Below, piece by piece: positions 1-64,000 of a DNA stretch of 64,000 nucleotides. The stretch covers positions 79,254 through 143,253 of the forward strand of contig CBDFJU010000003.1 in NCBI GenBank assembly GCA_965248515.1, in the 5' to 3' direction. Source of the DNA: Dehalococcoidia bacterium. GTDB taxonomy: Bacteria; Chloroflexota; Dehalococcoidia; SHYB01. A program made the position numbers and the translations under genes. A model generated the notes under the pieces. The model did not search any database. It worked only from the letters and a program-made list of their open reading frames with translations, and was not told where the DNA came from. How positions within the stretch are numbered: position 1 is the first letter of the stretch; each line of letters starts with the position of its first letter.

Positions 1-85
1 GTCAACCATGGCTACGCCTCCCTGACCGGCCGAACGGGTTTCCTAGCCTAGAACAAGCGTGGCGTTGACACAACCCACGGCAGGC

Positions 86-1573
86 CTAACGGGGTTTCCC
101 TGAACGGTCGGCGGCGATAACCTGGGCCGCCTGGGCCTCGCAGCGGGTCCCCTGGAAAAAGTCGTCGTTGCGTGCGGCGTAGAATCTCACCGGGTTGGTG
201 AAGACGAAGTCCCGAAAGTCGGCTTCGGTCATGATCCCTTTCTCCACGGGCTCATGCGCCTCGTGCAGGACCTGCTCCATGTCGGGGACGTCGAAATGAC
301 CGATGTCTGAGCCGAACATTGGTCGGAGGCGAGCGCCGAAGGGGTTCACCCGGGTGTTGAACGCCAACGACGTTAGCGGGTCGTCGGCTTCGCAGCCGAA
401 GTAGAAGTGTGGGACGAAGAGGTCGCGGAGCTGCTCTTCATGCTCTATTCGACAGGCGGCCCAGTCGTCAAGGGAGGGCGGGGGCGGCTCGCGGTCATCG
501 AAGAAAGCCCTGATCTCATCGCGTCGCGCCTTGGCGGCCTCGCCACCGTACTCGTCGATCTTGTCCATGAGGAGGTCAACGTCCAGGTTGGCGGGATCGA
601 CATCCGCCAACACCTCGACGTTCCGCTTCGCCCAGTCTCCCGCCAGACCTGCGTAGAGAGCGCAGGCCCAGCCCACGCCACCTTCCAGGAAGGCGAACCG
701 CAGCCCGGGGAAGCGCCTGGTGACACCGCCCAGGAACAGCGACTTGCACAACGCCTCCCCGCCATCGGCGAAATGGCCGACGTGGTTGTAGACGAAGTTC
801 GATATCGACTGGCGGCTCCCGAAACCTCGGGTCCCGGCGTGAAAAGACGGCGCGACCTTGAGCTCGAGGCACTTCTCCCACACGGGGTCATAGTCGTGCT
901 CGCTGTCGATCCCGAACGTCTCGAGGTGGGTTGCCCTTGCCGCGACTTCCAGGTATTCGCGCCCTAGCGACGGCACGGGGCGGTTCACTCGGCCGTTCAC
1001 CATCGTCGCCTTCAGCCCCAGGACGTTCACGGCGTGCTCGAGCTCATCGATGGCCTCTCGCGGCGTGTGCATGGGGATAACCGCCACCGGCGTCATGCGG
1101 TCCGAAAGTTCCGCGAAGAGCTCGGCATGGTAACTATTAAGGGCCCGGCACCCGACGCGACGCAGCTCCTCATCCTCAAGGCCCGGGACCGTCATGGCCA
1201 TCGTGGGGTAGAGGACCGCGAAATCGATGCCGAAGTCGTCCAGGCGCTGATGCAACAGCCGGGGCAGGTAGCCGGTGGCGCGATCGAGGCTGTTCCTGGT
1301 GGGGAGCACCCACCAGTTGGCCATGGTGGTCCAGGAGTCCCGGCGCTCCTCCGCCGACGTGCGATGCCACTGCGAGGCCATCCGGTCGTAGGTCAGGCCT
1401 CCGGACGCGGCGAACTTCTCGGCCATGCGGGCGCCGCCGATCTGCCTGACGTAGTCGAGGGAATAGCCCTGCATCACCGGCAGGAGCTCCAGGAAATGCC
1501 CGTCGGCGTCGATGACCGGATGGTCCAGACGAGCCCGGACCTTCGCAGACGCAGATAAACCGCTGCTCGACAT
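86..1573 (-). CDS. amidohydrolase-2 family metal-dependent hydrolase (ACMSD-like TIM barrel)
   Basis: 495 aa ORF; N-terminal DADGH metal-binding motif and overall composition typical of amidohydrolase_2. Confidence 0.75.
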   Translation of the reverse strand: MSSSGLSASAKVRARLDHPVIDADGHFLELLPVMQGYSLDYVRQIGGARMAEKFAASGGLTYDRMASQWHRTSAEERRDSWTTMANWWVLPTRNSLDRATGYLPRLLHQRLDDFGIDFAVLYPTMAMTVPGLEDEELRRVGCRALNSYHAELFAELSDRMTPVAVIPMHTPREAIDELEHAVNVLGLKATMVNGRVNRPVPSLGREYLEVAARATHLETFGIDSEHDYDPVWEKCLELKVAPSFHAGTRGFGSRQSISNFVYNHVGHFADGGEALCKSLFLGGVTRRFPGLRFAFLEGGVGWACALYAGLAGDWAKRNVEVLADVDPANLDVDLLMDKIDEYGGEAAKARRDEIRAFFDDREPPPPSLDDWAACRIEHEEQLRDLFVPHFYFGCEADDPLTSLAFNTRVNPFGARLRPMFGSDIGHFDVPDMEQVLHEAHEPVEKGIMTEADFRDFVFTNPVRFYAARNDDFFQGTRCEAQAAQVIAADRSGKPR

Positions 1574-1760
1574 GGCCCCTCCTCACGGTTGGTCGCTTCG
1601 CACACCGGACGGCGGGGAGGCGTCCGTGGCGGCAATTCTACCGCACGAGTCGCCGGGGCCGTAGCGGCCCATACGGCGGTTGACAAACTCCGGGCGCCGG
1701 TGCAAGTTGTTCGGAGCGTTGCGTCCAACGGGACGACGCTCGATCAGAAGGAGGCCCTGA

Positions 1761-2204
1761 GTGGCAGCGATTCGACAAGCGCACGTACGATGGGACGGCA
1801 ACCTGGCCCGCGGCAAAGGCGTGGTCAGCGCCGGGACCAGCAAGGCATTCACCGATCTTCCGGTAAGCTGGGCGTCGAGGACCGAGGCAGCCGACGGGCA
1901 GACAAGCCCCGAGGAGCAGATCGCGGCTGCCCACGCCAGTTGCTATTCGATGGCCCTTTCGGCGGGTCTAGGGGGCGCCGGCACGCCACCCGAACACCTG
2001 GAGGTCAGCGCGACAGTGACCTTCGACAAGGTAGAAAGCGGCTGGAAGGTGCTCTCGAGCGCGCTGGAGGTAAAGGGCACGGTACCCGGGATCGACGAGG
2101 CCGGCTTCAAGAAGGCGGCCGAGGCGGCCAAGGACGGCTGCCCGATCTCCAGGGCGTTGCAGGGGAACGTCGAGCTCAGCGTTGAGGCTACGCTCGCGAA
2201 TTAG
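1761..2204 (+). CDS. OsmC/Ohr family peroxiredoxin-like protein
   Basis: 147 aa; GTG start with GGAGG RBS 7 nt upstream; OsmC-like pattern with two conserved Cys (ASCYSMAL, DGCPISRAL). Confidence 0.75.
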   Translation: MAAIRQAHVRWDGNLARGKGVVSAGTSKAFTDLPVSWASRTEAADGQTSPEEQIAAAHASCYSMALSAGLGGAGTPPEHLEVSATVTFDKVESGWKVLSSALEVKGTVPGIDEAGFKKAAEAAKDGCPISRALQGNVELSVEATLAN

Positions 2205-2265
2205 CCCCCCCGGGACCTCGATTCAGTCCGAATCCGATGGGGCAGCGGCCTCGTACAACTTAGCG

Positions 2266-3405
2266 ATGTCGTTTTTCATCGCGCCCGTGAGCACGCGAAC
2301 CCTGGTATTGGCCATGGGTCTCGTCGCGGGCATAGTCATCGCCGCCTGCGGCGGCGATGGGCCCGCGCCCACGCCTGTCGATCCAACACCAGTCGCCGTC
2401 CTGGAGCCGACAGCGACCTCGGCCCCACCACCTCGGGCACGGGACGCCGATGCCGTCCGTCTCGCCGAGTTGGCTCAGGCGGCCGTCGTCCGGGCGCGGG
2501 AGGTCGTATCGGACGCGGTCCTTCCTCAGATCTACATCGATCCCAACGGGGGAAGGCATGTCTTTTACTTCACGGACGCTGCATCGACGCGCAGCTTCGA
2601 GATCGTTGCGCGAGACACGGCGGCTCCGCCCGGCGAGTGGGAAGTCATCCTCACCGGACTCTCGCCTCTGCTCGGCCACCCCAGGGCCGGCATCGACGCC
2701 GATGCGCTGGCCATAGGTCCCGAGACGGCGATTCGCGTCTCTGCCCAGCCTTGGCCGGGGTGCGAGACGACGACTCTGACGCTGGGTGGGCAAGGCGACC
2801 ACCTCACTTGGACGGTGTTCTGTAACACCGCCACTGGAGGGCTGGTCCTGGGTTTCGTCGACGGCGGCACCGGCGAGTTCATACCATCGACCGCTCCACC
2901 TGCCCTAACACCACCCACCGCCGAGCTCGTTTCTGAAATCGGCACCCAGGTGGGAGCGATCGCGCCCGACTTCACCCTGGAACAGGCTCGGGGCGGGGAG
3001 TTGTCCCTTGCCTCGTATCGCGGCGAAAGCAACGTGGTCCTCATCTTCTATCGCGGCGCCTGGTGAGTCCACTGCCGTCGGCAGCTCGGCGAGCTGCAAC
3101 AGTCCTACGATCGGATACAGCGCCTCGATGCCGAGATCGTCGCCATGAGTACCGACGAGGCTGACGGCATCATGGCCCTGGCCGACCGGCTCGACCTCGA
3201 TTTCCCGCTCCTCGTCGACCCCATCGCCGACGTCGTCCGCGAGTACGGCGTCTTCAACCTCCTGGGCGACGGTCTGGCAACCGCCTCGACCTTCATCCTC
3301 GACAAGAACGGGCGGATCGCCTACCGGTACGTCGGAGACGGCATCAGCGACCGTCCCTCGGTCGATCTCGTAATCGAGGAGCTCGGGGCGGTCCAGCCCA
3401 GCTAG
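2266..3405 (+). CDS. lipoprotein with C-terminal TlpA/ResA-like thiol-disulfide oxidoreductase domain; putative selenoprotein (in-frame UGA at 3064-3066 in WUVHC = UxxC motif)
   Basis: Signal peptide plus lipobox (IAACGG). ORF 2182..3066 stops at TGA and the same frame continues as ORF 3145..3405 (redoxin C-terminus). The TGA sits exactly where the first Cys of the WCxxC motif is expected (VLIFYRGAW-TGA-VHC). Confidence 0.6.
3081..3097 (+). other. SECIS-like hairpin GCAGCUC-GGC-GAGCUGC 15 nt downstream of in-frame UGA
   Basis: perfect 7-bp inverted repeat read directly; shares GCAGC/GCUGC stem with hairpin at 16453-16468. Confidence 0.45.
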
Positions 3406-3438
3406 CCTGACAACAGGAGTGGATACTGCTACGATATA

Positions 3439-3468
3439 TTGACCTCGTGTCCGGGCACATGGTATACA
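3439..3468 (+). promoter_or_regulatory. sigma70-like promoter TTGACC-N18-TATACA
   Basis: near-consensus -35/-10 in an AT-rich island upstream of the 3557 CDS. Confidence 0.5.
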
Positions 3469-3556
3469 TATCAGGTTCAACCATGCGAAATTCCCGCGGG
3501 ACGTTCATTCGCCAGGTGGGCCAGCCAGGGAAAAACAAATGGAGGAAGAAAGAGTA

Positions 3557-3925
3557 ATGGCTGACGAAAACACAGGTCAGGCCGAAGAGCTTGTGCTCGC
3601 TTTCTCCAAGATCATGCGCGGGGATGAGTCGGCCGAGAAAGAGGTCGGCAAGCTGGAGAAGATCGAGCACCGGGCCATGGCCATCACGGCGCTGAAGTCC
3701 GAGCTCGACAAGCTGGAGCCGAACACCGCCCGCTATAAGTGGTTCGGCGTAGCCGACCCATCGCGGCTCTCCTCGATCCGAATCCTGAGGCGCGGCCTTC
3801 AGGGCCTCTACGCCGACGCCGTGCTGCAGCACGCCAACGACAACGTGAAGGACCCCGAAGTGTTGTCGTGGATCCGGCACAACGTCAAAGACGAGCTGCG
3901 CAAGGTGTCGCCCAAGTTCTGGTAG
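3557..3925 (+). CDS. hypothetical protein (stand-alone transcription unit)
   Basis: ATG with GGAGG RBS; lower-GC codon usage; own promoter and rho-independent terminator. Confidence 0.55.
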   Translation: MADENTGQAEELVLAFSKIMRGDESAEKEVGKLEKIEHRAMAITALKSELDKLEPNTARYKWFGVADPSRLSSIRILRRGLQGLYADAVLQHANDNVKDPEVLSWIRHNVKDELRKVSPKFW

Positions 3926-3955
3926 CCGTCGGAGCTCGATACGACGAAACCGCAA

Positions 3956-3981
3956 GCGGGGTCTTCGGACCCCGCTTTTTG
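3956..3981 (+). terminator. rho-independent terminator GCGGGGUC-UUCG-GACCCCGC + UUUUU
   Basis: perfect 8-bp stem, tetraloop, T-tract immediately after stop of 3557..3925. Confidence 0.8.
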
Positions 3982-4011
3982 TATGGTCGCGAAGCCAGGG
4001 GAGGTGCACGA

Positions 4012-4801
4012 GATGGGGTCGCTCAACGGTAAGGTCGCCATCATCACCGGGGCGGCGTCCGGAGTAGGACGGGCCACGGCGCAGCTGTTCGCGGAGCGCG
4101 GAGCGCGAGTCGTCGTCGCCGACATCCTCGAGGACGGGGGCCGGGAGACCGCGGAGCTTGTGCGGCACGCCGGGGGCGACGCGACTTTCGTCAAGGTCGA
4201 TCTCGCTCTGGGTCCCGATATCCAGAACCTGATCGGCGCGTCGATGTCCGCCTACGGACGAATCGACGTTCTCCACAACAACGCGGCCGTCCTCCGCACG
4301 CACGAGGAGCTGGACGAGGCTTCCGTCGACGAGTGGCGCTGGATCCTCGAGGTAGACCTCACGAGTATTTTCGTGACATCGCGGTTGGTGGCGCCAATCA
4401 TGCGCGCCCAGGGTGGCGGCGTCATCGTGAGTACTGCTTCGATGGGCGGCCTGATCCCCTATCCCGAGGGACTGGCGTACGGAGCGGCCAAGGCCGGCGT
4501 CATCAGCCTGACCCGATCGCTGGCGATGCTCCTCGAGCCCGACGGCATCCGGGTCAACTGCATCTGTCCCGCTGGCATCGATACGCCGATCCTGCGTTAC
4601 ACCTCGCGCCGCTCAACCGAAATCCGAGCCCAGCGGGGCGTGCTCCAGCCGCGGGAGGTCGGCGAGGTCGCGGAATACCTCGCCACCGTGGAGGGCCTGA
4701 CCGGGGCAAGCATCCTGGTGCGCCGGGAAGGCGAGAAGGTGGGCTGGTATCGCATCAAGGACTTTGAGGTCGAGGCGATCGATCGGCCCGGCGGGAAGTA
4801 G
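4012..4801 (+). CDS. SDR family oxidoreductase
   Basis: N-terminal GKVAIITGAASGVGRA Rossmann motif; start moved to ATG 4012 (RBS GGGGAGGTG), upstream part overlaps terminator. Confidence 0.8.
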
Positions 4802-4853
4802 CTTTCCTCGAGCGCATCGACCGGCCGCGGGGGGCGCCGGGCGGCCTTTCAAC

Positions 4854-4882
4854 TTGTCGCTTCCAGAAGTGCCGGGTATAAT
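4854..4882 (+). promoter_or_regulatory. promoter TTGTCG-N17-TATAAT upstream of dnaJ
   Basis: consensus -10, near-consensus -35. Confidence 0.5.
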
Positions 4883-4918
4883 CTACAGTGGAGACGTATG
4901 AACCTCACTCGATGATTT

Positions 4919-6046
4919 ATGGCCACCGCTAAGCGCGATTACTACGAAGTCCTGGGGGTTACTCGCAACGCCACCGAGGAAGACCTGCGCAAGGCCTTTC
5001 GCAAGAAGGCGTTCGAGTCTCACCCCGACCGGAACAAGTCGCCCGACGCCGAAGGCCAGTTCAAAGAGGCCAACGAGGCCTACGAGGTCCTGCGCGACGC
5101 AAAGAAGCGGGCCCAGTACGACCGCTTCGGCCACGCCGGGGCGAACGGCGTCGGCTTCGATGGCTCATCCGGCTTCCCCGACTTCGGCGACATTTTCGAC
5201 GCGTTTTTCGGTGGCACCGGGTTCGGGACGTCCACTCGCGGTCGGGCCCCCGCGGCCGAGCGAGGGGCCGACCTGGCCGTGGAGCTCGAAATCGAATTCG
5301 AGGAGGCGGCCTTCGGCGCCGAGAAGTCCTTCGACATCACGCACACCGAAACGTGCTCACGGTGCAAGGGCAGCCGTAGCGAGCCAGACTCCTACCCAGA
5401 GAAGTGCGGACAGTGCGGAGGCACGGGCCAGGTCCGCCAGGCGCAACGGAGCGTGTTCGGCCAGTTCGTCAACATCACCGATTGCAGCCGCTGCCGAGGG
5501 CTCGGGAAGATCGTCACGAGCCCCTGCACGCAGTGCAAGGCTCAGGGCCGAGAGCGCCGGAGGAAGTCGATCGCGGTGACCATCCCCCCAGGCGTCAACT
5601 CCGGGTCGCAGATCCGCCTCGCCGGCGAAGGCGACGCGGGCATCAACGGCGGCCCCGCAGGCAACCTCTTCGTCGCGCTCGAGATCAAGGAGCATGCCCT
5701 GTTCGACCGCGACCAGGACAACGTCCTGTACACCCTCCCCATCAACATCATCCAGGCGACCCTGGGCGACGAGTTGGACGTCCCCACCATCGAGGGCTCG
5801 ACACCCCTCAAGATTCCGCCGGCCACACAGCCGGGCACAGTGTTCAGGCTCAAGGGCCGGGGGATATCCCATCTCCGCGGCCATGGCCGTGGAGACGAGC
5901 TGGTAACAGTGGACGTGGTGATCCCGAAGTCGCTGAGCGCGGCCGATAAGAAGCTCTTCGAAACGCTGGGCAAGAGTCTCAAAAAGCCGGACATATCGAA
6001 GCGCGACAGCGGCTTCTTCGAGCGCATCAAAGAAGCGCTCGGGTAG
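4919..6046 (+). CDS. dnaJ: molecular chaperone DnaJ
   Basis: J-domain (HPDRN), G/F region, four CxxCxGxG zinc-finger repeats. Confidence 0.9.
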
Positions 6047-6049
6047 GGC

Positions 6050-7057
6050 CTACCCCGCCGCACTGTCGGTGGGCGCACCCTGACCTTCGGACCCCCCGCC
6101 ACCAGAAGCGGCCTCCTGCAACCCTTCCTGGTCCGCCTCAACTATCACGTCGAGCACCGCGTCCGTCTCCGGCACGGGCTCCCCATCGGCCTGGAGCGCG
6201 GTCTGCATCGCGCTGACCGCGATCGCGATCTGGGAATCGTCAGGCTTGCGGGTGGTGAGCTTCTGGAGCAGAAGCCCGGGAAAGGTCGCCGCCTTGGCCA
6301 GTCGGTTGGTCTCGTGACGGGCGTTGAACCGGATGATCTCGTAGCTGACCGCGGCGATGACGGGAATCAGGGCGACGCGTGAAAGGATGCGAAGCCACAG
6401 CTCGGGGCGCCCCATGAATGCAAAAGTGAGGATCGCGACGACCATCACGATGAGCAGGAACGCGGTGCCGCAGCGGGGGTGTTCCTTGGGGTACTTCCGG
6501 ATCTCCTTGACGTGCAGGGAGCTGGCGTGCTCATGGGCGGCGATCGTCATGTGCTCGGCGCCGTGGTAGGCATACACGCGCTTCATGTCGGGCATCAGTC
6601 CCATGACGTAGAGGTATCCGAGGAAGATCACGAGACGGATGCCGCCTTCGGTCACGTTGCTCAGGACCGAGGAGGCGATATACGGGTCCAGGGCTCGGGT
6701 TATGAACAGCGGGCCGATGAAGAAGATGCCGATGGCGAAGGTGAGAGACACAGCCAGCAGACCGCCGGTGGCTATCCCGGAGAACTCCTGCTCTTCCTCA
6801 CCCTCCTCGTCCTCCAGGGCGGTGTTGGCCGAGAACATCAGGGCCTTGATGCCCAGGGTCATCGTCTCCATCATGACGATGATCCCGCGGATGAGCGGTA
6901 TCTTGCGCCACGTACCGGTGTAAAGGCTCGAAAGGGGGTGGCACTCGGTCCTGGCGCGCCCATTGGGGCGGCGCACCGAGACGGCGACGTGCGTCTTCCC
7001 CCGGATCATGACGCCTTCGATGACCGCCTGGCCGCCGTAGTTGAACTTGTCGGGCAT
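6050..7057 (-). CDS. DUF1385 (YqhQ-like) membrane protein
   Basis: start set at MPDKFNYGG with AGGAG RBS; DUF1385-like pattern, multiple TM segments. Confidence 0.65.
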   Translation of the reverse strand: MPDKFNYGGQAVIEGVMIRGKTHVAVSVRRPNGRARTECHPLSSLYTGTWRKIPLIRGIIVMMETMTLGIKALMFSANTALEDEEGEEEQEFSGIATGGLLAVSLTFAIGIFFIGPLFITRALDPYIASSVLSNVTEGGIRLVIFLGYLYVMGLMPDMKRVYAYHGAEHMTIAAHEHASSLHVKEIRKYPKEHPRCGTAFLLIVMVVAILTFAFMGRPELWLRILSRVALIPVIAAVSYEIIRFNARHETNRLAKAATFPGLLLQKLTTRKPDDSQIAIAVSAMQTALQADGEPVPETDAVLDVIVEADQEGLQEAASGGGGSEGQGAPTDSAAG

Positions 7058-7115
7058 GGCTCCTAAACAGAAAGGAGCGAGTTGCCTCGCCCCTTCGTCC
7101 TTGCTTCCGAAGCCA

Positions 7116-7316
7116 CTACTGGAGGCCGTACCGTCGCTTGAACCGCTCGACGCGGCCTTCCACGTCAACGATGCGCTGCTCTCCCGTGAAGAACGGGTGG
7201 CAGTTGCTGCAAAGCTCGACTTTCAGCAACGGCTTGGTCGACCTGGTCTCCCAGGAATTGCCGCAGGCGCATTCGACCCGCGACCGGACGTACTCTGGAT
7301 GGATCTGTGCTTTCAA
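7116..7316 (-). CDS. rpmE: 50S ribosomal protein L31
   Basis: MKAQIHPEY...CxxC...[10 protein letters not shown] signature. Confidence 0.9.
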
Positions 7317-7328
7317 CTCGACAGCCCT

Positions 7329-7586
7329 CTAAGAAACTGGATAGACGCTGACGCGCCTCTTGGATTTAGATGCAGGTTCGTACTTAACGGTTCCATCGAC
7401 ACGCGCCCAGAGGGTATGGTCCCTGCCAAGGTCCACATTGGTGCCGGCGAAGATCCTTGTCCCGCGCTGCCGGACCAGAATCGAGCCCGCCGTCACCACC
7501 TGGCCGTCGTAACGCTTAACTCCCAGCCTTTGCCCTTGGCTGTCGCGTCCGTTTCGGCTTGTCCCCGACCCCTTCTTGTGGGCCAT
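7329..7586 (-). CDS. rpmA: 50S ribosomal protein L27
   Basis: [17 protein letters not shown]-terminus. Confidence 0.9.
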
Positions 7587-7977
7587 CGCTCGCTACCTCT
7601 ACTTTGGGTTTCCGAGTCCTGCTCGCCGCCGGCTTCTTGGCCGGCTTCGCGGCACCGCCATCCGTCGCGATCTCCTGGATGGCGATTCGCGAGTAGAGCT
7701 GTCGGTGACCTTTCTTGCGACGATACCTGACCTTCGGCTTGTACTTGAAGACGATGACCTTCTTGCCCTTGCCCTCGTCTTCCACCTTGGCGGTAACCCG
7801 GGCGCCCTCGACCAGCGGCCGGCCCACGGTCACCTGATCGTCGACATTGACCAATAGCACCTTCTCGATGTTGAGGGTGTCGCCGGGCGGCGTGTCCAAC
7901 CGTTCGACGTCGAGGACGTCGCCGGGAGAGACGCGGTACTGCTTGCCGCCGGTTTCGATGATCGCGTAGGTAGTCAT
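7516..7977 (-). CDS. rplU: 50S ribosomal protein L21 with ~50 aa Lys/Pro-rich C-terminal extension
   Basis: [16 protein letters not shown]...KKGHRQ core; extension overlaps rpmA start by 71 nt in another frame. Confidence 0.8.
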
Positions 7978-8131
7978 GAATGGGTCACGCAATTGACAAT
8001 GATAGCTTCTGAAGCCGACTCCTGTCAACGGAATTCGACGCCGCAAAGCTCGCGAGCCGGCGCTCCAGGCAGGCCCACGTACGTTCACGCTGCATTACAC
8101 TCTCCGCAACCACAGCCGCAAGGAGCCCACC

Positions 8132-8968
8132 ATGCTTACACCCACGGCATCGCTGCTCACGGACAAGGTCGCCATCGTCACCGGCGGAGGAGGCGGCATC
8201 GGCAAGGCGATCTCCCAGACCTACGCCGCCTACGGGGCCAGGGTCGTCGTCGCGGAGATTGACGGCACCCGGGCCGACGAGACGGTGCGCGAGATCCGCG
8301 ATGCGGGCGGCGAGGCCCTCGCCGTCGTTACCGACGTCCGGGTGCGGGAGCAGGTCGCCGCCATGGCCGACGAGGCCTATGCCCGCTGCGGCCAGGTCGA
8401 CGTGCTGGTCAACAACGTCGGCGACTTCCTCCAGATCAGCAAACCCTTCCTCGAGTCCACCGAGGACGAGTGGCAGCAGCTCTACGATATCAACCTGCGC
8501 CACATCTTCCTGTGCTGCCAGGCGGTCGTGCCGCGGATGGTGGAGGCCGGCCGGGGCGGCAGCGTGATCAACTTCTCGACCATCGAGGCCTTTCGCGGCA
8601 TCCCGCATCTGGCTGCCTACTCGGCGTTCAAGGGCGCGATCACGCAGTTCACCAAGAGCTTCGCCCTGGACATGGGGCCGCACCGTATCCGGGTCAACGC
8701 CATCGCCCCGGAGAAGACGCAGTCGATCCAGATGTGGTCCGAGGACTCCGTCACCGACGAGCAGCGTCGCTTGATCCCGCACTGGGTCCCCATCGGCCGG
8801 TTGGGGACCGGCGACGACATGGCCGGTATCGCTGTCTTCCTGGCCTCGGACATGTCCCAATATGTCACCGGCACGACCGTCCACGCCGACGGCGGTTGTC
8901 TGGCCGCGGGGGGACTGTACCGCGACAAGACCGGCCGCTGGAGCTCGACGCCCGCGGGGCTCGCCTAG
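8132..8968 (+). CDS. SDR family oxidoreductase
   Basis: VAIVTGGGGGIGKA; NNVG motif; S/Y/K triad spacing. Confidence 0.8.
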   Translation: MLTPTASLLTDKVAIVTGGGGGIGKAISQTYAAYGARVVVAEIDGTRADETVREIRDAGGEALAVVTDVRVREQVAAMADEAYARCGQVDVLVNNVGDFLQISKPFLESTEDEWQQLYDINLRHIFLCCQAVVPRMVEAGRGGSVINFSTIEAFRGIPHLAAYSAFKGAITQFTKSFALDMGPHRIRVNAIAPEKTQSIQMWSEDSVTDEQRRLIPHWVPIGRLGTGDDMAGIAVFLASDMSQYVTGTTVHADGGCLAAGGLYRDKTGRWSSTPAGLA

Positions 8969-9003
8969 CGCCGGCTTGCCTGGTCGTGGATGATGTGGCC
9001 ATC

Positions 9004-9591
9004 ATGGACGAGACGGTACGTCAACGGATCGCCGACGAGATCGCCCGCCTGCCGGCGGGAGTCCAGGCCCATGTCGAGCAGGTGCGTCGCGCCGCCGTCG
9101 AGCTAGCGTCGCTTCACGAGCTCGACCTGGCCCGCGCCGAGCTGGCGGCACAGGGCCACGACATCTGCCGTCTGGTCAAGGGCGCCGACCTCATCGACAT
9201 GGCCGGGAAGCTGGGGCTGACCGTGACCGCCATCGACCGCGCCGTCCCCGTCTTTCTCCACGGCCCGGTCGGCGCCGAGGTGCTTCGGCGGGACTTCGGG
9301 ATCGACGACGAGGCGGTGCTGGACGCCATTCGCTATCACACCATGGGCCGGGCCGGCATGGCGCCGCTGGAAAAGCTGCTCTTCCTCGCTGACAAGCTCG
9401 ACCCTTCGAAGGTCTCACGCTACCCCTTTATCGCCGAGGTCGAGCGGCTGGCGCGCGAGGACCTGGACCGAGCGATGCTCCTCTTTATCGACGAGCAGAG
9501 CCGCGTCTTCATCGAGACCGCCAGCGTCATCCATCCCGGCATGAACGCGGCCCGAAACGACGCCCTGTTGGCGGTGGAGCAGGCCGGTTAG
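9004..9591 (+). CDS. HD-domain bis(5'-nucleosyl)-tetraphosphatase YqeK family
   Basis: HD-domain phosphohydrolase pattern; start approximate (ATG 9004 or GTG 8985). Confidence 0.6.
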   Translation: MDETVRQRIADEIARLPAGVQAHVEQVRRAAVELASLHELDLARAELAAQGHDICRLVKGADLIDMAGKLGLTVTAIDRAVPVFLHGPVGAEVLRRDFGIDDEAVLDAIRYHTMGRAGMAPLEKLLFLADKLDPSKVSRYPFIAEVERLAREDLDRAMLLFIDEQSRVFIETASVIHPGMNAARNDALLAVEQAG

Positions 9592-9687
9592 ACGGGGCTG
9601 CCAGGCTCCAGGGCCGGCTCCACCCGCGATTGACAGGCAGTGGCAAAACGTGGAACCTGACGGCCACGATCACGATCGGGAGGCGGA

Positions 9688-10578
9688 ATGCAATTAGGCA
9701 ATGGTTCGGACGAAGAGGCGCTGGAGTTTTCGTTCAAATACAATCCGCCGATGGACCATGAGGTGGCCCAACGGAACCTGAAGGAGGCTAAGCAGATATT
9801 CCATCAGCTGGGAATCGTGTTCCTCCTCTATTCGGGAACGTGTCTCGGCGCTATCAGGGACAACGCCTTCATTCCATGGGACGACGATATGGACGTCATT
9901 TCCGTGGTCGGCCTCAACGGCCTCACCGACGAGTCGGTAGATGCAGCCGTGCGCGTCTTTGAGAAGAACGGATACTACGTCCGTGAGTCGGCTGGCGCCT
10001 ACGCCAGAAGCATGTCCATGATCAAAGACCACGTGAGGATAGGATGGGACTGTGCGTCTATCACCGACGACAGCATCTACGCCTATCCCGGGGTCCGCAT
10101 CCCCGCTAATTTCTTCACCGAGCCTCGAGAAGTGAGATTCCTCGGCGAGAGCTTCCTGGTGCCGAGCCCACCCGAGGAGTACCTGCGTTTGAAGTATGGC
10201 GAGGAGTGGAGGATACCGAAAAAAGCGGGCACATACGAGATAGACGTCGTGGAAAAGATCCCCGGCGCAGACCTGATCGGAGCCCCCAGCAGGGTCAGAG
10301 TGCTGGACGACAAGGGCGACCCTGTCCATAGGGCCGAGGTGGTGCTCGTTGGAGGCGGTCGCTGCGAGACTGACGAGGGCGGTTACGCCGAGATCATCGT
10401 TCCGGGTCTCGCCTGGTATGCCCTCGTCATCAGGTATCCAGGGCACGAAGAAGTACTCTACATGGAAGAAATCGAACCCGATAGGACGTACGTGTACAGG
10501 GCGGACCACGCGTCGAACGTAGCCAGCAGCGTCTCGGGCTCGGTCGGGACGCTAGGGAGAGTCCTGACGCTTGAGTGA
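9688..10578 (+). CDS. licD: LicD family phospho-aminoalcohol (phosphocholine-type) transferase
   Basis: LLYSGTCLGAIRDNAFIPWDDDMDV matches the LicD/fukutin nucleotidyltransferase-fold motif; GGGAGG RBS; lower GC than surroundings. Confidence 0.75.
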   Translation: MQLGNGSDEEALEFSFKYNPPMDHEVAQRNLKEAKQIFHQLGIVFLLYSGTCLGAIRDNAFIPWDDDMDVISVVGLNGLTDESVDAAVRVFEKNGYYVRESAGAYARSMSMIKDHVRIGWDCASITDDSIYAYPGVRIPANFFTEPREVRFLGESFLVPSPPEEYLRLKYGEEWRIPKKAGTYEIDVVEKIPGADLIGAPSRVRVLDDKGDPVHRAEVVLVGGGRCETDEGGYAEIIVPGLAWYALVIRYPGHEEVLYMEEIEPDRTYVYRADHASNVASSVSGSVGTLGRVLTLE

Positions 10579-10606
10579 GCTCAAGCTGTCAGTGAACCCC
10601 GCCGTC

Positions 10607-11422
10607 TCATAGGCGGTCGCGTACGGGCGCTGTTCTCCGCTCGTCCGGGACCACCCGAGGTCCCGATCGGAGATCCAGACCAAGCGCCGGAGAAAGCCGC
10701 ATCTTCTCCGCGTCCACGAGGTCTTCCCGAGTGTCGATTTCGCCCCAGGCGCGAGGGCCGGTGCGCAAGACTTCAAGCTGAAGGGTCCCTTCCGCGATGG
10801 CGCTGGATATCGCCGCTTCGTAAAAGATATCGGTCTGGCCCTGCGAGACGTAGGCAGCGAGTGCGGGCATCAGAACGTAGCTGACGGCCTGGTGAGAGAA
10901 TTTGTAGATGTTCACCGTCTTGAGTGCGGATTCGTAGTCGAAGCCACGGGGCTGCTCCCGCCCGAGCACCATTGCGGTCGCCCTGTCGCCATGCGTCAGG
11001 ACCACCGTCCCGTTCATGAACGGCTGGAAGCGATCTACAACAGCGGCGTTCTTGTTGGGAACCTCGAGGAGGTCCATCAGGAGTCCGGAGTCGAAGACCA
11101 GGTCTCCTTCCAGCAGCAACAGGTCTTCGGTTATCCGGGGCCGAGCCAACCAGAGCGAGTAGATGTTGTTCGTGCGATCGAAAATTTCGTTCTCCACGTA
11201 CGTGATGGAGAGGTTTCGAAAATGAGCGCCAAAGTAATCGCGCACCTGCTCGGCGCGGTAGCCGACGACGATGATGCACTCCCGCAAGCCCGCGTCGCTC
11301 AGTGCCTCTAGTTGGTGTTGGAGAATCGGCTTGCCCTGCACTTCCACGAGGCACTTTGGGCAACGGTCTGTGAGCGGGCGCAGCCTTGTCCCCTGGCCGG
11401 CTGCGAGAATGACAGCTTGCAT
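10607..11422 (-). CDS. LicC-like phospho-aminoalcohol cytidylyltransferase
   Basis: AVILAAGQGTRLRPLTDRCPKCLV... and NNIYSLWLA closely parallel S. pneumoniae LicC (AIILAAGLGTRLRPMT..., NNFYSLYL). Confidence 0.75.
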   Translation of the reverse strand: MQAVILAAGQGTRLRPLTDRCPKCLVEVQGKPILQHQLEALSDAGLRECIIVVGYRAEQVRDYFGAHFRNLSITYVENEIFDRTNNIYSLWLARPRITEDLLLLEGDLVFDSGLLMDLLEVPNKNAAVVDRFQPFMNGTVVLTHGDRATAMVLGREQPRGFDYESALKTVNIYKFSHQAVSYVLMPALAAYVSQGQTDIFYEAAISSAIAEGTLQLEVLRTGPRAWGEIDTREDLVDAEKMRLSPALGLDLRSGPRVVPDERRTAPVRDRL

Positions 11423-11430
11423 CTTTGCTC

Positions 11431-12531
11431 CTACCTCCTTGCGCCCTCTGGAGCCGACGCTCCACGCGCCAGGCTCATCAGGGCCCTCACCAGCCCCTCG
11501 TTCTCCTCGGTGGTTCTCGATGCGATCCTGAAGAATCCGCTGTCCAGGCCCCGCTTGCCGCTGCAGTCATTGACCAGGACCCCACACTCGTCGAACAGAC
11601 GGGCAGCGATCCCCGACCCGGTGAGACCGGGAGACGTTCTGCAGAGCACATAGTTCCCGTGGGTCGGATAAGGTTCCAGGAAGGGCACGTTTTGAAGTGC
11701 CCGATACAGCGACTGTGCGGCCCGCGTTACCTGGTTACAGGACTCGGCGAACTGGGAGCCATACCGGCCCATGTTCTCGAGAAAGAATTGCGCGAGCGAG
11801 TTAATGCTCCAGATCGGCAGCTCCGCCCGCAGCCTCGCAATGAACCGCGCGTCTCCCGAGGCGGCGTATCCCAGACGCAGGCCGGGGACCCCGTATGCCT
11901 TTGACATGCTGTTGACGATCACCAGGTTCGGGAAATCGTGGATCAGGCCCGCCACGCTGAGGTCTGGGTAGTCCGGTCCCGCGAAGTACAGGAACGACTC
12001 GTCCACAAGAACGATGTCGAGATCGCCGAAGGCCCGGAGCATCTGAACGACCTCGTCCTTCGAGACCAGTGTGCCGGCTGGATTGTTGGGCCGTATGATG
12101 GTCACCGAGTTGGCGCCCACCTCCGACACGTGGGCTATGAACCCATCTACGTCCAGACTGAAGTCGTCCCCCATCGCATACGGGCTCACCCGCTTGCCCT
12201 GAGTCTCCGCCCTGTTCCAATACTCGTCGAAGGTCGGGATGGGTATCGCAAGATGCTCGACGCGTAGCGCGGTGATGGCGTTGATGAGCTCGCTTGCGCC
12301 GTTACCGACGACCAGCTCGTCGGGAGTCCAGCCCAGGGGCTCGGCGACCAGGCTCGATAGGTGACGGTTCGTCGAAGGGTAGGACCCCACGAGCGTCCGA
12401 AGACTCGACGAGAGCGACTCGAAGAACTCCTCCGGCGGGAAATAGCGGTTCGTCATATAGCAGAAGTCCTGGACGTTAAAATTCCAGAACCCGCCGTAAA
12501 GCGACGAGACGGCTCTCCTGTCTCCAGCCAT
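11431..12531 (-). CDS. class I/II PLP-dependent aminotransferase-fold enzyme, CobD-like (Thr/Ser-phosphate decarboxylase family)
   Basis: fold-type I PLP enzyme pattern (SMSKAYGVPGLRLGY Lys region), histidinol-P aminotransferase/CobD-like length; co-oriented and adjacent to licC-like. Confidence 0.65.
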   Translation of the reverse strand: MAGDRRAVSSLYGGFWNFNVQDFCYMTNRYFPPEEFFESLSSSLRTLVGSYPSTNRHLSSLVAEPLGWTPDELVVGNGASELINAITALRVEHLAIPIPTFDEYWNRAETQGKRVSPYAMGDDFSLDVDGFIAHVSEVGANSVTIIRPNNPAGTLVSKDEVVQMLRAFGDLDIVLVDESFLYFAGPDYPDLSVAGLIHDFPNLVIVNSMSKAYGVPGLRLGYAASGDARFIARLRAELPIWSINSLAQFFLENMGRYGSQFAESCNQVTRAAQSLYRALQNVPFLEPYPTHGNYVLCRTSPGLTGSGIAARLFDECGVLVNDCSGKRGLDSGFFRIASRTTEENEGLVRALMSLARGASAPEGARR

Positions 12532-13008
12532 GCATCTCCTTCAGTAGAAATCGCGTCGGGCCGCTCAGGCGGCGTAGTGTTCGGATGGTAGCCCGCACGG
12601 CGGTTCCCTCGGCCAGAACAATTGGGAGCGGCTCCGCAAGCCCGTTGCGACAGGTCGCTAGTCGCGGGCTGAACAGGCCATTGCCGGGGTGCCGTCCATG
12701 GGCCGCCCTGCGGAGCCGCGTCAGGCGGGAGGTTCTACGGCCTCCGGGCGAGGGCTGCGGCCCAGGCTGCCTCGCCGGGGAAGAAACCCGATACCAGCCA
12801 TCAGAGCGGGTGCGATACCCTGCGGAACCACGGGGCCCCGGTGCGTGCGGGACACACTCGATAGCCAGTGCGTTTTTGCGGATCTTTTAATCAAACTGGA
12901 TGTGGACCTCGGGGTACGCGGCGAGTGTACACGGGCGCTGTGATTTGTCAACGCCCGCGAAAGCTCGCCGGTATCGCCGAACGACGCCCTGGCGCTCGAG
13001 AAGAAGGG

Positions 13009-13539
13009 CTAGGCGGCGTTGCCGGACCCGGCGATGAGCGCGACAATGACGAGTCTCAGCAGGAAACCGGGGGCCACCGCCAACAATGCCCTGAACCCGG
13101 ACACGCCCAGGGTGGCTTTTACCGCCACGACCATCGTGGCTACCATGTAGAAGACCACCAACCCCGACAGTATCGGCCCAAACCCAGGGATGAACACAAA
13201 TACGAACAGGAGCCCGGGCGATGTCGAATAGCCGAGGGCGCCAGCCAACTCGCTAATCGATGGCTTCGGCGCTCCCGGATTCTGGCTCATCCGGCCGATC
13301 ATCAGCGCCGACGTCGCCTGGATAAGCCAGAGCCCCGGCATGATAAGGACCGCCAGGGCAATGGCGCCGCCGATACTCCGGTCTGACAGCGCGTCGTCTA
13401 TCGTAAACCCGATCGCATTGGCAAGGCTTACCAGAAGCACGACCACGAGCGCCTGTGCGCCCGCGACCGGGTCGGTCCGAAGCTCAACATAGAGCCGGGG
13501 GTCGAGCAGCGCGGCCCGGATCATTCGCGCGAACAGCAT
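13009..13539 (-). CDS. Yip1-family integral membrane protein
   Basis: five predicted TM helices, Yip1/DUF1282-like N-terminus. Confidence 0.55.
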   Translation of the reverse strand: MLFARMIRAALLDPRLYVELRTDPVAGAQALVVVLLVSLANAIGFTIDDALSDRSIGGAIALAVLIMPGLWLIQATSALMIGRMSQNPGAPKPSISELAGALGYSTSPGLLFVFVFIPGFGPILSGLVVFYMVATMVVAVKATLGVSGFRALLAVAPGFLLRLVIVALIAGSGNAA

Positions 13540-13691
13540 TTCCGTACTCCCCCGGAGCCTCGTGTTCCCTTGGGCCGCGAGGCAACGCGAGGCCCCAAGG
13601 GATTCTAGCGGCGCCCCCTGGCTCGTTCAACTTGCTTTCCCCCGTTCGCCTTCTGTAGAGCGCGCGTTTCACGAATCGAGCCTATGCCCTC

Positions 13692-13721
13692 TTGACACAT
13701 TTAGAACATCTGTACTATTAT
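13692..13721 (+). promoter_or_regulatory. promoter TTGACA-N18-TATTAT
   Basis: consensus -35 and TA-rich -10 in AT-rich patch upstream of 13779 CDS. Confidence 0.55.
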
Positions 13722-13733
13722 TCACCCAAGCAT

Positions 13734-13749
13734 TAGAACGCCTGTTCGT
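13734..13749 (+). promoter_or_regulatory. LexA/Cheo-type SOS box tAGAAC-GCCT-GTTCGt (perfect GAAC-N4-GTTC)
   Basis: palindrome read directly, lies between -10 and RBS; second imperfect copy AGAACATCTGTACT at 13703-13716 overlaps the -10. Confidence 0.5.
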
Positions 13750-13778
13750 CACGACAGCATGGCTTAGGAGTAGACACC

Positions 13779-14561
13779 ATGCCGGCAACAATGGAACGGT
13801 TCATCAGCGAGACTCCGGAGCACCAGCCCAGCCTGTTCAGCGCAGACTGGGCGTCCCGGGCCGAGCGCTTCCCGACACGAGCGACTGTCCACATTCCAGC
13901 GCAAGCCGCGGAGCGGGCGTACCCCGCGCGGACGGGACGCCTTTTCAGCCTGGGGCAGCGAGGCCTCCTCATGGGGGAGCATCCCCGACGCCGAGGGCCG
14001 GCCGCCGGAAGAGCTTATGTCGCCGGTGTCGCGCTCCCTCCCGGCAGCTCGGTCTCACGTCTCAGCCAGGTCTGGGACCGCGTCACGGTGACCATTGGCG
14101 AGCTCGACCTTCGCGACCCCCAGCCGGTCCTCCACGTCGTCGAGCACTATCGATGGCCCCTGGGGGCTGTCGATGCCGGTTTCCAAGGCATCGAGCGGCA
14201 GCTTGACGCCGACTGGAACTGCCGGCGCATCGTCGTCGGAGAGCCCTCCACGACAGGCCGCTCGAAGACCCGAGGCGCCGTCGAAATCCTCACCCTGGCG
14301 CCCGAATCGAAGTCGAGTCTCGCCGCTAGCCTGCTCCAGGCCGCCAGTGCGGCGCGAATCAAGATGTACGCGTCCGATGGCTCTCAAGAGCAGCAAGAAT
14401 TCTGGGCCCAGGCCGTGAAGGCGCAGGCCCGTTACGGACCGGACGGAAGTCTGGACTTCTTCGTCGAGCACAGCACGGGAGGCGATGGGTTCCTCCTGAG
14501 CTTGGCCCTGGTGGCGGAAGCGGCGAGGGCCCTGCTCTCGCCCAAGGCGAGAGCCGCCTAG
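13779..14561 (+). CDS. hypothetical protein (putative SOS-regulated)
   Basis: AGGAG RBS; no recognisable domain. Confidence 0.55.
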   Translation: MPATMERFISETPEHQPSLFSADWASRAERFPTRATVHIPAQAAERAYPARTGRLFSLGQRGLLMGEHPRRRGPAAGRAYVAGVALPPGSSVSRLSQVWDRVTVTIGELDLRDPQPVLHVVEHYRWPLGAVDAGFQGIERQLDADWNCRRIVVGEPSTTGRSKTRGAVEILTLAPESKSSLAASLLQAASAARIKMYASDGSQEQQEFWAQAVKAQARYGPDGSLDFFVEHSTGGDGFLLSLALVAEAARALLSPKARAA

Positions 14562-14620
14562 GCAGACCGGCCTGGACAGAGGCTCCAGGCCGCAGCGACA
14601 TGCACCACGGGAGGACTACC

Positions 14621-14917
14621 ATGCGAAGGAACGAGCCGTCTATCGATCGTTTGCCGGAGCTCACGCTCTTTCGGGACAACGGATGCGACATCCACCCCGC
14701 CTGCCTGACCTGCCCGCTGCCCCAGTGCCGCTACGACGATCCGGGGTGGATGCAGCGCGAGGAGCGCGATCAACGGGACACCCAGATATTGCAGGCGCGG
14801 GCACAGAAAGCCCTCCCCGTACACGAGCTCGCCGCCCAGTTCGGCGTCAGCACCCGCACGGTACACCGCGTCCTGCGACGCATCGACGAGGAGCAACACG
14901 TTCTCGTAGCGTCCTAG
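14621..14917 (+). CDS. small Cys4 (C-x5-C-x2-C-x4-C) protein with C-terminal HTH
   Basis: GGGAGG RBS before MRRNEPS; CDIHPACLTCPLPQC cluster; LPVHELAAQFGVSTRTVHRVL helix-turn-helix. Confidence 0.5.
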   Translation: MRRNEPSIDRLPELTLFRDNGCDIHPACLTCPLPQCRYDDPGWMQREERDQRDTQILQARAQKALPVHELAAQFGVSTRTVHRVLRRIDEEQHVLVAS

Positions 14918-15009
14918 AGCCCCGCTTTCCCGGGCTGTCTCGAACGCGTGCGCTATACTGGCCTCGGCCCCGGCCTGATCGGGGCACGCTTTCCAGGAGG
15001 CCGGCCATC

Positions 15010-16107
15010 ATGGGAGTCTACGAGCGGGCCCTCTGGCCGCTCCTGCGACGCCTGGACGCCGAGACCTCCCACAACTTGACCGTCGAGATGCTCGACGGAC
15101 TGCAAATCGTCCCCGGAACGGCGTGGGCGATGGAGCGGCTCCTGTCGTTTCAGGACTCGCGCCTGCAGTTCACCTGGCGCGGCCTCACCTTCCACAACCC
15201 CATCGGGCTCGCCGCGGGCGTGGACAAGAACGGCCGGCTGCCGCGCATCCTTCGCGCCCTGGGCCTGGGCTTCATCGAGGTCGGCACCGTCACACCCAGG
15301 CCCCAGCCCGGCAACCCGAAGCCCCGCGTCGGGCGGCTCTTGTCCCACCGCGCCCTGGTGAACCGGCTCGGGTTCCCCAGCCAGGGCGCCCAACGCGTCG
15401 CCGGCAACTTGAAGCGTCTGCGTCTCGAAAACACCCCGCTGGGCGTCAACATCAGCAAGAACGCCGCAACGCCGCTGAACGAGGCCACCGACGACTACCT
15501 GAGCTGCCTCCGCTCTCTTTACTCCTACGGCGACTACTTCGTGGTCAACGTCAGCTCGCCGAACACCGAGGGCCTGACCTCGCTGCAAGCCGCCGACGCC
15601 CTCACGGCGCTGGCCCGGGCCGTCGTTGCCGAAGCCCAGGCGCTGGCCGAGACCCGGGACCGGCCGCCAAAGCCGGTGCTGGCGAAGATTTCGCCCGACC
15701 TTTCCAAGGGCGAGCTGGACGCCGTGGTGCAGGCCAGTCTCGCCGGCGGACTCGATGGACTCATCGCGGTCAACACGTCGATAGACGCAGATCTGAGAGG
15801 CTCGGTAGGGGCCTCGATCCCCGGAGGCATCAGCGGCGAGCCCCTCCGCGAGCGGGCCATCGAGGCCGTGTCAAGAATTCGCGGCCAGGTCCCAGGTGAC
15901 TACTTCGTTATCGGCGTCGGCGGCGTGTCCGACGCCCATCACGCCTGGGAGCTCATACGAGCGGGCGCGAACGCGGTCCAGATGTACACCGGCCTCGTCT
16001 ACCGGGGACCAGGCGTCGTGGGCAATATCAACCGGGGTTTGGTCCAGCTGATGAACCAGGAGGGCCTGGGGACGATAGCTGAAGCGACGCGCCAGACGGG
16101 GCTGTAG
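15010..16107 (+). CDS. pyrD: dihydroorotate dehydrogenase (quinone), class 2
   Basis: AGGAGG RBS; GLAAGVDKNG, NVSSPNT motifs, full-length family 2 DHODH. Confidence 0.9.
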   Translation: MGVYERALWPLLRRLDAETSHNLTVEMLDGLQIVPGTAWAMERLLSFQDSRLQFTWRGLTFHNPIGLAAGVDKNGRLPRILRALGLGFIEVGTVTPRPQPGNPKPRVGRLLSHRALVNRLGFPSQGAQRVAGNLKRLRLENTPLGVNISKNAATPLNEATDDYLSCLRSLYSYGDYFVVNVSSPNTEGLTSLQAADALTALARAVVAEAQALAETRDRPPKPVLAKISPDLSKGELDAVVQASLAGGLDGLIAVNTSIDADLRGSVGASIPGGISGEPLRERAIEAVSRIRGQVPGDYFVIGVGGVSDAHHAWELIRAGANAVQMYTGLVYRGPGVVGNINRGLVQLMNQEGLGTIAEATRQTGL

Positions 16108-16128
16108 CCCGACTGGCTTTGGTGAGAA

Positions 16129-16205
16129 TGGTCGGGGCGCCGAGATTTGAACTCGGGACCCCCTGCACCCCATGCAGGTGCGCTACCGGGCTGCGCCACG
16201 CCCCG
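16129..16205 (-). tRNA. tRNA-Pro (anticodon GGG)
   Basis: 77 nt cloverleaf folded by hand: 7-bp acceptor CGGGGCG/CGCCCCG, D stem GCGC, anticodon stem CCUGC/GCAGG with loop AUGGGGU, T-arm CCGAG-UUCAAAU-CUCGG, encoded CCA. Confidence 0.9.
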
Positions 16206-16392
16206 ACGCTGTGCCCGGCGATCCCAGATTGGGTGGCGCCGCCGAGCCCCGGTAGCTTATCACGCGCTTCTCAGAAGGGGCAAGGGAGCGCGCCTGTATT
16301 CGGCGCGATTGAAGACCACCGCGGTGGCTCTGTTGATTTCACACGGTCGCCAGAATAAAATCGCGGCACGAGCCACGCCAAGAGGTGCCGCA

Positions 16393-17010
16393 ATGAGCGA
16401 CCGTATCAGCTTCGACGTCTATTTCGACTGCACCTGACCTCACGTTTATCAAGCAGCAGTTTGGCTGCGAAACGTGAGAGAGCGCTACGGCGACCGGCTC
16501 CAGATCAACTGGAAGAACTTCCCGCTGGAGCAGGTCAACTCGAAAGAGGGGCCTGACTGGTTCGTCTGGGACCAGGGTGACGACTACCCCAGTCGAGGCC
16601 TGCCCGCCTTCCGTGCCCTCGAGGCGGCCCGCCTTCAGGGCAACGCCGAGTTCGAGCGGCTGCAGTTCGCCCTCCTCGACGGACGCCACGAGCGACGCAA
16701 GGACTTCACCGATCCCGACGACATCGACGAGCTCGCGAAGGAGTCTGGCCTCGACCTCGAGCGACTCCACAAGGACATGACCAGCCCCGATATCCTGCAG
16801 CGGGTGGCGAAAGACTACCAGGCCGGCAAAGAGCGAGGAGTCTTTGGGACACCCACCTTCGTTTTCGAGAACGAGAAACAGGCCTTCGTCCGCCTCAAGG
16901 CCCCTCAAAGTGTCGACGAGTCGGTGCGCGCGTTCGAGATGTTCGTCGAGAACTTCCGTGACAACGGATACTTCGACGAGATCAAGCGGCCGAAGCCGCC
17001 GCGCGACTAG
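16393..17010 (+). CDS. DsbA/FrnE-like thioredoxin-fold oxidoreductase; putative selenoprotein (in-frame UGA at 16435-16437, motif C-T-U-P-H-V)
   Basis: ATG 16393 with AAGAGGTG RBS; 14 codons then TGA, then 12 further codons in the same frame lead into ORF 16474..17010. RISFDVYFDCT-U-PHVY...INWKNFPLEQ aligns to FrnE RVEIWSDIACPWCY...VVWRSFELDP with U on the nucleophilic Cys; C-terminal GVFGTPTFVF is DsbA-like. Confidence 0.6.
16453..16468 (+). other. SECIS-like hairpin GCAGC-AGUUUG-GCUGC 16 nt after UGA
   Basis: 5-bp perfect stem, loop contains GU; same stem sequence as hairpin at 3081-3097. Confidence 0.45.
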
Positions 17011-17040
17011 CGGTCAACCTAGCGTCAAGCTAGGCTCAAG

Positions 17041-18021
17041 TTACCGAAAGATCTCCGACGCGCGGTCGACCAGGTCGGGCGGCAGCGCGACGCCCAGTCG
17101 CTCCGCCGTGCGCTGATTCAGCCACAGGCGGGTGACGGCTCCCGTCGAAACCGGCTCCGGGCCCGCCCCTTCGCCTCGCAGCACCCTCACCGCAAGCAGT
17201 CCGGCACGGCGGCCGTGGTCCTCGTAGTCGATGCCCACCGACGCCAGGGCACCATCCTTCGCCGGCCCCTCGCTCCAACCGATGACTGCTATACCGCGCT
17301 CGTCGGCGCTCGACCGGATGTCGCTGAACTCGGCGTCCAGGAGCGGGCCTGGAGACAGGACGAGGACGCCCGCGCCATCCTCGATTACCTGGACGGTCGC
17401 CTGGGCAATCTGGTCCCTGCCGGTCACACCCGTCGCGATGACGCGGAGGCCGGCCCGAGTCGCCTCGGTGGAAAGCAGGCCGACACCGGCCCGGGAGTCC
17501 GCATCGAGCTGATCGAACAGCAGGCCCACCACACCCACCTCGGGAAGAAGCCGGCGGAGAGTCGCCACCAGTTCCACCGCGGGGACGGGCGAGGCCGCCC
17601 CGGCAACGATCGCCCGGTGGCTCCATTCGCCATGAGTGGCGCCGCCCACGGTGGGGTCGCCACTCATGGCGAAGAAGACCTGCTTCCGATCCGTCGCCTT
17701 CAACGCCGCCTCCAGCGCCGGGGTCCCAAGCGCCAGCAGATAGTCCACTTCCTCGTCGTCGACGAACTCCGCCGCTAGCTGGTCGAGCGGCTCCTCGCGG
17801 AACTTGGCGTTACGCCGAAGGAAGCGCATGTTCTCCCCGGCCCTGAAGTCAGCGTCGTCCAGCGCCTCGAGAAAGCCGGTGCGGGCGTCCTCCACAGACT
17901 CGCCGAGGTCGGGTTCGAGGATGCCGACGATGATAACGTCGCGCTGGCACGCCGATAGCAGGACCGCGAAGGCGACGGCCAGGAACGCCAGGCTTGCTCT
18001 CCGCGCGATGGGTTTCTTCAT
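17041..18021 (-). CDS. ABC transporter substrate-binding lipoprotein (ABC_sub_bind/BMP-like), orphan
   Basis: signal peptide plus LSAC lipobox; PF04392-like pattern; no cognate permease/ATPase adjacent. Confidence 0.6.
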   Translation of the reverse strand: MKKPIARRASLAFLAVAFAVLLSACQRDVIIVGILEPDLGESVEDARTGFLEALDDADFRAGENMRFLRRNAKFREEPLDQLAAEFVDDEEVDYLLALGTPALEAALKATDRKQVFFAMSGDPTVGGATHGEWSHRAIVAGAASPVPAVELVATLRRLLPEVGVVGLLFDQLDADSRAGVGLLSTEATRAGLRVIATGVTGRDQIAQATVQVIEDGAGVLVLSPGPLLDAEFSDIRSSADERGIAVIGWSEGPAKDGALASVGIDYEDHGRRAGLLAVRVLRGEGAGPEPVSTGAVTRLWLNQRTAERLGVALPPDLVDRASEIFR

Positions 18022-18186
18022 GGGCTCGCCACAGTATAGAGTAGGCGCGCGGCCTGGGAACGCCGCGTCTTGACCGGGCCGCGACCCCGCGAGTAGGATT
18101 GGGATGTCCCGAGCGTCCGAAAACTTGCATCCATGGGGTTCCATGGGCCCCATGCTCTTACAGAGCGCGCCCTAGCGCGCACGCCA

Positions 18187-19512
18187 ATGAATAGCTTGCT
18201 ATCCGCTGTCCTGGCGGTGTTTCCCGAGACAGCCCAGGTCAACGACCGTAACCATCTCGTTCTCGGCGGGCTCGATGTTACCGAGTTGGCCGCAGAGTAC
18301 GGCACGCCTCTCTACGTCTTCGACGAGGCGACCCTTCGGGGCCAGTGCGCCGCCTTCGTCGCCGAGTTCACGTCTCGGTACCGCGACACCTCGGTGCTCT
18401 ACGCATCCAAGGCGCTGTTGAACAAGCCAATCGCCCGCATCCTCCAGGAAGAAGGCCTCGGACTCGATGTCGTTTCCGTAGGTGAGCTGGCCATCGCGAA
18501 GGCCGCCGAGTTCCCGATGGACCGCATCTATTTCCACGGCAACAACAAGGGCGCCGACGAGCTCTCGCAAGCCCTGGAATGGGGCATCGGTCGCGTGGTC
18601 GTCGACAACTTCCACGAGCTGCACATGCTCGACTCGCTGGCGGGAAGCGCCGGCACGCGGCAGGAGATCCTGCTGCGCATCTCGCCGGGAGTCGACCCGC
18701 ATACGCACCGCCACACGACCACCGGCATCGTCGACAGCAAGTTCGGCTTTGCGCTGGCCAATGGAGACGCGGAAGAGGCCGTCCGCATCGCCCAGGCCGC
18801 GGCGAGCCTCGATCTCATCGGCCTCCACGCTCACCTGGGGTCGCCGATCTTCGAGGTGGAGCCCTACCGGGAGGCTGTCGGCGTCGTCTTTGACTTCGCC
18901 GCCGAGATGCGCGAGCGCCATGGGCTCGAGCTGAAGGAGTTCAGTCCAGGCGGCGGCTTTCCGATCCAGTACACCGTTGACCAGCCCGCTCCTCCGCTCG
19001 CCGACTACGCCGAGACTATCACCACGGCGTTGCGGGAGCGCACCGAGGCCCTGGGCTTCGATCCTCCCCACCTCTTTGTCGAGCCCGGGCGCGCCATCGT
19101 GGGCCGGTCGGGGGTCGCCCTCTATGAGGTCGGCGCGATCAAGGATATTCCCGGCGTGCGCAAGTACGTCTCGGTAGACGGCGGCATGGGCGACAACATC
19201 CGTCCCGCGATCTACGGCTCCCGGTACGAGGTGGTGGCGGCGGGACGCGTCAACGCGGAGGACCTGGAAACGGTCACCCTTGCGGGAAAGTACTGCGAAT
19301 CGGGCGACATCCTGGTCAAGGATGCGGATCTGCCGGAGCTGTCCCCGGGCGACATCGTTGCCATTCCGGCTTCGGGCGCGTACTGCATTCCGATGGCCAG
19401 CAATTACAACGCCAATCCGCGGCCTGCGCTGGTCCTCGTGAGCGATGGCGAGGCCCGGCTCATCCAGCGTCGCGAAACTGTTGAAGAGCTGATGCAGCGG
19501 GACGTGCTGTAA
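18187..19512 (+). CDS. lysA: diaminopimelate decarboxylase
   Basis: fold-III PLP decarboxylase motifs (YASKA, GGG, CESGD), 441 aa. Confidence 0.85.
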   Translation: MNSLLSAVLAVFPETAQVNDRNHLVLGGLDVTELAAEYGTPLYVFDEATLRGQCAAFVAEFTSRYRDTSVLYASKALLNKPIARILQEEGLGLDVVSVGELAIAKAAEFPMDRIYFHGNNKGADELSQALEWGIGRVVVDNFHELHMLDSLAGSAGTRQEILLRISPGVDPHTHRHTTTGIVDSKFGFALANGDAEEAVRIAQAAASLDLIGLHAHLGSPIFEVEPYREAVGVVFDFAAEMRERHGLELKEFSPGGGFPIQYTVDQPAPPLADYAETITTALRERTEALGFDPPHLFVEPGRAIVGRSGVALYEVGAIKDIPGVRKYVSVDGGMGDNIRPAIYGSRYEVVAAGRVNAEDLETVTLAGKYCESGDILVKDADLPELSPGDIVAIPASGAYCIPMASNYNANPRPALVLVSDGEARLIQRRETVEELMQRDVL

Positions 19513-19516
19513 ACCC

Positions 19517-20551
19517 ATGTGGTCGGTGATTGGAAACGGACACGAGGTGACAGGCCTAGCCGAGAGCTTGCGGCGTAGCCGGAACGCCCACGCCTATCTG
19601 ATCGAAGGACCTCGCGGCGTCGGTAAGATGACGCTGGCCATGGACCTGGCAAAGGCACTGAACTGCACCGGCGCCGAGCCTCCCTGCGGTGAGTGCATCC
19701 AGTGCCGACGCATCGGGCAAGGGAAGCACGCCGACGTGCAGGTCATCGGACTGCGGGCGCAGGACGAAGGCGAGGGAGCCGCCCACAAAGAGCTTCGCAT
19801 CGAGCAGATCAAGGACCTTCAGCAGGCAGCCGGACTCTCCGCGTTCGAGGGCTCCTGCAGGGTGTTCATTATCGACGGCGCGGAGGACTTGAACGGCGAG
19901 GCAGCCAACCGCTTGCTCAAGACCCTCGAAGAGCCACCACCGGGAGTCTGCATGATCCTGCTTTCGAGCGACGCCGGACAGCTCCTGCCCACGATCACCT
20001 CGCGGTGCCGCAAAGTCACGATGCGTCCGCTCCCGGTCGCCGAGGTCGAGGAGGCCCTGGTGTCGCGCTGGGAGGTCGAGCGGGAACGGGCCGCGACCAT
20101 AGCGCGACTCGCTCAGGGTCGCATCGGATGGGCCGTCTCCGCGGCAAGTGACGACGCGATTCTAGCCGAGCGCTCGGCCCAACTCGACCAGGTCATCACG
20201 CTCCCCAGCGAGGGCTATCATGACCGGATCTCGCTCGCCGGCAAGCTGGCCTCGGCCTTCGGACGAGACCACGACGGCCTGAACGAATGGCTGGCGCTGA
20301 TGGAGCAATGGTGGCGAGACGTGCTGCTCGTCAAGGGCGGGCGGCCCGACCTGGCCGTGAACCTCGACCGAGGCGCCGAGCTCGAATCGATTGCGCAGGC
20401 CCTTTCCTTGAGCGCCGTCGCCGGCGCCCTGGAGCAGATCCGCTCGGCCAACGAGCACCTCGAGAAGAACGTGAACGCGAGACTGGCGCTGGATGTACTG
20501 ATGTTGAATCTCCCTTCGATTGGACGCAAAGCGGTCGCCGCGTCCTCGTGA
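19517..20551 (+). CDS. holB: DNA polymerase III subunit delta'
   Basis: AYLIEGPRGVGK Walker-like, CxxC zinc module, SRC motif. Confidence 0.8.
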   Translation: MWSVIGNGHEVTGLAESLRRSRNAHAYLIEGPRGVGKMTLAMDLAKALNCTGAEPPCGECIQCRRIGQGKHADVQVIGLRAQDEGEGAAHKELRIEQIKDLQQAAGLSAFEGSCRVFIIDGAEDLNGEAANRLLKTLEEPPPGVCMILLSSDAGQLLPTITSRCRKVTMRPLPVAEVEEALVSRWEVERERAATIARLAQGRIGWAVSAASDDAILAERSAQLDQVITLPSEGYHDRISLAGKLASAFGRDHDGLNEWLALMEQWWRDVLLVKGGRPDLAVNLDRGAELESIAQALSLSAVAGALEQIRSANEHLEKNVNARLALDVLMLNLPSIGRKAVAASS

Positions 20552-20584
20552 CCGGGCGACCCTGGAAAGGATAACGATAACGAT

Positions 20585-21391
20585 ATGGGTGGAGTCGTTG
20601 GAGTCCGCTTCGCAAAGGCGGGAAAGATACTCAACTACGATGCCGGCGACGAGGACTTTGACCTGAACGAGTACGTCGTCGTGGAGACCGAGGTCGGCCT
20701 CGAGCTGGGATACGTCGTGATCACGCCGAACCAGGTAGTCATGGCCAAGTTCAAGGGACAGCCGCCACCGATTGTGCGTCGAGCGACGCCGGAAGACGTA
20801 CAGGAGCGGGACCGGCTCAAGAGCCGCGCCCAGGAGATTTCGAGTCAGTGTCGCGAGCTGATCCAGGAGCTGGGACTGAAGATGAAACCCGTCGAAGCGG
20901 TGTTCACCCTGGATGGCCAGCACCTGGTCATCTCGTACACCGCCGAAGACCGAGTCGACTTCCGGCAACTCCTTCGCCGGCTGGGCCGAACGGTGCAGGC
21001 GAAGGTCGAGCTGCGCCAGATCGGGCCGCGCGACCAGACCAAGGTCATGGACGGTCTGGGACGCTGCGGAAGGACGCTTTGCTGCTCGACCTGGCTTGTG
21101 GAGTTCCAGCCGGTGACCATGAAGATGGCGAAGGAGCAGGACCTGCCCCTGAGCCCGCCAGGCCTCGCCGGCGTCTGTGGCCGACTTCGTTGCTGTCTCC
21201 GCTATGAGTACGACCAGTACCGTGAGCTGAAGCGTGGGCTGCCGAAGATCGGTAGCACCGTCGAGACCGAACATGGACCGGCCGTCGTCGTCGTGGGACA
21301 CCCGTTGAAACAGACTATTACCGTCCGGCTCCAGAGTGGCGCCTGGACTGAAGTCTCCATGGATGCGCTCCAGCAGAAGGCCCAGGTATAG
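20585..21391 (+). CDS. PSP1 domain protein (YaaT/RicT-like)
   Basis: PSP1 C-terminal Cys-rich region CGRTLCCSTWL...CGRLRCCLRYE; conserved holB-yaaT neighbourhood. Confidence 0.8.
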   Translation: MGGVVGVRFAKAGKILNYDAGDEDFDLNEYVVVETEVGLELGYVVITPNQVVMAKFKGQPPPIVRRATPEDVQERDRLKSRAQEISSQCRELIQELGLKMKPVEAVFTLDGQHLVISYTAEDRVDFRQLLRRLGRTVQAKVELRQIGPRDQTKVMDGLGRCGRTLCCSTWLVEFQPVTMKMAKEQDLPLSPPGLAGVCGRLRCCLRYEYDQYRELKRGLPKIGSTVETEHGPAVVVVGHPLKQTITVRLQSGAWTEVSMDALQQKAQV

Positions 21392-21395
21392 GGAC

Positions 21396-22409
21396 TTGCT
21401 CCCTCGCATTGCGGTGACTCTGGACGACATGCGGGACGCTCCGCCCGACCGGGTGGTCGACTTTGCCCGCCGTGCGGAGGAGCTCGGCTACGAATCAATC
21501 TGGGCGGGAGAGGCGTGGGGACGCGACGTCTTTACGCTCCTGACCGAGATCGCCTGCAACACGACGAGACTAGGACTGGCGACCGGGATCGTGAACGTCT
21601 TCAGCCGTACCCCGGCCGTTGTCGCCCAGAGCATCTCTTCCCTCGACGAGATCTCCGGCGGCCGCGCCATCCTGGGCCTCGGCTCCAGCGGTGAGATCGT
21701 GGTCCGCGACTGGCACGGCCAGCAGTTCCGCAAGCCGCTGCAACGGACCCGCGAGTACATCGAGATCATCAATCTGGCCGTGAGCGGCGAGCGCGTGAAC
21801 TACGAAGGCGAGTTCTTCCAGCTCAAAGGGTTCCGCATGTCGTTCCGTCCGCCCCGGGAGCATATCCCCATCTACGTGGCTTCGATGGGGCCTAAGAACG
21901 TCGCTCTCACGGGCGAGCTTGCCGATGGCTGGTCGCCCATGTGGTTCTCGCCGGGCTATCTGCCCGACGCCTCGAGTTGGCTCCGCAACGGCGCCGAGGC
22001 CAGCGGGCGTGGCGCCGGCGCAGTGGACATAGCGCCGTGGATGCTGGCCTGCGCCACCGACGACCAGGAGACGGCGCGAGGGCTCGCCCGGGCGCATGTC
22101 GCTTTTTACGTCGGCGGGATGGGACGCTACTACACCGAGCTGTTCGGGCGCTACGGCTTCGCCGACGAGGCGGCACGGATCAAAGAGCTCTGGGTCGAAC
22201 GGAAAGACCGGGCCGGCGCGGCCGCGCTCGTCTCCGAGAAGATGCTGGACGCCGTGACCGTGATCGGGACCCCGCGGCAGTGCAGGGAGCGTGTCGCCGA
22301 GATCCACGAGGCCGGCGTCGGCCTTCCTGTCTTTTTCCCCCCGCACGGGTGCTCGGGCGAGATAATCCGCGACACCATCGAGGCCCTGGCGCCTAAGCGC
22401 TTTCAATAG
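21396..22409 (+). CDS. LLM-class (luciferase-like) F420-dependent oxidoreductase
   Basis: bacterial luciferase family TIM-barrel pattern; start TTG 21396 or GTG 21414 uncertain. Confidence 0.7.
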   Translation: MLPRIAVTLDDMRDAPPDRVVDFARRAEELGYESIWAGEAWGRDVFTLLTEIACNTTRLGLATGIVNVFSRTPAVVAQSISSLDEISGGRAILGLGSSGEIVVRDWHGQQFRKPLQRTREYIEIINLAVSGERVNYEGEFFQLKGFRMSFRPPREHIPIYVASMGPKNVALTGELADGWSPMWFSPGYLPDASSWLRNGAEASGRGAGAVDIAPWMLACATDDQETARGLARAHVAFYVGGMGRYYTELFGRYGFADEAARIKELWVERKDRAGAAALVSEKMLDAVTVIGTPRQCRERVAEIHEAGVGLPVFFPPHGCSGEIIRDTIEALAPKRFQ

Positions 22410-22923
22410 CCGGCACGAACCGGCGCCATTCCTCGCGCTCGCGCAGGTAAGTTTGGAAGGGCTGGTACGGCGACGCGGAGGGTGGCTTGGGCTGGGACAA
22501 CAGGACCATGCCCGCTTCCTCGGGCGTGCGCCCCGCCTTACGGTGGTTGCACCTCATGCAGGCGGCGACCACGTTCGTCCAGTGGTGCCCGCCGCCCCGG
22601 ACCCTTGGGACGACATGGTCGATCGTGAGGTTCCCGCTCTCCGCCCCGCAGTACTGACAGCGATGGCGGTCCCGCAAGAAGGCCTCTCGACGCGTCAAAC
22701 GCCGTGCGGGGAACGGCCGTCGCACGTGATAGCGCAGGCGGATTACGGAAGGCAACTCGAAAGCTTCGCTCGCCGAGCGGAGATAGCCCATCCCATTTTC
22801 CAGAAGCTCCGCCTTCCCTTTTCCCAGCAAGACCACAGCGCGACGCGCCGCGCACACATTCAAGGGTTCGTAGTTCTGGTTGAGGAGGAGGACCAGCTGT
22901 CTGAGCCGAGCGGAGGTGTTCAT
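22393..22923 (-). CDS. HNH endonuclease family protein
   Basis: CQYCG...DHVVPRVRGGGHHWTNVVAACMRCNHRK HNH motif. Confidence 0.8.
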   Translation of the reverse strand: MNTSARLRQLVLLLNQNYEPLNVCAARRAVVLLGKGKAELLENGMGYLRSASEAFELPSVIRLRYHVRRPFPARRLTRREAFLRDRHRCQYCGAESGNLTIDHVVPRVRGGGHHWTNVVAACMRCNHRKAGRTPEEAGMVLLSQPKPPSASPYQPFQTYLREREEWRRFVPAIESA

Positions 22924-22938
22924 GGGCAGTGCCCTGAG

Positions 22939-23526
22939 CTACTCCTCGGCCTCGCGAAGGAAGATCTCCTGGTCTAACACCTCGAACACGGCAGTGAAAT
23001 CCCCCGGCACCATGCCGAGGGCGCTTCCCGGCAGGCCGTCTACGATATCCACGTACATCTCCGCGACGTTTGAGGCGACGAGGGTGTCCCTGATCTTCTC
23101 GCGTACCGGGATCGGGCCCAGGCTATCGAGCGGGGTGTCGGGGACCAGAAACGCGAGTCGGGCCAGGATCGCGATTGCCGCCCCTCCGACGACGAGAGCG
23201 GCAAAGGCGCCCACGAACGCGCCACCCACCGAGTCGAGCGGCCCCAGGAACAGGAAACGCATCACGCCGCCCACGAAGCGGGCTGCCATCTGTGTGACGA
23301 TGAGAACAGCCGCCGCGATGAGCCCGTAGGCGATGACCGTCGCGATGGAGTCGCTGTTGACGCTGTTGGTGAGAAGCCCGGCCAGGGGCTCGCTCGCCTG
23401 GGCGGCGACGATGAAACCGACAAGGGCGCCAACCGCGAAGAACAACCCGTGGAGCAGGCCGATTCGGTATCCGGTCAGGCCCCCGATGACGATCACGGCG
23501 ATGATGATGCCGTCGAGCCAGTTCAC
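22939..23526 (-). CDS. cvpA: CvpA family membrane protein
   Basis: 4 TM N-terminal CvpA-like region. Confidence 0.7.
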   Translation of the reverse strand: MNWLDGIIIAVIVIGGLTGYRIGLLHGLFFAVGALVGFIVAAQASEPLAGLLTNSVNSDSIATVIAYGLIAAAVLIVTQMAARFVGGVMRFLFLGPLDSVGGAFVGAFAALVVGGAAIAILARLAFLVPDTPLDSLGPIPVREKIRDTLVASNVAEMYVDIVDGLPGSALGMVPGDFTAVFEVLDQEIFLREAEE

Positions 23527-23613
23527 CTAGGCCGCGCCCCCTTTCGACTCCGATCTCCCAGAAGCACCGTGCCCATTATACACAGGGTCGATCAGAAGGG
23601 GGCCGATCCGCCG

Positions 23614-25050
23614 TCAGGATGCGAGGTCGAATAGCGTCGTCACCCGATCCACCGCCGCCGGCTCGGTCGAAATCACCAGGAGTGTCTCGTCGCCTCCGAA
23701 GGCGACATGGTGTCGTTTGCCATCGAACGAGCCAGTGGCCACGGAGTCGGTCTTGTCGAGCCCGATGTCCCGCGCCTCCAACAACCGAACGTAGCCGTCG
23801 TAGAACTCCTCAGCGTCGCGTTCCGTGCCCCAACGGGCCAGGTTCAAGAACAGGCTCGAGCCGCCCGGCCCCCGAAGCAGCACGTAGCGATCGCCGCCCC
23901 AGCCGGCGGCCGCCCTGCTCGCGCGCCGGGTGGATATCCGCTCCTCGAGGACGAGCTTGTAGAAGAACTCGCCCATGACATCCACGTCCGCTTCCTCCCA
24001 GCCCTCGCCGAGGGCCTGGGCGACGTCCGGCAGGTCGATGGTAAGCGCCGGCTCGCGCTCGTCGTACTTGCCCGGATGCATGATCTGCTCGCTCGTGGTC
24101 GGTGGGTCGGCATAGGCGGCGTTGACTGCATCCCAACCGCCCTGGCCGAACAGGTAAAGCACGAATCCGAGGCCCTCCCGATAGGGGAAGGTCGCGCTCT
24201 CCTCGATGACCCTCGGTACGTCCGGGCTCAGCCCTTCCACCTCCTGGGCCTGACGGATCGTCTCGGCCTGATCGAGGTGCTCGCCAGCGTACCGGCCCGA
24301 GGCGAGTGTTGCGTCGCCTTCAAAGAGCACCCGGAGCGCAAAGCGGGCCTCCGAATCCTCTCCCGCGGCGTCCAGCATCGCCGTCAGGTCGAACAGGCTC
24401 TGCTGGATCGCGTGGGCGAACTCGTGGGAGTAGATGAACTCTTCGAGGAGGTCGACGGCCCCATCATTGGCCAGAACAAACAACTCCCCTGACTCAGGGT
24501 TGAACTGCCCGAGGACCTGCGACTGGGAGTGGGCCAGGGTGAGCTCCTTCAAGTCGTGGTTCTCGTCCAGGAGCCCGAGAAGGAGCAGCACCTCCTGGGA
24601 CGCGGCCAGCTCGGCTTCGTCGGCCTCGTCGAACTGCGCCTCGAGAATGGCGTCGAACTCCTCCCGCGTGATCAGCCGGCGTTGCAGCGCATCTCCGGTC
24701 GGCGCGCCCCTATCTTCCGCGACCCGCTGCTCGATGGCGTCGAGCACGAGGCTGACCTCCGGGGACAGGGTTGGGGGCGCAGGCGGAGGTGTCGCCGTCG
24801 CGGCAGTCTCGGTTGGGGGGAGCGACGTCACGCCGGGACGGGTCGCCGTCGCGGTTACAGGATCAGGCAACACGGAGGGCGAGGAGGAAGTCGTTGCGGT
24901 GGGAAGCACGGTTGCAGTCGGCTCGGGCGTCGGCGATAGGCCATCGCCCGATGCGCATCCTGCGACGACCAGGCCCAGTCCAATCGCTAGAGCCGCAACG
25001 CCAAACCTCTTCGAGTGAGACGGCCCAGGTTTCGTTGGAGACAAGCTCAT
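23614..25050 (-). CDS. secreted lipoprotein, putative Zn-metallopeptidase (HEFAH motif)
   Basis: lipobox VVAGCASG; Pro/Thr-rich linker; SHEFAHAIQ HExxH-type motif. Confidence 0.5.
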   Translation of the reverse strand: MSLSPTKPGPSHSKRFGVAALAIGLGLVVAGCASGDGLSPTPEPTATVLPTATTSSSPSVLPDPVTATATRPGVTSLPPTETAATATPPPAPPTLSPEVSLVLDAIEQRVAEDRGAPTGDALQRRLITREEFDAILEAQFDEADEAELAASQEVLLLLGLLDENHDLKELTLAHSQSQVLGQFNPESGELFVLANDGAVDLLEEFIYSHEFAHAIQQSLFDLTAMLDAAGEDSEARFALRVLFEGDATLASGRYAGEHLDQAETIRQAQEVEGLSPDVPRVIEESATFPYREGLGFVLYLFGQGGWDAVNAAYADPPTTSEQIMHPGKYDEREPALTIDLPDVAQALGEGWEEADVDVMGEFFYKLVLEERISTRRASRAAAGWGGDRYVLLRGPGGSSLFLNLARWGTERDAEEFYDGYVRLLEARDIGLDKTDSVATGSFDGKRHHVAFGGDETLLVISTEPAAVDRVTTLFDLAS

Positions 25051-25240
25051 GATAACGGGGTAATTCGACCGGCCCGAGGTCCCTTTACACTAATGAACGA
25101 CGACGCGCACGCCGGGGATTGGCCTCCATCCATTCTAACGGTCGTGACCTTCATGCAACGCCCGTGACTCTCGGTCGCGGCCGCCGGGTATAATCGCTCT
25201 GCCCAACGCGACAGCCGGGAGGGAAGATCTGGAACCCGCT

Positions 25241-26650
25241 GTGCCCCCGCCGCGAAAGCGACATGCCCTTGGCCGCTCGCTGCCGAGAATGGTCGAGACG
25301 CCCCCGGGCCCCAGGTCCCGACGGCTCGGCCAGGACCTCGAGCGCTACGAGTCTCCCGGGGTCTCCAGCCTCGGAGCGGGCCACGTCCCCATCGTCTGGA
25401 GGCGGGCCAGGGGCGCCAACGTGGAGGATATCGACGGCAACGTCTACATCGACCTCACCGCGGGATTCGGCGTCGCCGGGGTGGGGCACGGGAGCGGCAG
25501 CGTCGTGCGGGCGATCCGACGGCAATCGGGGACCCTGGTCCACGGCCTGGGAGACGTGCACCCGAACGCGCCTCGCCTCGCCCTGGCGCGGCGATTGGCC
25601 AAGCTTGCCCCCGGTCCCGATAACAAGGTGATGTTCTGCAGCTCGGGCGCGGAGGCGGTGGAGCTGGCGATGAAGACGGCCACGCTGTACACCGGAAAGC
25701 ACGGCTTCATTGCGTTCGAGGGGGGCTTTCACGGCCAGACCTACGGCGCCCTCAGCGTCACGTCCCGCGATCGGTTCCGTCAGCCCTTCGCCCCGCAGCT
25801 CAACCAGCACGTGGCCAGGGTCCCCTACGCCTACTGCTACCGTTGCCCTCTCGGCCTCGAGTATCCCGGCTGCGAGGTCGCCTGTCTCGAGCCGGTGGAG
25901 CAGGCCCTGTCCTCGCCACCCGCGTCGGTGGGGCCGATCGCGGCGGTCGTGGTCGAGCCCGTTCAGGGACGAGAGGGGACGGTCACGCCCCCTCCCGAGT
26001 ACTTGCCGCGGCTCAAAGGGCTCTGCGCAAAGGCGGGCGCGCTACTCATCGTCGACGAGCTGCTCACCGGGCTTGGCAGGACGGGAAGCTGGTTCGGCGT
26101 CGATCACCAGGGAATAGCCCCGGACATCCTCTGCGTCGGCAAGGCGATGGGCGGAGGGCTCCCCATCGCGGCCTGCGTCGCCCGCGCCGAGGTCATGGAC
26201 GCATGGCGGCATCAGGACCACGAGGCGCCCCACTCGAGCACGTTCATGGGCAACCCGGTAACCAGCGCCGCGGCCCTGGCGGCCATCGACGAGATCGAAG
26301 AGCGCGATCTTCCAACACGCGCCCGTATCCTTGGCACTATCTTGTTAAAGCGCTGCATGGAGCTGGGAGAGCGGCATCGCCTCGTCGGAGACGTCCGCGG
26401 CGTCGGCCTCATGGTCGGCATCGAGCTCGTTGGGGACCGCGATTCCAGGGAGCCGGCCGGGACCGAAGCCGGCGAGGTCGTTCGCCATTGCCTCGAGGCT
26501 GGCGTGATCCTCCTCGCCGGGGGGCCGAGCGGCAACGTTCTGTCGTTGACACCGCCGCTGACCATCACCCGCCGACAGATCGATCACGCGCTCGACGTCG
26601 TCGATACGGCGCTCGCGGCAGTCGAAGCGCAAAGAGAACGAGACCGATGA
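25241..26650 (+). CDS. class III aminotransferase (aspartate aminotransferase superfamily)
   Basis: omega-aminotransferase pattern; start GTG 25241 or downstream ATG. Confidence 0.8.
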   Translation: MPPPRKRHALGRSLPRMVETPPGPRSRRLGQDLERYESPGVSSLGAGHVPIVWRRARGANVEDIDGNVYIDLTAGFGVAGVGHGSGSVVRAIRRQSGTLVHGLGDVHPNAPRLALARRLAKLAPGPDNKVMFCSSGAEAVELAMKTATLYTGKHGFIAFEGGFHGQTYGALSVTSRDRFRQPFAPQLNQHVARVPYAYCYRCPLGLEYPGCEVACLEPVEQALSSPPASVGPIAAVVVEPVQGREGTVTPPPEYLPRLKGLCAKAGALLIVDELLTGLGRTGSWFGVDHQGIAPDILCVGKAMGGGLPIAACVARAEVMDAWRHQDHEAPHSSTFMGNPVTSAAALAAIDEIEERDLPTRARILGTILLKRCMELGERHRLVGDVRGVGLMVGIELVGDRDSREPAGTEAGEVVRHCLEAGVILLAGGPSGNVLSLTPPLTITRRQIDHALDVVDTALAAVEAQRERDR

Positions 26651-28038
26651 CGGGCGCCCCGCTGCACTCCATGAGCCTCACCGACGTGGCGCGACTGCTG
26701 CGGAGGCGGCAGGTCTCCGCCGTCGAGGTGCACGAGGCCGTGTTTCGCCGTATCGACGAGGCCGAGCCCCAGCTCGAAGCGTTCATCACGCTGCTCCGCG
26801 AGGAGTCGCTGAGCGAGGCCGTCGAGGCCGACCGGGCGCTGGCGCGGGGCGAGTCGAAGGGCCCGCTCCACGGCATCCCCATCTCCCTGAAGGACCTCTA
26901 CGACACCGCAGGGACCCGGACGATCGCCGGCTCGCGCGTCATGGCCGACCGCGTGCCGTCCTCCGATGCGACCGTCACGGCAAGGCTGAAGTCCGCGGGC
27001 GCCGTCATCATTGGCAAAGCGAACCAGACCGAGTTCGCCTTCGGCGGCGCCTATTCGGCCTTCGGCGCCCTCAAAAACCCCTGGGCCATCGACTACTTCC
27101 CCGGCTCGTCGAGCAGCGGCTCCGGCGCGAGTATCGCGGCGGGCATGGGCTACGCCTCGATGGGGACGGACACCGGAGGCTCGGTCCGCATTCCCGCGGC
27201 CATGTGTGGGGTCGTCGGGCTGAAGCCGACCTATGGACGGGTCAGCCGTCACGGCATCATCCCGCTCAGCTGGACGCTGGACCACGCCGGCCCTCTGACC
27301 CGCACCGCCGCTGACGCGGCCCTCGTGCTCCAGGCCATCGCCGGACATGACCCCAACGATCCGACCTCCAGCCGCAGGCCCGTACCGAGCTATCTCCGCG
27401 CCCTGCCCAGGGACCTCAACGGCGTCACCCTCGGCGTCCCTTCGGCCTACATTGACGAGAACCTCGACCCCGACGTGGCGGCCCGGGTTGGCGAGGCCCA
27501 CGGCGTCCTTCGCAAGCTCGGCGCGCGACTGAAGGAAGTCGCCATTCCCCACGCGGCCTACTCGATGACGGCGCTGGTCACGATCATTGAGTCCGAGGCC
27601 GCGTCGATCCATTGGTCGACGTTGATCGAACGGCCGGACGACTACAACGAGGTGTTTCGCTCGCGGGCGATGCGGGGGCTGCTGCCCCCGGCCGTGAGCT
27701 ATCTCGACGCGCAGCGACTCAGGAGCGTGCTGATCGACGAGTTCACGACGGCGCTCGAGGGTGTCGACGCCCTGGTGACCCCAACCTGTCCAGCGCCCGC
27801 GTATCGGATGGACAAGACGCCGCCGCCGATCACGATGGTCACCACGATTGGGCGCTTCACCAACCTGGCGAATCTGACAGGGCTCCCCGCTCTGTCCGTC
27901 CCTTGCGGCTTCAACCGAGACGGATTGCCCGTGGGGATGCAGCTCATCGGGCGAGCCTTCGACGAGCGGACGCTGATTGGGATCGGCAACGCCTACGAGT
28001 CGGCGACGGACTGGCACCTGCGCCGACCGCAGCTCTGA
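26647..28038 (+). CDS. amidase (amidase signature family, GatA-like)
   Basis: GGSSSGSGASIAAGM...GTDTGGSVRIPAA AS signature; ATGA overlap with upstream aminotransferase. Confidence 0.85.
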   Translation: MTGAPLHSMSLTDVARLLRRRQVSAVEVHEAVFRRIDEAEPQLEAFITLLREESLSEAVEADRALARGESKGPLHGIPISLKDLYDTAGTRTIAGSRVMADRVPSSDATVTARLKSAGAVIIGKANQTEFAFGGAYSAFGALKNPWAIDYFPGSSSSGSGASIAAGMGYASMGTDTGGSVRIPAAMCGVVGLKPTYGRVSRHGIIPLSWTLDHAGPLTRTAADAALVLQAIAGHDPNDPTSSRRPVPSYLRALPRDLNGVTLGVPSAYIDENLDPDVAARVGEAHGVLRKLGARLKEVAIPHAAYSMTALVTIIESEAASIHWSTLIERPDDYNEVFRSRAMRGLLPPAVSYLDAQRLRSVLIDEFTTALEGVDALVTPTCPAPAYRMDKTPPPITMVTTIGRFTNLANLTGLPALSVPCGFNRDGLPVGMQLIGRAFDERTLIGIGNAYESATDWHLRRPQL

Positions 28039-28046
28039 GCGTGGGG

Positions 28047-28376
28047 CTATGGTCCCTTTCGCTGACGCCGCTCCCGGTCCCGTTGACGAATCGAGCGCAA
28101 AAAGTCTCGGGCCGCGGCGCGCCCCTCTTCGCTCAGCGAGCGGGCCCTCAGGAACACCTCGTACTCGTCGTCCTCGACCAACTCGTCGAGCTCCTCCCGG
28201 GTGATTCCCAGGGCCGAGGCGAGTTTCCGGCGGCGCTCGGGCGGGGGCACGGCGGTCCCTCGCTCGTAGGCGACATGTCCCGTGAAGTGCATGCCGATGG
28301 CACCGGCGACGTCCCGTAGCGACAGCCCCCCGGCCTGACGGATCCTTCGCAGCTCGTCCCCCAGCCAGCGCCCCAT
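28047..28376 (-). CDS. XRE-family HTH transcriptional regulator
   Basis: LRRIRQAGGLSLRDVAGAIGM HTH_3 pattern. Confidence 0.7.
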   Translation of the reverse strand: MGRWLGDELRRIRQAGGLSLRDVAGAIGMHFTGHVAYERGTAVPPPERRRKLASALGITREELDELVEDDEYEVFLRARSLSEEGRAAARDFLRSIRQRDRERRQRKGP

Positions 28377-28491
28377 AGCTGGGCCAGTATAGCCCAGTCC
28401 GCTAGCTGCTTTCTCAATGCCAGCGCTGCCTTGCGCGTGTAGGACAGAGTTTCATACATTGAGGGCAGCGGCATGGGGAGGGGCGGTGGGG

Positions 28492-28758
28492 ATGAGAAAC
28501 GACGGACGCAATGGAAACGATAACACGAGCCCGAGGGGCCGGCCCCTTGCCAGGTTCGAGGCATGCCCCAAATGCCGAGGCCAGTATCTCCGAGACGGCT
28601 GGACCTGCCACTGCTATCAGTGCTGCTTCGAATGGGACCTGCGCGACCCCATCCCAGACATCCTGGTCCGGGCGCGACGGATGTATCGAGGCGAGGCGAT
28701 GTCGGACCCCCCGGACCTCGCCATCGATGAATTCGACGATCAAAAAGACCCCGCCTAG
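28492..28758 (+). CDS. small Cys-rich (zinc-ribbon-like) protein
   Basis: CPKC...CHCYQCC cluster; start uncertain (28417 or 28492). Confidence 0.4.
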   Translation: MRNDGRNGNDNTSPRGRPLARFEACPKCRGQYLRDGWTCHCYQCCFEWDLRDPIPDILVRARRMYRGEAMSDPPDLAIDEFDDQKDPA

Positions 28759-28760
28759 CC

Positions 28761-29114
28761 GTGGAGGTCATCGGCACCCAGCGAGGCCTCAACCAGGACG
28801 AGAAGGTCCGCCTGCTCAAGGAGAAGCTCCGGTTCCTGCTGCGGAACCCGGACCACGTCTATCGCGTCAGCTCCAAGGAGGAGACCGAGGTCGGACGCGC
28901 CTACTCCGATGAGGCCGTCGACGTCGGGGAGGCCCTCTGCGCCCTGGGGCTCTGCACTCCCCGCCAGCGACGCGTTCTGGAGCTGTGGCTGGGTCCCAAG
29001 CGGCCGACCCAGGCCCAGGTCGCGCTACGACTCCGCGTGAGCGTCGTCACCGTCAAGCGAGACGCGAAGGAGGCCCTGGAGCGCATGGTGGCGCAGGTCT
29101 GGGACGAGGACTAG
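28761..29114 (+). CDS. sigma-70 region-4-only HTH protein (phage/ICE-type regulator)
   Basis: LTPRQRRVLELWL...TQAQVALRLRVSVVTVKRDAKEALERM region-4 signature without regions 2/3. Confidence 0.55.
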   Translation: MEVIGTQRGLNQDEKVRLLKEKLRFLLRNPDHVYRVSSKEETEVGRAYSDEAVDVGEALCALGLCTPRQRRVLELWLGPKRPTQAQVALRLRVSVVTVKRDAKEALERMVAQVWDED

Positions 29115-29117
29115 ACG

Positions 29118-31220
29118 TCAACCGGCCACCCGCACCGCCGCCGCCAGCCGCTGCCGCGACTCCGTCTCCGTGACGGTCGCGACGACGGCGGCCAGCGTCT
29201 CGCGGTAGGTTTCGACAAACGCGGGGTCGATCTCCCCCGCGTTCACGATTCCCCGGTAGCGCTCGGTGGCACGAGTGAGAGCCGACGCGAGCCATGCTTC
29301 GCCGCGGAGGTCGGCAAGGACGAGGAGGAAACGTGCGTCATTCTCCAGCGAGATCGGGAGCCCGGGCTGCGCCCGTAGTCTGGGCGCATCGAAGGCTAAG
29401 AACGCGAGCGCGTCCTCGACGGTCTCCTCGTGGCCCCGGTCATCGAAGGCGAGGGTCAGGCGCGCCGCAACATCGGGGTCGACGTTCACCAGCCGGTAGA
29501 TGGCGCGGGCCGGCGGCACTCGGATTGGGCTCGCCTCGCGGAGCGCGTCCACCGCCGCAGCCAGGTTGGAGCCGAAGAGGCGGGCCGCTTCGCCGGCGTG
29601 CTGCACCAGAAACGGCTCGAGGTGGAGCCCGGTGTCGACGAATACCCGCATGGCGTCGACAGACGATCTCGCCCCGATGGCGACGACCCGCTCGTAGACC
29701 GCATCGAGATACGCATTTTGGCGGAGCGGCCGGGCGGGCAGGCCTTTCAGGACCAGCGGCACGATCCGGGCGAGCCCGTCCGGGTCCCGGCCGTCCCCGA
29801 ACCCCAGGCGCGGGATGACCTCCTCCGGGTCGAGGAGTGCGCGCACCGTCGAGGCATCCCTCGTCACGACGAACCGCAAGTTCTCCTGTGATAGCCCGAG
29901 CAGCAGGTCGCTGGCCAACTCCCGGTCGATGCTGCCAACCACGTCGAGAACGAAATTGAGGTCGCGGAAGCCGCGCCTGTTCAGCCCTTGAATGAATGCC
30001 TCGAAGGAGGTTAGTGCGCTCGCCGGTTCGCGTTGCATTGCGGCGGCCAGGTCGAGGAGCTCGACGTGGAAGGGGTGGAGGGCTTCGCGCACCCGCCTCG
30101 CCACCCGTCGCTCCTCGGCCGTCTGTCCCTCGGCGATGAGTCCCGCAAGAGTCGGATGTTCGAGTGTGGACACGAAATCGAGCAGTGACTCCTCCCGCGC
30201 CAGCCGTTCCCTGGCGGCGTTGACCCGTTCGTCCTGAGGCAGGTCCCGCAGCTCGAGCACAAACTCGAAAGCCTGTGGGATGCGCCCGTCCTCGAGAGCG
30301 TTGGGATACGCGCCGAAGACGAACGCAGTGTCGCGGAGGTAGTCGCGCCAGAAGTGGAACTGGTTGGCTACGGGCTCGCCATCGATCTCCTTGAAGAACA
30401 GGTCGAACTGCTCGGCGAAGTCGCGGACCCGCTGTCGCTGCTCCCTGGCCGCGACGCGAGCCACGGCCTCGGGCAGCCGAGCCGATGGGTCGAGGTCGAC
30501 CTCGTACCCGTCCATGGGCACGCTCCCGATGCCGTAGACGGACGAGGCTACCCGGCGCTGGTCGTCGGGCAGCGAGCGGTACCAACGGACCGCCTCGTCC
30601 CACGACGCGAGATCGCCCGAGGCGAGGAACGGGCTGTAGTACTTCCGCAATATCGGTGGGACGAGGTTGAGGTTCCCTCCGGTGAGGGAGACGATGTCGG
30701 CCTCGCCCAGGTGGTACAGCCCTGGATAGTCGCCAACCGAAAGGTTCGGGATGCGCCGCAGCCGCTCCCGCAGAGGTTCGAAGCCATCGGGCGGCTGCTG
30801 CATGAACGTGTCGAGGTCTCGCCGCAGGGCCAGGAGCGCCGGCGACAGTCGCTCCCCCGACGGCACCGCCCACGAAAGCTCGGGTCTTCCGATCACGGGG
30901 AAGGGACCCCAGATCGAATGGGAGATCTCGTGGACGATCGATGCGGGCCGCGCCTGCCCGACGCCGATCCAATGCTCGAAGCCACGGCTTCCGAACCATC
31001 CCGGGCGGCCCAGGACGTGATGGACCCGCATCGCTCGCACCACGGCCTCGCCCTGGGGCGTGAGATTGTAAAGAGAAAGGACCGCTTCGACCCGCTCCCG
31101 GGCCCAGTCATCCCGCGGCGCCAGGGGCGGCTGGCCGTCGCGACCGGATCGGAGAGAGCCGCCGCACGAGGCCGCCACCAGGGTCAGCCCGAGGGCCAGA
31201 AGGACGACGCGGCGGGGCAT
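29118..31220 (-). CDS. large secreted lipoprotein of unknown function (HEISH motif)
   Basis: signal peptide with lipobox AASCGG; 700 aa; VHEISHSIW HExxH-like. Confidence 0.55.
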   Translation of the reverse strand: MPRRVVLLALGLTLVAASCGGSLRSGRDGQPPLAPRDDWARERVEAVLSLYNLTPQGEAVVRAMRVHHVLGRPGWFGSRGFEHWIGVGQARPASIVHEISHSIWGPFPVIGRPELSWAVPSGERLSPALLALRRDLDTFMQQPPDGFEPLRERLRRIPNLSVGDYPGLYHLGEADIVSLTGGNLNLVPPILRKYYSPFLASGDLASWDEAVRWYRSLPDDQRRVASSVYGIGSVPMDGYEVDLDPSARLPEAVARVAAREQRQRVRDFAEQFDLFFKEIDGEPVANQFHFWRDYLRDTAFVFGAYPNALEDGRIPQAFEFVLELRDLPQDERVNAARERLAREESLLDFVSTLEHPTLAGLIAEGQTAEERRVARRVREALHPFHVELLDLAAAMQREPASALTSFEAFIQGLNRRGFRDLNFVLDVVGSIDRELASDLLLGLSQENLRFVVTRDASTVRALLDPEEVIPRLGFGDGRDPDGLARIVPLVLKGLPARPLRQNAYLDAVYERVVAIGARSSVDAMRVFVDTGLHLEPFLVQHAGEAARLFGSNLAAAVDALREASPIRVPPARAIYRLVNVDPDVAARLTLAFDDRGHEETVEDALAFLAFDAPRLRAQPGLPISLENDARFLLVLADLRGEAWLASALTRATERYRGIVNAGEIDPAFVETYRETLAAVVATVTETESRQRLAAAVRVAG

Positions 31221-31298
31221 GGATCGAGTATACGGTAAAACGAATCGAGGGGGCCCGGCTCGCCAGGCCCCCTCGATATCTTCACTTCTTAATGGGTG

Positions 31299-33224
31299 TT
31301 ACTTGCTGAGCGCGATGGTCGTGCCGTCGCTGTCGCCGTCCGGGTCATGGTTCGCCAAGGCGTCGTAGTCGCCCGAAACGCCGGTCACCACGAAGGACTT
31401 GCCGCTGCCGCCCTTGCTCGCCCACTGGCCGGAGTCCACCGTGCAGGCCCCCGTGCCATCCGTGGTGCAGCTATCCGTAGTCTCGACCGTCCCGTTCTGC
31501 ATGAAGTCGCCGGTGACGATGATCCCAGCCACGCCAGCGTGGCTGCCATTGTCTACGGTGATGACGACCTGCGAGCTCCAGTTCCCCTGGCTCAGCTTGG
31601 TGCTGCTCCCATCCAGGTCACCCACGTGGTTGCTCGGCGACACCGTGTTATCCACGGTGACGTTCACCGAGTCGTTCGCCGTCTGGCTGTTCGTGTCGGT
31701 CGCTGTCGCGCTCACCGTGTGGGCATCATCGGTCTCGCCAGTCGTATCCCAGGAAGCGGACCAACCGTCGCCGCCGTTCGTATCGGTGCCGATGCTGCCG
31801 CCGTCCACGAAGAACTCGACCTGGGTGACGCCGTTGTCGTCACTGGCATCGGCGGTGACGACAACGGTCCCGCCCACGGTGGAGTCATCGGACGGGTTGG
31901 TGATCGACACAGTTGGCGGATCGTCCACGTTGTCCACGGTCACGGAGATGCTGTCGCTACCGGTCTTGCCAACCGTATCGGTAGCCTCCGCGCTGACGGC
32001 GTGGCCGCCTTCGGAGGCCGTGGTCGTGACCCAGGAGGCCGACCAGCCGTCGACGCCGTTCGTGTCGACGCCTATGCTTCCGCCGTCCACGAAGAACTCG
32101 ACCTCCGTGACGCCGTTGTCATCGCTGGCGTCGGCGGTGACGACAACGGTCCCGCTCACGGTGGCGCCGTCGAGCGGACTGGTCACAGTCACCGATGGCG
32201 GCGTGTCGCCGGCCGACGTGGCAATCGTGACGTTGAAGTGGGCCAGCACGTTCTGAATCTTGTTGGCAAAGGTGGTCGTGGAGTTCCCGGCGAACAGCAG
32301 TCCCACAGGATTATTGAAGGTATCGACGATCAGTGATCCGTAGTCGCCTCCGGCGCTGAAGGCCCCGGACCCAATGGCAATCTGGTCGTCGAACCTCGCC
32401 AGCTTGTTTTTCTTGCAACGGAAAGGACCCTGGGATTGGTAGCAGATGTCGACGGTCACGTTGGTAGCGGTAACGCTGCCGGTCGTATGACCCGTCGTCC
32501 GGCCGCACTTTTGCACGCTCTGGCCGTTCGACGCGGCAACCGGCGTGCTCGTGGGGGTCCCGTAGCCAAGGTCGGCGGGCGTCGAAGCGGAGACTGGGAC
32601 CTCGGGGCTCGCGATCGCGGCATCAATAGCATTCGGGGCAGGCCAATTGAAATCGATGGGCTGGAAATCGAACAGCGAGGCGACCCTATCGGCGGGATCG
32701 GCGCCGCCATCCGCCGGACCAGGCTGGAGAGCGCTGTCGCCGATGGAGGCGCTGTTGACGTCGGCGAGGACGTGGTTGTTACTCATCATGAACTGGTTGC
32801 CCTGGCCGTCCTCGACCAACGCTCCATAGGTGCCCGCGGTGATCGACGGATGACCGATGGACGCGCAGAGGGTCGGCGGCCGGAGCCTGCTCTGGGGATC
32901 AGTAGCGCGGGCGACGATCATGCTGCCGACGACCTCGACCACGGGCACTCCGTTGAGGGTTGCGGGGGCGGCGCCCGCCGCGGTGGACCAGACGACGACC
33001 GCGGCCTGGCCGTTGGAAGTCGTGACGCCGGCGCCGTCGATGTTGGGATGCGCAAGCAGGCGGGCCTCGTTGCGCTCTTTGGCCGCAAGGGCCGCCGCGA
33101 AGCCGGGAGGCTCGTGGCTCCCACCCGTTCCGTGACTACCGGAGGCCGCCGCGGGCGCCGCCAGGCTCAACACGAGAGAGATGGCCAGCAGGCCGATGGT
33201 TACCAAACGCCGTTTACCGAACAT
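31299..33224 (-). CDS. secreted S1-like (alpha-lytic/streptogrisin-like) protease domain protein with two tandem Ig-like repeats
   Basis: signal peptide; N-terminal domain with His/Asp and GDYGS region; two ~97-aa repeats (PPSVTVTSPLDGATVSGTVVVTADASDDNGVTEVEFFVDGGSIG...). Confidence 0.55.
   Translation of the reverse strand: MFGKRRLVTIGLLAISLVLSLAAPAAASGSHGTGGSHEPPGFAAALAAKERNEARLLAHPNIDGAGVTTSNGQAAVVVWSTAAGAAPATLNGVPVVEVVGSMIVARATDPQSRLRPPTLCASIGHPSITAGTYGALVEDGQGNQFMMSNNHVLADVNSASIGDSALQPGPADGGADPADRVASLFDFQPIDFNWPAPNAIDAAIASPEVPVSASTPADLGYGTPTSTPVAASNGQSVQKCGRTTGHTTGSVTATNVTVDICYQSQGPFRCKKNKLARFDDQIAIGSGAFSAGGDYGSLIVDTFNNPVGLLFAGNSTTTFANKIQNVLAHFNVTIATSAGDTPPSVTVTSPLDGATVSGTVVVTADASDDNGVTEVEFFVDGGSIGVDTNGVDGWSASWVTTTASEGGHAVSAEATDTVGKTGSDSISVTVDNVDDPPTVSITNPSDDSTVGGTVVVTADASDDNGVTQVEFFVDGGSIGTDTNGGDGWSASWDTTGETDDAHTVSATATDTNSQTANDSVNVTVDNTVSPSNHVGDLDGSSTKLSQGNWSSQVVITVDNGSHAGVAGIIVTGDFMQNGTVETTDSCTTDGTGACTVDSGQWASKGGSGKSFVVTGVSGDYDALANHDPDGDSDGTTIALSK
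31700..32270. repeat. two ~290-bp tandem DNA repeats encoding Ig-like domains (approximate bounds)
   Basis: near-identical 80+ nt blocks at ~31790-31875 and ~32083-32166 read directly. Confidence 0.7.
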
Positions 33225-33386
33225 TATGCCCCCTGCACTGCAGCGAATTTGTGATCGGAGTCAATATTGAACCGTTTTTCGTTACGCCTGTGTTACGCCC
33301 GTTTCCCGGGCGCCAGATGAACATCTGACACCCACACGACGCCCACCGCAATCGCTCGAAAGGGTGATTTTTCACGGCCGAAAGGC

Positions 33387-34121
33387 CTAGTGCCCGACGG
33401 CGAGCCGGGCCGCGAGGTACTCGGGCAGACCTGCATAGCGAATCCGCTGCTGCGTCTCTTCGATGTCGTACGGCACCCGACGCGCGACGACGCTCCCCCG
33501 GTCTGTGTCGAACAGGGCGTATGAGGCCCGTGAATCGCCGTCACGGGGCTGCCCGACGCTTCCCGGGTTGACAATGAACCGCCCCTCGGTTAGATCGACC
33601 TCCTGCTCCTCGCCGAACCGATAGAGCCGCGCCTGCTGACCGCCCTCGGGCTCCCGGCAGTGGAACGGCAAATGGGAGTGGCCCACAAAACAAAAGGGGG
33701 TCGCAAAGCGCTCGAAGTTGGCCTCGGCGACCGGGGCGGACACCACGTATTCCCAGACGGGCTCCCGAGGGCTGCCGTGGGCCAGGGTGACTTCTTTCCA
33801 CGTGAGCTGCGAGGGGAGACTGTCGATGAAATCGCGCTCGTCCGCCGTGAGCATCTTGCCCGTCCACCGGTTGGCGGCGGCTGCGTAGGCATTGAAGTCC
33901 ACGATGCTCACGGCGCCCGTAGAGCCGAGGTCGTGGTTCCCGGCAAGCGTCAGGCTGCACCGCTCGCGGACAAGGGCGAGGCACTCTCGAGGCTGGGGCC
34001 CGTAGCCCACGGTATCGCCGAGGCACCAGAAATCCTCGGCGCCCGCGGCGTCGGCATCCGCCAAAACAGCCTCGAGCGCGGCCAGGTTGCTGTGGATATC
34101 CGACAGGACGGCGACCCGCAT
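33387..34121 (-). CDS. metallophosphoesterase (calcineurin-like, YfcE-type)
   Basis: MRVAVLSDIHSN...GDTVGYGP...GNHD motifs; start set at internal Met. Confidence 0.8.
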   Translation of the reverse strand: MRVAVLSDIHSNLAALEAVLADADAAGAEDFWCLGDTVGYGPQPRECLALVRERCSLTLAGNHDLGSTGAVSIVDFNAYAAAANRWTGKMLTADERDFIDSLPSQLTWKEVTLAHGSPREPVWEYVVSAPVAEANFERFATPFCFVGHSHLPFHCREPEGGQQARLYRFGEEQEVDLTEGRFIVNPGSVGQPRDGDSRASYALFDTDRGSVVARRVPYDIEETQQRIRYAGLPEYLAARLAVGH

Positions 34122-34190
34122 GCCGCCAGTGTAGCATGGGGCTTTCGAACCTTGTTCGGCGGCGGACCCTGAAGCTATAATCGAGGCGCT

Positions 34191-34679
34191 ATGCCCGCCT
34201 ACTGGGAACACATCACCAGCTCCCCCGAAGAGACCCAGCGAGTAGCCCGCGAGATCGGCGAGCGCTGCATCGGCGGCGAAGTGGTCCTGCTCGTGGGCGA
34301 GCTGGGCGCGGGCAAGACCTGCTTCACCCAGGGCCTGGCCCAAGGGCTCGGGGTCGACGACTACGTCCACAGCCCCACCTTCGTGATGGTGGGGCGGTAT
34401 GAAGGCAGGCGGACCATGTATCACGTCGACCTCTACCGGGTCGATTCCGTCGACGAAGCGCTAGAGCTGGGGGTCGAGGAGCTGCTGGCCGACGACACGG
34501 TCTGCGTCGTCGAGTGGGCGGATAGGGCGCCGGGCGCCTTCGGCAACGCTCACCTCCTCGTGGAGATCACCGACATGGGCGGCGACTCTCGAAAGCTCGC
34601 GTTTCACGCCGCCGGGCCCCATCACGAGTCGTTACTCCCCGCGACAGCGTCCGCTCTCCAATCCGGCGGGCTGGCCTAG
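34191..34679 (+). CDS. tsaE: tRNA t6A37 biosynthesis protein TsaE
   Basis: GELGAGKT P-loop, SPTF motif. Confidence 0.85.
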   Translation: MPAYWEHITSSPEETQRVAREIGERCIGGEVVLLVGELGAGKTCFTQGLAQGLGVDDYVHSPTFVMVGRYEGRRTMYHVDLYRVDSVDEALELGVEELLADDTVCVVEWADRAPGAFGNAHLLVEITDMGGDSRKLAFHAAGPHHESLLPATASALQSGGLA

Positions 34680-34682
34680 CGC

Positions 34683-35378
34683 TTGGAGCTGGCCATCGAC
34701 ACGTCGACCGCCACCGCAGGGGTCGCGCTCGGCCATCGCGGCAAGGTGCTCACCGAGATCACCTGGCGGGCCGGCTACAACCACACCGTCGAGTTGCATC
34801 CCACCGTCGAACACGTGATGGCGTTGAACGGGACCTCGATGGACTCGATCGAAGCCATCGTCGTCGCCATCGGGCCGGGCACGTTCAGCGGGCTCCGCGT
34901 GGGCGTGAGCGCCGCCAAAGGGTTCGCTATGGCCCTGGGTATCCCCATCGTGGCCGTGGGCACGTTGACCGTCGAGGTCTACCCCTTTGCGATGACTGGG
35001 CTTCCCGTCCGCCCCATCCTCGACGCCGGTCGGGGCGAGTTGGCGGTCGGCCACTTTCGGACCGAGGACGAACGCATCGTGGAACGGGAGCCCCCGACCA
35101 TCACCGACCTCGACGGGCTCTGCGCGTCCACGCACGAAACGACCGTCTTTTGTGGCGAGCACCTGCCCGAGGTAGCCGAGGAGCTCAAAACGCGGCTCGG
35201 CGAATTGGCCAGGATTCCGCCGACGTCGGCTCTGCTCCGCCGCTCCGGGCACCTGGTCGAGCTCGGGTGGCACAGGCTTGCGGCGGGCGACAGCGATGAC
35301 CTGGCGACCCTTCAGCCCGTGTACCTGAGGGCGCCCTCGATCACCAAGCCGCGGCCAGCGCGCGCGGCCCGCAGATAA
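34683..35378 (+). CDS. tsaB: tRNA t6A37 biosynthesis protein TsaB
   Basis: ELAIDTSTATAGVAL, GPGTFSGLRVGVS inactive Kae1 homologue motifs; TTG start. Confidence 0.85.
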   Translation: MELAIDTSTATAGVALGHRGKVLTEITWRAGYNHTVELHPTVEHVMALNGTSMDSIEAIVVAIGPGTFSGLRVGVSAAKGFAMALGIPIVAVGTLTVEVYPFAMTGLPVRPILDAGRGELAVGHFRTEDERIVEREPPTITDLDGLCASTHETTVFCGEHLPEVAEELKTRLGELARIPPTSALLRRSGHLVELGWHRLAAGDSDDLATLQPVYLRAPSITKPRPARAARR

Positions 35379-35398
35379 TATCAACCGGAGGCTAAGAA

Positions 35399-35857
35399 TT
35401 GGCTGAATCGCAAAGGACCCTGGTACTCCTCAAACCGGACGCCGTGCAGCGTGGCCTCGTGGGCCCGATCATTGGGCGCCTGGAAGGCATCGGCCTTCGG
35501 ATCGCCGGAATGAAACTGCTGCAGATGGACGACGCCCTGGCCCGACGCCACTACGCCGACCTCGCCGACAAGCCGTTCTTCGAAGGCCTGGTGGGCTTCA
35601 TCAGCTCCGCCCCCCTCGTCGCCATGGTCCTCGAGGGGCCCCGGGCGGTCGCGGTGGTGCGCAAGGCCATGGGCGAGACGGACCCCACCGACTCACCGAC
35701 TGGCAGCATCCGAGGCGATTTCGGCCTCACCATCGGCAGGAACCTGATCCACGGCTCGGATGCCCCGGAGTCGGCGGCCAGGGAAATCGACCTCTTCTTC
35801 CAGCCCGACGAGCTCCTTGGCTACACCCGCGACATCGATCGCTGGATTCTGGAGTAG
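35399..35857 (+). CDS. ndk: nucleoside-diphosphate kinase
   Basis: TLVLLKPDAVQRGL, NLIHGSD active-site His; TTG start with GGAGG RBS. Confidence 0.9.
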   Translation: MAESQRTLVLLKPDAVQRGLVGPIIGRLEGIGLRIAGMKLLQMDDALARRHYADLADKPFFEGLVGFISSAPLVAMVLEGPRAVAVVRKAMGETDPTDSPTGSIRGDFGLTIGRNLIHGSDAPESAAREIDLFFQPDELLGYTRDIDRWILE

Positions 35858-35867
35858 CCGCCGTCCC

Positions 35868-36998
35868 ATGCCCTCGAGACCTCCTGGCCCCGCGACCGAC
35901 GGCTCCGGCGTCGAGCTGGTGTGGAGGGGGAAACGACGCCCTGGACGGGCGCCATCGCGTCGGCTAGAGGCAGTCGATCCCGCCGGGCCGCCGCCGGGCT
36001 CCGACGACCCGTGGCGCAACAAGCTCATCCACGGCGATAACGCCGACGCGATGGCCGCCCTGGAGCGTTCCCTTGGAGGCTCTATCGATCTCATCTACGC
36101 CGACCCGCCCTTTGCCACCGGGGGCGACTTTCGCTACAACGGCCGCCAGGGCCGGAAGACGGGCGACCTTGCCTACGAGGACAGCTGGCCAGGCGGCATC
36201 GATTCATACCTCCAGATGCTCTACGAGCGCCTGTTGCCGATGCACCGCCTGCTTTCCGATCGCGGAAGCCTCTACCTCCACATCGACTGGCGGGCCGGTC
36301 ATTATGCGCGCCTCCTGCTGGACGAAATCTTCGGCAGCGGCGCCTTTCGGAATATGATCGCCTGGCACTACGGCGGCCGGGGAGCAAAGGCCGTCGCGGG
36401 TCAGTTTCCCCGCAACTACGATCTGATCCTCTACTACGCCAAGACCCCGGCTGCGCCCTTCTTCCGCCCCTACTCCATCGATCGCGTTACTGTGGATCAG
36501 GCCTCAAGAAAGGGTTTTCGTCGCGACGCGGAGGGCCGCTGGTTCAAGACCGCGCCGCGAGGGGACTACACCGATGAAAGCATCGCCCGGCTCGCAGCCG
36601 AGGGGCGCATCCACCACACGAGCACAGGCAAGGTCCGGGTCAAGTATTTCCTCGACGAAGAGAGCGGCCACGTGGTGGAGCGGCAGCCGATGGGAGACGT
36701 GTGGAACGACATCCCCGACATGATGCACGCGCCCGCCGCCGAGCGCACGGGGTTCCCCACCCAGAAGCCGGTGGCCCTGCTCACCCGCCTCGTCGAAGCC
36801 TCGACCAGCGACGGCGATCTGGTAGCGGATTTCTTCTGCGGCTCGGGGACCACGCTCGTCGCGGCGGAGAGGCTCGGCCGGCGCTGGATAGGCTGCGACT
36901 CAGGCGCTGCCGCGATCGAGGTTGTCCAGGAGCGGCTTGCCGCGATTCGAGGGCGCCGGCCCTTCGATCTGCTCCGTCCCGCGCAGGGTCTCGACTGA
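35868..36998 (+). CDS. DNA methyltransferase, N4/N6 (beta-class; DPPF motif IV before GSGTT motif I)
   Basis: IYADPPF and FFCGSGTT motifs; no adjacent restriction endonuclease. Confidence 0.75.
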   Translation: MPSRPPGPATDGSGVELVWRGKRRPGRAPSRRLEAVDPAGPPPGSDDPWRNKLIHGDNADAMAALERSLGGSIDLIYADPPFATGGDFRYNGRQGRKTGDLAYEDSWPGGIDSYLQMLYERLLPMHRLLSDRGSLYLHIDWRAGHYARLLLDEIFGSGAFRNMIAWHYGGRGAKAVAGQFPRNYDLILYYAKTPAAPFFRPYSIDRVTVDQASRKGFRRDAEGRWFKTAPRGDYTDESIARLAAEGRIHHTSTGKVRVKYFLDEESGHVVERQPMGDVWNDIPDMMHAPAAERTGFPTQKPVALLTRLVEASTSDGDLVADFFCGSGTTLVAAERLGRRWIGCDSGAAAIEVVQERLAAIRGRRPFDLLRPAQGLD

Positions 36999-37097
36999 AG
37001 GAAAACCCCTTCGGCGGGTCTGGGGATCGCCACCAATCGCGGTGGTTTTATCGCGTGGTAAACTGGGCTTAGGCACACCCGGAACGCAGGGCTCGCA

Positions 37098-37394
37098 ATG
37101 ACGCAAGACAGCGATTTCGTATTCGACGATCCGGAACATTTTGAAGAGGGCCTGATCCACCTGGCGGACATGCTAGAACTCGCCGACCCTCGCAGGGATG
37201 AGGCGAGGAAGAGCCAGGCCAAGGTCCTCAAGACGGGTATGACCGTGCCCGTGGGTGGGACCTACGAGGACTGGAAGACCTTCTGCGTGGAGATCGTGAC
37301 CCGGCTGAAAGCCACCAGGCCAAAGGTCGACGACGAGTTCGGCCAGGCCTGCATCGACGCGGCAATCGACCGCATCGAGCAGATCATCGAATAG
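37098..37394 (+). CDS. small acidic hypothetical protein
   Basis: 98 aa ORF, no family recognised. Confidence 0.4.
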   Translation: MTQDSDFVFDDPEHFEEGLIHLADMLELADPRRDEARKSQAKVLKTGMTVPVGGTYEDWKTFCVEIVTRLKATRPKVDDEFGQACIDAAIDRIEQIIE

Positions 37395-37805
37395 CTAGCG
37401 GTTCTTCCGCTTGCCGAACCACCGCCGGAACCGCTCCCGCAGGCCCTCGCGGTCTTCCTGAACGTCCATAGGACGGCCACGCCAGCTGCGATCGTACCCG
37501 GTCATCTGCTGAAACGTCGTCGTCCCGCGGAAGATCGATATCAGGTAGGCGACGAGCAGCGCTCCCACTCCGAGCACCGCGAGGTACGGCATCCGGGCGA
37601 TCAGGCCGCCGACAAGCACCATCGCGCCCAAGAGGCCGACCTTGCTCGGCGTGATCCACTGCAACACCCGAGAGATCTCGCCGGCGAACTGCTCCTTGAA
37701 CCGCTGCTGCGCGTCATTGAAATGCTGCCGCAGGGGCATGCGCGGCTGGAGGTCCCCAGCCTGGTCCATGATCTCTTCGATCTCACGTTCGAACTTGTCG
37801 GACAT
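37395..37805 (-). CDS. hypothetical membrane protein (2 TM)
   Basis: 136 aa; central hydrophobic hairpin. Confidence 0.45.
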   Translation of the reverse strand: MSDKFEREIEEIMDQAGDLQPRMPLRQHFNDAQQRFKEQFAGEISRVLQWITPSKVGLLGAMVLVGGLIARMPYLAVLGVGALLVAYLISIFRGTTTFQQMTGYDRSWRGRPMDVQEDREGLRERFRRWFGKRKNR

Positions 37806-37931
37806 GCCTCCTCCTCAACGTCGACGAAAACCTGGGCGTCGAAGCCCCCCTAGTCAACTCTCAGCAACGCTCGATGGGTAAACGACCCGATCCGCCTCCG
37901 GGTTTGCATCAGTTTCGACAACGCGCGTCCA

Positions 37932-39227
37932 TCAGGGAAGATGACTCGCGTATACGGTCCCGACATGCCCTGTCTCCTCGAGCCGAGCGTATTCCTCCCG
38001 CGACATCGCCATCAACTCGCGATAGACATACTCATTGTACTCTCCAAGCCGCACGGGCGGGGTCCTGAGCTCGTTCGGAGTATCCTCGGCGGTCCACATC
38101 AGTCCGGGATAGCGGTGAGTGCCCGCATCGGCGTGGACGAACTCCTTGAAAAAGCCTTGGTGGTCCAGATGGGCATCTTCGTAGAGATCGCTGTCGTCCT
38201 GCACCGCCCCGGAGGGAACGCCGTTGGCCTGCAGAGCCGCCATCACCTCCACTGGACTCTTTTCCTTCGTCCATGACTCGATGAGCCGGTCGAGTTCGTC
38301 CTGGTGCTTCCAGCGGGCCAGCCCGTTCCGAAAACTTGCCCGCTGGGACCAGGCGGGGTTACCTATGGCCCGACAGAAGCCTCGCCACTCCTCGTCGTTG
38401 GCGACGGCTATGGTAACCCAGCGGTCCTCGCCGCGGCAACGGTAAACGCCGTGCGGCGCCATCGATGGGTGACGGTTGCCCAGGGGGCCCTGAACACGAT
38501 CGTTCATGGTGTAGTCCATGATGGCCTCGCCGAGGTACGGCATGAAGTTTTCCACCTGGGGAAGCTCGATGATCTGCCCTTCCCCGGTCCGCCGCCGGTG
38601 ACGCAGGGCCATCATGACCGCCAGGGCGCCGTTCACACCCCCCGCGGCGTCGCCCATGTAGACTTCGTCCGCCGACGTCGCGTCGGTGTCTGGATAGCCC
38701 CGAAGCGCCGTGTGACCCGCCGTGCCTTCGAGCTGCATCCCGAACGAGCGGTAGTTCTTGTACTTTCCGCTGAGGCCGTAGGCCGGCATGCGCAGCATGA
38801 TCAGGTCGGGCCTGACGCGCGCCAACTCCTCGTAGGTGATGTGGAGCTTTTCGATGGTCTCGGGAACGTTGTTCTCCACGAACACGTCGGCGACGGAGAC
38901 AAGCCGGTGGAAGACTTCGAGACCCTCTGGGGTCCGGAGGTCGACGGTCATGCTCAGCTTGTTCCGAGCGTGACTCTGAAAGATCGGGTAGCGGTTCCAG
39001 GGCCGCTCTCCCGGGTCCCAGTCCGGGTAGGCGACCTGCCAGTTTCTCCGCAGCCTAGGCATCTCCTTCGGCACGTGCACCATATGGCCGCGCGTGTTCG
39101 GCTGCACGAACTGAATCGACTCGACGCGGATCACCTCCGCGCCCCAGTCGGCGAGGAGCATGGTGGCGTGCGGGCCGGCCCAGACGGCCGTAAGATCGAG
39201 GACGCGGATTCCGCTCAGCGGGAGTTT
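37932..39227 (-). CDS. CaiB/BaiF family III CoA-transferase
   Basis: LSGIRVLDLTAVWAGP N-terminus; start trimmed to GTG after upstream gene stop. Confidence 0.8.
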   Translation of the reverse strand, partial: KLPLSGIRVLDLTAVWAGPHATMLLADWGAEVIRVESIQFVQPNTRGHMVHVPKEMPRLRRNWQVAYPDWDPGERPWNRYPIFQSHARNKLSMTVDLRTPEGLEVFHRLVSVADVFVENNVPETIEKLHITYEELARVRPDLIMLRMPAYGLSGKYKNYRSFGMQLEGTAGHTALRGYPDTDATSADEVYMGDAAGGVNGALAVMMALRHRRRTGEGQIIELPQVENFMPYLGEAIMDYTMNDRVQGPLGNRHPSMAPHGVYRCRGEDRWVTIAVANDEEWRGFCRAIGNPAWSQRASFRNGLARWKHQDELDRLIESWTKEKSPVEVMAALQANGVPSGAVQDDSDLYEDAHLDHQGFFKEFVHADAGTHRYPGLMWTAEDTPNELRTPPVRLGEYNEYVYRELMAMSREEYARLEETGHVGTVYASHLP

Positions 39228-39241
39228 CACGATGGCATTCT

Positions 39242-40453
39242 TCAAATCACCCCGAGCCGGCGCAGCCTCGCAAGCTCCGCGCGGCTGTAGCCCAGGATGC
39301 CGCACAACACCGCCTCGTTATGCTGACCGAGCCGGGGCGCCGGACGCCGAAACGCCCACGGCGACCGGTTCATGATGAAGGGACGGCCTGGCTGAGTGAT
39401 CTCCCCGAGCCCCGGATACTCCGCTTGCAGCCAGAAGTCCCGCTCGCGGAAGTGCGGGTCGCCGAGCACGTCGGCCATGTCGTAGATGGGCCCGGACGGG
39501 ATATGGAGCGCCTGACTGAGCTCGAAGCACTCCCGCTTGCTGTGCTCCATCAGGAACGGGATGTAGTGCGCATCGAACTCCTCGGAAACCCCAGGACGGG
39601 AGCGCGCCACCTCGTCCTTGAAGAGGGGGTCAGCGAGCAGCTCGGGTCGCCCGATCATCTCAACGGTCAAGGGGAACCTGGCCGAGGAGCCGTTGATGTT
39701 GACGTAGCCGTCGGCGCAGGGCCGCACGCCCCCGCCGGGAGCCGAGCCGGGAGTCCGGCGCTCGTTGATCTCTCCTGTGTACTGATAGCCCACGAGCATC
39801 GTCGTCCGCCGGTCCTGGCTGGCCGCCTGTGCGCGCATCATCGATACGTCGAGGCGCTCGCCCCGCCGTGTCGCCTCCGCCTCCCAAAGCGCGATGGCGG
39901 TCGCCGTGGCGGCCACCGCACCCACCTGGTACTGGATGACGTTGCCGCCGAGCTTGAGAGGCGCTCGATCGGGCAACCCGGTGGCGTACATCGGGCCGCC
40001 GAGGGCATACGTGACGATCTCCGCCGACTTGTAGTCGCGGTAGGGCCCTTGCTGTCCGAAGCCCGAGATCGAGGTCATCACCAGACGGGGGTTGATCGAA
40101 TGGAGCGCCTCGTACCCCAGGCCGAGCGACGGCAGGACCCCGCTCGCGGAGCTTTCCACCAAGATGTCCGCGGTTCGAGCCAGCTCCAGGAGGACTCGGC
40201 GTCCCGCTCCGACTCCGAGATCGAGGGTTATCCCGCGCTTGTTGGTGTTGAGGTGCAGGAACGGGCCGCTTCTTTCCGGATGAGGCTCGTCGTGGAAGAA
40301 GGGCGCCATGCGTCGCGTCGGATCGCCACTACCCGGACGCTCGACCTTGATGACGTCGGCCCCGAAATCGGCTAGCTGCTTGGTGCAGTAGGCCCCGGCG
40401 ATGTTCTCGGTCAGGTCGAGGACAGTGAGCCCTTGGAGAGGCTGGTCGGGCAT
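39242..40453 (-). CDS. CaiB/BaiF family III CoA-transferase (paralogue)
   Basis: LQGLTVLDLTENIAGAY; start at MPDQP with GGTGGAG RBS. Confidence 0.8.
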   Translation of the reverse strand: MPDQPLQGLTVLDLTENIAGAYCTKQLADFGADVIKVERPGSGDPTRRMAPFFHDEPHPERSGPFLHLNTNKRGITLDLGVGAGRRVLLELARTADILVESSASGVLPSLGLGYEALHSINPRLVMTSISGFGQQGPYRDYKSAEIVTYALGGPMYATGLPDRAPLKLGGNVIQYQVGAVAATATAIALWEAEATRRGERLDVSMMRAQAASQDRRTTMLVGYQYTGEINERRTPGSAPGGGVRPCADGYVNINGSSARFPLTVEMIGRPELLADPLFKDEVARSRPGVSEEFDAHYIPFLMEHSKRECFELSQALHIPSGPIYDMADVLGDPHFRERDFWLQAEYPGLGEITQPGRPFIMNRSPWAFRRPAPRLGQHNEAVLCGILGYSRAELARLRRLGVI

Positions 40454-40581
40454 GGGACGGCTCCACCGGAGGTTCGGCGCAACGATGGGCAATAATTATA
40501 CGGGCGGTGAGAAGGAGACGCTACGGGTGCGGTTTGCACCACATGCGCGTAGTCTGATAAATTCATGCCTGGGGTGGTTCA

Positions 40582-40875
40582 GTGCAGCTACGATTCGCCC
40601 GCCGATATCTGTTCCGGGCGTCCCAAAGTATGGCAGAGGCCGTTCGACGATGGGGTCCCGATGTGGGGCGGAGATATGTGCAACGGATCGAATTGCTTCG
40701 CTCAATGACGTCATTCGACGAGATCTATGAGGCCCATTCGTTTCGATTTCACCAGTTATCAGGTCAGCGCCAGGGCCAATATGCCCTGAGGCTCACAGGC
40801 AGATGGCGCCTCATTGTGAGCCAGATCGAGCCCAACGAGCTGATGATCGAGGAGGTAATCGACTATCATGACTAG
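40582..40875 (+). CDS. higB: type II toxin HigB (RelE/ParE superfamily)
   Basis: FRFHQLSGQRQGQYALRLTGRWRLIV matches HigB killer-protein pattern; GTG start. Confidence 0.7.
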   Translation: MQLRFARRYLFRASQSMAEAVRRWGPDVGRRYVQRIELLRSMTSFDEIYEAHSFRFHQLSGQRQGQYALRLTGRWRLIVSQIEPNELMIEEVIDYHD

Positions 40876-41155
40876 CCGCCCGGCGGAGTCTTACCCAGAC
40901 ACAGCCATACCTCCAGGAGAATTCCTCGCCGAGGAGTTGGAGGCCCGCGGCATGACGCAGAAGGAACTCTCCCACCGTATGGGTAGGCCGGTCCAGACCA
41001 TCAACGCTATCGTCAATGCCAAGAAAGCCATTACCGCTGAGACGGCTTGGCAGCTGGAGGGCGCTCTTGGACTCTCCGCTCAGTTCTGGATGAACATCCA
41101 AACGCGTTACGACCTCACGAGGGCCCGCCTGCGAATACGAAAAGAGGCATCATGA
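40868..41155 (+). CDS. higA: type II antitoxin HigA (XRE HTH)
   Basis: PGEFLAEELEARGMTQKELSHRMGRPVQTINAIVNAKKAIT; 8-nt overlap with higB. Confidence 0.75.
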   Translation: MTSRPAESYPDTAIPPGEFLAEELEARGMTQKELSHRMGRPVQTINAIVNAKKAITAETAWQLEGALGLSAQFWMNIQTRYDLTRARLRIRKEAS

Positions 41156-41225
41156 CCTTCGTCATGCGTCGTACTGAAGCCCACCCCGACATATTTGCGA
41201 CGATGCCCGCCTAGCTGGAGCATCC

Positions 41226-42395
41226 ATGGACTTCGGCTTTACCCCCGAGCAGGAGGCCTTTCGCAGGGAGATTCGCGAGTTCCTCGCGGCGGAGGTCCCG
41301 AGCGATTGGCCGGGGCGCCATTTCACGTGGATCACCCACGAGGAATGGCTCCAGGCGCGCGAGTTCGATCGGAAGCTTGCCGCGAAGGGCTGGTTGACCT
41401 TGGCCTGGCCCAAGCAGTACGGCGGCCAGGAGCGCTCTGCCATCGAGCAGCTCGTCTTCCAGGAAGAGATGGGCTATCACCACGCCCCCAACGGCGGCGG
41501 TTGGGGTCATGGGCCTGTGTTCGTCGGCCCCACGATCTATCACTACGGCAGCGACGAGATGAAGCAGCAGTTCCTGCCGCCCATTTCTCGAGGCGAGGCG
41601 ATATGGTGCCAGGGCTTCTCGGAGCCCGACGCCGGCTCCGATCTGGCGAGCCTTCAGACCAGGGCCGTCCGGGATGGAGACGACTTCGTGGTCAACGGCG
41701 TCAAGCATTTCGTCGGCCAGGGGGGACGCGCCGACTGGTGCATCCTCGCTGTTCGCACCGACCCGGACGCCCCGAGGCACAAGGGCGTCAGCACGATCTT
41801 GATGGACATGCATAGCCCCGGCGTCACGACGGAGCCGATGCCGACGCTGCCGACACACGGCGCTCAGACGCGGATCATCATGGACGACGTGCGCATTCCC
41901 GCCGGGCACCTGGTGGGCGAAGAGAACAAGGGCTTCTACCAGATGATGTCGACGATGGACTTCGAGCGGAACCGGATCATGCACGCTGCGGAAGCCCACC
42001 GCTTCATCGACGACCTCTGGGACTACGCCCGGGAGCGCGGGCTCCTGCGCAACCCCATCGTGCGCCACAAGCTGGCCGATCGGAAGATCGAGGCCAGGAC
42101 AGCCATCCTCCACAACTACCGGATCGCGTGGCTGCTCAACGCCGGGAAGATCCCGAACTACGAGGCGTCGATCGGCAAGATGTTCACCGAAGAGCTACGC
42201 CAGCGGGTCGCGGCAACGGGCATGGAAGTCCTGGGCCTCCACAGCCAACTCTCCCTGGACGAGCGGCACTCGCCGGACCTGGGAAAGCTCCAGGACTACT
42301 TTCTGGCGATGGTCTCCGTCACCATCGTCGGCGGCAGCTCGGAGATCCAACGCAACGTCATCGCAAACCGGGGACTGGGCCTGCCACGGGGCTAG
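41226..42395 (+). CDS. acyl-CoA dehydrogenase family protein
   Basis: MDFGFTPEQEAFR N-terminus, GFSEPDAGSD motif. Confidence 0.85.
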   Translation: MDFGFTPEQEAFRREIREFLAAEVPSDWPGRHFTWITHEEWLQAREFDRKLAAKGWLTLAWPKQYGGQERSAIEQLVFQEEMGYHHAPNGGGWGHGPVFVGPTIYHYGSDEMKQQFLPPISRGEAIWCQGFSEPDAGSDLASLQTRAVRDGDDFVVNGVKHFVGQGGRADWCILAVRTDPDAPRHKGVSTILMDMHSPGVTTEPMPTLPTHGAQTRIIMDDVRIPAGHLVGEENKGFYQMMSTMDFERNRIMHAAEAHRFIDDLWDYARERGLLRNPIVRHKLADRKIEARTAILHNYRIAWLLNAGKIPNYEASIGKMFTEELRQRVAATGMEVLGLHSQLSLDERHSPDLGKLQDYFLAMVSVTIVGGSSEIQRNVIANRGLGLPRG

Positions 42396-42754
42396 CCGCC
42401 CACGTTTTTCAGCAGCTCGATGCGGCTCACGCGGCCCGCCCGGTCGACGTCCAGGGCCACGACGTCGATACGCCAGTCGGCATTCGACTCGTGGGCCTCG
42501 ACGTACTCGTGCCCCAGGTTCGCCAGTCGCTCGAGCTTCGCCGGCATAACCGACTCCTCCGGGCTGCCAAAGCGGTCGCCGCGCCGCGTGCGCACCTCTA
42601 CGAACACCAGGCCGTCGCCGTCCCGGGCTACGATGTCGATCTCTCCGGAGGGCAGGCGGACGTTGGTCGCCAGGACAGCGTAACCCGACTTGACTAGGTG
42701 CGCCCTGGCGTACTTCTCGCCAAAATCCCCGAGCGACTTTCGGGAGGCGGTCAC
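42392..42754 (-). CDS. yraN: YraN family (UPF0102) endonuclease
   Basis: GEKYARAHLVKSGYAVLATNVRLPSGEIDIVA...VFVEVRTR pattern; GTG start overlapping rnhB stop. Confidence 0.75.
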   Translation of the reverse strand: MTASRKSLGDFGEKYARAHLVKSGYAVLATNVRLPSGEIDIVARDGDGLVFVEVRTRRGDRFGSPEESVMPAKLERLANLGHEYVEAHESNADWRIDVVALDVDRAGRVSRIELLKNVGG

Positions 42755-43524
42755 AGCAGCCGTGGCCGCATGAGTAGGTCCCGCACCGGGGCGAAGCTCC
42801 TGCGGTGGATGACGCAGGGGCCAAGCTCGCCCAGCCGCCGGACATGCTCCGGGGTACCGTAGCCTTTGTGCCGGGCGAAGCCGTAGCCGGGGTACCGGCT
42901 GTCCATCTCGTCCATGTGCTGGTCTCGGGCCACTTTCGCAACGATGGAGGCGGCGGCGATGGAGACGCACAGGCCGTCACCGTGAATCACCGACCGGCAT
43001 GGCAGGCCGATCTCGGAAAGGTCGACCGCATCGACCAGGATTGCGTTGGCTCCGGGCTCGAGCGCGGCGATGGCCTGCCGCATGGCCCGCCTCGTCGCGC
43101 CGACGATGCCCAGGTCGTCGATCTCTTCGCGGCTGCAGAAGGCGATCCCGTGCGAGACCGCCCTGGCGATGATGAGCTGAGCGAGGGCTTCGCGTCGCAG
43201 CCGGGTCACGAGCTTGCTGTCGTTGAGCAGCGCCGAAAGGGCCGGCTTGCGGCGTCGCCTTTTGACCCCCTTGCGCCGTCGCGTTGTCCGCGGGGAGGCG
43301 GACCAGTCCTCGGGGAGTATCACCGCGGCGGCCACCACGGGTCCGGCCAAGGGGCCGCGACCCACCTCGTCGACCCCTGCAACCAGGACATAGCCCTGTT
43401 GCTTCAGGGCGTTTTCTTCCTGGAAGCTGGGACGGGTCCTGGTGGATGGGGCGACGGGTCGCCGCGACCGTCTTACAGGGGCCGCATCGAGGTCCGTCGA
43501 CGGGCCTTCGAACGCGTTTAGCAT
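42751..43524 (-). CDS. rnhB: ribonuclease HII (with Arg/Lys-rich insertion)
   Basis: VAGVDEVGRGPLAGPVV catalytic motif; unusual RRRKGVKRRRRK insert. Confidence 0.85.
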   Translation of the reverse strand: MLNAFEGPSTDLDAAPVRRSRRPVAPSTRTRPSFQEENALKQQGYVLVAGVDEVGRGPLAGPVVAAAVILPEDWSASPRTTRRRKGVKRRRRKPALSALLNDSKLVTRLRREALAQLIIARAVSHGIAFCSREEIDDLGIVGATRRAMRQAIAALEPGANAILVDAVDLSEIGLPCRSVIHGDGLCVSIAAASIVAKVARDQHMDEMDSRYPGYGFARHKGYGTPEHVRRLGELGPCVIHRRSFAPVRDLLMRPRLL

Positions 43525-43536
43525 AGATAACGGGGG

Positions 43537-44058
43537 CTAGACGATGCGGCCCTGATAGCCCTTCAAGAGGCCCTTCACATAGGCCGCCTGGCCGGCATGC
43601 TGATTCAACTCGCTCATCATGTGGCTGAAGACCTGCCCGATACTCATCTTGCGGCCGCCGAAGGCATCGATCTCGTCTTCGAGCTTCTCCGGTCGAAGCG
43701 ACGCCATCAGCCCGGCGGTCTTCTCGCGCACCGCCCCGACGTAGGCCTTAAGCTGCTCCACCGAGGGTGTTCTAAAATCCGCCAGCTCCTCGGGCGTCAT
43801 GCCGGCTCCCGCATACATCGGGTCCGCGGGCATATCCATCTTCTCCGCCCAACCCTGCTCCCAGAGCTGCGTATCGCCGACGATCTTCTGCATCCACCGG
43901 TCCTCGACCCTGCCCATGTGCCAGACGATCCAGCCCACGGAGTTGCTCTCGGGCCCGGGCTGTCTGGCCAGCTCGTCCGGGGTCATACCCTCGAGCACGC
44001 GCTCGACCACACCCCACATCTGGTCCAGGTTGCGGACGACAACGTCTCGGACTTCCAT
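43537..44058 (-). CDS. DinB-family (DinB_2) metal-dependent protein
   Basis: WIVWHMGRVED, His-triad pattern. Confidence 0.65.
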   Translation of the reverse strand: MEVRDVVVRNLDQMWGVVERVLEGMTPDELARQPGPESNSVGWIVWHMGRVEDRWMQKIVGDTQLWEQGWAEKMDMPADPMYAGAGMTPEELADFRTPSVEQLKAYVGAVREKTAGLMASLRPEKLEDEIDAFGGRKMSIGQVFSHMMSELNQHAGQAAYVKGLLKGYQGRIV

Positions 44059-44060
44059 CG

Positions 44061-44630
44061 CTACGCTCCCGGTGAAGGGGCCAGCGGGCCCGTGTACTCA
44101 GCGTCGATCTCGGCGCGCCTCAGGCCGCGCACGTAGGCGATCTGGCCGCCATGCTGGTTCAGCTCCCAGACGAGCTGGGCGAAGAAGTCCTGCGCGCTTA
44201 TCGGCGAGCCCCAGGGAGCGCGGGCTTCCACCGGCTCTCCTTCGGGGTCCCAGCGCTCGAGAAAGTCCAGCGTCGAACGACGCACGGCCTCGGAGTAGCC
44301 AAGAATCAGGTCAAGGCTCGGCGTGTTGAACGCTGCGAGCTGGTCCTTGGAATAGCCCCAGCCGAGGTCACGCATCTCCTCCGCCATGCCGAAGCGCTTG
44401 GCCCAGCCATCGGAGATCCAGAGGTGAGGCTGACGCTGGAAGACACGCTGGACCCAGCCGTCCTCGACACGGGCCATGTGCCAGGCGATGAAACCTATGG
44501 AGTTGGAGTGGGGCGCAGGCTGCCAGCCGAGGTCGTCGGGCGAGAGGCCATCGAGCTGGCGCAACAAGTCCTTGCGGTTGAGGTCGAGCGCCTGGCGAAT
44601 GAAGTCCTTGAGCGCCACGGGGTTGGTCAA
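44061..44630 (-). CDS. DinB-family (DinB_2) protein, tandem paralogue
   Basis: FIAWHMARVEDGW pattern; adjacent to 43537 paralogue. Confidence 0.65.
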   Translation of the reverse strand: MTNPVALKDFIRQALDLNRKDLLRQLDGLSPDDLGWQPAPHSNSIGFIAWHMARVEDGWVQRVFQRQPHLWISDGWAKRFGMAEEMRDLGWGYSKDQLAAFNTPSLDLILGYSEAVRRSTLDFLERWDPEGEPVEARAPWGSPISAQDFFAQLVWELNQHGGQIAYVRGLRRAEIDAEYTGPLAPSPGA

Positions 44631-45724
44631 CTCCCGGCCGCGAGCGCCGGTATCGCGGCGCCCTGGATCACGCCGCCGCCGACGACCTCGTCGCCGTCGT
44701 AGAAGACGACGGCCTGGCCCGGGGTCAGCGCCCGCTGCGGCTCGGCGAACTCGACCCGCGCCGTGGAGCCCTCAGGGTGCAGCACGGCGGGCGCCATGGC
44801 CGACTTGTAGCGGTACTTCACCATGACCTCCCGCGGGGCAGGGGGCCCTTCGCCGTCTACGTAGCGGACCTCGTCAGCCCACAGGGTGTCGCCGTAAACG
44901 TCGTCGCGGCCTCCGACGACCACGGTGCGGGTGTCGGCGTCGATGGCCACCACGTAACTCGGCTCCGGACCGGCGAGGCCGAGGTTGCGCCGCTGGCCTA
45001 CCGTGAAGAACTCCACGCCCTCATGCTCCCCGACCGTCTCGCCGCTCAGGTCGACGATGATCCCGGGCGAAGGCTCGACGTGCTTGGCGACGAAGTCCCG
45101 GTAGCTCCCTTTGGGAACGAAGCAGATGTCCTGGCTATCGGGCTTGTCCGCCAGTGCCAGGCCGGCGTCGGCGGCGATCTGTCGAATCTGCGGCTTGGCG
45201 TAGTCGCCCACGGGGAAGCACAGCCGCCCGAGCTCGGCCTGCCCGAGACCGTAGAGCACGTACGACTGGTCCTTTTCGGGGTCGACCGCCCGTCGCAGAC
45301 GGTAACGCCCATCCACCTGGTCAACCCTGGCGTAGTGCCCCGTGGCCAGCAGGTCTGCCCCGACAGCCTTTGCCCGCTCCAACAGCGGATCAAACTTCAC
45401 GCGCTGGTTGCACGCGATGCACGGGTGGGGAGTCCTGCCGCGGCGATACTCGTCGAGGAAATAGTCGATGACGCCGGTGCGGAACTCGCGCTCGAAGTTA
45501 ATCGTGTAGTGCGGTATGCCGATCACCGCGGCCGCGGCCTGGGCGTCAGCCACGTCCTCGACCGAGCAGCAGCGCTTGTTGTACGGCTGGTCGCCGCCGT
45601 CTTCGGGCGTCCACAGACGCATGGTGACACCGCTCACGTCGTAGCCGGCGTCCTTCAGAAGAAAAGCCGCCACCGACGAGTCGACCCCGCCGCTCATGGC
45701 GACCACGATCTTGCCACGGCCCAT
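44627..45724 (-). CDS. mnmA: tRNA 2-thiouridine(34) synthase MnmA
   Basis: VAMSGGVDSSV PP-loop, CIACN, GHYAR motifs. Confidence 0.9.
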   Translation of the reverse strand: MGRGKIVVAMSGGVDSSVAAFLLKDAGYDVSGVTMRLWTPEDGGDQPYNKRCCSVEDVADAQAAAAVIGIPHYTINFEREFRTGVIDYFLDEYRRGRTPHPCIACNQRVKFDPLLERAKAVGADLLATGHYARVDQVDGRYRLRRAVDPEKDQSYVLYGLGQAELGRLCFPVGDYAKPQIRQIAADAGLALADKPDSQDICFVPKGSYRDFVAKHVEPSPGIIVDLSGETVGEHEGVEFFTVGQRRNLGLAGPEPSYVVAIDADTRTVVVGGRDDVYGDTLWADEVRYVDGEGPPAPREVMVKYRYKSAMAPAVLHPEGSTARVEFAEPQRALTPGQAVVFYDGDEVVGGGVIQGAAIPALAAGS

Positions 45725-45867
45725 CTGCTGCTCCTCGAAGCAGAATAGCACACGGCTTTCCAGCGGCACAACGAATCCGCCTTGACCCTCCACGGCCCCC
45801 GTTCCTACAATGAAGCCGAAACATCCGCCGTCGGGGGTATGGCCTGGACCCTATTGAAGTCGCCAGA

Positions 45868-46188
45868 TTGGCAGTCGAAGTCTCGTCGGAGAAGCAAGCC
45901 TCCGACGTGCTCATGCTCGACCTTCGCGGCATTTCCAGCTTCGCCGACTACTTCGTCATCTGCAGCGCCGACTCCTCGCGCCAAATATCGTCGATCGCGA
46001 ACGACCTCGAACGGGCCCTCCGCGAACAGAGCGTTCGCGCCCATCACCGCGAAGGCAAAGACAACAGCGGCTGGGTGTTGCTGGACTTCGGCGACGTGAT
46101 CGTCCACATCTTCAGCCCCGACCAGCGGGCCTACTACGACCTGGAATCGGCCTGGGCCACCGCCCCGCAAGTCGTCCGAATCCAGTAG
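45868..46188 (+). CDS. rsfS: ribosome silencing factor RsfS
   Basis: DVLMLDL...FADYFVICSADSSRQ...WVLLDFGDVIVHIF iojap pattern; TTG start. Confidence 0.8.
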   Translation: MAVEVSSEKQASDVLMLDLRGISSFADYFVICSADSSRQISSIANDLERALREQSVRAHHREGKDNSGWVLLDFGDVIVHIFSPDQRAYYDLESAWATAPQVVRIQ

Positions 46189-46285
46189 CCGCACCGAGTC
46201 TTCGACCGCCTCTCCACGTTCGATGGAACCAATCGAGCCCGCGGCGCGTCTATCCCTCACCAACGGGACGAAACGAGGTGCTTTG

Positions 46286-47389
46286 ATGAAGACACGGCTG
46301 TTTGCACTCGCGATGGTTGCGGCACTTGTTGTGGTCGCCTGTGGCGGTGGAGACGATACGGCGACCGAACGCTCAGGCCCCCAGGGCGCCCCTGGAGCTC
46401 CGGCGGCGACGACGGCGCCCGCTGCGACCGCAGCGCCCGCCGCTGACGGGTCTCTGGCCTTTCCCAAAGAGCTGGAGGAGACAGGCCGCAAGATCATCTC
46501 GACCGCGTCTCTGTCACTCGTCGTCGACGATGTCGAAGCAGGCCTTGGCCACATTCAGGCTATCGCGAGCGGCCTGGGGGGATTCGTCGAGCATTTGAAC
46601 AGCTCGGGGTCACAGGAGGACCGGCGAGGCACGGTGACCCTTCGCGTTCCTCCAGAGCAGTTCTTACCAGCCATCGAACGGATCGAGGGGCTCGGCGACG
46701 TCATCAGCCGCGAGGTTGGGCGGGAGGATGTCTCCGAGCAGTTTATCGACCTGGAAGCAAGGCTCAAGAGCGCTCAGCGCGAAGAGGAGAGTCTGCTCCG
46801 GCTGCTGCAACAGACCCAGAACGTTACCGAGATACTGACGATCGAGCGCGAGTTGAACCGGGTGCGTTCCGACGTCGAGCGCTTTCAGGGCCAACTGAAC
46901 TTGCTCGAACGCCGGGTCAGCCTCGCCACGGTCCGCGTCTTCCTGTCGCAGCCGACCACCGCGACAGGCGATCCGCCGGACGCCTCGTACACCGTCGAAG
47001 TCGACAACGTGGCGGGTGCCGCGGACGAGGTCAAGGCCCTTGTCGCGGAACTGGACGGAATCCTGCAACGGTCCTCGATCTCCAGCACCGATGGCGACGA
47101 CGAAGCCTTTCTGACCGTCAGCGTGTTCCGAAACGATTTCGGACGCTTCATCGAGGAGGTAGAGGAGTTGGGCGAGGTCAAGCGAAAGAGCGTTTCCGAA
47201 AGCGTGTCCTCAGCCACCGATTCTCGCCCGATACACCCGGACGCACGAGTCGAGCTTCGCATTGAAGAGGAGGACTTTGCTCTGTCGCCGTGGGCGATTA
47301 CCCTCATCGTCATCGGTTCCATTGCGGCGGTGGGAGCCGTCGTGGCGGGCATCATCATCCTGGGTCGGCGCAGCTACAGGTCTTCGTAG
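46286..47389 (+). CDS. DUF4349 lipoprotein with C-terminal TM anchor
   Basis: lipobox VVACGGG; coiled-coil central region; GAGGTG RBS. Confidence 0.55.
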   Translation: MKTRLFALAMVAALVVVACGGGDDTATERSGPQGAPGAPAATTAPAATAAPAADGSLAFPKELEETGRKIISTASLSLVVDDVEAGLGHIQAIASGLGGFVEHLNSSGSQEDRRGTVTLRVPPEQFLPAIERIEGLGDVISREVGREDVSEQFIDLEARLKSAQREEESLLRLLQQTQNVTEILTIERELNRVRSDVERFQGQLNLLERRVSLATVRVFLSQPTTATGDPPDASYTVEVDNVAGAADEVKALVAELDGILQRSSISSTDGDDEAFLTVSVFRNDFGRFIEEVEELGEVKRKSVSESVSSATDSRPIHPDARVELRIEEEDFALSPWAITLIVIGSIAAVGAVVAGIIILGRRSYRSS

Positions 47390-47403
47390 GGGCCGACCCG
47401 GGC

Positions 47404-48477
47404 TCACTCGATCAGGAAACATGAGTTGGTCTTGAAAACCACCCATATCTCCTTGCCGGGAGTGATGCCCAGCCACTCCACGGCGCTGGGCGTCACCTCG
47501 GCTTGGAACACCCGCCCGCAATCGACGGACACGTCGACTTCGAAGCCATGCGGTTCGAGGCCGACTACGGTGCCCTGAAGCACGTTCCGCGCCGATAGGC
47601 CATGCGGGCGCTCGACAGCGAGCAGGATGTCGCCGGCGCGGATGCCGACGCGCACCTGGGCGTCCGTCTCCACCCGGCCGTAGGGCGCCTCGATGGTGAC
47701 ACCACCGATGTCGACAGCCATGCTCCCCCGGTTGACGTCCGCCGAGGTAACCCGGCCTTCGAAAACGTTCTCCACCTCGGCGAGCCGGGACATGCGTTCG
47801 ACCGTGGGCCGCTCGAGGACCTCGAGGGGCGGCCCTGCGGCGACGACTCGTCCATGATCGAGGGCCAGCACCTGATCGCTGAGGGCGAGAGCGTCCGCCA
47901 GGTCGTGGGTGACGAGGATGATGGGGATGCCGGCGCTGTCGCGCAGCGATCTGATCTCGCGGCGCAACTCCCGTCGAAGCTCGAGATCGAGGGCCGAGAA
48001 CGGCTCGTCCAGCAGCAGCGTCTCGGGCCGGGGCGCCATGGCCCGGGCCAAGGCGACTCGCTGTTGTTGGCCCGCCGAGACCTGGTCGGGGTGGCGCGCC
48101 GCGAGCTCGCCGATGTCGAGCATTCCCAAGAGCTCCTCGGTACGCTGCTCCGCCTCTCGGGGCTCCCAGCCACGCAGCCCGAATCCCACGTTCTCCCGGA
48201 CCGTGAGGTGAGGGAAGAGGCCGTACACCTGGGGCAGGTAGCCGATCCTCCGCAGGTGCGGCGGCACCCAGGTACGCTCTTCGCCATCGAAAACGACCTG
48301 CCCGCCCACCGCGATGTGCCCCTCGTTGGGACGCAGCAGTCCTGCGATGGCCCGCAACGTCGTGCTTTTCCCCGCGCCGGAAGGGCCGAAGAGCGTCAGC
48401 ACTTCCCCTGGAGATGCGGACCACTCTACGTCGAGGGCGAAGCTCTCCAGCCGGTGGCGGACCCATCCTTCGCTCAT
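47404..48477 (-). CDS. modC: molybdate ABC transporter ATP-binding protein with C-terminal TOBE domain
   Basis: GPSGAGKST Walker A, LSAGQQQRVALARA signature; ATGA overlap with modB. Confidence 0.85.
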   Translation of the reverse strand: MSEGWVRHRLESFALDVEWSASPGEVLTLFGPSGAGKSTTLRAIAGLLRPNEGHIAVGGQVVFDGEERTWVPPHLRRIGYLPQVYGLFPHLTVRENVGFGLRGWEPREAEQRTEELLGMLDIGELAARHPDQVSAGQQQRVALARAMAPRPETLLLDEPFSALDLELRRELRREIRSLRDSAGIPIILVTHDLADALALSDQVLALDHGRVVAAGPPLEVLERPTVERMSRLAEVENVFEGRVTSADVNRGSMAVDIGGVTIEAPYGRVETDAQVRVGIRAGDILLAVERPHGLSARNVLQGTVVGLEPHGFEVDVSVDCGRVFQAEVTPSAVEWLGITPGKEIWVVFKTNSCFLIE

Positions 48478-49292
48478 GTCCGGTACCCCCATCCCCGGCT
48501 GATGAGCGCTCGAATGATCAGCAGAAACGCCAGGGCCAGGACCAGCAGGACGACCGACAGCGCCAGCGCCGCGCCGAGGTCCGATTCCAGCGCCGACAGG
48601 ATCGCGAGCGGCATCGTCTGGGTCTTGCCGGCGAGGTTTCCAGCGAACATGATCGTCGCGCCGAACTCGGAGATCGCCCGCGCCCAGGCGAGGACGAGAC
48701 CCCCCATCAGCGCTCGAAACGAGAGGGGCATCGAGACTCGGAAGAAGGTCCGCAATGGCGACGCTCCCAGGGTCTGCGCGATCTCTTCGAGGGCGGGGTC
48801 CACGGCCTCGAACCCGATCTTGGCGGAGCGGATGTAGAAGGGCGCCGCGATGAAGAGCTGGGCCATGATCACCGCTGTCATGGTGAACGGCAACGAAACG
48901 CCGATCGAGTCCAGGCCCTCCCCGATGAAGCTCGAGCGGCCGAAGGCCATGAGCATCGCGAGACCGACGACCACCGGCGGCAGCACGATGGGCAGCTCGA
49001 TCAACGCATCGACGAGGCCCCGGCCGGGAAACCTCGCCCGGGCCAGGAAGTAGGCCAGCGGCGTGCCGACGAGCACGATGATTCCGATCGCGATGGAGCT
49101 CGTGATGAATGAGAGTCGAAGGGCCTGGAGCACCGTGTCCTCGCCAAGGCTCTCCCAGAACCCGTCATGACCGAACCCTCGGATCACCAGGGCCACCAGG
49201 GGCACGCCTATGAACAGCAGGAAGAGCAGCGTCGGCCCTGCGCCCACGGCAAGCCAACCCGCGTTCGGCCTCCTCGAGATTGTGGCCTGCAT
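48474..49292 (-). CDS. modB: molybdate ABC transporter permease
   Basis: EAA-loop region, 6 TM. Confidence 0.85.
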   Translation of the reverse strand: MQATISRRPNAGWLAVGAGPTLLFLLFIGVPLVALVIRGFGHDGFWESLGEDTVLQALRLSFITSSIAIGIIVLVGTPLAYFLARARFPGRGLVDALIELPIVLPPVVVGLAMLMAFGRSSFIGEGLDSIGVSLPFTMTAVIMAQLFIAAPFYIRSAKIGFEAVDPALEEIAQTLGASPLRTFFRVSMPLSFRALMGGLVLAWARAISEFGATIMFAGNLAGKTQTMPLAILSALESDLGAALALSVVLLVLALAFLLIIRALISRGWGYRT

Positions 49293-49300
49293 CCCTCGGA

Positions 49301-50131
49301 TCAGGGCCCCCCGAACCCGAAGCTCCGCAGGATGCGAAGACCGGCGTCGGACCGCAGGAACGCGATGAACTCGCGGGCCGCGTCGGGGGCGTCCGACGAC
49401 GCTACCAACGCAATGGGATAGATGGCGACGCCGGCGTGGGCGTCGTCAAGCGGTATGGCCCGGACGTTCTCTTGATTCGGTCCGACGGCGTCGGTCACGT
49501 AACCGATGGCCGCGTCCGCCTCGCCGAGCTGCACTGTCGCCACGGCCGCCCGCACGTTGAGGGCCTCGGAAACGACGTTGTCCTGCAAACGCGCGGCGAA
49601 CTCGGGGCCCAGCGCGGGATCGCGCCCCATACGGTCGATGGCCGCGGCAGTGTACGTCCCGATCGGCGTCTGCCGCGCTCCGACGACAATGTGTATGCCA
49701 GGCTCCGCCAGGTCTTCGATGGTCTTCACCGCGCCCTCGACCGGCACGACGATAGCCAGGCGATTGGTGGCGAAGACCACCGGCTCGCCGTCGACGAGTC
49801 CCGCCTGCTCCGCCAGCTCCATGTTTCGCTCGTCCGCCGAGGCGAACAGGTCCGCGCTGGCGCCCTGTTCGAGCTGCAGACGGAGGGCGGACGTCGCCGC
49901 GAGGTTAAGCGTCACCCTGGTCCCTTCGCTGACCTCTTCGAACTCGCGAACGGCTTCGCGAAAGACGTCGGTCAGCGACGATGCGGCGAAGATCGTCAAC
50001 CGCTCGTCACGGTCTCCCGACCCGCCACACGCGGCTAAGAGCAATGTCGACGCCGCCGTGAGCAACCCGGCGAGCCGGTAAATGGAAAGCATCCGGAGCA
50101 GTGTAAAGAGCCTCGAGCGATCGGCGTTCAT
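49301..50131 (-). CDS. modA: molybdate ABC transporter substrate-binding lipoprotein
   Basis: lipobox LAACGG; ModA-like IFAASSLTDV pattern; start approximate. Confidence 0.8.
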   Translation of the reverse strand: MNADRSRLFTLLRMLSIYRLAGLLTAASTLLLAACGGSGDRDERLTIFAASSLTDVFREAVREFEEVSEGTRVTLNLAATSALRLQLEQGASADLFASADERNMELAEQAGLVDGEPVVFATNRLAIVVPVEGAVKTIEDLAEPGIHIVVGARQTPIGTYTAAAIDRMGRDPALGPEFAARLQDNVVSEALNVRAAVATVQLGEADAAIGYVTDAVGPNQENVRAIPLDDAHAGVAIYPIALVASSDAPDAAREFIAFLRSDAGLRILRSFGFGGP

Positions 50132-50186
50132 GCACTCTGCACAAAGAATGGAGCCCGATCCAGCGCGTGAGTGATAGGATAGGCGG

Positions 50187-50555
50187 ATGAACGAGGCTCT
50201 GCTTGGCCTGTCCGAGGCGCTGGCCAGGCTTGGGGGCAAAGGAGATGTCCGCGCCCGATTGGAGCAGGCGTTGGCGCCGGTCCTGGCCTACGACGCCCGC
50301 TCCAAATCAGACCTGGCGCATACCCTTCGCGTGTATGTAGAATGCGGCGGGACGCTGGCGACGACCGCCGAAAAGTTGTTCCTTCATCGGAACAGCGTCT
50401 TGTACCGGTTGCAACGAATCGAAGAGCTGGCAGGGTTCGACCCGCACGACCGTGCCACCCGCCTGCTCTTTCTGGTGGCCTTCGCGGTCACCGACCCGGC
50501 CACGCTGGAGCATCTCGCGGTTGAGGAGCAGGACGATGAAGACGAGCGGGCGTAA
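50187..50555 (+). CDS. short PucR-C-terminal HTH domain protein
   Basis: TLATTAEKLFLHRNSVLYRLQRIEELAGFD matches PucR-type HTH; only 122 aa. Confidence 0.55.
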   Translation: MNEALLGLSEALARLGGKGDVRARLEQALAPVLAYDARSKSDLAHTLRVYVECGGTLATTAEKLFLHRNSVLYRLQRIEELAGFDPHDRATRLLFLVAFAVTDPATLEHLAVEEQDDEDERA

Positions 50556-50751
50556 CCGTCTTCCCGGGACGGTGTCGGAGGTAAGGATCGAAGGCCTGAT
50601 GGCCCAGATCGGGCTTCAGGTCGGTGACAATCACGTCGTGGCGATCATCAGCGCGGAGGCGGCGCGAGAGATGGACCTGAAGGTGGGCGATACGGCGGTC
50701 GCCCTGATCAAGGCAACGTCCGTCATGGTGCTCAAGCCGGACGCCCTGTAA
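50536..50751 (+). CDS. mop: molybdopterin/molybdate-binding Mop (TOBE) protein
   Basis: SGRNRLPGTVSEV...VALIKATSVMV molbindin pattern. Confidence 0.8.
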   Translation: MKTSGRNRLPGTVSEVRIEGLMAQIGLQVGDNHVVAIISAEAAREMDLKVGDTAVALIKATSVMVLKPDAL

Positions 50752-50769
50752 ACCACCGGAGTAGCCAGG

Positions 50770-51660
50770 ATGCGGACCCTCATACAGAAGATCCCGTACA
50801 TCTACTTCGCCTACACGCTGGGCGTCATCGGCCTGTTGCTGCTCATCATCGGGCTCATCGCCGGCAACGACGTCACCCGGTCCGTCGGCATCGCCCTGTT
50901 CTCCGGCGCCTTCGTCGGCGCCGGCTTCCAGTTCGCGACCTCCACCGACCTGGGCAAGGTCCGGGGCAACGTCGGCGACGTGATGTCGCTTCTCCGCGAC
51001 GTGAGCCAGCAGGCCGAGGTGCTCTCCCACGACCTGCGGGTCGCCCGCACCGCCGAGCGCGAAGGCGTCGTCGCGCTCTATTCCTCGCGGGCCAACGACG
51101 AGTTCGTGAAAGAGGTAAAGGAGCGGATCAAGGAGTCGGTCGAGATCTGGATCCAGGGCATCACGACCGCCGACTTCTTCGGCACCGGGAAGGTCTTCTA
51201 CCAGGAGATGCGCGACTACGTTCGCCGTGGCGGGCATGTCAACGTGCTGTTGCTCGACGGCGATTCAGCCGACTTCGAGGAGCGGCGTCAGATGACCGAG
51301 CCCCGCACCAACGACAAGATGAAGAGCCAGCTCTATATCGACCACCTGCAGTCGATGGCGACGCTGGACGAATGGAAGAACGCGTACGGCGCCCGGGTGA
51401 AGGTCCATCTCCTCCGTTCCCAACCACCCTGCTGGGTCCTGAAAAACCAGCAGACGGCGCTGGTCCAGCAATATCACAACGGCTTCCCGGCGGGCGGCGC
51501 CACCGGGGACGACGACCTGGTGATCTACCCCTTCTCCCACGACTTTCCGGTCCTGCAGTTCGGCGAGAACTCGCCCCATTTCCGTAGCATCACCAGCCAC
51601 CTCGAGCGGACGGTCGAGCATCAGGACAGGCCTCGGCCGCGGGCCCGCAGCCGCAAGTAG
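50770..51660 (+). CDS. hypothetical N-terminally membrane-anchored protein
   Basis: N-terminal TM helices then ~220-aa soluble domain, no family recognised. Confidence 0.45.
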
Positions 51661-51670
51661 GCCGCACGAC

Positions 51671-53761
<2,091 letters not shown>

Positions 53762-53811
53762 TTCGACGCTGAGGAATGGTATTCTGAAGACATCTCAGTC
53801 AGGAGCCTAGG

Positions 53812-54030
53812 ATGAAATTTCCGGTCGTACTCACGGTCGACGAGGACGGGAAGTACACAGCTGAAGTGCCGATCATCCCTGGTTGCATCTCGGCGGGAGG
53901 CACTCGGACAGAAGCCTTGGAGAACGTTCAGGACGCCATAAGGCTTTGTCTTGAATCTCGCGAGGAAGAGGGCTGGGAGCTACCGGTTGAACACAGCATC
54001 GAAGAGGTGGAAGTGGTGGTGGCCGCTTAG
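53812..54030 (+). CDS. hicB: HicB-family antitoxin (UPF0150)
   Basis: MKFPVVLTVDEDGKYTAEVPIIPGCISAGGTRTEALENVQDAI pattern. Confidence 0.7.
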   Translation: MKFPVVLTVDEDGKYTAEVPIIPGCISAGGTRTEALENVQDAIRLCLESREEEGWELPVEHSIEEVEVVVAA

Positions 54031-54203
54031 TGCCGCCAACCCCTCTCGTTTCCTTCGACGAACTGACATCGGCGCTCCGCCTCCTTGGCTACACCATCGC
54101 CAGGCAAACTGGCAACCAGGTCCGTTTCAGAGCCGCCGGTCGACCGTCGGTCACTGTGCCGCGCAAGCGTGAGATTCCACGAGGCACGCTGAGAGCAGTT
54201 TAG
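54030..54203 (+). CDS. hicA: HicA-family mRNA interferase toxin (57 aa, GTG start; not in ORF track)
   Basis: manual translation VPPTPLVSFDELTSALRLLGYTIARQTGNQVRFRAAGRPSVTVPRKREIPRGTLRAV matches HicA pattern; GTG overlaps hicB TAG. Confidence 0.6.
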   Translation: MPPTPLVSFDELTSALRLLGYTIARQTGNQVRFRAAGRPSVTVPRKREIPRGTLRAV

Positions 54204-54274
54204 CGGGCGGCTGATGTAAGTCTTCAAGAGTTCATCGATTTGCTCCGGGGATAGAAAAGCGCTCCACTAGTCCC

Positions 54275-55723
54275 TTGACTGCGCATTTTGGCCGCACTAA
54301 CGTATGCGGCAGCATGGCCACCGAGCAGCAGGTCACCCCCCAGATGCGGGTCTATCCCCTGGACCCGCAGAAGCTCACCCAAGAGCAGATCGCCGTGACC
54401 TTCGCCATGACCTCGCGCAGCCCCGCGCCTTTCGATGAGATCAGCCAGGTCGTGTCCGAGGCGAAGGCCGCCGACTTCAACGAGAAGTGGGTTGTCGGCT
54501 ATGGGCACGCCTCCGTCGCCGAGCATGCCGTCCTTCACCTGGCCGTGGAGAATATCTCACGCTTGGCCTGTGACGAGCTGGAGGACAACCGCCTGGCCTC
54601 CTATACCGAGAAGTCCTCACGCTACCAGGTCCTCGACCGGGGCAGCTACCACGTTCCCCAGGAGCTTCGAGGCCACGCCCTCGAAAGCCTCTACGTCGAG
54701 ACCTGCGACTACCTCTTTGACGTCTACCACCAACTGCTGGACCAGACCCAGGACTATCTGCGGCGCCGCGATCCGCAGCGCGAGGGCGAGCGGGACGGCG
54801 CGTTCCGGCTGCGAATACGGCGTATCGCCACCGACCACTGCCGTTTCGTCCTGCCCGCTTCGACCTTGACCAACGTGGGCGTCACGATCAACGCCCGAGG
54901 CCTCGAGCACGCCATTACCAAACTCCTCTCCTCCGAGCTCTCCGAGTCGCGGGAGATCGGCGAACGCCTGAAGGAGGAAGGCCGCGCCATCGCGCCTACC
55001 CTGGTCAAGTACGCGGATGTCAGCGACTACCTGGCCGGCGCCCGTGTGGCGGAGCGCGTGTCGCCGTGGTACCGCGGGCCCGAGGCCGGCGAGGGCACAG
55101 GTTCGGGACAGGTTTCAGCGCACCTCGTCTCCTACGACCAAGCAGCCGAGGAACGGCTAGCAACAGCCATGCTCTACCGGGTCTCAGGCGGCTCCCACGA
55201 CGAAATCGCGAGGCGTGTCGCCGGGTTGACGCCGCCAGAACGCGAGCAGGTTATCGAATCGGCGCTCTCCGGCCTCGGCCCCTTCGACGCGCCTCTTCGT
55301 GAGACGGAGATGATCGACTACGTCTTCGAGATGGAGATGGACTACGGCGCATATCGGGAATACCGCCGCCACCGGATGCAGACGACCATTCCGCAGCGCC
55401 TCGAGATCTCGCGAGGATACGTGACGCCATTCGTGGTCGAGGAAGCGGGGGCAGCGGGCCTGTTCCACGAAGCGATGGCGAAGGCCGACCGCGCCTACTT
55501 GCGGCTCGCGGAAGAGTTTCCGGCCGTCGCGGAGTACGTCGTGACCCACGCCCACAAACGGCGGCTCCTCGCCAAGATGAACCTGCGCGAGTGCTATCAC
55601 TTGCTAAAACTTCGCAGCGCCGAACAGGCCCATTTCACCATCCGAGAGATCGCCCTCAAGTGCCTCGATGAACTGCGTCGCGTCCATCCTCTGTTGATCA
55701 AGTTCATCCAGCTGCGCGACTAG
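54275..55723 (+). CDS. thyX: FAD-dependent thymidylate synthase ThyX, tandem two-domain form
   Basis: second half has canonical RHR...S and C-terminal LRS...HFTIREIA motifs; first half ThyX-like with degenerate DNR in place of RHR. Confidence 0.7.
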   Translation: MTAHFGRTNVCGSMATEQQVTPQMRVYPLDPQKLTQEQIAVTFAMTSRSPAPFDEISQVVSEAKAADFNEKWVVGYGHASVAEHAVLHLAVENISRLACDELEDNRLASYTEKSSRYQVLDRGSYHVPQELRGHALESLYVETCDYLFDVYHQLLDQTQDYLRRRDPQREGERDGAFRLRIRRIATDHCRFVLPASTLTNVGVTINARGLEHAITKLLSSELSESREIGERLKEEGRAIAPTLVKYADVSDYLAGARVAERVSPWYRGPEAGEGTGSGQVSAHLVSYDQAAEERLATAMLYRVSGGSHDEIARRVAGLTPPEREQVIESALSGLGPFDAPLRETEMIDYVFEMEMDYGAYREYRRHRMQTTIPQRLEISRGYVTPFVVEEAGAAGLFHEAMAKADRAYLRLAEEFPAVAEYVVTHAHKRRLLAKMNLRECYHLLKLRSAEQAHFTIREIALKCLDELRRVHPLLIKFIQLRD

Positions 55724-56014
55724 TGGCTGGACCGGGCGCAGCCCGAGAGATCGAGATGTAGCCGTTCGATAACAACGGCCGCGCTGGGACTGGATTCCGG
55801 CGAACGCCGGAATGACAGAGGAGCAGACGTGAGGGAGTCCAGAGGGGCGGCACCCCTTTGGCAAGGGTTGAAGGGGATGTGCCCCTTCCAAACGAATAGC
55901 CCGAAGGGCTACCTTGAACCCCCTTCAGGGGGTTTGGGAGTTCCCGGTACCGAATGGGGCACGATGCGATCAGGGCTAGCCCAACAGGGGCATTGGCAAA
56001 AGGAGCGACAGCAA

Positions 56015-56329
56015 ATGTACATTCGCATGGCGGCGTTGAAGGTGAAACCGGAGCATCGTGACCGTTGGAAGGAAGTACTCGAGGACGACGCCCTCCACTC
56101 GCTGAAAGACGAGCCCGGGGTCACCAACTTCTACGTCTTGCAGGACGAGAACGACGAGAACATCATCCACGTCGTCGAGATGTATAAGCAGCGATCCGAC
56201 TTCTTCGAAGGTCACAAGAACGCGTCCCATTACCTGCGGATGCAGGCCGACGTCAAGGACTTTCCCGTCGAGATCGCCGCGCGATGGGAGTGCAGCAACG
56301 TTTATCCGTCCGACGCCGAGTGGCGGTAA
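56015..56329 (+). CDS. antibiotic biosynthesis monooxygenase (ABM) family protein
   Basis: MYIRMAALKVKPEHRDRWKE ferredoxin-like ABM pattern; AAGGAG RBS. Confidence 0.65.
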   Translation: MYIRMAALKVKPEHRDRWKEVLEDDALHSLKDEPGVTNFYVLQDENDENIIHVVEMYKQRSDFFEGHKNASHYLRMQADVKDFPVEIAARWECSNVYPSDAEWR

Positions 56330-56429
56330 GGGCGCCCCATTGCGGCCCGTTTGGGGGTTCTCCCCACTTCTGTTGGCTCCTGTCGCACGTGCTATACTGA
56401 AATGGTTCTAGGCCGCACCAAGGAGCCCC

Positions 56430-57296
56430 ATGCCCACGGCCGCACGCAAGCTTCCCCCCTGGTTCAAGGTCCGCTTCCCTGGCGGCGAGAACTACATCAG
56501 GCTCAAGACGCTGATGGGGGAGCACGGTCTCCACACAATCTGCGAAGAGGCCCGCTGCCCCAACATCGGCGAATGCTGGGAGTACGGCACAGCGACGTTC
56601 CTGATCCTCGGCGACGTCTGCACCCGCGCCTGCGCCTACTGCGACGTTACCAGCGGTAAGCCGAAAGGCCTGGACGTCGCCGAGCCCTTCCGGGTCGCCT
56701 CGGCGGTAGAGAAGCTCGGACTCAAGCACGCCGTCATAACCTCCGTCAACCGCGACGACCTGGCCGATGGCGGGGCCGCGATATTTGCCGCCACCATCCG
56801 GGAAATCCGTCGCCGGGCGCCGGGTTGCAGCATCGAGGTCCTCATTCCCGACTTCATGGGTTCCTGGGATGCGCTACGGGTCGTAGTCGACGAAGCACCT
56901 GAGGTGTTGAACCACAACATCGAAAGCGTGCCCCGACTGTTCCCTCGGGTCCGGCCAAAGGGCTCGTATCCGAGGTCCATTGAGCTTCTGGACAAGGTGA
57001 AACAAATCAACCCGTCGGTCCCGACCAAGTCGGGCATCATCCTCGGCATGGGTGAGACGAGGACGGAAGTGGAGGAGGTCATGGCGGACCTCCGCGAGGC
57101 AGGGGTCGACATCGTCACCCTCGGCCAGTATTTGAGGCCGTCGCAGAAACACATCGCCATCGACCGGTTCTGGAGCCCCGAGGAGTTTCAGGAACTCCAG
57201 ATCCTGGGCAGGGCGATGGGGTTTCGCCACGTCGAGTCGGGCCCGCTGGTCCGGAGCTCCTATCACGCCCACGAACACGTCGAGGGAGCGCGCTGA
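56430..57296 (+). CDS. lipA: lipoyl synthase
   Basis: CEEARCPNIGEC and CTRACAYC radical-SAM/aux cluster motifs. Confidence 0.9.
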   Translation: MPTAARKLPPWFKVRFPGGENYIRLKTLMGEHGLHTICEEARCPNIGECWEYGTATFLILGDVCTRACAYCDVTSGKPKGLDVAEPFRVASAVEKLGLKHAVITSVNRDDLADGGAAIFAATIREIRRRAPGCSIEVLIPDFMGSWDALRVVVDEAPEVLNHNIESVPRLFPRVRPKGSYPRSIELLDKVKQINPSVPTKSGIILGMGETRTEVEEVMADLREAGVDIVTLGQYLRPSQKHIAIDRFWSPEEFQELQILGRAMGFRHVESGPLVRSSYHAHEHVEGAR

Positions 57297-57310
57297 GGGC
57301 GCGGGGTCCC

Positions 57311-58699
57311 GTGGCAGCTGAATACGACGTGGTGGTTATCGGCGGCGGGCCAGGGGGATACACGGCGGCCATCCGCGCCGCGCAGCTTGGGTTGAAGACC
57401 GCCGTCGTCGAACGCGACGAGGTCGGCGGGGTCTGCCTTAACTGGGGCTGCATCCCGAGCAAAGCCCTGCTCCGCAACGCCGAAGTCCTCAACCTCTTTC
57501 ACAACGCCGAACGCTACGGCATCTCGTACGAAAACCTCCAGTACGACATGGGCAAGGCTATCGATCGCAGCCGCAAGGTGGTTGACCGAATGGTCAACGG
57601 GGTTAAATTCCTCCTCAAGAAGAACAAGATCGACTTGTTGCAGGGCACGGCCAGGCTGACAGAGCCGGGGCGCATCGCCATGGACTCGAGCGGCGAGACC
57701 ATCGCGGCCGGGAGCACCATCGTCGCCACCGGTGCACGGTCGCGGGACTTGCCCATGCTCAAGGCCGATGGCGAGTCGGTGATCACGAGCCGCGAGGCCC
57801 TCGAGCTGCGGGAACCGCCGGGGTCGGTGGTCGTCGTGGGCGGGGGCGCCGTCGGTATCGAGTTCGCCTACTTCTGGCGCGCCTACGGGAGCGACGTGAC
57901 CATTGTCGAGATGCTGCCCCATCTCGCGCCGAGCGAGGACGAAGAGATTAGCCAACAACTCGAGCGCTCGCTGTCGCGCCAGGGCATCAAGTTCAAAACG
58001 GGCGCAGCCGTCGAGTCGGTTGAGCAGAGGGACGGCAAGCTTGCCCTGACCCTCGCCGCGGCCGGCGAAGAAGGCCCGGTCGAGGCCGACAAGGTGCTGC
58101 TCGGGGTCGGTGTCTCGCCCAATAGCTCCGGGATCGGGCTTGAGGAGCTGGGAATCGAGACCAGCGGCAACGGGTTCGTTGCCATCGACGACCGGATGTC
58201 GACCAACGTCCCAGGCGTCTATGCAATCGGCGACATTACCGGAAAGCTGCTCCTGGCCCATGTCGCGTCAGCCCAAGGAATCGTCGCCGCCGAGGCGATC
58301 GCGGGCCGAGACCCGGCACCCCTGGTCTACGAGGACTTGCCCAGAGCCATCTACAGTCAGCCCCAGGTTGCGAGCATGGGACTTACCGAGGCCCAGGCCA
58401 GGGAGCGTGGCTTCGACGTCAAAGTCGGTCGCTTCCCTTTCAAGGCGAGCGGCAAAGCCGTTGCGCTGGGCGCCGAGGAAGGCCTGGTCAAGATCGTGGC
58501 CGACGGCGCCTATGGCGAGGTCCTGGGAGCGCACCTTCTGGGACACGACGCAACGGAGCTCCTCGCCGAGGTCTCCCTCACCCGGATGCTCGAGGGAACC
58601 GCGGCGGACATCGGAAGGACAGTCCACGCCCACCCGTCGATGTCGGAGGCCCTGATGGAAGCGGGTCTCGGAGTCTTCGGCGAGTCCATCAATATCTAA
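57311..58699 (+). CDS. lpdA: dihydrolipoyl dehydrogenase (E3)
   Basis: GGGPGGY FAD motif, CLNWGCIPSK redox disulfide. Confidence 0.9.
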   Translation: MAAEYDVVVIGGGPGGYTAAIRAAQLGLKTAVVERDEVGGVCLNWGCIPSKALLRNAEVLNLFHNAERYGISYENLQYDMGKAIDRSRKVVDRMVNGVKFLLKKNKIDLLQGTARLTEPGRIAMDSSGETIAAGSTIVATGARSRDLPMLKADGESVITSREALELREPPGSVVVVGGGAVGIEFAYFWRAYGSDVTIVEMLPHLAPSEDEEISQQLERSLSRQGIKFKTGAAVESVEQRDGKLALTLAAAGEEGPVEADKVLLGVGVSPNSSGIGLEELGIETSGNGFVAIDDRMSTNVPGVYAIGDITGKLLLAHVASAQGIVAAEAIAGRDPAPLVYEDLPRAIYSQPQVASMGLTEAQARERGFDVKVGRFPFKASGKAVALGAEEGLVKIVADGAYGEVLGAHLLGHDATELLAEVSLTRMLEGTAADIGRTVHAHPSMSEALMEAGLGVFGESINI

Positions 58700-58713
58700 G
58701 GTCGCGAAGCTGG

Positions 58714-59712
58714 ATGCGGAGGCGGACTTTGGCAATAGCGCCCCACGAAACAACCGAAGAAAAGACCCTCGTTCTCGATCTTTATCGGAAGATGGTCTTG
58801 ATTCGCCGTTTCGAAGAGACCTGCGCCGAAATGTACGGCCGGGCGAAGATCGGCGGGTTCCTTCATCTCTACAACGGCGAAGAGGCCGTCGCCGTCGGAA
58901 CGATTCCGTTGCTCGAGGACCGGGACTATATCGTCACGCATTACCGCGAGCACGGCCATGCGCTTGCCCGCGGCCTCGAGACCAAGCGCATCATGGCCGA
59001 GCTGTTCGGCAAGGCCACGGGGACCAGCCGGGGTAAGGGCGGCTCGATGCACCTGTTCGACGCATCGAAAGGCTTCCTGGGGGGCTATGCCATCGTCGGC
59101 GGGATGATGCCCGTCGCGACAGGCCTCGCGCTGGCCAGCAAGTACCGGGACGAGGGCCGCGTTTGCCTCTGTATCTTCGGCGACGGCGCGGTCAACCAGG
59201 GCGCGCTCCACGAATCGTTCAACCTGGCTTCGCTGTGGAAGCTCCCGGTGGTCTTCCTGCTCGAGAATAACGGGTTCGGGATGGGGACCCGTGTCGAGCG
59301 GGCCCACGCGGGCCTCGCGATGCATCACCTGGCTGACGCCTTCCTTATACGAGCCGACCAGGTCGACGGCATGAATGTGCTCTCGGTGCGGCAGGCGGCG
59401 CGGGAGGCTATCAACCACGCGCGTTCGGGGAAGGGCCCGTTCTTCCTGGAGGCGATAACCTACCGCTTCCGCGGCCACTCCATGGCCGACCCGGTCCACT
59501 ACCGTGGGAAGGACGAGGAGGAGGAGTGGAGACGGCGCGGACCCATCCTCGTCTTCCGCCACGAACGGATCGAGAGCGGCCTGGTGACGGAGGAAGAGTT
59601 CGCCGCTGTGGACAAAAGCGTGGAGGAGGAGATCGCCGAGGCCGTCGACTATGCGGAAAAGAGCAGCGGCCTCACCCTCGAAGGCATGTACGAGGATATC
59701 TATCAGGAATAG
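58714..59712 (+). CDS. pdhA: pyruvate/2-oxoacid dehydrogenase E1 alpha subunit
   Basis: TPP-binding GDGA...NN motif, YRFRGHSMAD phosphorylation-loop region. Confidence 0.85.
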   Translation: MRRRTLAIAPHETTEEKTLVLDLYRKMVLIRRFEETCAEMYGRAKIGGFLHLYNGEEAVAVGTIPLLEDRDYIVTHYREHGHALARGLETKRIMAELFGKATGTSRGKGGSMHLFDASKGFLGGYAIVGGMMPVATGLALASKYRDEGRVCLCIFGDGAVNQGALHESFNLASLWKLPVVFLLENNGFGMGTRVERAHAGLAMHHLADAFLIRADQVDGMNVLSVRQAAREAINHARSGKGPFFLEAITYRFRGHSMADPVHYRGKDEEEEWRRRGPILVFRHERIESGLVTEEEFAAVDKSVEEEIAEAVDYAEKSSGLTLEGMYEDIYQE

Positions 59713-60699
59713 GTGTGGACTGAACCGATGCCAGAGCTGACTTATCGAGACGCCATTCGAGAGACCTTGCGCGAGGCCCTGTTGAACGACGACCGGGTGT
59801 TCGTGATGGGCGAAGACATTGGCGCCTACGGGGGCGCCTACGGCGTTACCCGCGGGCTCATGGAGGAGTTCGGCGAGGACCGGGTCAAGGACTCGCCCAT
59901 CGCCGAGCTGGTGCTCGTGGGCGCCGGTATCGGCTCCGCCATGGGAGGCCTCCGTCCGGTCGTCGAGCTCATGACGATCAACTTCAGTCTCCTGGCTGCG
60001 GACCAGATCGTGAACGTCGCCGCGAAGCTTTCCTACATGTCGGGAGGACAGGTCTCCGTCCCCCTGATCGTACGAACCGTAACCGGAGGCGGCAGCCAGC
60101 TCGCCGCCACTCACTCCCAGAGTCTCGAAGGCTGGTACGCCCAGGTGCCGGGACTCAAGGTTGTGGCACCCGCAACCCCCTATGATGCCCGTGGCCTGCT
60201 CCGGACCGCTTTCGAGGACCTCAACCCCGTGATCTTCGTCGAGCATTCGCTCCTCTATGGCTCGAAAGGCGAGGTGCCAGACGAGCCGTATTCGATACCC
60301 TTCGGCAGCGCCGACATCAAGAAAAGCGGTGCCGACGTCAGCATCGTCACCTACCTGCAAATGGTCCCGATAGCGCTGCAGGCGGCGGCGGAGCTGGCCA
60401 AGGAAGGCATCGATGCCGAAGTCATCGATCTGCGCAGTTTGCGTCCACTCGACCGAGACACCATCCTGGGTTCGGTGAAGAAGACGCACCGGGCCGTCGT
60501 TGTCGAAGAGGGTTGGAAGACGGGGGGGTTCGGTGCGGAGATCGCGAGCTCTATCGTGGAAGGGGCCTTCGACGACCTCGACGCTCCGGTTGCCCGGGTT
60601 GCCGGCGAGGAGGTACCCATGCCCTATAACCGAGACCTCGAGCGGGCAGCGATTCCGGGGCCCGGCAACGTAGTCGACGCCGTCAAATCTCTCTTTTAA
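59713..60699 (+). CDS. pdhB: pyruvate/2-oxoacid dehydrogenase E1 beta subunit
   Basis: transketolase-like pyrimidine and C-terminal domains. Confidence 0.85.
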   Translation: MWTEPMPELTYRDAIRETLREALLNDDRVFVMGEDIGAYGGAYGVTRGLMEEFGEDRVKDSPIAELVLVGAGIGSAMGGLRPVVELMTINFSLLAADQIVNVAAKLSYMSGGQVSVPLIVRTVTGGGSQLAATHSQSLEGWYAQVPGLKVVAPATPYDARGLLRTAFEDLNPVIFVEHSLLYGSKGEVPDEPYSIPFGSADIKKSGADVSIVTYLQMVPIALQAAAELAKEGIDAEVIDLRSLRPLDRDTILGSVKKTHRAVVVEEGWKTGGFGAEIASSIVEGAFDDLDAPVARVAGEEVPMPYNRDLERAAIPGPGNVVDAVKSLF

Positions 60700-60730
60700 C
60701 GCTTATGCCTGCCGGGAAAGGAGCCTTGCC

Positions 60731-62041
60731 TTGGCCACCGAAGTGATCATGCCCCAGATGGGGTTCGACATGACCGAAGGAACCCTCGTGCGGTGGATCA
60801 AGGCGGAGGGCGACTCCGTCGACCGGGGCGACGCCATCGCCGAAGTCGAGACCGACAAAGCCGTGGTGGAGATCGAGGCGTACGCCTCGGGGCTCCTCAA
60901 AAAGACCTACGTCGGGGAAGGGACCACCGTCCCCGTGGGCCACGTGATCGGCGTTATCGCCGGCGCCGACGAAGACGTGCCCCAGGAACCGCCCAGCGGG
61001 CCGGTTGTCGCTGCGGCCGAACCGGCCGCGCCCGAACCCGAGGTCGCTGCAGCGGATGGGGAGCCAGCTCCGCTCGATGAAGGGCCGGCGGCTCCGGCAG
61101 CATCGGCGACGGAAGACTCGGGGCGCATCAAGGCATCGCCGCTGGCCCGGAAGGAAGCAGCGGCGCGAGGCGTCGACCTGGCTTCGGTAACAGGGAGCGG
61201 ACCGGGCGGCCGCGTCACCCGAAACGATGTGCTCAAGACGGCGGAGCAGGCGCCGCCGGCCACGACCGGCGCGGATGAACCTGCTGAGGCGACGCCAACA
61301 GAGGGGGCCAAGCCCATCGAGCCGGCTGCCGAGCCTTCCCCGCCCGCGGCGATACCCAGCGGGGGCACGGTCCCACTGACCAGAATGCGCCTGGCGATTG
61401 CCAGGAGCATGGCCCGAAGCAAACGAGAGATCCCCCACTTCTATCTCACCGCCGCCATCGACATGACGGAGGCGTTGAAGGTACGCAAGCAGATAAACGA
61501 GGCCCTGGGAGACGAAGTCCGAGTCAGCATCAACGACCTGGTCATCAAGGCCACCGCCACCGCACTCCTGAAGCACCCGATGTTCAACGCAAGCTTCTCC
61601 GATGCCTCCATCCAGGTACACAAACGCGTTAACATCGGCATCGCCATCGCTCTCGAGAACGGACTGATCGCTCCCTGCATCTTCGACGCCGACAAGAAGC
61701 GCATCCCCGACGTCGCCAGGGAGAGCAAGAGCCTTGCCGAACGCGCCCGCTCGGGAGGCCTGACGGCCGACGAGATGTCCGCGGCCACGTTCAACATCAC
61801 GAACCTGGGAATGTACGGTATCGAGAGCTTCAGCGCGGTCATCACGCCGCCCCAGGCGGCTGCGCTGGCCGTCGGATCCGTTACTCGAGAGGCCGTCGTC
61901 AGAGAAAACCAGGTGGTTCCCGCGGACATGATGCGCCTCACGCTATCCATCGATCACCGGGTCGCCGACGGGGCTCAGGGGGCCAATTTCATCGCCGATC
62001 TCCGGACGAATCTGGAGAATCCAATAAGCCTGCTATTGTAA
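60731..62041 (+). CDS. dihydrolipoamide acyltransferase (E2)
   Basis: lipoyl domain ETDKA, Ala/Pro linker, PSBD, catalytic DHRVADG. Confidence 0.85.
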   Translation: MATEVIMPQMGFDMTEGTLVRWIKAEGDSVDRGDAIAEVETDKAVVEIEAYASGLLKKTYVGEGTTVPVGHVIGVIAGADEDVPQEPPSGPVVAAAEPAAPEPEVAAADGEPAPLDEGPAAPAASATEDSGRIKASPLARKEAAARGVDLASVTGSGPGGRVTRNDVLKTAEQAPPATTGADEPAEATPTEGAKPIEPAAEPSPPAAIPSGGTVPLTRMRLAIARSMARSKREIPHFYLTAAIDMTEALKVRKQINEALGDEVRVSINDLVIKATATALLKHPMFNASFSDASIQVHKRVNIGIAIALENGLIAPCIFDADKKRIPDVARESKSLAERARSGGLTADEMSAATFNITNLGMYGIESFSAVITPPQAAALAVGSVTREAVVRENQVVPADMMRLTLSIDHRVADGAQGANFIADLRTNLENPISLLL

Positions 62042-62174
62042 ACCTGAACGGCGATTCGGAAATTTACCTGCAAAATGGGCTTAATTTCTATTTACAGGGG
62101 TAGACAGGTGTGCTAGGATAGGACCACTCTGAGTCTGTTTAGGACTCCAATCAATATTGCGAGGGGGGGCCTAC

Positions 62175-62375
62175 ATGGCATACAGCACCGTAAGCAAAAA
62201 GTCCGGCAAGACTTATTATCTCCATTCCAAAGATGTCACACTCAAGGGTGGACAGAAGCAAAGGATCTATTATTTCGCGGGGGCAGCCGGAGCCAACGCA
62301 ATCGACGCGCTTCCCGGCGGCTACAAAGTTGTCGAGAACGAGCGGACCGGCCTTCCGCTGCTGAAGAAGGGCTAA
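62175..62375 (+). CDS. small Lys-rich hypothetical protein with atypical (AT-rich) codon usage
   Basis: GAGGGGGGG RBS 6 nt before ATG; flanked by AT-rich DNA and a strong terminator. Confidence 0.45.
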   Translation: MAYSTVSKKSGKTYYLHSKDVTLKGGQKQRIYYFAGAAGANAIDALPGGYKVVENERTGLPLLKKG

Positions 62376-62526
62376 CAAAGACAGACAGAGAACGGCGTCG
62401 GTCAGTTTTCATCGTCTTTCGTTAATCGTTCATCAGTCTCTGGCCGGTGGTCGTTATGGCCCCTGCGGCGCAAGCGGTCGACTCCTAAGCGTCGTGCGCG
62501 TTAAGCGTCGCTCTCATCGAGAGGAT

Positions 62527-62565
62527 AAAAATCCCTGTGCCGCCAGGCGGCACAGGGATTTTGTC
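62527..62565. terminator. bidirectional rho-independent terminator (14-bp perfect palindrome AUCCCUGUGCCGCC/GGCGGCACAGGGAU with A- and U-tracts)
   Basis: read directly. Confidence 0.8.
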
Positions 62566-62723
62566 GATAACACCCGTATGCGACTGCGTTTCGTCCCCTG
62601 CGATGTCGCGGCTGCGGTCCGCTCATGTTGAGCCCGGCACTCGGACTCCCAACAGATATAGGCCCTATACTTGGCTTCTACTATGCTAGTAACGAGCGGA
62701 AAGCAAGCTTAGGCACTCGGGCC

Positions 62724-64000
62724 TTGCACCCGGATACTCAGACCAAGTCGTTGCTCGACACCGTGCTGCGCCTGTCTCGCGCCGAGCAAACGGAGGTCAC
62801 GGTACGGGCCACGGACTCGTCGCTGACCCGTTTTGCCAACAACGGGGTGCACCAGAACGTCGCAGAGCGCGACAGGACCGTGTCGGTGCGCGTTCAGTCA
62901 GGCCGTCGTTACGGCCTCGCCTCCACCAACGACCTCAGTGACACGGGCCTGCAGCGAGTCTCGGACCAGGCGTTGGAGGTCGCGGAGGCGCTCCCCGACC
63001 TAGACGACTTCCTTCCGCTGCCCGAGCCTCAGCGGGTCTCCGACGTTCCGGCTCACGCCGTGAGCACGGCGGAGTACGGTCCGCTGCAGCGGGCGGTCGC
63101 CGTGAGGACCATCTGTCAGAAGGCACACGAGCGTGACCTGATCGCCGCCGGGGCCTTCGAGATCGACATCGCGAGCCACACCATCGCCAACTCCCTGGGC
63201 CTCCTTGCGCATCACGTCACGGCGACAGCCGAGTTGATGACTGTGGTGATGTCGGATGACAGCTCGGGCCATGCCGCCCGGCTGTCGCTCGATGCCGAGG
63301 AGATCGACGCTGAGGCGGTGGCTGACGAAGCCATCGACAAGGCCCTCCGCAGCCGAAATCCGCGGAGCCTCGAGCCTCGAGTGTACGAGGTGGTGCTAGA
63401 GGAGCACGCGGTAAGCGATATGCTCGACTTTCTCGGGTTCACCGGCTTCGGCGCCCTCTCTATTCAGGAAGGCCGCAGCTTCATGTCGGGCAAGCTGGGC
63501 AGCGCCGTGATGGGCCCGAACATCTCGATCCGAGACGACGCACTCGACCCTTCCGGGGTCCCTCGCTCCTTCGATGCCGAGGGCGTCCCAGCTCGCCGAG
63601 TCGACCTCGTAGTCGATGGTGTCGCCAGATCGGCGGTGTACGACCGCCGGACCGCAGCATCCGGGGAAGCGACTTCGACCGGACACGCCCTTCCCTCCGA
63701 AGTGACCCTGGGCCCGCTGCCGAGGAACATGTTCCTCGAGCCGGGACAGGCGTCCAAAGAAGAGCTCGTGCAGTCCGTGAAGCGCGGCTTGCTGGTTACC
63801 CGCTTCTGGTACACGCGGGTCGTTCATCCACTGACGGTCCACATGACGGGCATGACTCGGGACGGCACGTTCCTCATCGAGAACGGCGAGATCGTCGCGC
63901 CGGTGCGGAACCTTCGCTTCACCGAGAGCTACGTTCAAGCCCTCGGGCGCGTCGGCCTCATCGGGAAAGAGACTCGGCTCGTTCGAGACTTCTTCTCTAC
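62724..64000 (+). CDS. TldD/PmbA family metallopeptidase-like protein (3' partial; runs off window, absent from ORF track)
   Basis: manual translation of open frame: ...TRFANNGVHQN...VRVQSGRRYGLASTNDLS...VTRFWYTRVVHP...; start (TTG 62724 or ATG 62625) uncertain. Confidence 0.6.
   Translation, partial: MHPDTQTKSLLDTVLRLSRAEQTEVTVRATDSSLTRFANNGVHQNVAERDRTVSVRVQSGRRYGLASTNDLSDTGLQRVSDQALEVAEALPDLDDFLPLPEPQRVSDVPAHAVSTAEYGPLQRAVAVRTICQKAHERDLIAAGAFEIDIASHTIANSLGLLAHHVTATAELMTVVMSDDSSGHAARLSLDAEEIDAEAVADEAIDKALRSRNPRSLEPRVYEVVLEEHAVSDMLDFLGFTGFGALSIQEGRSFMSGKLGSAVMGPNISIRDDALDPSGVPRSFDAEGVPARRVDLVVDGVARSAVYDRRTAASGEATSTGHALPSEVTLGPLPRNMFLEPGQASKEELVQSVKRGLLVTRFWYTRVVHPLTVHMTGMTRDGTFLIENGEIVAPVRNLRFTESYVQALGRVGLIGKETRLVRDFFS

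Follow-up and report, generated by a model that had tools for sequence, protein, structure and literature searches.

Introduction

Selenoproteins that combine a peroxiredoxin-like domain with a UxxC motif have been known since 2005 (PMC1088965, PMC2398784). In the selenoproteomes of Zhang and Gladyshev the family appears as Prx-like UXXC in the Sargasso Sea (PMC1088965) and comprises 225 sequences in GOS under the heading 'Prx-like 1, pfam00578, UxxC' (PMC2398784, with the definition in its Table 2), and it is listed under the published name 'Prx-like (UxxC) thiol:disulfide oxidoreductase' in later catalogues (PMC9312934, PMC13188914). A second thioredoxin-fold group that matters here has been published as 'DsbA 3' UxxV (pfam01323) and 'DsbA-like form 2 DxxUP' (PMC2398784, PMC13188914). 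Dehalococcoidia MAGs with the Sec machinery (SelA/SelB/SelD) are represented in BSepDB by 46-49 selenoproteins (PMC13326102).

Here we analyse a gene at 2266..3405 of the window, by which we mean the whole 64-kb stretch of DNA under study. An earlier note on this DNA had joined two open reading frames into one lipoprotein gene of TlpA/ResA type and had taken the UGA between them, lying where the first Cys of a WCxxC motif is expected, for the codon of a candidate selenoprotein rather than the scar of a pseudogene. It had also pointed to a hairpin behind the UGA, to an OsmC neighbour and to a second gene of the same arrangement, and had held that a variable or non-Cys column at the TGA, or separate expression of the two halves, would speak against its reading. 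We find that the gene belongs to the first of these families, which marine metagenomes had already revealed, and is not a new kind. With a probability of roughly nine in ten, 2266..3405 encodes a single lipobox-anchored, extracytoplasmic selenoprotein whose C-terminal peroxiredoxin-like domain carries a UxxC motif and whose UGA is read with the help of a SECIS element. The features on which we draw are collected in Table 1.

Table 1. Coordinates of the features discussed, as positions in the window
Feature	Position	Strand	Basis or detail
OsmC/Ohr-family gene, upstream, 61-nt gap	1761..2204	+	Pfam OsmC E 1.8e-15
Complete selenoprotein CDS (predicted)	2266..3405	+	Sec codon 267; stop TAG 3403-3405
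Lipoprotein signal peptide, residues 1-28	2266..2349	+	read from sequence
N-terminal domain, residues ~55-215, lineage-specific; Pro/Thr/Ala-rich linker after it	2428..2910	+	sequence conservation
AhpC/TSA domain (thioredoxin-fold, peroxiredoxin-like), residues 229-353	2950..3324	+	Pfam
In-frame UGA, predicted Sec267, first residue of U-V-H-C	3064..3066	+	conserved column
Cys270 (TGC), putative resolving partner of UxxC	3073..3075	+	alignment
SECIS-type hairpin GCAGCUC-GGC-GAGCUGC, 7-bp stem, 3-nt loop, G first	3081..3097	+	fold and covariation
Second predicted selenoprotein gene, DsbA-like	16393..17010	+	Pfam DSBA E 2e-20

Results

A single reading frame with a lipoprotein N-terminus

Translation of the gene gives one frame of 379 codons, broken only by the TGA that the earlier note had singled out, in the context VLIFYRGAW-(TGA)-VHC-RRQLGEL. 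The two entries of the mechanical ORF list, 2182..3066 and 3145..3405, share this frame, and the public gene call (P0001) ends at the TGA, leaving a truncated product of 266 aa. In the orthologue L002 a TGA stands at the equal place and the frame is open to the equivalent C-terminus.

The signal peptide that had been recognised by its IAACGG reads indeed as that of a lipoprotein. The N-terminus, MSFFIAPVSTRTLVLAMGLVAGIVIAAC-GG, has a basic n-region (R11), followed by a hydrophobic core and then by the lipobox I-A-A-C with Cys28 at 2347-2349; the stretch GIV-I-A-A-C28-GG agrees with the lipobox pattern [LVI][ASTVI][GAS]C, and lipoboxes of the L-x-A-C-G type recur among the orthologues and at most of the 22 genome loci introduced below. 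The N-terminal domain has no Pfam match. It is conserved, at ~60% identity, in the syntenic orthologues L001-L005 only, and more distant homologues have just a PT-rich linker where it would be. An AlphaFold single-sequence model of the N-terminal 266 aa reached a pLDDT of 42 and is unusable.

The UGA column and its Cys counterparts

The column at the UGA is TGA in all of the 30 distinct homologous sites that we examined: the syntenic orthologues L001-L005, a second lineage (L006-L008) and 22 of 22 loci in named Dehalococcoidia/Chloroflexota genomes (the locus scan was made on alignment A2; A1 was too diverse). Past the TGA every lineage except L003/L004 keeps the frame open for ~110 codons, up to a normal stop. 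In L003/L004 an 11-nt deletion downstream of the TGA shifts the frame, and because of this deletion the gene must be regarded as dispensable in some relatives. Between the window gene and L002, dN/dS is 0.34 downstream of the TGA (dS 0.32) and 0.25 upstream. Purifying selection thus acts on the part behind the TGA, which is no gene of its own. A reassigned genetic code is rejected, since TGA is the terminator of 13 of the 53 genes called in the window.

These observations bear directly on whether the gene is a pseudogene, that is, a Cys-type peroxiredoxin-like gene in which TGC/TGT or TGG has become a nonsense TGA and which is decaying behind it. The public call that stops at the TGA would agree with such a history, as would the frameshift in the related lineage of L003 and L004, but it is hard to reconcile with a TGA that is shared by 30 sites across lineages merely 40-55% identical, with downstream frames that are intact apart from L003/L004 and evolve at a dN/dS of ~0.3, or with the retention of the second Cys, of the frame and of a covarying hairpin, none of which is expected of a decaying remnant. 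The conservation data refute the pseudogene reading, to which we attach a vanishingly small probability, and on this point the earlier note was right.

Homologues were searched for with the domain only, the full-length protein having given 4 matches because low-complexity words dominated its candidates. When the part behind the TGA served as query in an exhaustive HMMER search, 32 full-length representatives among the matches listed had Cys at the column, in a WCxxC motif. In addition, 74 distinct metagenomic Cys forms read F[YF]RG[HD]WCxxC at the site. The alignment with Cys-containing homologues that the earlier note had recommended therefore places Cys opposite the TGA, at the first Cys of WCxxC as it had predicted, and the column, instead of being variable, is TGA in our 30 sites and Cys in the distant homologues. 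The codon of Cys270 is TG(C/T) without exception in alignment A3. A few database homologues (P0016, P0034) show W at the column and are probably code-4 translations.

About 100 of the best 150 matches of the same search are fragments of ~100 aa that start just past the site, some of them with MHCRxQLGEL, the pattern that mis-called Sec genes leave behind. Such entries, together with the presence of both pieces in the ORF list, are what could be cited for two separate products, a 266-aa lipoprotein terminated at the UGA and an 86-aa protein started at ATG 3145. Yet this division would cut a single thioredoxin-fold domain (residues 229-353) at its active site, and the 26 codons from the TGA to ATG 3145, invariant Cys included, are conserved as protein; moreover, the internal starts of the fragments differ between homologues, which fits artefacts of gene callers. 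We consider separate expression of the halves highly improbable, and a single protein spanning the UGA is the reading that we retain.

A hairpin specific to the UGA forms

The 7-bp hairpin that had been reported to start 15 nt after the UGA lies exactly there: 14 nt separate the UGA from the stem, which begins at the 15th, and the element lies within the codons of (R)QLGEL(Q). Alone it folds at -10.1 kcal/mol. Over the 30 sites 92.9% of the cells are paired and 2-3 pairs covary; the observed score is matched by 0 of 500 shuffles, and slid controls are paired at 20-40%. At pair 33-43 there are 17 sites with GC, 11 with AU and 2 with GU, and zero mismatch among the 30; the outer pair reads UA (10), GC (9), AU (2) or CG (1), and the first base of the loop is an invariant G. 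The covariation can be followed in synonymous Gln and Leu codons, where CAA goes with UUG and CAG with CUG, and the combination A·C never occurs (Fisher p 1e-6).

The full 6-bp inner stem is present in 23 of the 30 Sec forms versus 2 of the 74 Cys-form homologues (p 7e-15). As none of the seven Cys forms with the identical QLxEL peptide forms the full stem, we reject the idea that the hairpin is a by-product of this peptide. The element is therefore conserved, covaries and is peculiar to the forms with UGA. Less favourable to a role as SECIS are the shortness of the stem (7 bp, with a loop of 3 nt) and its fold: in isolation an overlapping CUGCC/GGCAG hairpin competes with it, leaving it an ensemble probability of 0.23, and the 67-nt stretch that contains it has a z-score of 0.19. 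Rfam at gathering thresholds gave no match anywhere in the window, the hairpins included.

Selenocysteine or another residue

The conserved TGA, the constraint behind it, the Cys homologues and a hairpin confined to the TGA forms support the earlier designation as a selenoprotein candidate, and the in-frame UGA almost certainly encodes selenocysteine, as far as can be judged from sequence. Cys insertion at UGA by a tRNASec-like tRNA (UCA anticodon) and a SelB-like factor is a known system, and the UGA could be recoded in this manner, or be read as Trp or Cys by near-cognate tRNAs stimulated by the hairpin. Sequence does not tell Sec from another residue at a SECIS-dependent UGA, the 64-kb window holds no tRNA-Sec or sel genes, and the W of P0016 and P0034 would be in line with such decoding were these entries not probably code-4 translations. 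The position, however, is that of the nucleophile in a CxxC centre, normally Cys and a classic site of Cys/Sec exchange, and TGA is a normal stop in the window. Catalogues list the family among the selenoproteins (PMC2398784, PMC9312934), and in Dehalococcoidia MAGs that have SelA/SelB/SelD the selenoproteins number in the dozens (PMC13326102). We therefore regard insertion of a residue other than selenocysteine as very unlikely, and we proceed with Sec267.

The search for selA, selB, selD and tRNA-Sec covered the 64-kb window and the fetched flanks and found none. Two candidates were dismissed on the way: an AIRS/AIRS_C gene beside the homologue L006, considered as selD, is ThiL-like in sequence, and a 94-nt 'tRNA-Phe' in L028, considered as tRNA-Sec, has no UCA anticodon and sits in coding-like sequence.

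The OsmC neighbour

The upstream gene had been described as OsmC/Ohr and the pair as a small oxidative-stress locus. The first part stands, as the Pfam match in Table 1 attests. The second is weakly supported, because the adjacency is limited to the closest orthologues, L001 and L002, and is absent in L003-L005. There is no promoter-like or terminator-like site between the OsmC gene and 2266..3405; over 1500-3700 the scan picked up a single promoter-like site, past the selenoprotein gene, and zero terminators. Co-transcription of the two genes is possible.

A second gene of the same kind in the window

The second thioredoxin-fold gene to which the earlier note had drawn attention behaves in the same way. 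Its TGA (16435-16437) lies in the context FDCT-(TGA)-PHVY, the site is C-P-x-V/A in 82 full-length homologues, and a hairpin at ~16439-16478 folds at -23.4 kcal/mol (z -1.6); the orthologues L031, L032 and L033 keep both the TGA and the core hairpin GCAGC-AGUUUG-GCUGC. When the unannotated space of the window was scanned in six frames for TGA-split frames with coding-like flanks, just these two cases were convincing and no convincing third candidate emerged. Coincidence, which had been thought unlikely on account of the second gene, is hard to uphold with the first TGA found in 30 of 30 sites and only two convincing cases in the unannotated space of the window.

The second gene appears to be an ordinary member of the DsbA 3/DsbA-like family. 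It shares PF01323 with the published form, its D-C-T-U-P-H-V fits both DxxUP and UxxV, its Cys homologues have C-P-x-V, and we noted no differences.

Discussion

A plausible course of events can be drawn for the peroxiredoxin-like gene, following the canonical bacterial mechanism. The 17-nt hairpin would act as the SECIS element, recruiting SelB·GTP·Sec-tRNASec to the ribosome, and the UGA would be translated as selenocysteine. From the signal peptide we infer export and lipidation, so that the mature protein would be tethered through a lipidated Cys28 to the membrane, on its outer side. Sec267 would be the attacking nucleophile and Cys270 the resolving residue, with formation of a selenenylsulfide, a chemistry from which the protein would be a thiol:disulfide (or hydroperoxide) reductase of the cell envelope.

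The practical value of these results lies in the correction of annotation. Joining the two halves restores what is predicted to be an intact redox enzyme, and this gene and ~100 of its closest relatives among the best matches are publicly held as truncated N-terminal ORFs or as C-terminal orphans of ~100 aa. In at least two genes the source, a Chloroflexota of Dehalococcoidia type, is predicted to decode UGA as Sec. The contrast between the hairpins of Sec and Cys forms shows cleanly how selection at the RNA level acts on synonymous sites within a conserved peptide motif, and it could serve as a SECIS descriptor specific to the clade. General knowledge of selenoprotein biology is unchanged by the finding.

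A more speculative reading, which we put forward tentatively and consider rather doubtful, is that the window gene and its relatives constitute an undescribed Dehalococcoidia/Chloroflexota clade of Sec-only selenolipoproteins at the cell surface, with a minimal 17-nt SECIS and diversified by domain fusion. Three features would define it. Every member found uses Sec (30/30 sites); the 17-nt SECIS coincides with the codons of a conserved helix, QLxEL; and the fusions consist of the N-terminal domain in the gene described here and of two- or threefold tandem Sec domains elsewhere. Were it true, these bacteria would have efficient decoding of multiple UGAs and export of Sec proteins.

Comparison with known families

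The domain that spans the TGA is assigned by Pfam to AhpC/TSA (PF00578, E 3e-30, 105.1 bits versus a cut-off of 26, residues 229-353), with PF08534 Redoxin at 77.6 bits. The name TlpA/ResA, under which the gene had first been presented, does not hold at this level of detail. ResA structures are matched at E 7e-13 and the ResA model NF002854 is the top match in NCBIfam, but at 61 bits for a cut-off of 170, with TlpA NF047696 at 25.7 versus 230 and DsbE TIGR00385 at 20.4 versus 123; because these cut-offs are missed, the resemblance to TlpA/ResA is at superfamily level only, and the best matches are AhpC/TSA and peroxiredoxins of the AhpE/BCP type. What the gene shares with ResA, TlpA and DsbE (CcmG) is the thioredoxin fold of the AhpC/TSA-Redoxin superfamily, the W-[C/U]-x-x-C motif and a predicted membrane-anchored, extracytoplasmic location, whereas the anchor is a lipobox here and a transmembrane helix there. 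No genes for cytochrome c maturation, ccdA or dsbD occur among the ~55 genes of the window (Pfam) or at the orthologous loci.

The closest solved structure is AhpE of M. tuberculosis (4xih, E 5e-15). With the 1-Cys and atypical peroxiredoxins AhpE and BCP (PrxQ) (Rv2238c, 4xih/1xvw) the gene has in common the core YGVFN...G.A...TF(I/V)(L/V)D, its scores with the NCBIfam models being 48.9 bits for BCP NF006960 (cut-off 140) and 41.7 for PrxQ (cut-off 260). The alignment with 4xih pairs FTGIC with WUVHC and sets Cys270 opposite the peroxidatic Cys of AhpE. The peroxiredoxin motif PxxxTxxC is, however, altered (FYRGAW-U-VHC versus FFPLAF-T-GIC), and because Sec replaces its catalytic Thr and Arg its Pro, a chemistry like that of CxxC enzymes rather than of classical peroxiredoxins would be expected from the sequence.

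By pfam00578 and the W-U-V-H-C motif, and hence by the definition of the family, the gene goes with Prx-like 1 (UxxC or UxxU; reference e.g. WP_010940744.1). Like Prx-like 1, it has Sec as the first residue of a thioredoxin-like UxxC in a PF00578 domain, abundant Cys homologues, a small G-containing hairpin directly downstream and an origin among marine and uncultured bacteria. It differs in that the domain is here the C-terminal part of a lipoprotein with an extra domain of ~160 aa, found only in the lineage of the window gene, and the Dehalococcoidia relatives include multi-Sec fusions of 2 and 3 domains.

Results

The TGA at 3064-3066 is the sole interruption among the 379 codons of 2266..3405 (single-frame translation, 2000-3700 read), in the context ...NVVLIFYRGAW-*-VHCRRQLGELQQSY..., and the mechanically called ORFs 2182..3066 and 3145..3405 share its frame. 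With the stop replaced by Cys, the protein matches the AhpC/TSA domain (PF00578, 3e-30) over residues 229-353, spanning the TGA, and also Redoxin. Its N-terminus closes with a lipobox, MSFFIAPVSTRTLVLAMGLVAGIVIAAC-GG. All elements of the earlier note's description are present in the sequence: the single frame, the lipoprotein N-terminus, the hairpin after the UGA, the OsmC neighbour and a second thioredoxin-fold gene of like arrangement (see table). The N-terminal domain is confined to the closest orthologues, has no Pfam match and holds two conserved Cys, in WPGC and VFC; its fold is modelled, at low confidence, as a helix and then two beta-sheet units.

Features in the window and at related loci (L numbers)
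Feature	Position	Details
OsmC gene	1761..2204	upstream neighbour of main gene
N-terminal domain of main gene protein	2428-2910	~160 aa
Hairpin GCAGCUC-GGC-GAGCUGC	3081-3097	14 nt past UGA; -10.1 kcal/mol alone
Sigma-70-like promoter match	3407-3435	just upstream of 128-aa gene
128-aa gene	3539-3925	directly downstream of main gene
Second gene, DSBA-domain protein	16393..17010	TGA 16435-16437, context FDCT-*-PHVY
Two adjacent DinB/mycothiol-S-transferase-like genes and luciferase-like monooxygenase	43537-44630 (-) and 21336-22409 (+)	
Orthologue with 1-nt frameshift	L001:6001-6870	126-kb ENA contig
Orthologues with 11-nt deletion	L003:5348-5448, L004:3827-3927	orthologous to window 3230-3330
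Tandem-domain ORFs	L012:2086-4119, L020:2083-4101, L016:2770-4188, L011:1777-3465	genomes OZ244718.1, OZ253466.1, OY282365.1, CBDCIS010000001.1

Only four proteins matched the joined protein when it was used as a query, each over the N-terminal 66-70% of the query. One is the truncated call from the window itself (P0001, 266 aa); the others are three orthologues at ~60% identity. Of these three, two end in ...FYRGAW, and P0002 (locus L001) extends 11 residues beyond that point, its frame altered by a 1-nt frameshift immediately ahead of the TGA (FYRGRLVNPLPSAAR). This frameshift is probably an error of long-read assembly and not a biological feature. Gene order is shared among the orthologue contigs (OsmC or tRNA-Gln, then the main gene orthologue, the 128-aa gene, SDR and DnaJ). 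They carry the identical TGA, beyond which a conserved frame, W-*-IHCRRQLGELQQSYERIQRLDAEIVAISTDE..., stays open to the same C-terminus. OsmC adjacency is kept only in the nearest orthologues. A more distant lineage (L006-L008) reads FYRAFW-*-TFCRAQLVEL at the site and has the lipobox and a Pro/Thr linker, without the extra N-terminal domain.

Scanning one genome per species gave 22 loci, every one in Dehalococcoidia/Chloroflexota MAGs; without exception they show TGA at the site, then ~110 open codons and a normal stop. Counting tandem domains, TGA occupies 30 of 30 distinct sites, and the downstream frame is open at 29; the exception is the L003/L004 lineage. Compared with L002, the window has a dN/dS of 0.34 after the TGA (dS 0.32) and of 0.25 over the 45 codons preceding it. 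This conservation, together with the invariant second Cys, is at odds with reading the main gene as a pseudogene, a reading that the earlier note had also rejected, and equally with two separate genes split at the TGA, a split that would moreover sever one domain at its active site. In L003 and L004, an 11-nt deletion between GGCGAC direct repeats falls in the conserved LLGDGLATASTF motif and throws the orthologue out of frame. Two independent metagenomes show it, so that lineage probably carries a pseudogene, though its TGA and hairpin are still intact.

When the 112 residues that follow the TGA served as query for an exhaustive HMMER search, 1265 relatives were recovered. Those of the top 150 that are full-length carry W/F-C-x-x-C at the site (32 CxxC), and a metagenome scan added 74 distinct Cys-form genes. 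About 100 of those 150 are ~100-aa proteins starting just past the site, several as MHCRxQLGEL; these are orphaned C-terminal halves of other Sec genes. A few database proteins (P0016, P0034, P0278) place Trp in the very column of the Sec (FRGHF-W-GIC; DYI-W-PYV); the likeliest cause is a gene caller translating TGA with genetic code 4, and such entries conceal selenoproteins as seeming Trp variants.

In a gap-free alignment of the 30 Sec sites, 92.9% of cells in the 7-bp helix are paired, compared with 20-40% after shifting the partner by 1-3 columns, and none of 500 shuffles reached the observed covariation score. Pair 33-43 is G-C at 17 sites, A-U at 11 and G-U at two, never mismatched. Gln CAA goes with Leu UUG (12/12) and CAG with CUG (16/18; Fisher p 1e-6): a double change that is synonymous in both codons. 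Four Watson-Crick forms occur at the outer pair, the innermost pair is compensated at one site (L017) via an E-to-Q replacement, and the first loop base is an invariant G. As a control, we asked whether the QLxEL peptide encoded by the stem suffices to explain the hairpin. The inner six pairs are complete in 23/30 Sec forms versus 2/74 Cys forms (p 7e-15), and in none of the seven Cys forms with exact QLxEL, which use codons absent from Sec forms (Leu CUC 4/7, CUA 1/7, Glu GAA); a by-product of the peptide is ruled out. The hairpin is thus under selection as RNA, and this is confined to forms with the UGA, which is what a SECIS element predicts. Folded in isolation, the window hairpin has an ensemble probability of 0.23, competing with an overlapping hairpin conserved in the closest relatives only; the wider 67-nt stretch is not more stable than shuffles.

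Several Dehalococcoidia genomes contain a lipoprotein ORF with two or three Prx-like domains in tandem, Pro/Thr-rich linkers connecting them. An in-frame TGA (F-U-GIC or W-U-TYC) and a hairpin recur in every domain. Each such ORF would yield a bacterial polypeptide bearing two or three selenocysteines.

Where the second gene has TGA, 82 full-length homologues have the Cys of C-P-x-V/A. Both the syntenic (L031, L032) and the distant (L033) orthologues retain this TGA and share a conserved hairpin, GCAGC-AGUUUG-GCUGC. The gene fits 'DsbA 3, UxxV' and 'DsbA-like form 2, DxxUP'.

The only tRNA in the window is tRNA-Pro, and Pfam scans of ~55 genes found no SelA, SelB or SelD and showed housekeeping functions (DnaJ, L21, DHODH, UvrB, ThyX, lipoyl synthase, E2/E3, others). 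The second gene speaks indirectly for Sec machinery in this genome, as does BSepDB, which lists Dehalococcoidia MAGs with a Sec system and 46-49 selenoproteins (PMC13326102). Further redox genes in the window are ThyX and E3 dihydrolipoamide dehydrogenase, and luciferase-like genes also flank the orthologous selenoprotein locus in L003-L005. The 128-aa gene, without a Pfam or NCBIfam match, keeps its position in all syntenic loci (L001-L004). Among the 53 called genes TAG is the main stop (31), ahead of TGA (13) and TAA (9). The genome has 65% G+C; in high-GC bacteria TGA is usually the dominant stop and a TAG majority is unusual.

Discussion

We consider, with a probability of about 0.9, that the main gene is a genuine selenoprotein gene split by gene callers. 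A reassigned code is ruled out because TGA closes 13 of the 53 called window genes, and SECIS-dependent insertion of a residue other than Sec is unlikely, as site, family and taxon all point away from it. SelB would decode UGA267 under the direction of the hairpin; the protein would then be exported and lipidated at Cys28, and an extracytoplasmic U-x-x-C redox cycle via a selenenylsulfide may reduce disulfides or peroxides.

To a specialist the gene is no surprise, being an additional member of a known family: 'Prx-like protein, UXXC' in the Sargasso Sea (PMC1088965), 'Prx-like 1, pfam00578, UxxC' in GOS (225 selenoproteins, 2,740 Cys homologues; PMC2398784), and 'Prx-like thiol:disulfide oxidoreductase, PF00578, UxxC/UxxU' in recent reviews (PMC9312934, PMC13188914). 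Mildly novel are the lipoprotein anchor combined with a lineage-specific N-terminal domain, the compact SECIS embedded in a conserved peptide motif, and the relatives with two or three Sec domains per polypeptide. The earlier label 'TlpA/ResA-type' holds at the superfamily level, ResA being the top NCBIfam match and ResA structures matching at E 7e-13, but the scores fall far short of every curated cut-off. Among solved structures the nearest is the peroxiredoxin AhpE, whose peroxidatic Cys aligns with Cys270 and whose catalytic Thr aligns with Sec267; the centre is therefore a CxxC-type site on a Prx scaffold.

Follow-up and report, generated by a model that had tools for sequence, protein, structure and literature searches.

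A predicted decarboxylase-fed route to CDP-ethanolamine paired with a LicD-family transferase in a Dehalococcoidia bacterium

Organization of the locus

The cassette studied here comprises three open reading frames and lies in a window of 64,000 nucleotides, the whole stretch of DNA analyzed. On the plus strand, licD (9688-10578) encodes a LicD-family phosphotransferase of 296 amino acids, identified by its open reading frame and a PF04991 match. The minus strand carries the open reading frames of a LicC/PntC-type nucleotidyltransferase of 271 amino acids (NTP, 10607-11422) and of a CobD/HisC-fold class I/II PLP enzyme of 366 amino acids (11431-12531). These coordinates were exactly those of the original prediction, which also correctly placed licD convergent with a two-gene operon; the stop codons are 28 nt apart. 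It had, however, put the NTP gene first. Transcription runs through the PLP gene (12531 to 11431) and then, after a gap of 8 nt, through the NTP gene (11422 to 10607). An inverted repeat read directly from the sequence, GCTTGAG-TGAG-CTCAAGC (10570-10587, no strand), covers the licD stop codon where the two genes converge and may act as a bidirectional transcription stop; it lacks a T-run and was not called by the terminator scan.

The GC content of the three genes was 58.2, 60.9 and 61.9 % compared to 65.6 ± 2.2 % for the 48 other open reading frames of the window (z-scores of −3.4, −2.2 and −1.7). The earlier observation of a lower GC content was thus correct, but the difference is modest and "well below" the flanking regions was an overstatement. 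Horizontal acquisition, as deduced from it, cannot be upheld since GC3 was normal (z-scores of −0.3, −0.2 and +0.3) and the PLP-NTP module is ancestral in Dehalococcoidia.

Upstream of the operon, where a 470-nt untranslated leader had been proposed previously, the intergenic gap measured 477 nt (12532-13008). The transcribed length would be shorter: a sigma-70-like promoter candidate on the minus strand (TTGACA-N16-TACACT, 12951-12924, 10 of 12 positions in a consensus scan) implies a leader of about 390 nt (12532-12923, minus strand). The same TTGACA...TGTAnACT was present at the same alignment position in loci L004, L006, L083, L084, L088, L089 and L091. In nhmmer searches, 8 other loci had the leader in full length ahead of their PLP gene (E = 1e-88 to 1e-105); a further 5 had its 3' part, and no match lay elsewhere. 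The leader contains a ribosome-binding site, GAAGGAG (12542-12536), with a hairpin just upstream of it; sequestration of the Shine-Dalgarno sequence by a leader helix is possible. Compensatory changes occurred in 15 of the 63 predicted pairs, and the covariation score of 0.266, compared to 0.212 for shuffled alignments, was reached by none of 500 shuffles. A search of Rfam returned no match for the leader. This element, conserved within the clade, is a candidate cis-regulatory RNA that may control expression of the operon.

Properties of the encoded proteins

Profile searches confirmed the families assigned in the original prediction, namely LicD, NTP_transferase/NTP_transf_3 for NTP and Aminotran_1_2 for the PLP enzyme (E = 2e-29). 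The motifs quoted in its support, FIPWDDDMDV in LicD and AVILAAGQGTRLRPLT and NNIYSLWLA in NTP, were all present.

The top NCBIfam model for the PLP enzyme was CobD (TIGR01140, 176.6 bits, cutoff 290.55), followed by hisC with a lower score (147.5 bits, cutoff 276.55). The enzyme thus stayed under the curated cutoffs of both and is not a firm HisC. Its top PDB sequence match was 6OUX, a "threonine phosphate decarboxylase-like enzyme" (E = 6e-44), with S. enterica CobD (7e-28) and HisC (6e-27) far behind. We take 6OUX to be the serine-phosphate decarboxylase SMUL_1544 of Sulfurospirillum multivorans, acting on Ser-P for norcobamide. The unusual CY..N.Y and YPS motifs are common to 6OUX and the PLP enzyme. 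K211, the PLP lysine in the motif NSMSKAYGVPGLRLGY, and 65 further residues were invariant across 21 homologues. We predict that the enzyme is a phospho-amino-acid decarboxylase, most likely converting O-phospho-L-serine to phosphoethanolamine; from the sequence alone, a decarboxylase and an aminotransferase of the Cj1437 type cannot be told apart, and the same holds for Ser-P and Thr-P as substrates.

NTP showed the GxGTR...PK signature (residues 9-23) and the TNNIYSLW motif, and also matched the MobA-like family PF12804, which includes CobY-type enzymes. LicC was the top PDB sequence match (1jyk, E = 3e-19). For the AF2 model (pLDDT 89), the best fold match was PntC-AEPT (6pd2, E = 2.5e-19, TMq 0.76); LicC 1jyk gave a TMq of 0.73 and an rmsd of 2.5, and sugar-1-phosphate nucleotidyltransferases trailed these two by little. 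Enzymes of the latter kind were also the top NCBIfam models, yet NTP scored far below every one of their cutoffs. In PntC, a Glu at both positions of the amine pocket hydrogen-bonds the primary amine, whereas LicC has Asp there (PMC6697681). E105 and E202 of NTP align with E104 and E196 of Tde-PntC and with D105 and D192 of LicC, and the Glu/Glu pair was kept in 71 of the 74 NTP family members, with or without a methyltransferase nearby. Judged by these residues, the pocket is of the primary-amine type (PntC, Glu/Glu) and not of the choline type (LicC, Asp/Asp). NTP is predicted to be a CTP:phospho-aminoalcohol cytidylyltransferase. Its homologues are labeled "phosphocholine cytidylyltransferase family protein" at NCBI.

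LicD matched PF04991 with 52.7 bits (cutoff 22.6), the model alignment covering just 30 residues. FIPWDDDMDV lies at residues 61-70, and W64, D65, D66, D67 and D69 were invariant across 32 LicD homologues. A catalytic domain of nucleotidyltransferase fold (about residues 1-195, with W64-DDD-x-D69) precedes a C-terminal transthyretin-like beta-sandwich (residues 199-271), for which the Pfam match to CarboxypepD_reg was weak. In the AF2 model (pLDDT 87), the N-terminal domain resembled the catalytic domain of FKRP (E = 2e-8) and the C-terminal one the transthyretin-like domains of carboxypeptidases. No obvious signal peptide or transmembrane segment was seen when the LicD sequence was read by eye. 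Mf1, the cholinephosphotransferase of Mycoplasma fermentans acting on glucosyl-diacylglycerol, was the top NCBIfam model, but the score (57.7 bits, cutoff 225) indicates that the window LicD is not an Mf1 orthologue, and its C-terminal domain differs. The nearest homologues (69-71 % identity) are encoded directly 3' of PLP-NTP in co-directional operons. The window licD is inverted relative to these operons and phylogenetically discordant, its lineage differing from that of the PLP-NTP operon. It appears to be an inverted replacement copy from another lineage. Because of the opposite strand and the different lineage, the case for co-function in this genome is built on proximity and the orthologous operons.

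Gene neighborhoods in related loci

About 90 related loci were compared (93 for adjacency, 94 for the PEP-mutase scan, 74 for fusion and pocket residues). In 88 of 93 loci, among unrelated flanking genes, PLP and NTP were neighbors or parts of the same gene. Fusion into one protein of about 600 amino acids was seen in 42 of 74 cases, in many phyla of bacteria and archaea. We regard the pair as an ancient module for donor synthesis, which exists as a single fused protein in many phyla. Operons with the order PLP, NTP, LicD were kept in relatives while the flanking genes varied. Partners recurring within 6 kb were LicD (26 loci, plus 2), CDP-OH_P_transf (22), two types of methyltransferases (16 and 10) and TagF-like proteins (9). 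The third partners LicD, CDP-alcohol phosphatidyltransferase and TagF-like all belong to families with known users of CDP-alcohol donors. For the methyltransferase type found in 16 loci, the top PDB matches were phosphoethanolamine N-methyltransferases (E about 1e-9), and loci with a CDP-alcohol phosphatidyltransferase often also carried such an enzyme. In 10 Dehalococcoidia loci a methyltransferase was inserted between NTP and LicD, so that the final group may be N-methylated in some genomes. Many operons had no methyltransferase (among them L001, L002, L011, L032, L087, L092 and L094), and no small-molecule methyltransferase of either type was found within the 64-kb window.

Discussion

We consider it fairly probable that the cassette leads from phosphoserine via phosphoethanolamine to CDP-ethanolamine, followed by LicD-catalyzed transfer onto some cell component. 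The CobD-like PLP enzyme would decarboxylate a phospho-amino acid, the likeliest being O-phospho-L-serine, to phosphoethanolamine. The translationally coupled NTP would then use CTP to form a CDP-aminoalcohol, namely CDP-ethanolamine, a predicted step for which protein family, gene fusion and the residues of the pocket give good support. As expected from its family, the LicD/fukutin-type, Mg-dependent and apparently cytoplasmic LicD would finally move the phospho-aminoalcohol from CMP to an acceptor hydroxyl. The LicD-family enzyme Mf1 was reported to transfer phosphoethanolamine from CDP-ethanolamine in vitro, and also phosphocholine (PMC11982090). Expression of the operon may run through the conserved leader of about 390 nt. 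From lineage to lineage, PLP-NTP is joined by LicD, by a CDP-alcohol phosphatidyltransferase together with a phosphoethanolamine-N-methyltransferase-like enzyme, or by TagF-like transferases. The core of the original prediction, an aminoalcohol (not necessarily choline) handed from a CobD-like to a LicC-like to a LicD enzyme, is well supported by these comparisons, that is by conserved operons, fusions, CDP-alcohol partners and the Glu/Glu pocket. Its proposal of a surface location and of a glycan or teichoic-acid-like polymer as acceptor was not supported: neither envelope-glycan genes nor other acceptor-related genes were found near the cassette. A lipid or a glycolipid is just as possible, since the partner of the module in sister loci is a phosphatidyltransferase of the lipid type. 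The hydroxyl group could belong to a glycolipid, a protein or a lipid-linked glycan, and the C-terminal beta-sandwich of LicD may help to bind the acceptor.

Phosphocholine or an N-methylated phosphoethanolamine would be the final group if phosphoethanolamine, its CDP derivative or the transferred form were substrates of a SAM methyltransferase with its gene in another part of the genome. LicD would then be a classical phosphocholine transferase, the role for which LicD enzymes are best known. The 10 Dehalococcoidia loci with an interposed methyltransferase, the 16 with a phosphoethanolamine-N-methyltransferase-like enzyme and the NCBI family name of the NTP homologues are in line with this. 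We nevertheless consider it unlikely: neither methyltransferase type is encoded in the window, many operons do without one, and the primary-amine pocket, kept with and without a methyltransferase close by, differs from the roomier Asp/Asp pocket of LicC. A different skeleton would result if the PLP enzyme were a Cj1437-like aminotransferase converting dihydroxyacetone phosphate to serinol phosphate, with CDP-serinol as donor and phosphoserinol transferred. Serinol phosphate occurs in the glycolipid GGPL-III of M. fermentans, the organism with the LicD-like Mf1, and the Glu/Glu pocket would suit the primary amine of serinol too. The PLP enzyme has the HisC/CobD fold and a score of 147.5 bits on the HisC model, and Cj1437 of C. 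jejuni shows that serinol phosphate for the decoration of glycans can come from enzymes of this kind (PMC12409886). The higher CobD score, the relation to 6OUX, much closer than that to any HisC of known structure, and the co-occurring phosphoethanolamine-N-methyltransferase-like enzymes, which point to an ethanolamine skeleton, make serinol a distinctly unlikely product.

A canonical CobD-like threonine-phosphate decarboxylase, yielding (R)-1-amino-2-propanol phosphate for cytidylylation and transfer, would agree with the top NCBIfam model, L-threonine-O-3-phosphate decarboxylase CobD. S. enterica CobD acts on Thr-P. However, the best solved relative is 6OUX and not the S. enterica enzyme, no PduX-type threonine kinase recurred beside PLP-NTP among the roughly 90 loci, and phosphoserine is a ubiquitous intermediate of central metabolism whereas threonine phosphate is not, so that we regard this substrate as improbable. 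Still harder to defend is an operon for cobamide synthesis (a CobD-made aminopropanol linker and a CobY-like NTP) or phosphonate tailoring (AEP transaminase and PntC), with LicD unrelated. It would account for the resemblance of the PLP enzyme to CobD, for the PF12804 match of NTP and for the top fold match of NTP, PntC-AEPT, which itself fuses a nucleotidyltransferase with a PLP enzyme. But no cobamide, histidine or phosphonate genes recurred beside the PLP-NTP pair in about 90 loci, where the partners were LicD, CDP-alcohol phosphatidyltransferase, methyltransferases and TagF-like proteins, and neither the window nor any of 94 loci contained the PEP-mutase signature EDKxxxxxNS. Moreover, AEP transaminases are class V PLP enzymes and not of the HisC/CobD type, and NTP carries the LicC-type NNxYSL motif. 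That a HisC, a sugar-1-phosphate nucleotidyltransferase and a stray LicD are mere chance neighbors, as the top NCBIfam models of NTP, the second-best model of the PLP enzyme and the strand of licD might suggest, is scarcely credible: the respective matches are far below curated cutoffs, relatives have their licD orthologues within the operon, and the idea is effectively refuted by PLP and NTP being adjacent or fused in 88 of 93 loci from archaea and many bacterial phyla.

The preferred phosphoethanolamine route shares parts with several known systems. The Lic-1 system of S. pneumoniae and H. influenzae, made up of LicA kinase, LicB transporter, LicC cytidylyltransferase and LicD transferase, serves phosphocholine decoration. 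Its last two steps, CDP-aminoalcohol synthesis by a LicC-family enzyme and transfer by a LicD-family enzyme, are like those of the cassette. The latter has neither LicA kinase nor LicB importer, and its precursor is predicted to stem from the internal PLP decarboxylase. The Glu/Glu pocket (primary amine) instead of Asp/Asp (choline) and the additional transthyretin-like domain of LicD are further differences. In PntC-AEPT of Treponema denticola (PDB 6PD1/6PD2), as in the cassette, a PLP enzyme provides a 2-aminoethyl-phosph(on)ate that a LicC-like cytidylyltransferase activates; the two are often fused and often beside LicD-like transferases, and the fold and Glu/Glu residues agree. Its transaminase, however, is of class V and the pathway depends on PEP mutase, whereas the cassette has a class I/II CobD-like enzyme, no PEP-mutase signature and, as predicted, a phosphate ester instead of a phosphonate as product. 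The succession of phosphoethanolamine, CDP-ethanolamine and CDP-alcohol-dependent transfer is also that of the eukaryotic Kennedy pathway and the plant/Plasmodium phosphoethanolamine N-methyltransferase route, a likeness extended by the sister loci with CDP-alcohol phosphatidyltransferase and phosphoethanolamine-N-methyltransferase-like enzyme. In the cassette, though, phosphoethanolamine would come from phosphoserine decarboxylation and not from ethanolamine kinase or serine decarboxylase, NTP has the LicC/GlmU and not the eukaryotic CCT/ECT fold, and the transferase is LicD and not a CDP-alcohol phosphotransferase.

With the CobD-family decarboxylases (S. enterica CobD, SMUL_1544, Cj1436) the PLP enzyme shares fold, PLP-lysine motif and the predicted chemistry, in which decarboxylation turns a phosphorylated amino acid into a phospho-aminoalcohol. 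It differs from CobD in its score below the equivalog cutoff (176.6 versus 290.55) and in lying outside a cobamide context, and its product would be cytidylylated instead of being joined to cobyric acid (CbiB) or forming an amide with glucuronate (Cj1438). C. jejuni Cj1436, a non-cobamide serine-phosphate decarboxylase that provides ethanolamine phosphate for amidation of the capsule (PMC12409886), is an example of Ser-P decarboxylation used outside cobamide synthesis.

Conclusion

The literature searched contained no decarboxylase-fed precursor route of this kind, nor is one among the four phosphocholine routes catalogued in 2023 (PMC10434233). If the proposed pathway is true, decoration would be self-contained, requiring neither imported choline nor imported ethanolamine. 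Its two-gene PLP-NTP core is widespread, occurring in many bacterial and archaeal phyla.

Results

Layout and surroundings of the cassette

The cassette consists of licD (9688-10578, + strand, 296 aa) and a convergent two-gene operon on the - strand, made up of a gene for a class I/II PLP enzyme (11431-12531, 366 aa) and one for a nucleotidyltransferase (10607-11422, 271 aa). The original prediction had located all three open reading frames correctly, and the motifs FIPWDDDMDV, AVILAAGQGTRLRPLT and NNIYSLWLA were all found. It had, however, reversed the operon, which reads PLP gene first and nucleotidyltransferase gene second. Only 8 nt separate these two genes, which makes translational coupling probable. 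At the 28-nt interval that separates licD from the operon, a 7-bp inverted repeat (GCTTGAG-TGAG-CTCAAGC, 10570-10587) overlaps the licD stop; though it has no T-tract, it may terminate transcription in both directions.

The GC contents of licD, the nucleotidyltransferase gene and the PLP gene were 58.2, 60.9 and 61.9 %, compared with 65.6 ± 2.2 % for the 48 other ORFs of the window, and the dip was limited to codon positions 1 and 2 (GC3 z = -0.3, -0.2 and +0.3, respectively). GC is thus lower than in the flanks, as had been claimed, but modestly so, and it failed as a sign of horizontal acquisition since GC3 is normal. Normal GC3, together with the presence of the module throughout Dehalococcoidia, ruled out horizontal transfer as deduced from base composition. 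Homologues of all three proteins occur almost entirely in MAGs of Dehalococcoidia/Chloroflexota, the marine SAR202 group included.

The flanking genes are housekeeping genes, with dnaJ, a DUF1385 gene, an SDR and an HD-domain protein on one side; small ORFs at 7116-8088 look, by eye, like ribosomal proteins L31, L27 and L21. The other flank holds a 176-aa membrane protein without known family, pyrD and a tRNA-Pro. This membrane protein (13009-13539) was considered as a part of the system and rejected, having no Pfam or NCBIfam match and no homologue at related loci. Among 50 ORFs of the window searched with Pfam, there were no glycan-assembly genes, small-molecule methyltransferase or CDP-alcohol phosphatidyltransferase. 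Further away lie two long ORFs without a Pfam family (478 aa, 23614-25050; 700 aa, 29118-31220) and one for a 641-aa protein (31299-33224) that carries two Big_7 (bacterial Ig) domains; all three products may belong to the envelope or cell surface, and nothing evident ties them to the cassette. Between 62050 and 63000, about 1 kb is poor in genes and has the lowest GC of the window (57 %); this region contains only short overlapping ORFs and gave no Rfam match. The ORF upstream of it resembles a lipoyl-domain E2 acyltransferase, judging its translation by eye.

The PLP enzyme and the nucleotidyltransferase

Pfam assigned the PLP enzyme to Aminotran_1_2. Its top NCBIfam model was CobD (TIGR01140, 176.6 bits, equivalog cutoff 290.55), ahead of HisC (TIGR01141, 147.5 bits, cutoff 276.55); with both scores below cutoff, no firm classification as HisC was obtained. 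The closest solved relative, by a wide margin, was 6OUX, a 'threonine phosphate decarboxylase-like enzyme' (E 6e-44), as compared to E 7e-28 for S. enterica CobD and E 6e-27 for the best HisC. We take 6OUX to be SMUL_1544, the enzyme that decarboxylates serine phosphate in the norcobamide synthesis of Sulfurospirillum multivorans and prefers O-phospho-L-serine (Ser-P). Literature citing that work describes SMUL_1544 as controlling the synthesis of norcobamide, with its ethanolamine linker. The N-terminal CY..N.Y and YPS motifs are common to 6OUX and the window enzyme, whose PLP lysine is K211, within the PLP-lysine motif. A PLP-dependent decarboxylation of a phospho-amino acid is predicted from the PLP-lysine motif and the fold. 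The enzyme is neither CobD nor HisC proper since it falls below the cutoffs for both and lies outside cobamide and histidine contexts.

The nucleotidyltransferase (NTP_transferase/NTP_transf_3 in Pfam) had pneumococcal LicC (1jyk, E 3e-19) as its best sequence match in the PDB. It carries the nucleotide-binding signature GxG(T/S)R-x(4-8)-PK (G9-Q-G-T-R13...P22-K23) and shares the NNxYSL motif with LicC. The nearest fold of its AF2 model (pLDDT 89) was Treponema PntC-AEPT (6pd2, E 2.5e-19, TMq 0.76), followed by LicC (TMq 0.73, rmsd 2.5 A) and, slightly behind, sugar-1-phosphate enzymes. It did not classify as a sugar-1-phosphate nucleotidyltransferase, its NCBIfam matches of that kind remaining well under their cutoffs (114 vs 292-400). 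Tde-PntC holds the primary amine of 2-aminoethylphosphonate (AEP) by hydrogen bonds from Glu104 and Glu196, whereas the smaller Asp105 and Asp192 of LicC leave room for choline (Rice et al. 2019, PMC6697681). In HMMER alignments, E105 and E202 of the window protein fall on E104 and E196 of Tde-PntC and on D105 and D192 of LicC, and the Glu/Glu pocket was found in 71 of 74 family members, regardless of the partner gene nearby. The earlier view of a LicC look-alike held for sequence and motif; the pocket and the nearest fold are those of PntC. Because E105/E202 replace the Asp/Asp choline pocket and Glu/Glu prevails in the family, the enzyme should not be filed as a phosphocholine-specific LicC. 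CTP would be its nucleotide substrate.

LicD

LicD matched PF04991 with 52.7 bits (cutoff 22.6), over 30 residues only (41-70), and its C-terminus gave a weak CarboxypepD_reg match in Pfam. W64-D65-D66-D67-M-D69 was invariant in 32 homologues and matches the set of four Asp residues reported as conserved in Mf1 and LicD proteins (PMC11982090). In the AF2 model (pLDDT 87), Foldseek matched the N-terminal domain to the FKRP catalytic domain (6l7u/6kam, E 2e-8, about 170 residues), and the C-terminal domain is a transthyretin-like beta-sandwich. FKRP is a CDP-ribitol-dependent member of the LicD superfamily. As modelled, LicD contains a catalytic domain of nucleotidyltransferase fold like that of FKRP, and the protein is predicted to use a CDP-alcohol as the donor of a phospho-alcohol group. 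With 57.7 bits against the Mf1 cholinephosphotransferase equivalog NF045866 (cutoff 225), it is no orthologue of Mf1.

The history of licD appears to differ from that of the operon. Its closest relatives (69-71 % identity) belong to the operons at L092 and L094 (L001-L094 designate the related loci compared below), whose PLP enzymes are only 57-58 % identical to ours; at L087, L001, L085 and L086, conversely, the PLP enzymes are 76-81 % identical and the LicDs only 41-44 %. In the window, licD is read in the opposite direction to the operon, whereas relatives typically read PLP, NTP (the nucleotidyltransferase) and LicD co-directionally (L001, L002, L011, L032, L087, L092, L094). This discordance and the inverted orientation indicate that licD was probably replaced and inverted, coming from a LicD lineage other than that of the PLP-NTP pair. 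We saw no other real sign of lateral exchange; among the three genes, licD also has the lowest GC. The L001 genome holds a second, stand-alone LicD (L093) about 20 kb from its operon.

Related loci

We gathered 94 related loci, called their ORFs by a crude greedy longest-ORF procedure, clustered these and annotated cluster representatives; a metagenome scan with a single protein gave 4 loci. At 88 of 93 loci, a nucleotidyltransferase homologue adjoined the PLP gene; the order in Dehalococcoidia is PLP, then NTP. Of 74 cases analysed, 42 had both joined in one ORF of about 600 aa, NTP being N-terminal and PLP C-terminal. The fusion was seen in Bacillota, Bacteroidota, Acidobacteriota, Myxococcota, Pseudomonadota, Actinomycetota, Spirochaetota, Aquificota and several candidate phyla, as well as in archaea (Bathyarchaeota, Thermoplasmata, Aenigmarchaeota, Methanomicrobia). 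Joining the two activities in one protein is strong evidence that they catalyze consecutive steps of a pathway.

The most frequent partner within 6 kb was LicD, at 26 loci and, in a more canonical form, at 2 others. A PssA-like but sub-threshold CDP-alcohol phosphatidyltransferase was present at 22 loci, a methyltransferase with plant and nematode phosphoethanolamine N-methyltransferases as best PDB matches (E ~1e-9) at 16, a second type of methyltransferase, located between NTP and LicD, at 10 and a TagF-like glycerophosphotransferase at 9; LtaS-like sulfatases recurred as well. CDP-alcohol donors are used by characterised LicD and TagF-like members and by the CDP-alcohol phosphatidyltransferase family as a whole. 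The PLP-NTP unit behaves as a relocatable module since its neighbours differ at every locus and IS elements are adjacent in several.

Among the nearest relatives with the same leader, the third gene was either LicD or a pair of CDP-alcohol phosphatidyltransferase and methyltransferase; L086 has both LicD and the phosphatidyltransferase. At L004, L006, L025, L083, L084 and L088-L091, the PssA-like (sub-threshold) phosphatidyltransferase and the methyltransferase that best matches solved phosphoethanolamine N-methyltransferases replace LicD, some 100-1500 nt downstream of NTP. This suggests that in close relatives lacking LicD the same donor module feeds synthesis of PE/PC-type lipids.

Fused NTP-PLP loci of Bacillota, Spirochaetia and other MAGs (L046, L059, L060, L067, L069, L071-L074, L081) and of Bacteroidales, Lachnospiraceae and Methanomicrobia MAGs (L043, L051, L055, L057, L058) also contained TagF-like proteins, LtaS-like sulfatases (one with a fused YidC-like domain) and octopine-dehydrogenase-like, ornithine-cyclodeaminase-like and DUF1015 proteins. 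As a lead only, the product of the opine-dehydrogenase neighbour might be N-(1-carboxyethyl)ethanolamine phosphate, which occurs as a substituent in Proteus and Providencia O-antigens.

The 5' leader

An untranslated leader of about 470 nt had been proposed. The gap upstream of the PLP gene indeed measures 477 nt, but a promoter-like element (TTGACA-N16-TACACT, 12951-12924, - strand) within it implies a leader of about 390 nt. Leader and promoter (TTGACA/TGTAnACT; window 12532-12951, - strand) were conserved upstream of the PLP gene at L004, L006, L083, L084 and L088-L091 (nhmmer E 1e-88 to 1e-105), and the 3' 75-200 nt of the leader at five further loci. It was found neither in relatives with PLP identity <=68 % nor elsewhere in the window. 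Rfam searches gave no match either for the cassette with its leader (evalue mode) or for the window as a whole (gathering mode), and the leader is accordingly not one of the known riboswitches; the whole-window result has to be read with caution, since that scan reported nothing at all and so also missed, in the tRNA family, the tRNA-Pro(GGG) placed by ARAGORN at 16129-16205.

RNAalifold gave a weak global energy of -31 kcal/mol with a positive covariation term, but compensatory changes occurred in 15 of 63 pairs. Controls based on pair counts were favourable, with 85.5 % of cells paired. Covariation was 0.266, compared with 0.212 in shuffled alignments (0 of 500 as high), and the number of pairs changed on both sides was 15 versus 9.6 (3 of 500 as high). 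In one helix a CUYYG segment pairs with the Shine-Dalgarno region, which could thereby be sequestered. The leader is common to operons ending in LicD and to those ending in the phosphatidyltransferase and methyltransferase. Since the alignment covers only about four independent lineages, we regard it as a candidate cis-regulatory RNA and no more, and propose no defined structure for it.

Discussion

Gene content, family and fold membership, pocket residues and the statistics of fusion and synteny were observed directly. The pathway most likely to fit them would start with decarboxylation of Ser-P to phosphoethanolamine by the PLP enzyme, continue with the conversion of phosphoethanolamine and CTP to CDP-ethanolamine by the cytidylyltransferase and end with transfer of phosphoethanolamine by LicD onto a hydroxyl of an acceptor. 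Ser-P is the favoured substrate since phosphoserine is ubiquitous, a threonine kinase is not among the recurrent neighbours of the module, the methyltransferases of sister loci best match solved phosphoethanolamine N-methyltransferases and the PLP enzyme is nearest to 6OUX. There are precedents for both ends of the pathway: in C. jejuni, Cj1436 forms ethanolamine phosphate for the capsule by decarboxylating serine phosphate (PMC12409886), and the LicD-family enzyme Mf1 moves phosphoethanolamine from CDP-ethanolamine onto glucosyl-diacylglycerol (PMC11982090). The original prediction had a glycan or a teichoic-acid-like polymer as acceptor. A glycolipid appears at least as plausible, since sister loci pair the module with a lipid-type phosphatidyltransferase and the best model match of LicD is a glycolipid-modifying enzyme.

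Several known systems share parts of this design. The cassette resembles the last two steps of Lic-1 (licABCD), but Pfam revealed neither the LicA choline kinase nor the LicB choline transporter/permease family, whether in the cassette or in the 50 window ORFs covered. Lacking these as well as the Asp/Asp choline pocket, it is not a canonical Lic-1/LicC system. Phosphonate tailoring by PntC-AEPT/LicD works in a similar way and has the Glu amine pocket and the PntC-like fold in common with the cassette. That system is tied to PEP mutase, however, and the motif EDKxxxxxNS, the signature of this enzyme, was not found in the window or the 94 loci; nor did a PEP mutase/phosphonopyruvate decarboxylase cluster recur among the neighbours of related loci. 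The cassette is therefore not a Pnt system, and a PntC/AEP reading was ruled out by the absent motif.

A role in cobamide synthesis (CobD-CobY) could be argued from the best-scoring NCBIfam model of the PLP enzyme, yet that score is sub-cutoff and the context is missing: cobamide families (cbiB, cobS, cobU/cobY and others) were absent from the window ORFs scanned, and cobamide genes, like histidine and phosphonate genes, were not recurrent beside PLP-NTP in about 90 loci, which ruled this reading out. The HisC score is likewise sub-cutoff and lacks a his-operon context, with no his genes near the cassette.

In the full text of mostly non-subscription journals, a pathway-directed search found no paper linking a Ser-P or O-phospho-L-threonine decarboxylase with LicC/LicD or CDP-ethanolamine in prokaryotes, and a further one yielded only the Cj1436/Cj1437 precedent; an earlier description may exist. 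A 2023 catalogue of bacterial phosphocholine routes contains only Lic-1, PmtA, Pcs and an acylation route (PMC10434233). We tentatively put forward, as a proposal that may well prove wrong, that the PLP-NTP pair is an unrecognised, widespread, 'Kennedy-like' prokaryotic route from phosphoserine to CDP-ethanolamine, bypassing ethanolamine/choline uptake and PssA/Psd. Depending on lineage, it would be plugged into LicD for decoration, into CDP-alcohol phosphatidyltransferase and methyltransferase for PE/PC-type lipids or into TagF-like polymerases for teichoic-acid-like polymers, and in this Dehalococcoidia clade it would be under an undescribed riboswitch-like leader of about 390 nt. Fusion and synteny suggest that the route exists in many phyla, among them gut Bacillota/Bacteroidales, Acidobacteriota, Myxococcota, actinomycetes and several archaeal lineages.

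The interest of the cassette rests mainly on the wide spread of its two-gene core, or fusion, and on the fact that this core is currently mis-annotated, homologues being labelled 'histidinol-phosphate aminotransferase', 'choline kinase' or 'NDP-sugar pyrophosphorylase'. If our proposal is true, many genes so named will need re-annotation. When carried on bacterial surfaces and lipids, zwitterionic phosphoethanolamine and phosphocholine groups influence recognition by the immune system, resistance to cationic peptides and the properties of the membrane. The sources recognised for these groups in bacteria are choline or ethanolamine taken up from outside (Lic-1, Pcs) and phosphatidylethanolamine (EptA-type transferases, PmtA). 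The cytoplasmic sequence from phosphoserine via phosphoethanolamine to CDP-ethanolamine would, if true, be an additional source that does not depend on nutrients. The envelope of marine and subsurface Dehalococcoidia, SAR202 among them, is poorly known; here the cassette predicts a specific, testable modification of the envelope or the lipids.

Follow-up and report, generated by a model that had tools for sequence, protein, structure and literature searches.

The 64-kb stretch of Dehalococcoidia DNA that was analysed (the window) contains two consecutive genes, ORF-A and ORF-B, coding for proteins of 260 and 98 amino acids, behind a strong promoter (Table 1). The −35/−10 pair, TTGACA-N18-TATTAT, matches the consensus at 11 of 12 positions, and ranks top among the promoter-like sites of the interval 12900–16400, for which shuffled sequences yield 0.4 sites. 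It is embedded in an AT-rich patch (GC 0.53 at 13600–13799 vs. 0.64–0.72 in the flanks). Two palindromes of the GAAC-N4-GTTC type accompany the promoter. Operator 1 deviates from the palindrome by one mismatch, while operator 2 is perfect and is predicted to cover roughly positions +8 to +20 of the transcript. All of these elements had been recognised in a first-pass annotation of the window, and they are borne out by the present analysis, the gene pair being a real operon. The placement of the boxes, one on the −10 element and the other on the early transcript, supports a role of both in repression. A perfect GAAC-N4-GTTC occurs once in the 64 kb (operator 2), and 0.8 occurrences are expected at random; therefore, the window by itself is no proof, and the signal is a comparative one. 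In an Rfam search, tRNA-Pro was the sole match, and the GC-rich 480-nt spacer at 12532–13008 showed no excess structure (z 0.19).

Table 1. Features of the two-gene unit and its control region (positions in the window).
Feature	Positions	Strand	Remarks
AT-rich promoter/operator patch	13690-13760	+	sole strongly conserved intergenic block in five lineages
−35 hexamer TTGACA	13692-13697	+	invariant in window, L001, L002, L087, L089
Operator 1, AGAACATCTGTACT	13703-13716	.	core of TAGAAC-ATCT-GTACTA (13702-13717); overlaps −10
−10 hexamer TATTAT	13716-13721	+	spacer 18 nt; aligns with TACTAT, TATTCT, TAATCT, TACTAT of relatives
Operator 2, tAGAACGCCTGTTCGt	13734-13749	.	TAGAAC-GCCT-GTTCGT; perfect GAAC-N4-GTTC, between −10 and Shine-Dalgarno
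Shine-Dalgarno AGGAG of ORF-A	13766-13770	+	kept in alignment of relatives
ORF-A, 260 aa	13779-14561	+	predicted truncated, nuclease-dead TerL C-terminal domain
ORF-A N-terminal tail, residues 1-47 (~50)	13779-13919	+	predicted disordered, pLDDT <50
QPSLF in ORF-A tail	13824-13838	+	QPSLFS kept in window subclade and L087 despite diverged surroundings
Degenerate catalytic motif 1, YVAGVALPPG	14016-14045	+	ancestral Y[IV]AGIDLAGE, Asp to Ala
Degenerate catalytic motif 3, GGDGF	14478-14492	+	ancestral GHDDF
Shine-Dalgarno GGAGGA of ORF-B	14610-14615	+	from sequence
ORF-B, 98 aa	14621-14917	+	real start ATG at 14621, preceded by GGAGGA
Cys cluster C22-x5-C28-x2-C31-x4-C36	14684-14728	+	invariant in 21 homologues

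No match to ORF-A was found in Pfam, in PHROGs, or among the PADLOC models of known anti-phage defence systems, and a search of PDB sequences with an ORF-A profile was equally empty. The first-pass statement that the 260-aa protein has no recognisable domain thus holds as far as Pfam is concerned, but its ancestry can be recognised. The homologues of ORF-A are proteins of ~450 amino acids with PF17289 (Terminase_6C), a domain of the phage terminase large subunit (TerL). Full-length relatives of 455 amino acids retain the Walker motifs, GIDLAGE, VDATG, and GHDD, and phage relatives of this TerL are 24–32% identical to it. An AlphaFold2 model of ORF-A (pLDDT 76) was compared with the PDB using Foldseek. 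Each of the top nine matches (E 4e-7) is either TerL or a TerL nuclease domain, and they include the nuclease domains of G20c (5M1F), P74-26 (5TGE), HK97 (6Z6D), and P22 (4DKW). The TerL relationship is visible only through intermediate homologues and the predicted fold; by these two lines of evidence, ORF-A is confirmed as an RNase H-like nuclease domain derived from a phage terminase large subunit.

With the nuclease domains of PF17289 proteins, ORF-A shares the RNase H-like fold, the motifs HYRW and W-C, and the SLAL helix. Its homology to TerL begins at TerL residue 232, and the ASCE ATPase domain that carries the Walker A and B motifs at the TerL N-terminus is absent. Unlike phage TerL, ORF-A carries a new, disordered tail of ~50 residues at its N-terminus, and its catalytic residues are changed: the aspartate of motif 1 is replaced by alanine, motif 2 (VVDATGxG) is deleted or replaced (IVV-----GEPS), and HDD of motif 3 has become GDG, which leaves one of three catalytic carboxylates. 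In alignments, active-site loss is seen in every short form (the window, L087, L089, and P0008). Since the ATPase domain and two catalytic carboxylates are lost, ORF-A is predicted to be incapable of either packaging or cutting DNA. A further difference from phage TerL is that the gene is chromosomal and syntenic, with no capsid genes nearby. The QPSLF segment of the tail can, as a speculation, be likened to a β-clamp-binding peptide.

The first-pass description of the 98-aa protein, a C-x5-C-x2-C-x4-C cluster followed by a C-terminal helix-turn-helix (HTH), proved correct for ORF-B. The HTH is matched by Pfam HTH_23 (E 2e-6), and also by HTH_11 and Sigma70_r4, and the motifs D-x-GC-x5-CL-x-CPL-x2-CRYD and FGVSxRTVxR are invariant. 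PHROG 836, “late transcriptional activator”, matches ORF-B at E 2e-5 and its L056 homologue at E 4e-9. Like the late activators Mor and C of phage Mu (PHROG 836/532), ORF-B is small, has a C-terminal HTH, and belongs to a family coded within a morphogenesis region; the similarity to Mor is weak (Pfam Mor, 0.0065; Mor structure 1RR7, E 0.1) and confined to the HTH part, whereas the N-terminal part of ORF-B is, unlike that of Mor, a four-Cys knuckle. The Cys region is poorly resolved in the predicted structure, and the metal bound there may be Zn or Fe-S. Fold and sequence searches with ORF-B otherwise returned generic HTH matches only, as did PADLOC, and tblastn against 50,697 phage genomes gave no match. 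A WhiB-like Fe-S protein, considered for the Cys spacing and a following PGW, was rejected, there being no WhiB at E ≤1 among the Pfam matches listed.

The control region was compared among five lineages (the window, L001, L002-4, L087/88, and L089). The promoter and both boxes, including the perfect one, are kept in all five, although the ORF-A proteins share only 35–40% identity. The half-sites of operator 1 are kept as GAAC or GCAC on one side and GTAC or GTGC on the other, with varying spacers. In operator 2, the half-sites GAAC and GTTC are invariant around the spacers GCCT, ACAC, GTCT, GTGC, and GCCT. The distance between the two operators is 31–33 bp, which therefore puts both on the same face of the helix; a third box, found in L087, is in phase with the other two. 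The sequence TAGAACATATGTGCTA, homologous to operator 1, is present at promoters P1 and P2 of ~60 Dehalococcoidales loci, where it overlies the −10 element of TerS-TerL and regulator-portal operons, and in L095 the homologue of operator 1 is the perfect palindrome TAGAACATTCGTTCTA. The related loci (751 kb) contain 81 operator sites, vs. 3.1 in shuffled sequences. The 80 genome-collection loci compared all come from species other than that of the window. Thus, the earlier proposal of LexA-type palindromes at repressing positions is backed by deep phylogenetic footprinting. Operator 1 was rightly called imperfect, having one mismatch, but it is not an auxiliary site: as judged from the sequences compared, it is the ancestral, class-wide conserved operator, and operator 2 is the clade-specific addition.

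The repressor acting at both operators is most probably LexA. The LexA protein of Dehalococcoides ethenogenes reportedly binds GAAC-N4-GTTC (Fernandez de Henestrosa et al., J Bacteriol 2002). Like the LexA operators of Gram-positive and green non-sulfur bacteria (the Cheo box CGAACATATGTTCG and those of Bacillus subtilis DinR and Dehalococcoides LexA), the boxes described here follow the GAAC-N4-GTTC palindrome with an AT-rich centre, overlap the core promoter and the early transcript, and come as multiple in-phase sites. Unlike the Cheo box, which is flanked by C...G, they are flanked by TA...TA, and the ancestral copy has GTGC or GTAC in the half-site over the −10 element. Binding of the boxes by LexA is put forward here on sequence grounds. 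A literature search on a Dehalococcoides or Chloroflexi LexA box, or on LexA together with terminase, returned nothing relevant.

A reading that we consider unlikely is that the operators are the sites of an element-specific regulator other than LexA, in the simplest case ORF-B repressing its own synthesis, and that there is no response to DNA damage. ORF-B combines an HTH with a metal knuckle that may serve dimerisation, it is coded right after the operator, and the operator always occurs together with ORF-B homologues; however, the P1 operator is equally conserved in L010, L064, and L083, where no ORF-B homologue is found within 6 kb, and the best family matches of ORF-B are activators rather than repressors. 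Operator 1 of L087 reads GCAC-N4-GTGC. The Dehalococcoidales consensus also departs from the LexA box, in that the second half-site reads GTGC instead of GTTC at >90% of the sites. We attribute this to the overlapping extended −10 element (TGnTAWTAT), though a different repressor could produce it as well. Against the latter, GAAC-N4-GTTC is perfect wherever the extended −10 imposes no constraint, i.e., at operator 2 in the five lineages and in L027, L030, and L095. The consensus, AGAACATATGT(T/G)CT, is moreover nearly identical, AT-rich centre included, to the LexA box of Bacillus and Dehalococcoides. GAAC-N4-GTTC is the LexA motif in Gram-positive bacteria (PMC3323433). As to the SOS genes, tblastn with E. 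coli and B. subtilis queries found no recA, lexA, or uvrA in the window or in the related loci searched (~850 kb, up to 95 loci).

The Dehalococcoidales loci reveal the element from which the two genes derive, a phage-like cluster found widely among Dehalococcoidia. In L094, it spans ~12.5 kb and codes for TerS, TerL, a regulator, portal, scaffold, and capsid; integrase, replication, and lysis genes are absent, and tail genes were not recognised. Homologues of ORF-B are located between TerL and portal in this element, and ORF-B descends from the regulator coded there. The same genes flank the element in 37–43 loci, and its capsid protein, of 305–307 amino acids, is 83–100% identical among the best 120 clusters (of 5298 hits). 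We liken the element to a gene transfer agent (GTA), because integration, replication, and lysis functions are missing and its chromosomal position is fixed. As in RcGTA, a compact head-type cluster is found at one chromosomal site in many species, with structural proteins of unusual conservation and, it appears, control by the host of a stress-related type. Unlike RcGTA, the element is not known to form particles or to transfer DNA, has no recognisable tail genes, and is partly deleted in many lineages. A literature search on GTAs in Dehalococcoidia returned nothing relevant.

Given a GTA-like parent, the unit of the window may itself belong to a working but dispersed particle system, a GTA or a satellite, for which other parts of the genome would supply capsid, portal, and intact terminase, with ORF-B as the activator of their genes. 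The fixed position and the conserved capsid of the parent element fit this possibility, as does the resemblance of ORF-B to late activators, but a TerL with neither ATPase nor nuclease cannot package DNA. In addition, no homologues of TerS, portal, scaffold, or capsid were found in the 64-kb window or, in relatives, at distances of up to 8 kb from the unit; in contrast to RcGTA, the clade of the window retains just two genes, with no capsid, portal, or functional terminase in the 64 kb. We therefore consider a dispersed particle system to be improbable.

There is still less to be said for a neutral, decaying prophage remnant that is functionless today. In its favour, ATPase domain and active site are gone from ORF-A, and related loci (L005, L006, L027, L031, L095, and L090) have undergone deletions many times independently, and show an in-frame stop in one case. 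Yet the ORF-A/ORF-B pair adjoins pyrD in at least six lineages, and in six lineages, whose fast-evolving ORF-A proteins have diverged to the above extent while ORF-B is 73–76% identical, both reading frames are uninterrupted and vary little in length. The promoter, the operators, and the ribosome-binding sites are conserved as well. The dN/dS values are 0.19–0.24 for ORF-A and 0.05–0.06 for ORF-B, compared to 0.23–0.25 for the neighbouring pyrD, i.e., at about 0.2 and 0.05, they are equal to or below that of a housekeeping gene. Both genes are thus under purifying selection, and the pseudogene explanation was rejected on dN/dS. Finally, the first-pass proposal, a new kind of SOS effector, to be tested for a RecA/ImuA-like fold, together with its regulator, is favoured by the operator arrangement alone and can hardly be maintained. 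The RecA/ImuA-like fold is refuted, since predicted fold and homology make ORF-A a terminase RNase H-like nuclease domain, with no P-loop and nothing RecA-like among its significant fold matches. What the cassette represents is a phage-like packaging/head module reduced to a domesticated remnant, rather than an effector that arose de novo.

The explanation that we favour, and consider fairly probable, is that the window contains a two-gene operon left over from a phage-type packaging/head module and retained by the host, with LexA-type repression, a non-catalytic ORF-A, and a regulatory ORF-B. According to this model, a repressor, most probably LexA, would occupy the near-consensus σ70 promoter by binding two palindromes of the class TAGAAC-N4-GTTCTA that lie in phase. 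DNA damage would lead to self-cleavage of LexA, the promoter would be freed, and both genes would be strongly transcribed; we infer their induction by damage from this arrangement. ORF-B would act as a DNA-binding transcription factor inherited from the parent element, presumably as an activator. ORF-A would most likely be a non-catalytic DNA- or protein-binding partner. A bolder and rather unlikely extension of the model is that Dehalococcoidia have an ancient, vertically inherited, LexA-controlled element that forms particles, a GTA of a new lineage, whose control module was exapted in the clade of the window, an SOS-induced dead terminase domain and its activator together forming a new damage-response effector. 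In that case, ORF-A might be a dominant-negative decoy, obstructing the portal or terminase of phages that respond to the same inducing signal, or else a non-cutting factor that binds DNA ends, or the clamp, through its QPSLF tail.

Domesticated phage genes and prophages under SOS control are both well known. In contrast to these, we found no description in the literature of a terminase nuclease domain that stands on its own, is catalytically dead, and is still under purifying selection, of a lasting pairing of a terminase domain with the element's own regulator, or of the wiring of such a pair to a LexA-type operator that predates the split of the major Dehalococcoidia lineages. To our knowledge, the damage response of this phylum has hardly been described, and the operon provides a concrete and testable candidate member of its SOS regulon. 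The comparison also brought to light a 12.5-kb cluster of head genes, stable in position and coding for a capsid protein of extreme conservation, in the Dehalococcoidales, which are environmentally important and hard to cultivate. If this cluster makes particles, it would represent a new GTA lineage and a candidate route of gene exchange, e.g., for dehalogenase genes.

The first-pass annotation had described two genes, ORF-A and ORF-B, behind a strong promoter with one perfect and one imperfect GAAC-N4-GTTC box, and all of these elements are present in the sequence as described (see table). Its view of ORF-A as a protein without recognisable domain, possibly with a RecA/ImuA-like fold, did not hold. 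ORF-A itself has no Pfam match and is 78–90% identical to its near relatives, only 35–40% to far lineages. Its distant homologs, however, are ~450 aa long and carry PF17289, the terminase RNase H-like domain. Since homology starts only at residue 232 of the full-length large terminase subunit (TerL), the ATPase half is absent from ORF-A; a 50-residue N-terminal tail, disordered by model, takes its place. An AlphaFold2 model, confident over residues 50–260, gave as best PDB matches the large-terminase nuclease domains of G20c, P74-26, HK97, and P22 (E 4e-7 to 1e-3); nothing RecA-like was found among the fold matches, and the RecA/ImuA-like reading was rejected. Full-length relatives retain three acidic motifs, GIDLAGE, VVDATGxG, and GHDDF. 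All short forms, the window protein included, have Ala in the first, a deleted or replaced second, and GDG, GDD, or DDG as the third. Thus, by homology and fold, ORF-A is a terminase-derived domain that has lost the ATPase half and the acidic motifs. It is predicted to be unable to hydrolyse ATP and is very probably unable to cut DNA. Because two defining features, an ATPase domain and catalytic acidic residues, proved to be missing, it is not a functional member of the terminase family.

ORF-B combines a C-x5-C-x2-C-x4-C cluster with a C-terminal HTH and is much better conserved than ORF-A (62–76% identity across the clade), with invariant motifs D-x-GC-x5-CL-x-CPL-x2-CRYD and FGVSxRTVxR. Profile matches are confined to the HTH (HTH_23, sigma-70 region 4, Mor), and the top match among phage families is "late transcriptional activator". 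The Cys part, which gave no usable structure model, may bind zinc or an iron-sulfur cluster. After its last Cys stand an RYD that never varies and a Pro that rarely does (PGW in the window's clade); the arrangement bears a superficial likeness to WhiB-like Fe-S proteins, with no Pfam match in support.

A scan of species-representative genomes returned 484 relatives, and the best 80 of these, which were examined, are almost all from Dehalococcoidales. For the window, the source names of homologs point to a high-GC lineage of Dehalococcoidia or Chloroflexota. In that order the TerL homolog is full length, 56–82% identical between species, preceded by a small-terminase gene (TerS), and adjoins the same host genes (RNase H, a CT398-like gene) in 37–43 loci. 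It belongs to a larger element whose flanking host genes are the same in many species of Dehalococcoidales. In L094, promoter P1 is followed by TerS and TerL, then by an opposite-strand Ig-repeat protein and a small HTH_17 protein; promoter P2 precedes an ORF-B homolog, portal, scaffold, an HK97-type capsid, and about nine small or unknown genes, and rpsU comes next. No integrase, replication, or lysis genes were found in this ~12.5-kb cluster. The capsid protein (305–307 aa) is 83–100% identical among the best 120 of 5298 homolog clusters. In most Dehalococcoidales loci, TerL and the regulator are separated by the reversely oriented gene for the Ig-repeat (Big_6/TIG) membrane-anchored protein (512–893 aa), which shows only 25–45% identity between species. 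The element looks like a gene transfer agent and is a candidate for a new lineage of such agents; neither it nor the ORF-A/ORF-B unit was found described in the searchable literature.

Several loci represent intermediate states. In L006, an in-frame TAG cuts TerL in two, an ATPase portion and a nuclease portion of 244 aa whose catalytic motifs are intact, with the regulator directly behind; the locus may be a snapshot of the short form's origin, or a sequencing error. The deletions in L005, L027, and L031 are independent, and most structural genes are gone. In L095, the deletion brings the N-terminus of the TerL ATPase directly up to the final two nuclease motifs, and pyrD fragments lie 4 kb away. 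Thus, what outlasts the loss of the rest is the terminase gene together with the regulator, and the window clade is the extreme case of this reduction.

Coordinates of features in the window and in related loci (L numbers)
Feature	Locus	Position	Strand	Remarks
-35 TTGACA	window	13692-13697		then 18-nt spacer
Operator 1, AGAACATCTGTACT	window	13703-13716		imperfect; overlaps -10
-10 TATTAT	window	13716-13721		
Operator 2, tAGAACGCCTGTTCGt	window	13734-13749		perfect; between -10 and ribosome-binding site AGGAG
ORF-A	window	13779-14561		260 aa
QPSLF(S)	window	13824-13838		ORF-A residues 16-20, in predicted disordered tail
ORF-B	window	14621-14917		ATG start; 98 aa; preceded by GGAGGA
Cys cluster, RYD, Pro	window	14684-14740		ORF-B residues 22-40
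GC-rich stretch	window	12532-13008		480 nt, GC 0.63-0.72
Promoter-like site	window	12951-12924	-	inside GC-rich stretch
tRNA-Pro (GGG)	window	16129-16205	-	directly after pyrD; ARAGORN and Rfam in E-value mode
Complete element	L094	3012-15516		~12.5 kb; also L036, L092, L093
Ig-repeat gene	L094	4827-7265	-	
Ig-repeat gene	L005	11394-13964	-	
Internal deletion leaving a portal remnant	L005	14401-14873		87 aa
Structural genes internally deleted	L005, L027, L031			TerS, TerL, regulator intact
TerS-TerL-regulator-portal in one row	L012, L056			L056: ABC-transporter-like (host-type) genes directly after
In-frame TAG of TerL	L006	48-50		then regulator, then host genes
Internally deleted TerL	L095	6442-7536		364 aa; with regulator, portal; pyrD fragments nearby
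Perfect 16-bp palindrome TAGAACATTCGTTCTA	L095	5378-5393		at promoter
Three operator-like palindromes	L087	7114-7191		= L088 1871-1948

The window promoter matches 11 of 12 positions and is the best promoter-like site of its region (shuffles give 0.4 such sites per 3.5 kb); GC content dips to 0.53 there, versus 0.64–0.72 in the surroundings. A perfect GAAC-N4-GTTC occurs once in 64 kb, against 0.8 expected by chance, so the window by itself is no proof of an operator. The unit also adjoins pyrD in L001, L002–L004, L087/L088, and L089 (a sixth lineage is known from its gene list only). Across lineages, the -35 and -10 elements are retained amid intergenic DNA that otherwise aligns poorly. Operator 1 keeps its half-sites (GAAC or GCAC, and GTAC or GTGC), and in operator 2 GAAC and GTTC are invariant around the spacers GCCT, ACAC, GTCT, GTGC, and GCCT. 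The two lie 31–33 bp (about three helical turns) apart in the window, L001, L002, and L089; in L087, GCAC-N4-GTTC, GCAC-N4-GTGC, and GAAC-N4-GTTC are spaced exactly 33 bp apart, the extra third site lying 33 bp further upstream. Such phasing suggests cooperative binding on one DNA face.

In Dehalococcoidales, P1 and P2 consist of GACAAAA, ~6 nt, a -35 element (TTGAC at P2), N5, and TAGAACATATGTGCTAWT; the window promoter belongs to the P2 type (TTGAC-N5-TAGAACATCTGTACTATTAT). The motif AGAAC-N4-GT[GTA]CT occurs 81 times in 751 kb (3.1 in shuffles), almost only at P1 and P2. Its constant GTGC instead of GTTC would be explained by the G completing an extended -10 (TGnTAWTAT); where this constraint is absent, in L027, L030, L095, and operator 2 of the window clade, the site is perfect. 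GACAAAA, just upstream of the -35 and ~25–35 bp upstream of the operator, is common to both element promoters in loci L005–L086 and may serve as a site for an activator, conceivably the ORF-B homolog. It is missing from the window clade, whose own promoter has no conserved activator site upstream either.

Fernandez de Henestrosa and colleagues are said to have described, in 2002, the box bound by Dehalococcoides LexA, and the unit's motif matches it. The motif fits the Gram-positive LexA box as well (PMC3323433). Because of these matches, LexA is the probable repressor and DNA damage the probable inducer. Alternatively, this operator may serve not LexA but ORF-B or some other regulator specific to the element.

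With LexA as repressor, the unit is best read as an SOS-type-controlled phage gene that has been domesticated, putatively working like a tightly repressed SOS gene with phage-derived parts. A dimeric repressor would sit on the in-phase palindromes and shut off the near-consensus promoter; after induction, ORF-B would act as a transcription factor, and the action of ORF-A would be limited to binding DNA, ORF-B, or the portal or terminase of another element. QPSLF in the ORF-A tail resembles the beta-clamp-binding pentapeptide QL[SD]LF and might, speculatively, bind the clamp. This peptide is shared by the window subclade and L087 despite differing neighbouring residues, and is not present in L089 or in P0008, a further short-form protein. 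The unit matched no known defence system. A particle system that is dispersed but still works is conceivable, though unlikely, because the terminase is dead and the 64-kb window holds no structural genes. A neutral remnant was rejected because dN/dS in the window, L001, and L002 (three lineages, simple counting method) is 0.19–0.24 for ORF-A and 0.05–0.06 for ORF-B, compared with 0.23–0.25 for pyrD and 0.32–0.41 for the upstream membrane protein, and both reading frames are intact in six lineages.

In the flanking DNA, a whole-window Rfam search at the gathering threshold missed the tRNA-Pro gene, and its empty result is a weak negative. The GC-rich stretch between two minus-strand genes contains no convincing ORF, matches nothing in Rfam, and shows no RNA structure beyond expectation (z 0.19); its minus strand carries a promoter-like site.

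Follow-up and report, generated by a model that had tools for sequence, protein, structure and literature searches.

The reading frame and its homologues

The forward strand of the 64 kb window (the whole stretch of DNA analysed here) carries a frame of 205 codons that runs from ATG 16393 to TAG 17008-17010 and is interrupted by a single TGA at 16435-16437. The frame opens with MSDRISFDVYFDCT, reaches the TGA, goes on as PHVYQAAVWLRNV (PHVYQAAVWLRNVRERYGDRLQINW) and meets its next stop only at the TAG. For this gene the mechanical ORF list holds only 16474-17010, with GTG as its start. In the original prediction, ATG 16393 was proposed to open, behind a ribosome-binding site, a frame that passes through the UGA into the listed ORF, and the GTG was taken for an internal Val codon. 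Both proposals held, with all coordinates right: the GTG lies inside a stem, no SD-like run was found upstream of it, and the 14 codons ahead of the TGA are conserved in orthologues. A start at this GTG would delete strand β1 and the active site. One sigma-70-like site was found upstream of the gene, compared with 0.1 expected from shuffles; it lies about 32 nt 5′ of ATG 16393, so that a transcript from this candidate promoter would begin just ahead of the ribosome-binding site (Table 1).

Table 1. Features of the DsbA-like gene and of the second in-frame TGA (positions are those of the window)
Feature	Position	Strand	Basis or remark
Second in-frame TGA (3064-3066), motif W-U-V-H-C, followed by hairpin GCAGCUC-GGC-GAGCUGC (3081-3097)	3064-3097	+	
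Sigma-70-like promoter candidate, TTGATT-17 nt-TAAAAT	16333-16361	+	Consensus match only
SD-like sequence AAGAGGTG	16380-16387	+	5 nt before ATG 16393
Full CDS of the predicted DsbA-like selenoprotein	16393-17010	+	205 codons including Sec15; Pfam DSBA and Cys homologues
UGA, predicted Sec15 codon, motif D-C-T-U-P-H-V	16435-16437	+	Invariant Cys column of Cys-form homologues
Bacterial SECIS-type hairpin	16439-16478	+	Fold of -22.9 kcal/mol; fit to the bSECIS model
GTG, start of the listed short ORF, read here as an internal Val codon	16474-16476	+	Within the lower stem of the SECIS, 3′ arm

The protein search returned 783 homologues in two classes, full-length proteins of 204-211 aa and "short" proteins of 159-191 aa. 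All of the closest relatives (55-91% identity) fell into the short class, including three of 178 aa (P0001-P0003). The full-length Cys homologues align from residue 1 of the window protein, and where it has the TGA they invariably carry Cys, within D-[YF]-x-C-P-[YWF]-V. Translating 5′ of the called starts of the short homologues uncovered the same in-frame TGA after a conserved peptide, as in MSDRISFDVYFDCL-TGA-PHVYQAAVWLRNV and MDKRVSVDVYFDFL-TGA-PHVYEAAVWLRKV, which explains why these predictions are only 159-191 aa long. DNA was fetched for 84 homologous loci, comprising 80 loci from species-level genomes and four from metagenomes, and all 80 genome loci were titled Chloroflexota (Dehalococcoidia, Thermomicrobiales, Thermoflexus or Chloroflexia). 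At the codon in question TGA stood in 66 of the 84 loci and TGC or TGT in the other 18, and the Sec form occurred in about 80% of the species-level genomes sampled. The alignment to Cys homologues thus bears out the earlier placement of the UGA on the catalytic Cys. The 66 TGA loci were independently assembled, 62 of them from different species-level genomes, with frames intact on both sides of the codon.

The stretch ahead of the TGA also appears to be coding. In 10 of 10 loci checked, the TGA is preceded at a distance of exactly 14 codons by an ATG, which has a purine-rich SD-like run ahead of it, and among the Sec forms the codons of the upstream peptide vary most at their third position (entropy 1.37 vs about 1.0). 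On this comparative evidence these 14 codons are translated. When the TGA was read as Cys, the protein matched Pfam DSBA (PF01323) over residues 8-163 and profile positions 3-176 of 191 (E = 2e-20), scoring 73.8 bits against a curated cut-off of 25.6. Since this match begins at residue 8 and spans the TGA, the 14 upstream codons belong to the domain.

The TGA could instead be a true stop, the functional gene then being the GTG 16474 ORF of 178 residues, with the 14 upstream codons as a chance ORF or a leader peptide. The public calls of the closest homologues do begin after the TGA (178 aa in P0001-P0003 and 159-191 aa in the others), and Sec machinery was not seen within the window, both of which would suit such a reading. 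Against it, the GTG has no SD sequence and is buried in a stable stem, whereas the upstream peptide, the ATG at codon -14 and the SD-like run are kept in loci whose DsbA-like proteins share 48-80% identity with that of the window. Moreover, both Pfam DSBA and the full-length Cys homologues align straight through the TGA, and the truncated product would lose the invariant residues D12, C15 and P16 along with strand β1 of the thioredoxin fold. A start at GTG 16474 was therefore rejected, in view of the ATG and SD-like run in 10/10 loci and of the domain spanning the TGA, and we regard a true stop as very improbable.

The hairpin behind the UGA

The GCAGC-AGTTTG-GCTGC element at 16453-16468, 15 nt after the TGA, had been noticed in the original prediction as a SECIS-like hairpin. 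It is present, and its size was understated, as it forms only the top of a 14 bp hairpin. The upper stem of 5 bp (16453-16457 with 16464-16468) carries the apical loop AGUUUG (16458-16463), and below an internal loop a lower stem of 9 bp is formed by CUCACGUUU (16439-16447) pairing with AAACGUGAG (16470-16478). A 60-nt segment folded at -22.9 kcal/mol, with a z-score of -2.77 against dinucleotide shuffles. The bSECIS model (PMC13188914) allows an apical loop of 3-9 nt, an upper stem of 4-16 bp and 16-37 nt between the UGA and the loop, with G in the first two loop positions and a minimum free energy of at most -7.5 kcal/mol. The hairpin at 16439-16478 falls within these limits on every count, having a loop of 6 nt with G at position 2 followed by U, an upper stem of 5 bp, a spacing of 20 nt, and an energy of -22.9 kcal/mol as a whole and of -8.4 kcal/mol in its apical part, in agreement with the earlier proposal.

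The hairpin shares with the consensus model of bacterial SECIS elements, of which E. coli fdhF and fdnG are the experimentally characterised examples, its site directly 3′ of the UGA inside the ORF, its small apical loop in which G and U occupy positions 2 and 3, its 20 nt spacing and its sub-threshold energy. It has no sequence similarity to the curated Rfam models, and a local scan of the hairpin region gave no match to an Rfam SECIS model. The gathering-threshold Rfam scan of the whole window gave no hit at all; as it missed the tRNA-Pro (58.8 bits in the local scan), it is unreliable as a negative result.

The apical stem-loop is formed by the codons of a conserved A-A-V-W-L, so that protein and RNA constraints overlap in the putative SECIS of the window and part of the conservation of the hairpin is due to the protein. 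Synonymous-codon shuffles, which preserve each protein sequence, were therefore used, with the energy taken at the position of the apical hairpin. Among 64 Sec forms the mean energy was -9.6 kcal/mol, compared with -3.9 kcal/mol in the shuffles, and the z-scores were below 0 in all 64 (mean -1.78). The 14 Cys forms gave -3.0 vs -2.2 kcal/mol, which was not significant. The difference in apical stability between Sec and Cys forms reached p = 3.6e-7 (for sequences that are phylogenetically related), while the minimum free energy of the whole segment, set against such shuffles, separated Sec from Cys forms only weakly (p = 0.067). Pairing with U32 requires a purine as the last base of the first Ala codon, and a purine was present there in 59/64 Sec forms vs 8/14 Cys forms (p = 0.003).

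Signs of compensation were found within the stem as well. Hairpin positions 24 and 34 are coupled, the stem slides instead of breaking, and at the outer positions 17-36 and 18-35 the base pair changes between AU, GC, UA and CG across 51 distinct Sec-form sequences. For these 51 related sequences the covariation score was 0.134 vs 0.074 in shuffles, a value reached by none of 500 shuffles. The register of the lower stem was not conserved between orthologue lineages. Selection on the hairpin at the RNA level, confined to the TGA-bearing genes, is strongly supported by these comparisons. A good hairpin was also seen in two Cys forms, L063 and L085. The latter is a close Cys form with TGC at the codon and 59% identity, which belongs to the same U/C-x-H clade and keeps an identical hairpin; we read it as a gene that changed from Sec to Cys recently and still carries its SECIS as a relic.

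The other in-frame TGA of Table 1 lies in a gene of the AhpC/TSA-Redoxin type (about 2266-3405) with a lipoprotein-like N-terminus, whose match to AhpC-TSA (PF00578, E = 3e-30) spans the TGA. The loop of its hairpin begins 21 nt after the UGA. This gene is a credible second selenoprotein gene of the window, and a second TGA at a redox Cys position with a hairpin of its own supports Sec decoding in this genome. The stems at 3064 and 16453 had been described as identical and as pointing to a shared recoding element; the identity is real, whereas the shared element did not survive comparison, as orthologues vary the stem freely. Their stems at the same place include GCGGC/GCUGC, CAGCC/GGCUG, GCGGGC/GCUCGC and GCUGGC/GCUGGC, so that what is conserved is not the stem sequence. 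The proposed search for further copies, run on the 64 kb window as GCAGC-N3-9-GCTGC, returned the two copies at 3081 and 16453 only, each 14-15 nt after an in-frame TGA, and this count is no more than chance would give (1.34 expected in the window). With two cases only, the identical 5-mers of the two hairpins cannot be told apart from coincidence. What they have in common is the general bacterial SECIS architecture rather than a sequence element, namely an apical loop that begins 20-21 nt behind the UGA and has G within its first two positions.

Fold, relatives and active site

No hydrophobic leader was recognised from the sequence and the model of a homologue; the protein opens with strand β1 (MSDRISFDVYFD) and is predicted to be cytoplasmic. 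The AF2 model of the Cys homologue P0007, which is 51% identical to the window protein, has a pLDDT of 92 and shows a thioredoxin fold that carries a helical insertion, its nucleophile lying at the start of α1. In this model Cys15 caps the N-terminus of α1, after strand 5-11 and before helix 16-35. No NCBIfam model specific for the family was found, the best match scoring 19 bits vs a cut-off of 190. The gene neighbourhood offered no functional lead, and a convergent ABC_sub_bind neighbour is kept in the closest clade only (L001-L011).

The closest structural relative is DR2335 of Deinococcus radiodurans (PDB 7DK9, and 7DKA for its C24S mutant). The Foldseek comparison of the P0007 model with 7DK9 gave a TM score of 0.85, ahead of YjbH, Rv2466c and FrnE, and the family profile matched 7DK9 at full length (query positions 6-203, E = 4e-31). 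Both proteins are predicted to be cytoplasmic, and they share an N-terminal motif of the DLYFDFLCPYA type with one Cys and no resolving Cys; the column of Cys24 in DR2335 is that of Sec15 in the window protein, with Cys there and Sec here. DR2335 is longer (232 aa with insertions, compared with 205 residues). The description of DR2335-type proteins in PMC8945050 gives them a predicted cytoplasmic location and one conserved Cys, and reports neither function nor expression; a literature search on 7DK9 and 7DKA gave nothing relevant.

The nearest characterised relative is Rv2466c (mycoredoxin-2) of Mycobacterium tuberculosis (PDB 4NXI, 4ZIL and 5XUR), which has the same DsbA-like architecture over its full length (E about 3e-6, TM about 0.72). 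It is a cytoplasmic mycothiol-dependent reductase, and the window protein is likewise predicted to be cytoplasmic. Rv2466c carries a CPWC dithiol and depends on mycothiol, whereas the window protein has one predicted Sec in a motif without a second Cys. Rv2466c can work by a monothiol-disulfide mechanism, in which the N-terminal nucleophile acts alone with a low-molecular-weight thiol, mycothiol (PMC6178380). Several Cys homologues are annotated with the Rv2466c-like domain PF22234, which gave no hit to the window protein at E ≤ 0.01.

The resemblance to FrnE, to which the protein had been likened originally, is more limited. FrnE (D. radiodurans DR_0659, PDB 5CNW) is also a cytoplasmic oxidoreductase of the DsbA family with its nucleophile at the same structural position. 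It has a CP(W/F)C motif and, in many members, a C-terminal CxxxxC (PMC8945050), and the window protein has neither. FrnE structures match only its C-terminal part (query 79-160, E = 2e-7). Assignment to the DsbA family therefore stands, by the PF01323 match given above, while the full-length relatives are DR2335 and Rv2466c rather than FrnE. Our results place the protein, by sequence and profile comparison, in a Chloroflexota-wide family with the motif D-x-x-(U/C)-P-x-V that is related to DR2335.

The CxxC or UxxC redox pair of classical DsbA is absent. The active site reads U-P-H-V here and C-P-x-V across the family, with A or T rarely in the last place. The resolving Cys is thus indeed lacking, as the original prediction had it, and its replacement by Val is a trait of the family, no peculiarity of this gene. 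The window protein and L001, L007 and L008 have C-x-U, with a Cys at the second position ahead of the Sec. In most orthologues this position holds F or Y, so that Cys13 is not a general resolving residue.

Selenocysteine decoding and the place of the family

Taken together, 16393-17010 very probably encodes a 205-residue cytoplasmic protein of DsbA fold, whose sole active-site nucleophile would be Sec15, inserted at UGA 16435-16437. The core of the original prediction (a DsbA-family protein with Sec at the catalytic Cys, no resolving Cys, a SECIS-like hairpin and an internal Val in place of the listed start) is strongly supported by the comparison of homologous loci. Translation would start at ATG 16393 downstream of the AAGAGGTG ribosome-binding site, and the hairpin at 16439-16478 inside the coding sequence would act as a bacterial SECIS at the UGA. 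SelB carrying Sec-tRNA(Sec) would bind this element in competition with RF2, Sec would be inserted at the UGA, and translation would go on to TAG 17010. The dependence on SelB and tRNA-Sec is assumed by analogy with the established bacterial mechanism; the UGA, the frame kept on both sides of it and the selection on the hairpin are drawn directly from the aligned loci.

No selA, selB or selD domain was found in the 20 larger ORFs of the window scanned against Pfam, and ARAGORN found no tRNA-Sec in the 64 kb window, whose sole tRNA is a tRNA-Pro, or in the 84 fetched loci. Sec decoding in this organism is suggested by comparative and lineage-level evidence. SelD, SelA and SelB are recorded in Sphaerobacter, Thermomicrobium, Nitrolancetus and Dehalogenimonas (PMC5029168, supplement), MAGs of Dehalococcoidia are reported to contain 46-49 selenoprotein genes (PMC13326102), and tRNA-Sec variants with unusual 8/4 structures have been described in Chloroflexi (PMC5389517).

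These unusual 8/4 structures also leave some room for the UGA to be read as another residue, either as Cys by a tRNA-Sec-like tRNA-Cys(UCA) or, through a suppressor or an altered code, as Trp or Gly, given that the inserted residue is predicted from sequence comparison and that the analysis used cannot tell insertion of Cys from insertion of Sec. However, the residue in homologues is always Cys and never Trp or Gly. TGA terminates 11 of the 47 well-supported (GC3-supported) ORFs of the window, which indicates a standard genetic code and argues against reassignment, so that an alternative code was rejected. The hairpin fits the SelB-type SECIS model and appears to be selected in the TGA forms only, and these lineages are known to have the Sec trait and large selenoproteomes. 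A reading of the UGA as anything other than Sec is accordingly judged about as improbable as a true stop. A pseudogene, or a sequencing or assembly error that turned TGC into TGA in one genome, can be dismissed even though TGA is one base from TGC and L085 shows that a close Cys form exists, since the same TGA recurs, with intact frames, in the 66 independently assembled loci, of which 62 come from different species-level genomes; together with the conserved upstream ATG, SD-like run and peptide, this excludes sequencing error, pseudogene and internal GTG start alike.

For the selenoprotein with Sec15 as its nucleophile, the most likely chemistry is an exchange of the monothiol type, proposed because Rv2466c, the nearest characterised relative, works in this way in its monothiol mode. 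We put it forward tentatively and at somewhat less than even confidence, the biochemical function being deduced throughout. The selenolate of Sec15 might attack a disulfide or an S-thiolated substrate to form a selenenylsulfide, which could then be resolved by a second molecule, either a low-molecular-weight thiol or a reductase partner.

Catalogues of selenoproteins already include DsbA-like ones. A UxxC form was reported in the Sargasso Sea study of 2005 (PMC1088965), DsbA-like selenoproteins were counted in 41 organisms in 2016, and a 2026 review citing Peng et al. 2016 lists a "DsbA-like protein form 2" with PF01323, the motif DxxUP and MDP6049977.1 as an example (PMC13188914). DsbA is not mentioned in the deep-Sep paper. 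The window gene resembles the catalogued proteins in its PF01323 domain, in having Sec where the first active-site Cys would stand, at the N-terminal end of α1, and in a SECIS directly downstream. It differs from the UxxC form 1, which has a resolving Cys where Val stands here, and its D12-C-T-U15-P16 corresponds exactly to the DxxUP of form 2, a likeness seen in domain and motif. The gene is therefore a solid case of a previously unannotated addition to the catalogued DsbA-like selenoproteins, one that would not surprise a specialist. It is a real but ordinary selenoprotein gene, which leaves the understanding of Sec decoding unchanged.

Its practical consequence lies in the databases. Gene callers routinely shorten genes with a Sec UGA, NCBIfam has no model to rescue these ones, and the catalytic N-terminus with the sole redox-active residue is missing from essentially every public prediction of the Sec form. 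For the nearest homologues in the databases the called length is 159-191 aa and not about 205, so that functional or structural inference from those entries is wrong.

Beyond the single gene, it is conceivable, if rather unlikely, that the DR2335-like family in Dehalococcoidia and their relatives is mainly a selenoenzyme family catalysing an uncharacterised monoselenol redox reaction dependent on low-molecular-weight thiols. TAG predominates among the stop codons of the window and of the loci with the Sec form. Heavy use of UGA as Sec in these lineages might be linked to such TAG-dominated stop usage. A literature search on stop-codon usage in Chloroflexi gave nothing relevant, and neither this link nor a mainly selenoenzyme family was found in the literature searched. 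The gene offers a clean example of a SECIS whose apical stem-loop is written in the codons of a conserved peptide motif and degenerates in Cys forms, and it ties the catalogued DsbA-like selenoproteins to the structurally solved and functionally uncharacterised DR2335 family.

Relatives of the DsbA-like selenoprotein gene

The nearest Cys relative of the selenoprotein encoded in the window is P0004, a database protein with 59% identity that is encoded at L085, a further Cys-form locus. The GCAGCAGTTTGGCTGC hairpin is retained there unchanged and is identical to that of the window, so that L085 looks like a recent Sec-to-Cys conversion in which the hairpin persists as a relic SECIS. Across lineages the apical loop keeps a steady position, at about +25 to +29. 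The register of the lower helix varies by lineage, because in several orthologues (L012, L060, L072 and L077) the UGA codon itself is paired in the predicted lower stem, UGACCCUA with UAGGGUCA.

A Cys lies two residues N-terminal to Sec (C-T-U or C-L/V-U) in the window protein (16429-16437) and at the homologous loci L001, L007 and L008, and together with Sec it could form an internal selenenylsulfide. It is limited to this small subclade and is not conserved, the other orthologues carrying F or Y at the position.

A second in-frame TGA and the surrounding genes

The AhpC/TSA-Redoxin gene is probably a second selenoprotein gene in the window. Its in-frame TGA, in the motif W-U-V-H-C, falls inside the Pfam AhpC-TSA match (E = 3e-30), and a hairpin with a 7-bp stem and a GGC loop starts 14 nt past it; the 60-nt fold following the TGA was no more stable than shuffled sequences (z = +0.6).

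Features of the window and the Cys-form locus L085
Feature	Position	Strand	Remarks
AhpC/TSA-Redoxin gene	2266-3405	+	lipoprotein-like N-terminus; TGA 3064-3066; hairpin 3081-3097
tRNA-Pro(GGG)	16129-16205	-	directly upstream of selenoprotein gene, opposite strand
ABC-transporter substrate-binding gene (PF04392)	17041-18153	-	convergent with selenoprotein gene
Large ORF	23614-25050	-	478 aa; strong GC3 coding signal
Large ORF	29118-31220	-	700 aa; strong GC3 coding signal
Two adjacent CoA-transferase family III genes	37932-40492	-	457 aa and 416 aa
Acyl-CoA dehydrogenase gene	41226-42395		opposite strand to CoA-transferase pair
P0004, Cys form of DsbA-like protein	L085:538-1227		codon TGC; motif C-S-H-T

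The PF04392 gene is separated from the DsbA-like gene by only about 30 nt, stop to stop, an arrangement retained in the closest clade (L001-L011) and absent beyond it. The whole-window Rfam scan at the gathering threshold returned zero matches, even for tRNA-Pro(GGG), and this negative is unreliable because a local scan scored the tRNA at 58.8 bits, well above its gathering score of 29. Pfam scanning (E up to 1e-5) found zero families in the two large ORFs, and the acyl-CoA dehydrogenase gene lies about 0.7 kb from the CoA-transferase pair.

Stop-codon usage

TGA is usually the dominant stop codon in high-GC bacteria. Among 47 GC3-supported ORFs of the window, which is 65% GC, the commonest stop is TAG (28, with 11 TGA and 8 TAA). 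Among the fetched homologous loci (within L001-L084) of at least 58% GC, Sec-form loci likewise favoured TAG (107, with 52 TGA and 23 TAA), whereas Cys-form loci favoured TGA (26, with 10 TAA and 8 TAG), a difference (Fisher p = 1e-6) that is confounded with lineage, Dehalococcoidia versus Thermomicrobiales. We speculate that TAG-dominated termination might be tied to heavy use of UGA as a Sec codon.
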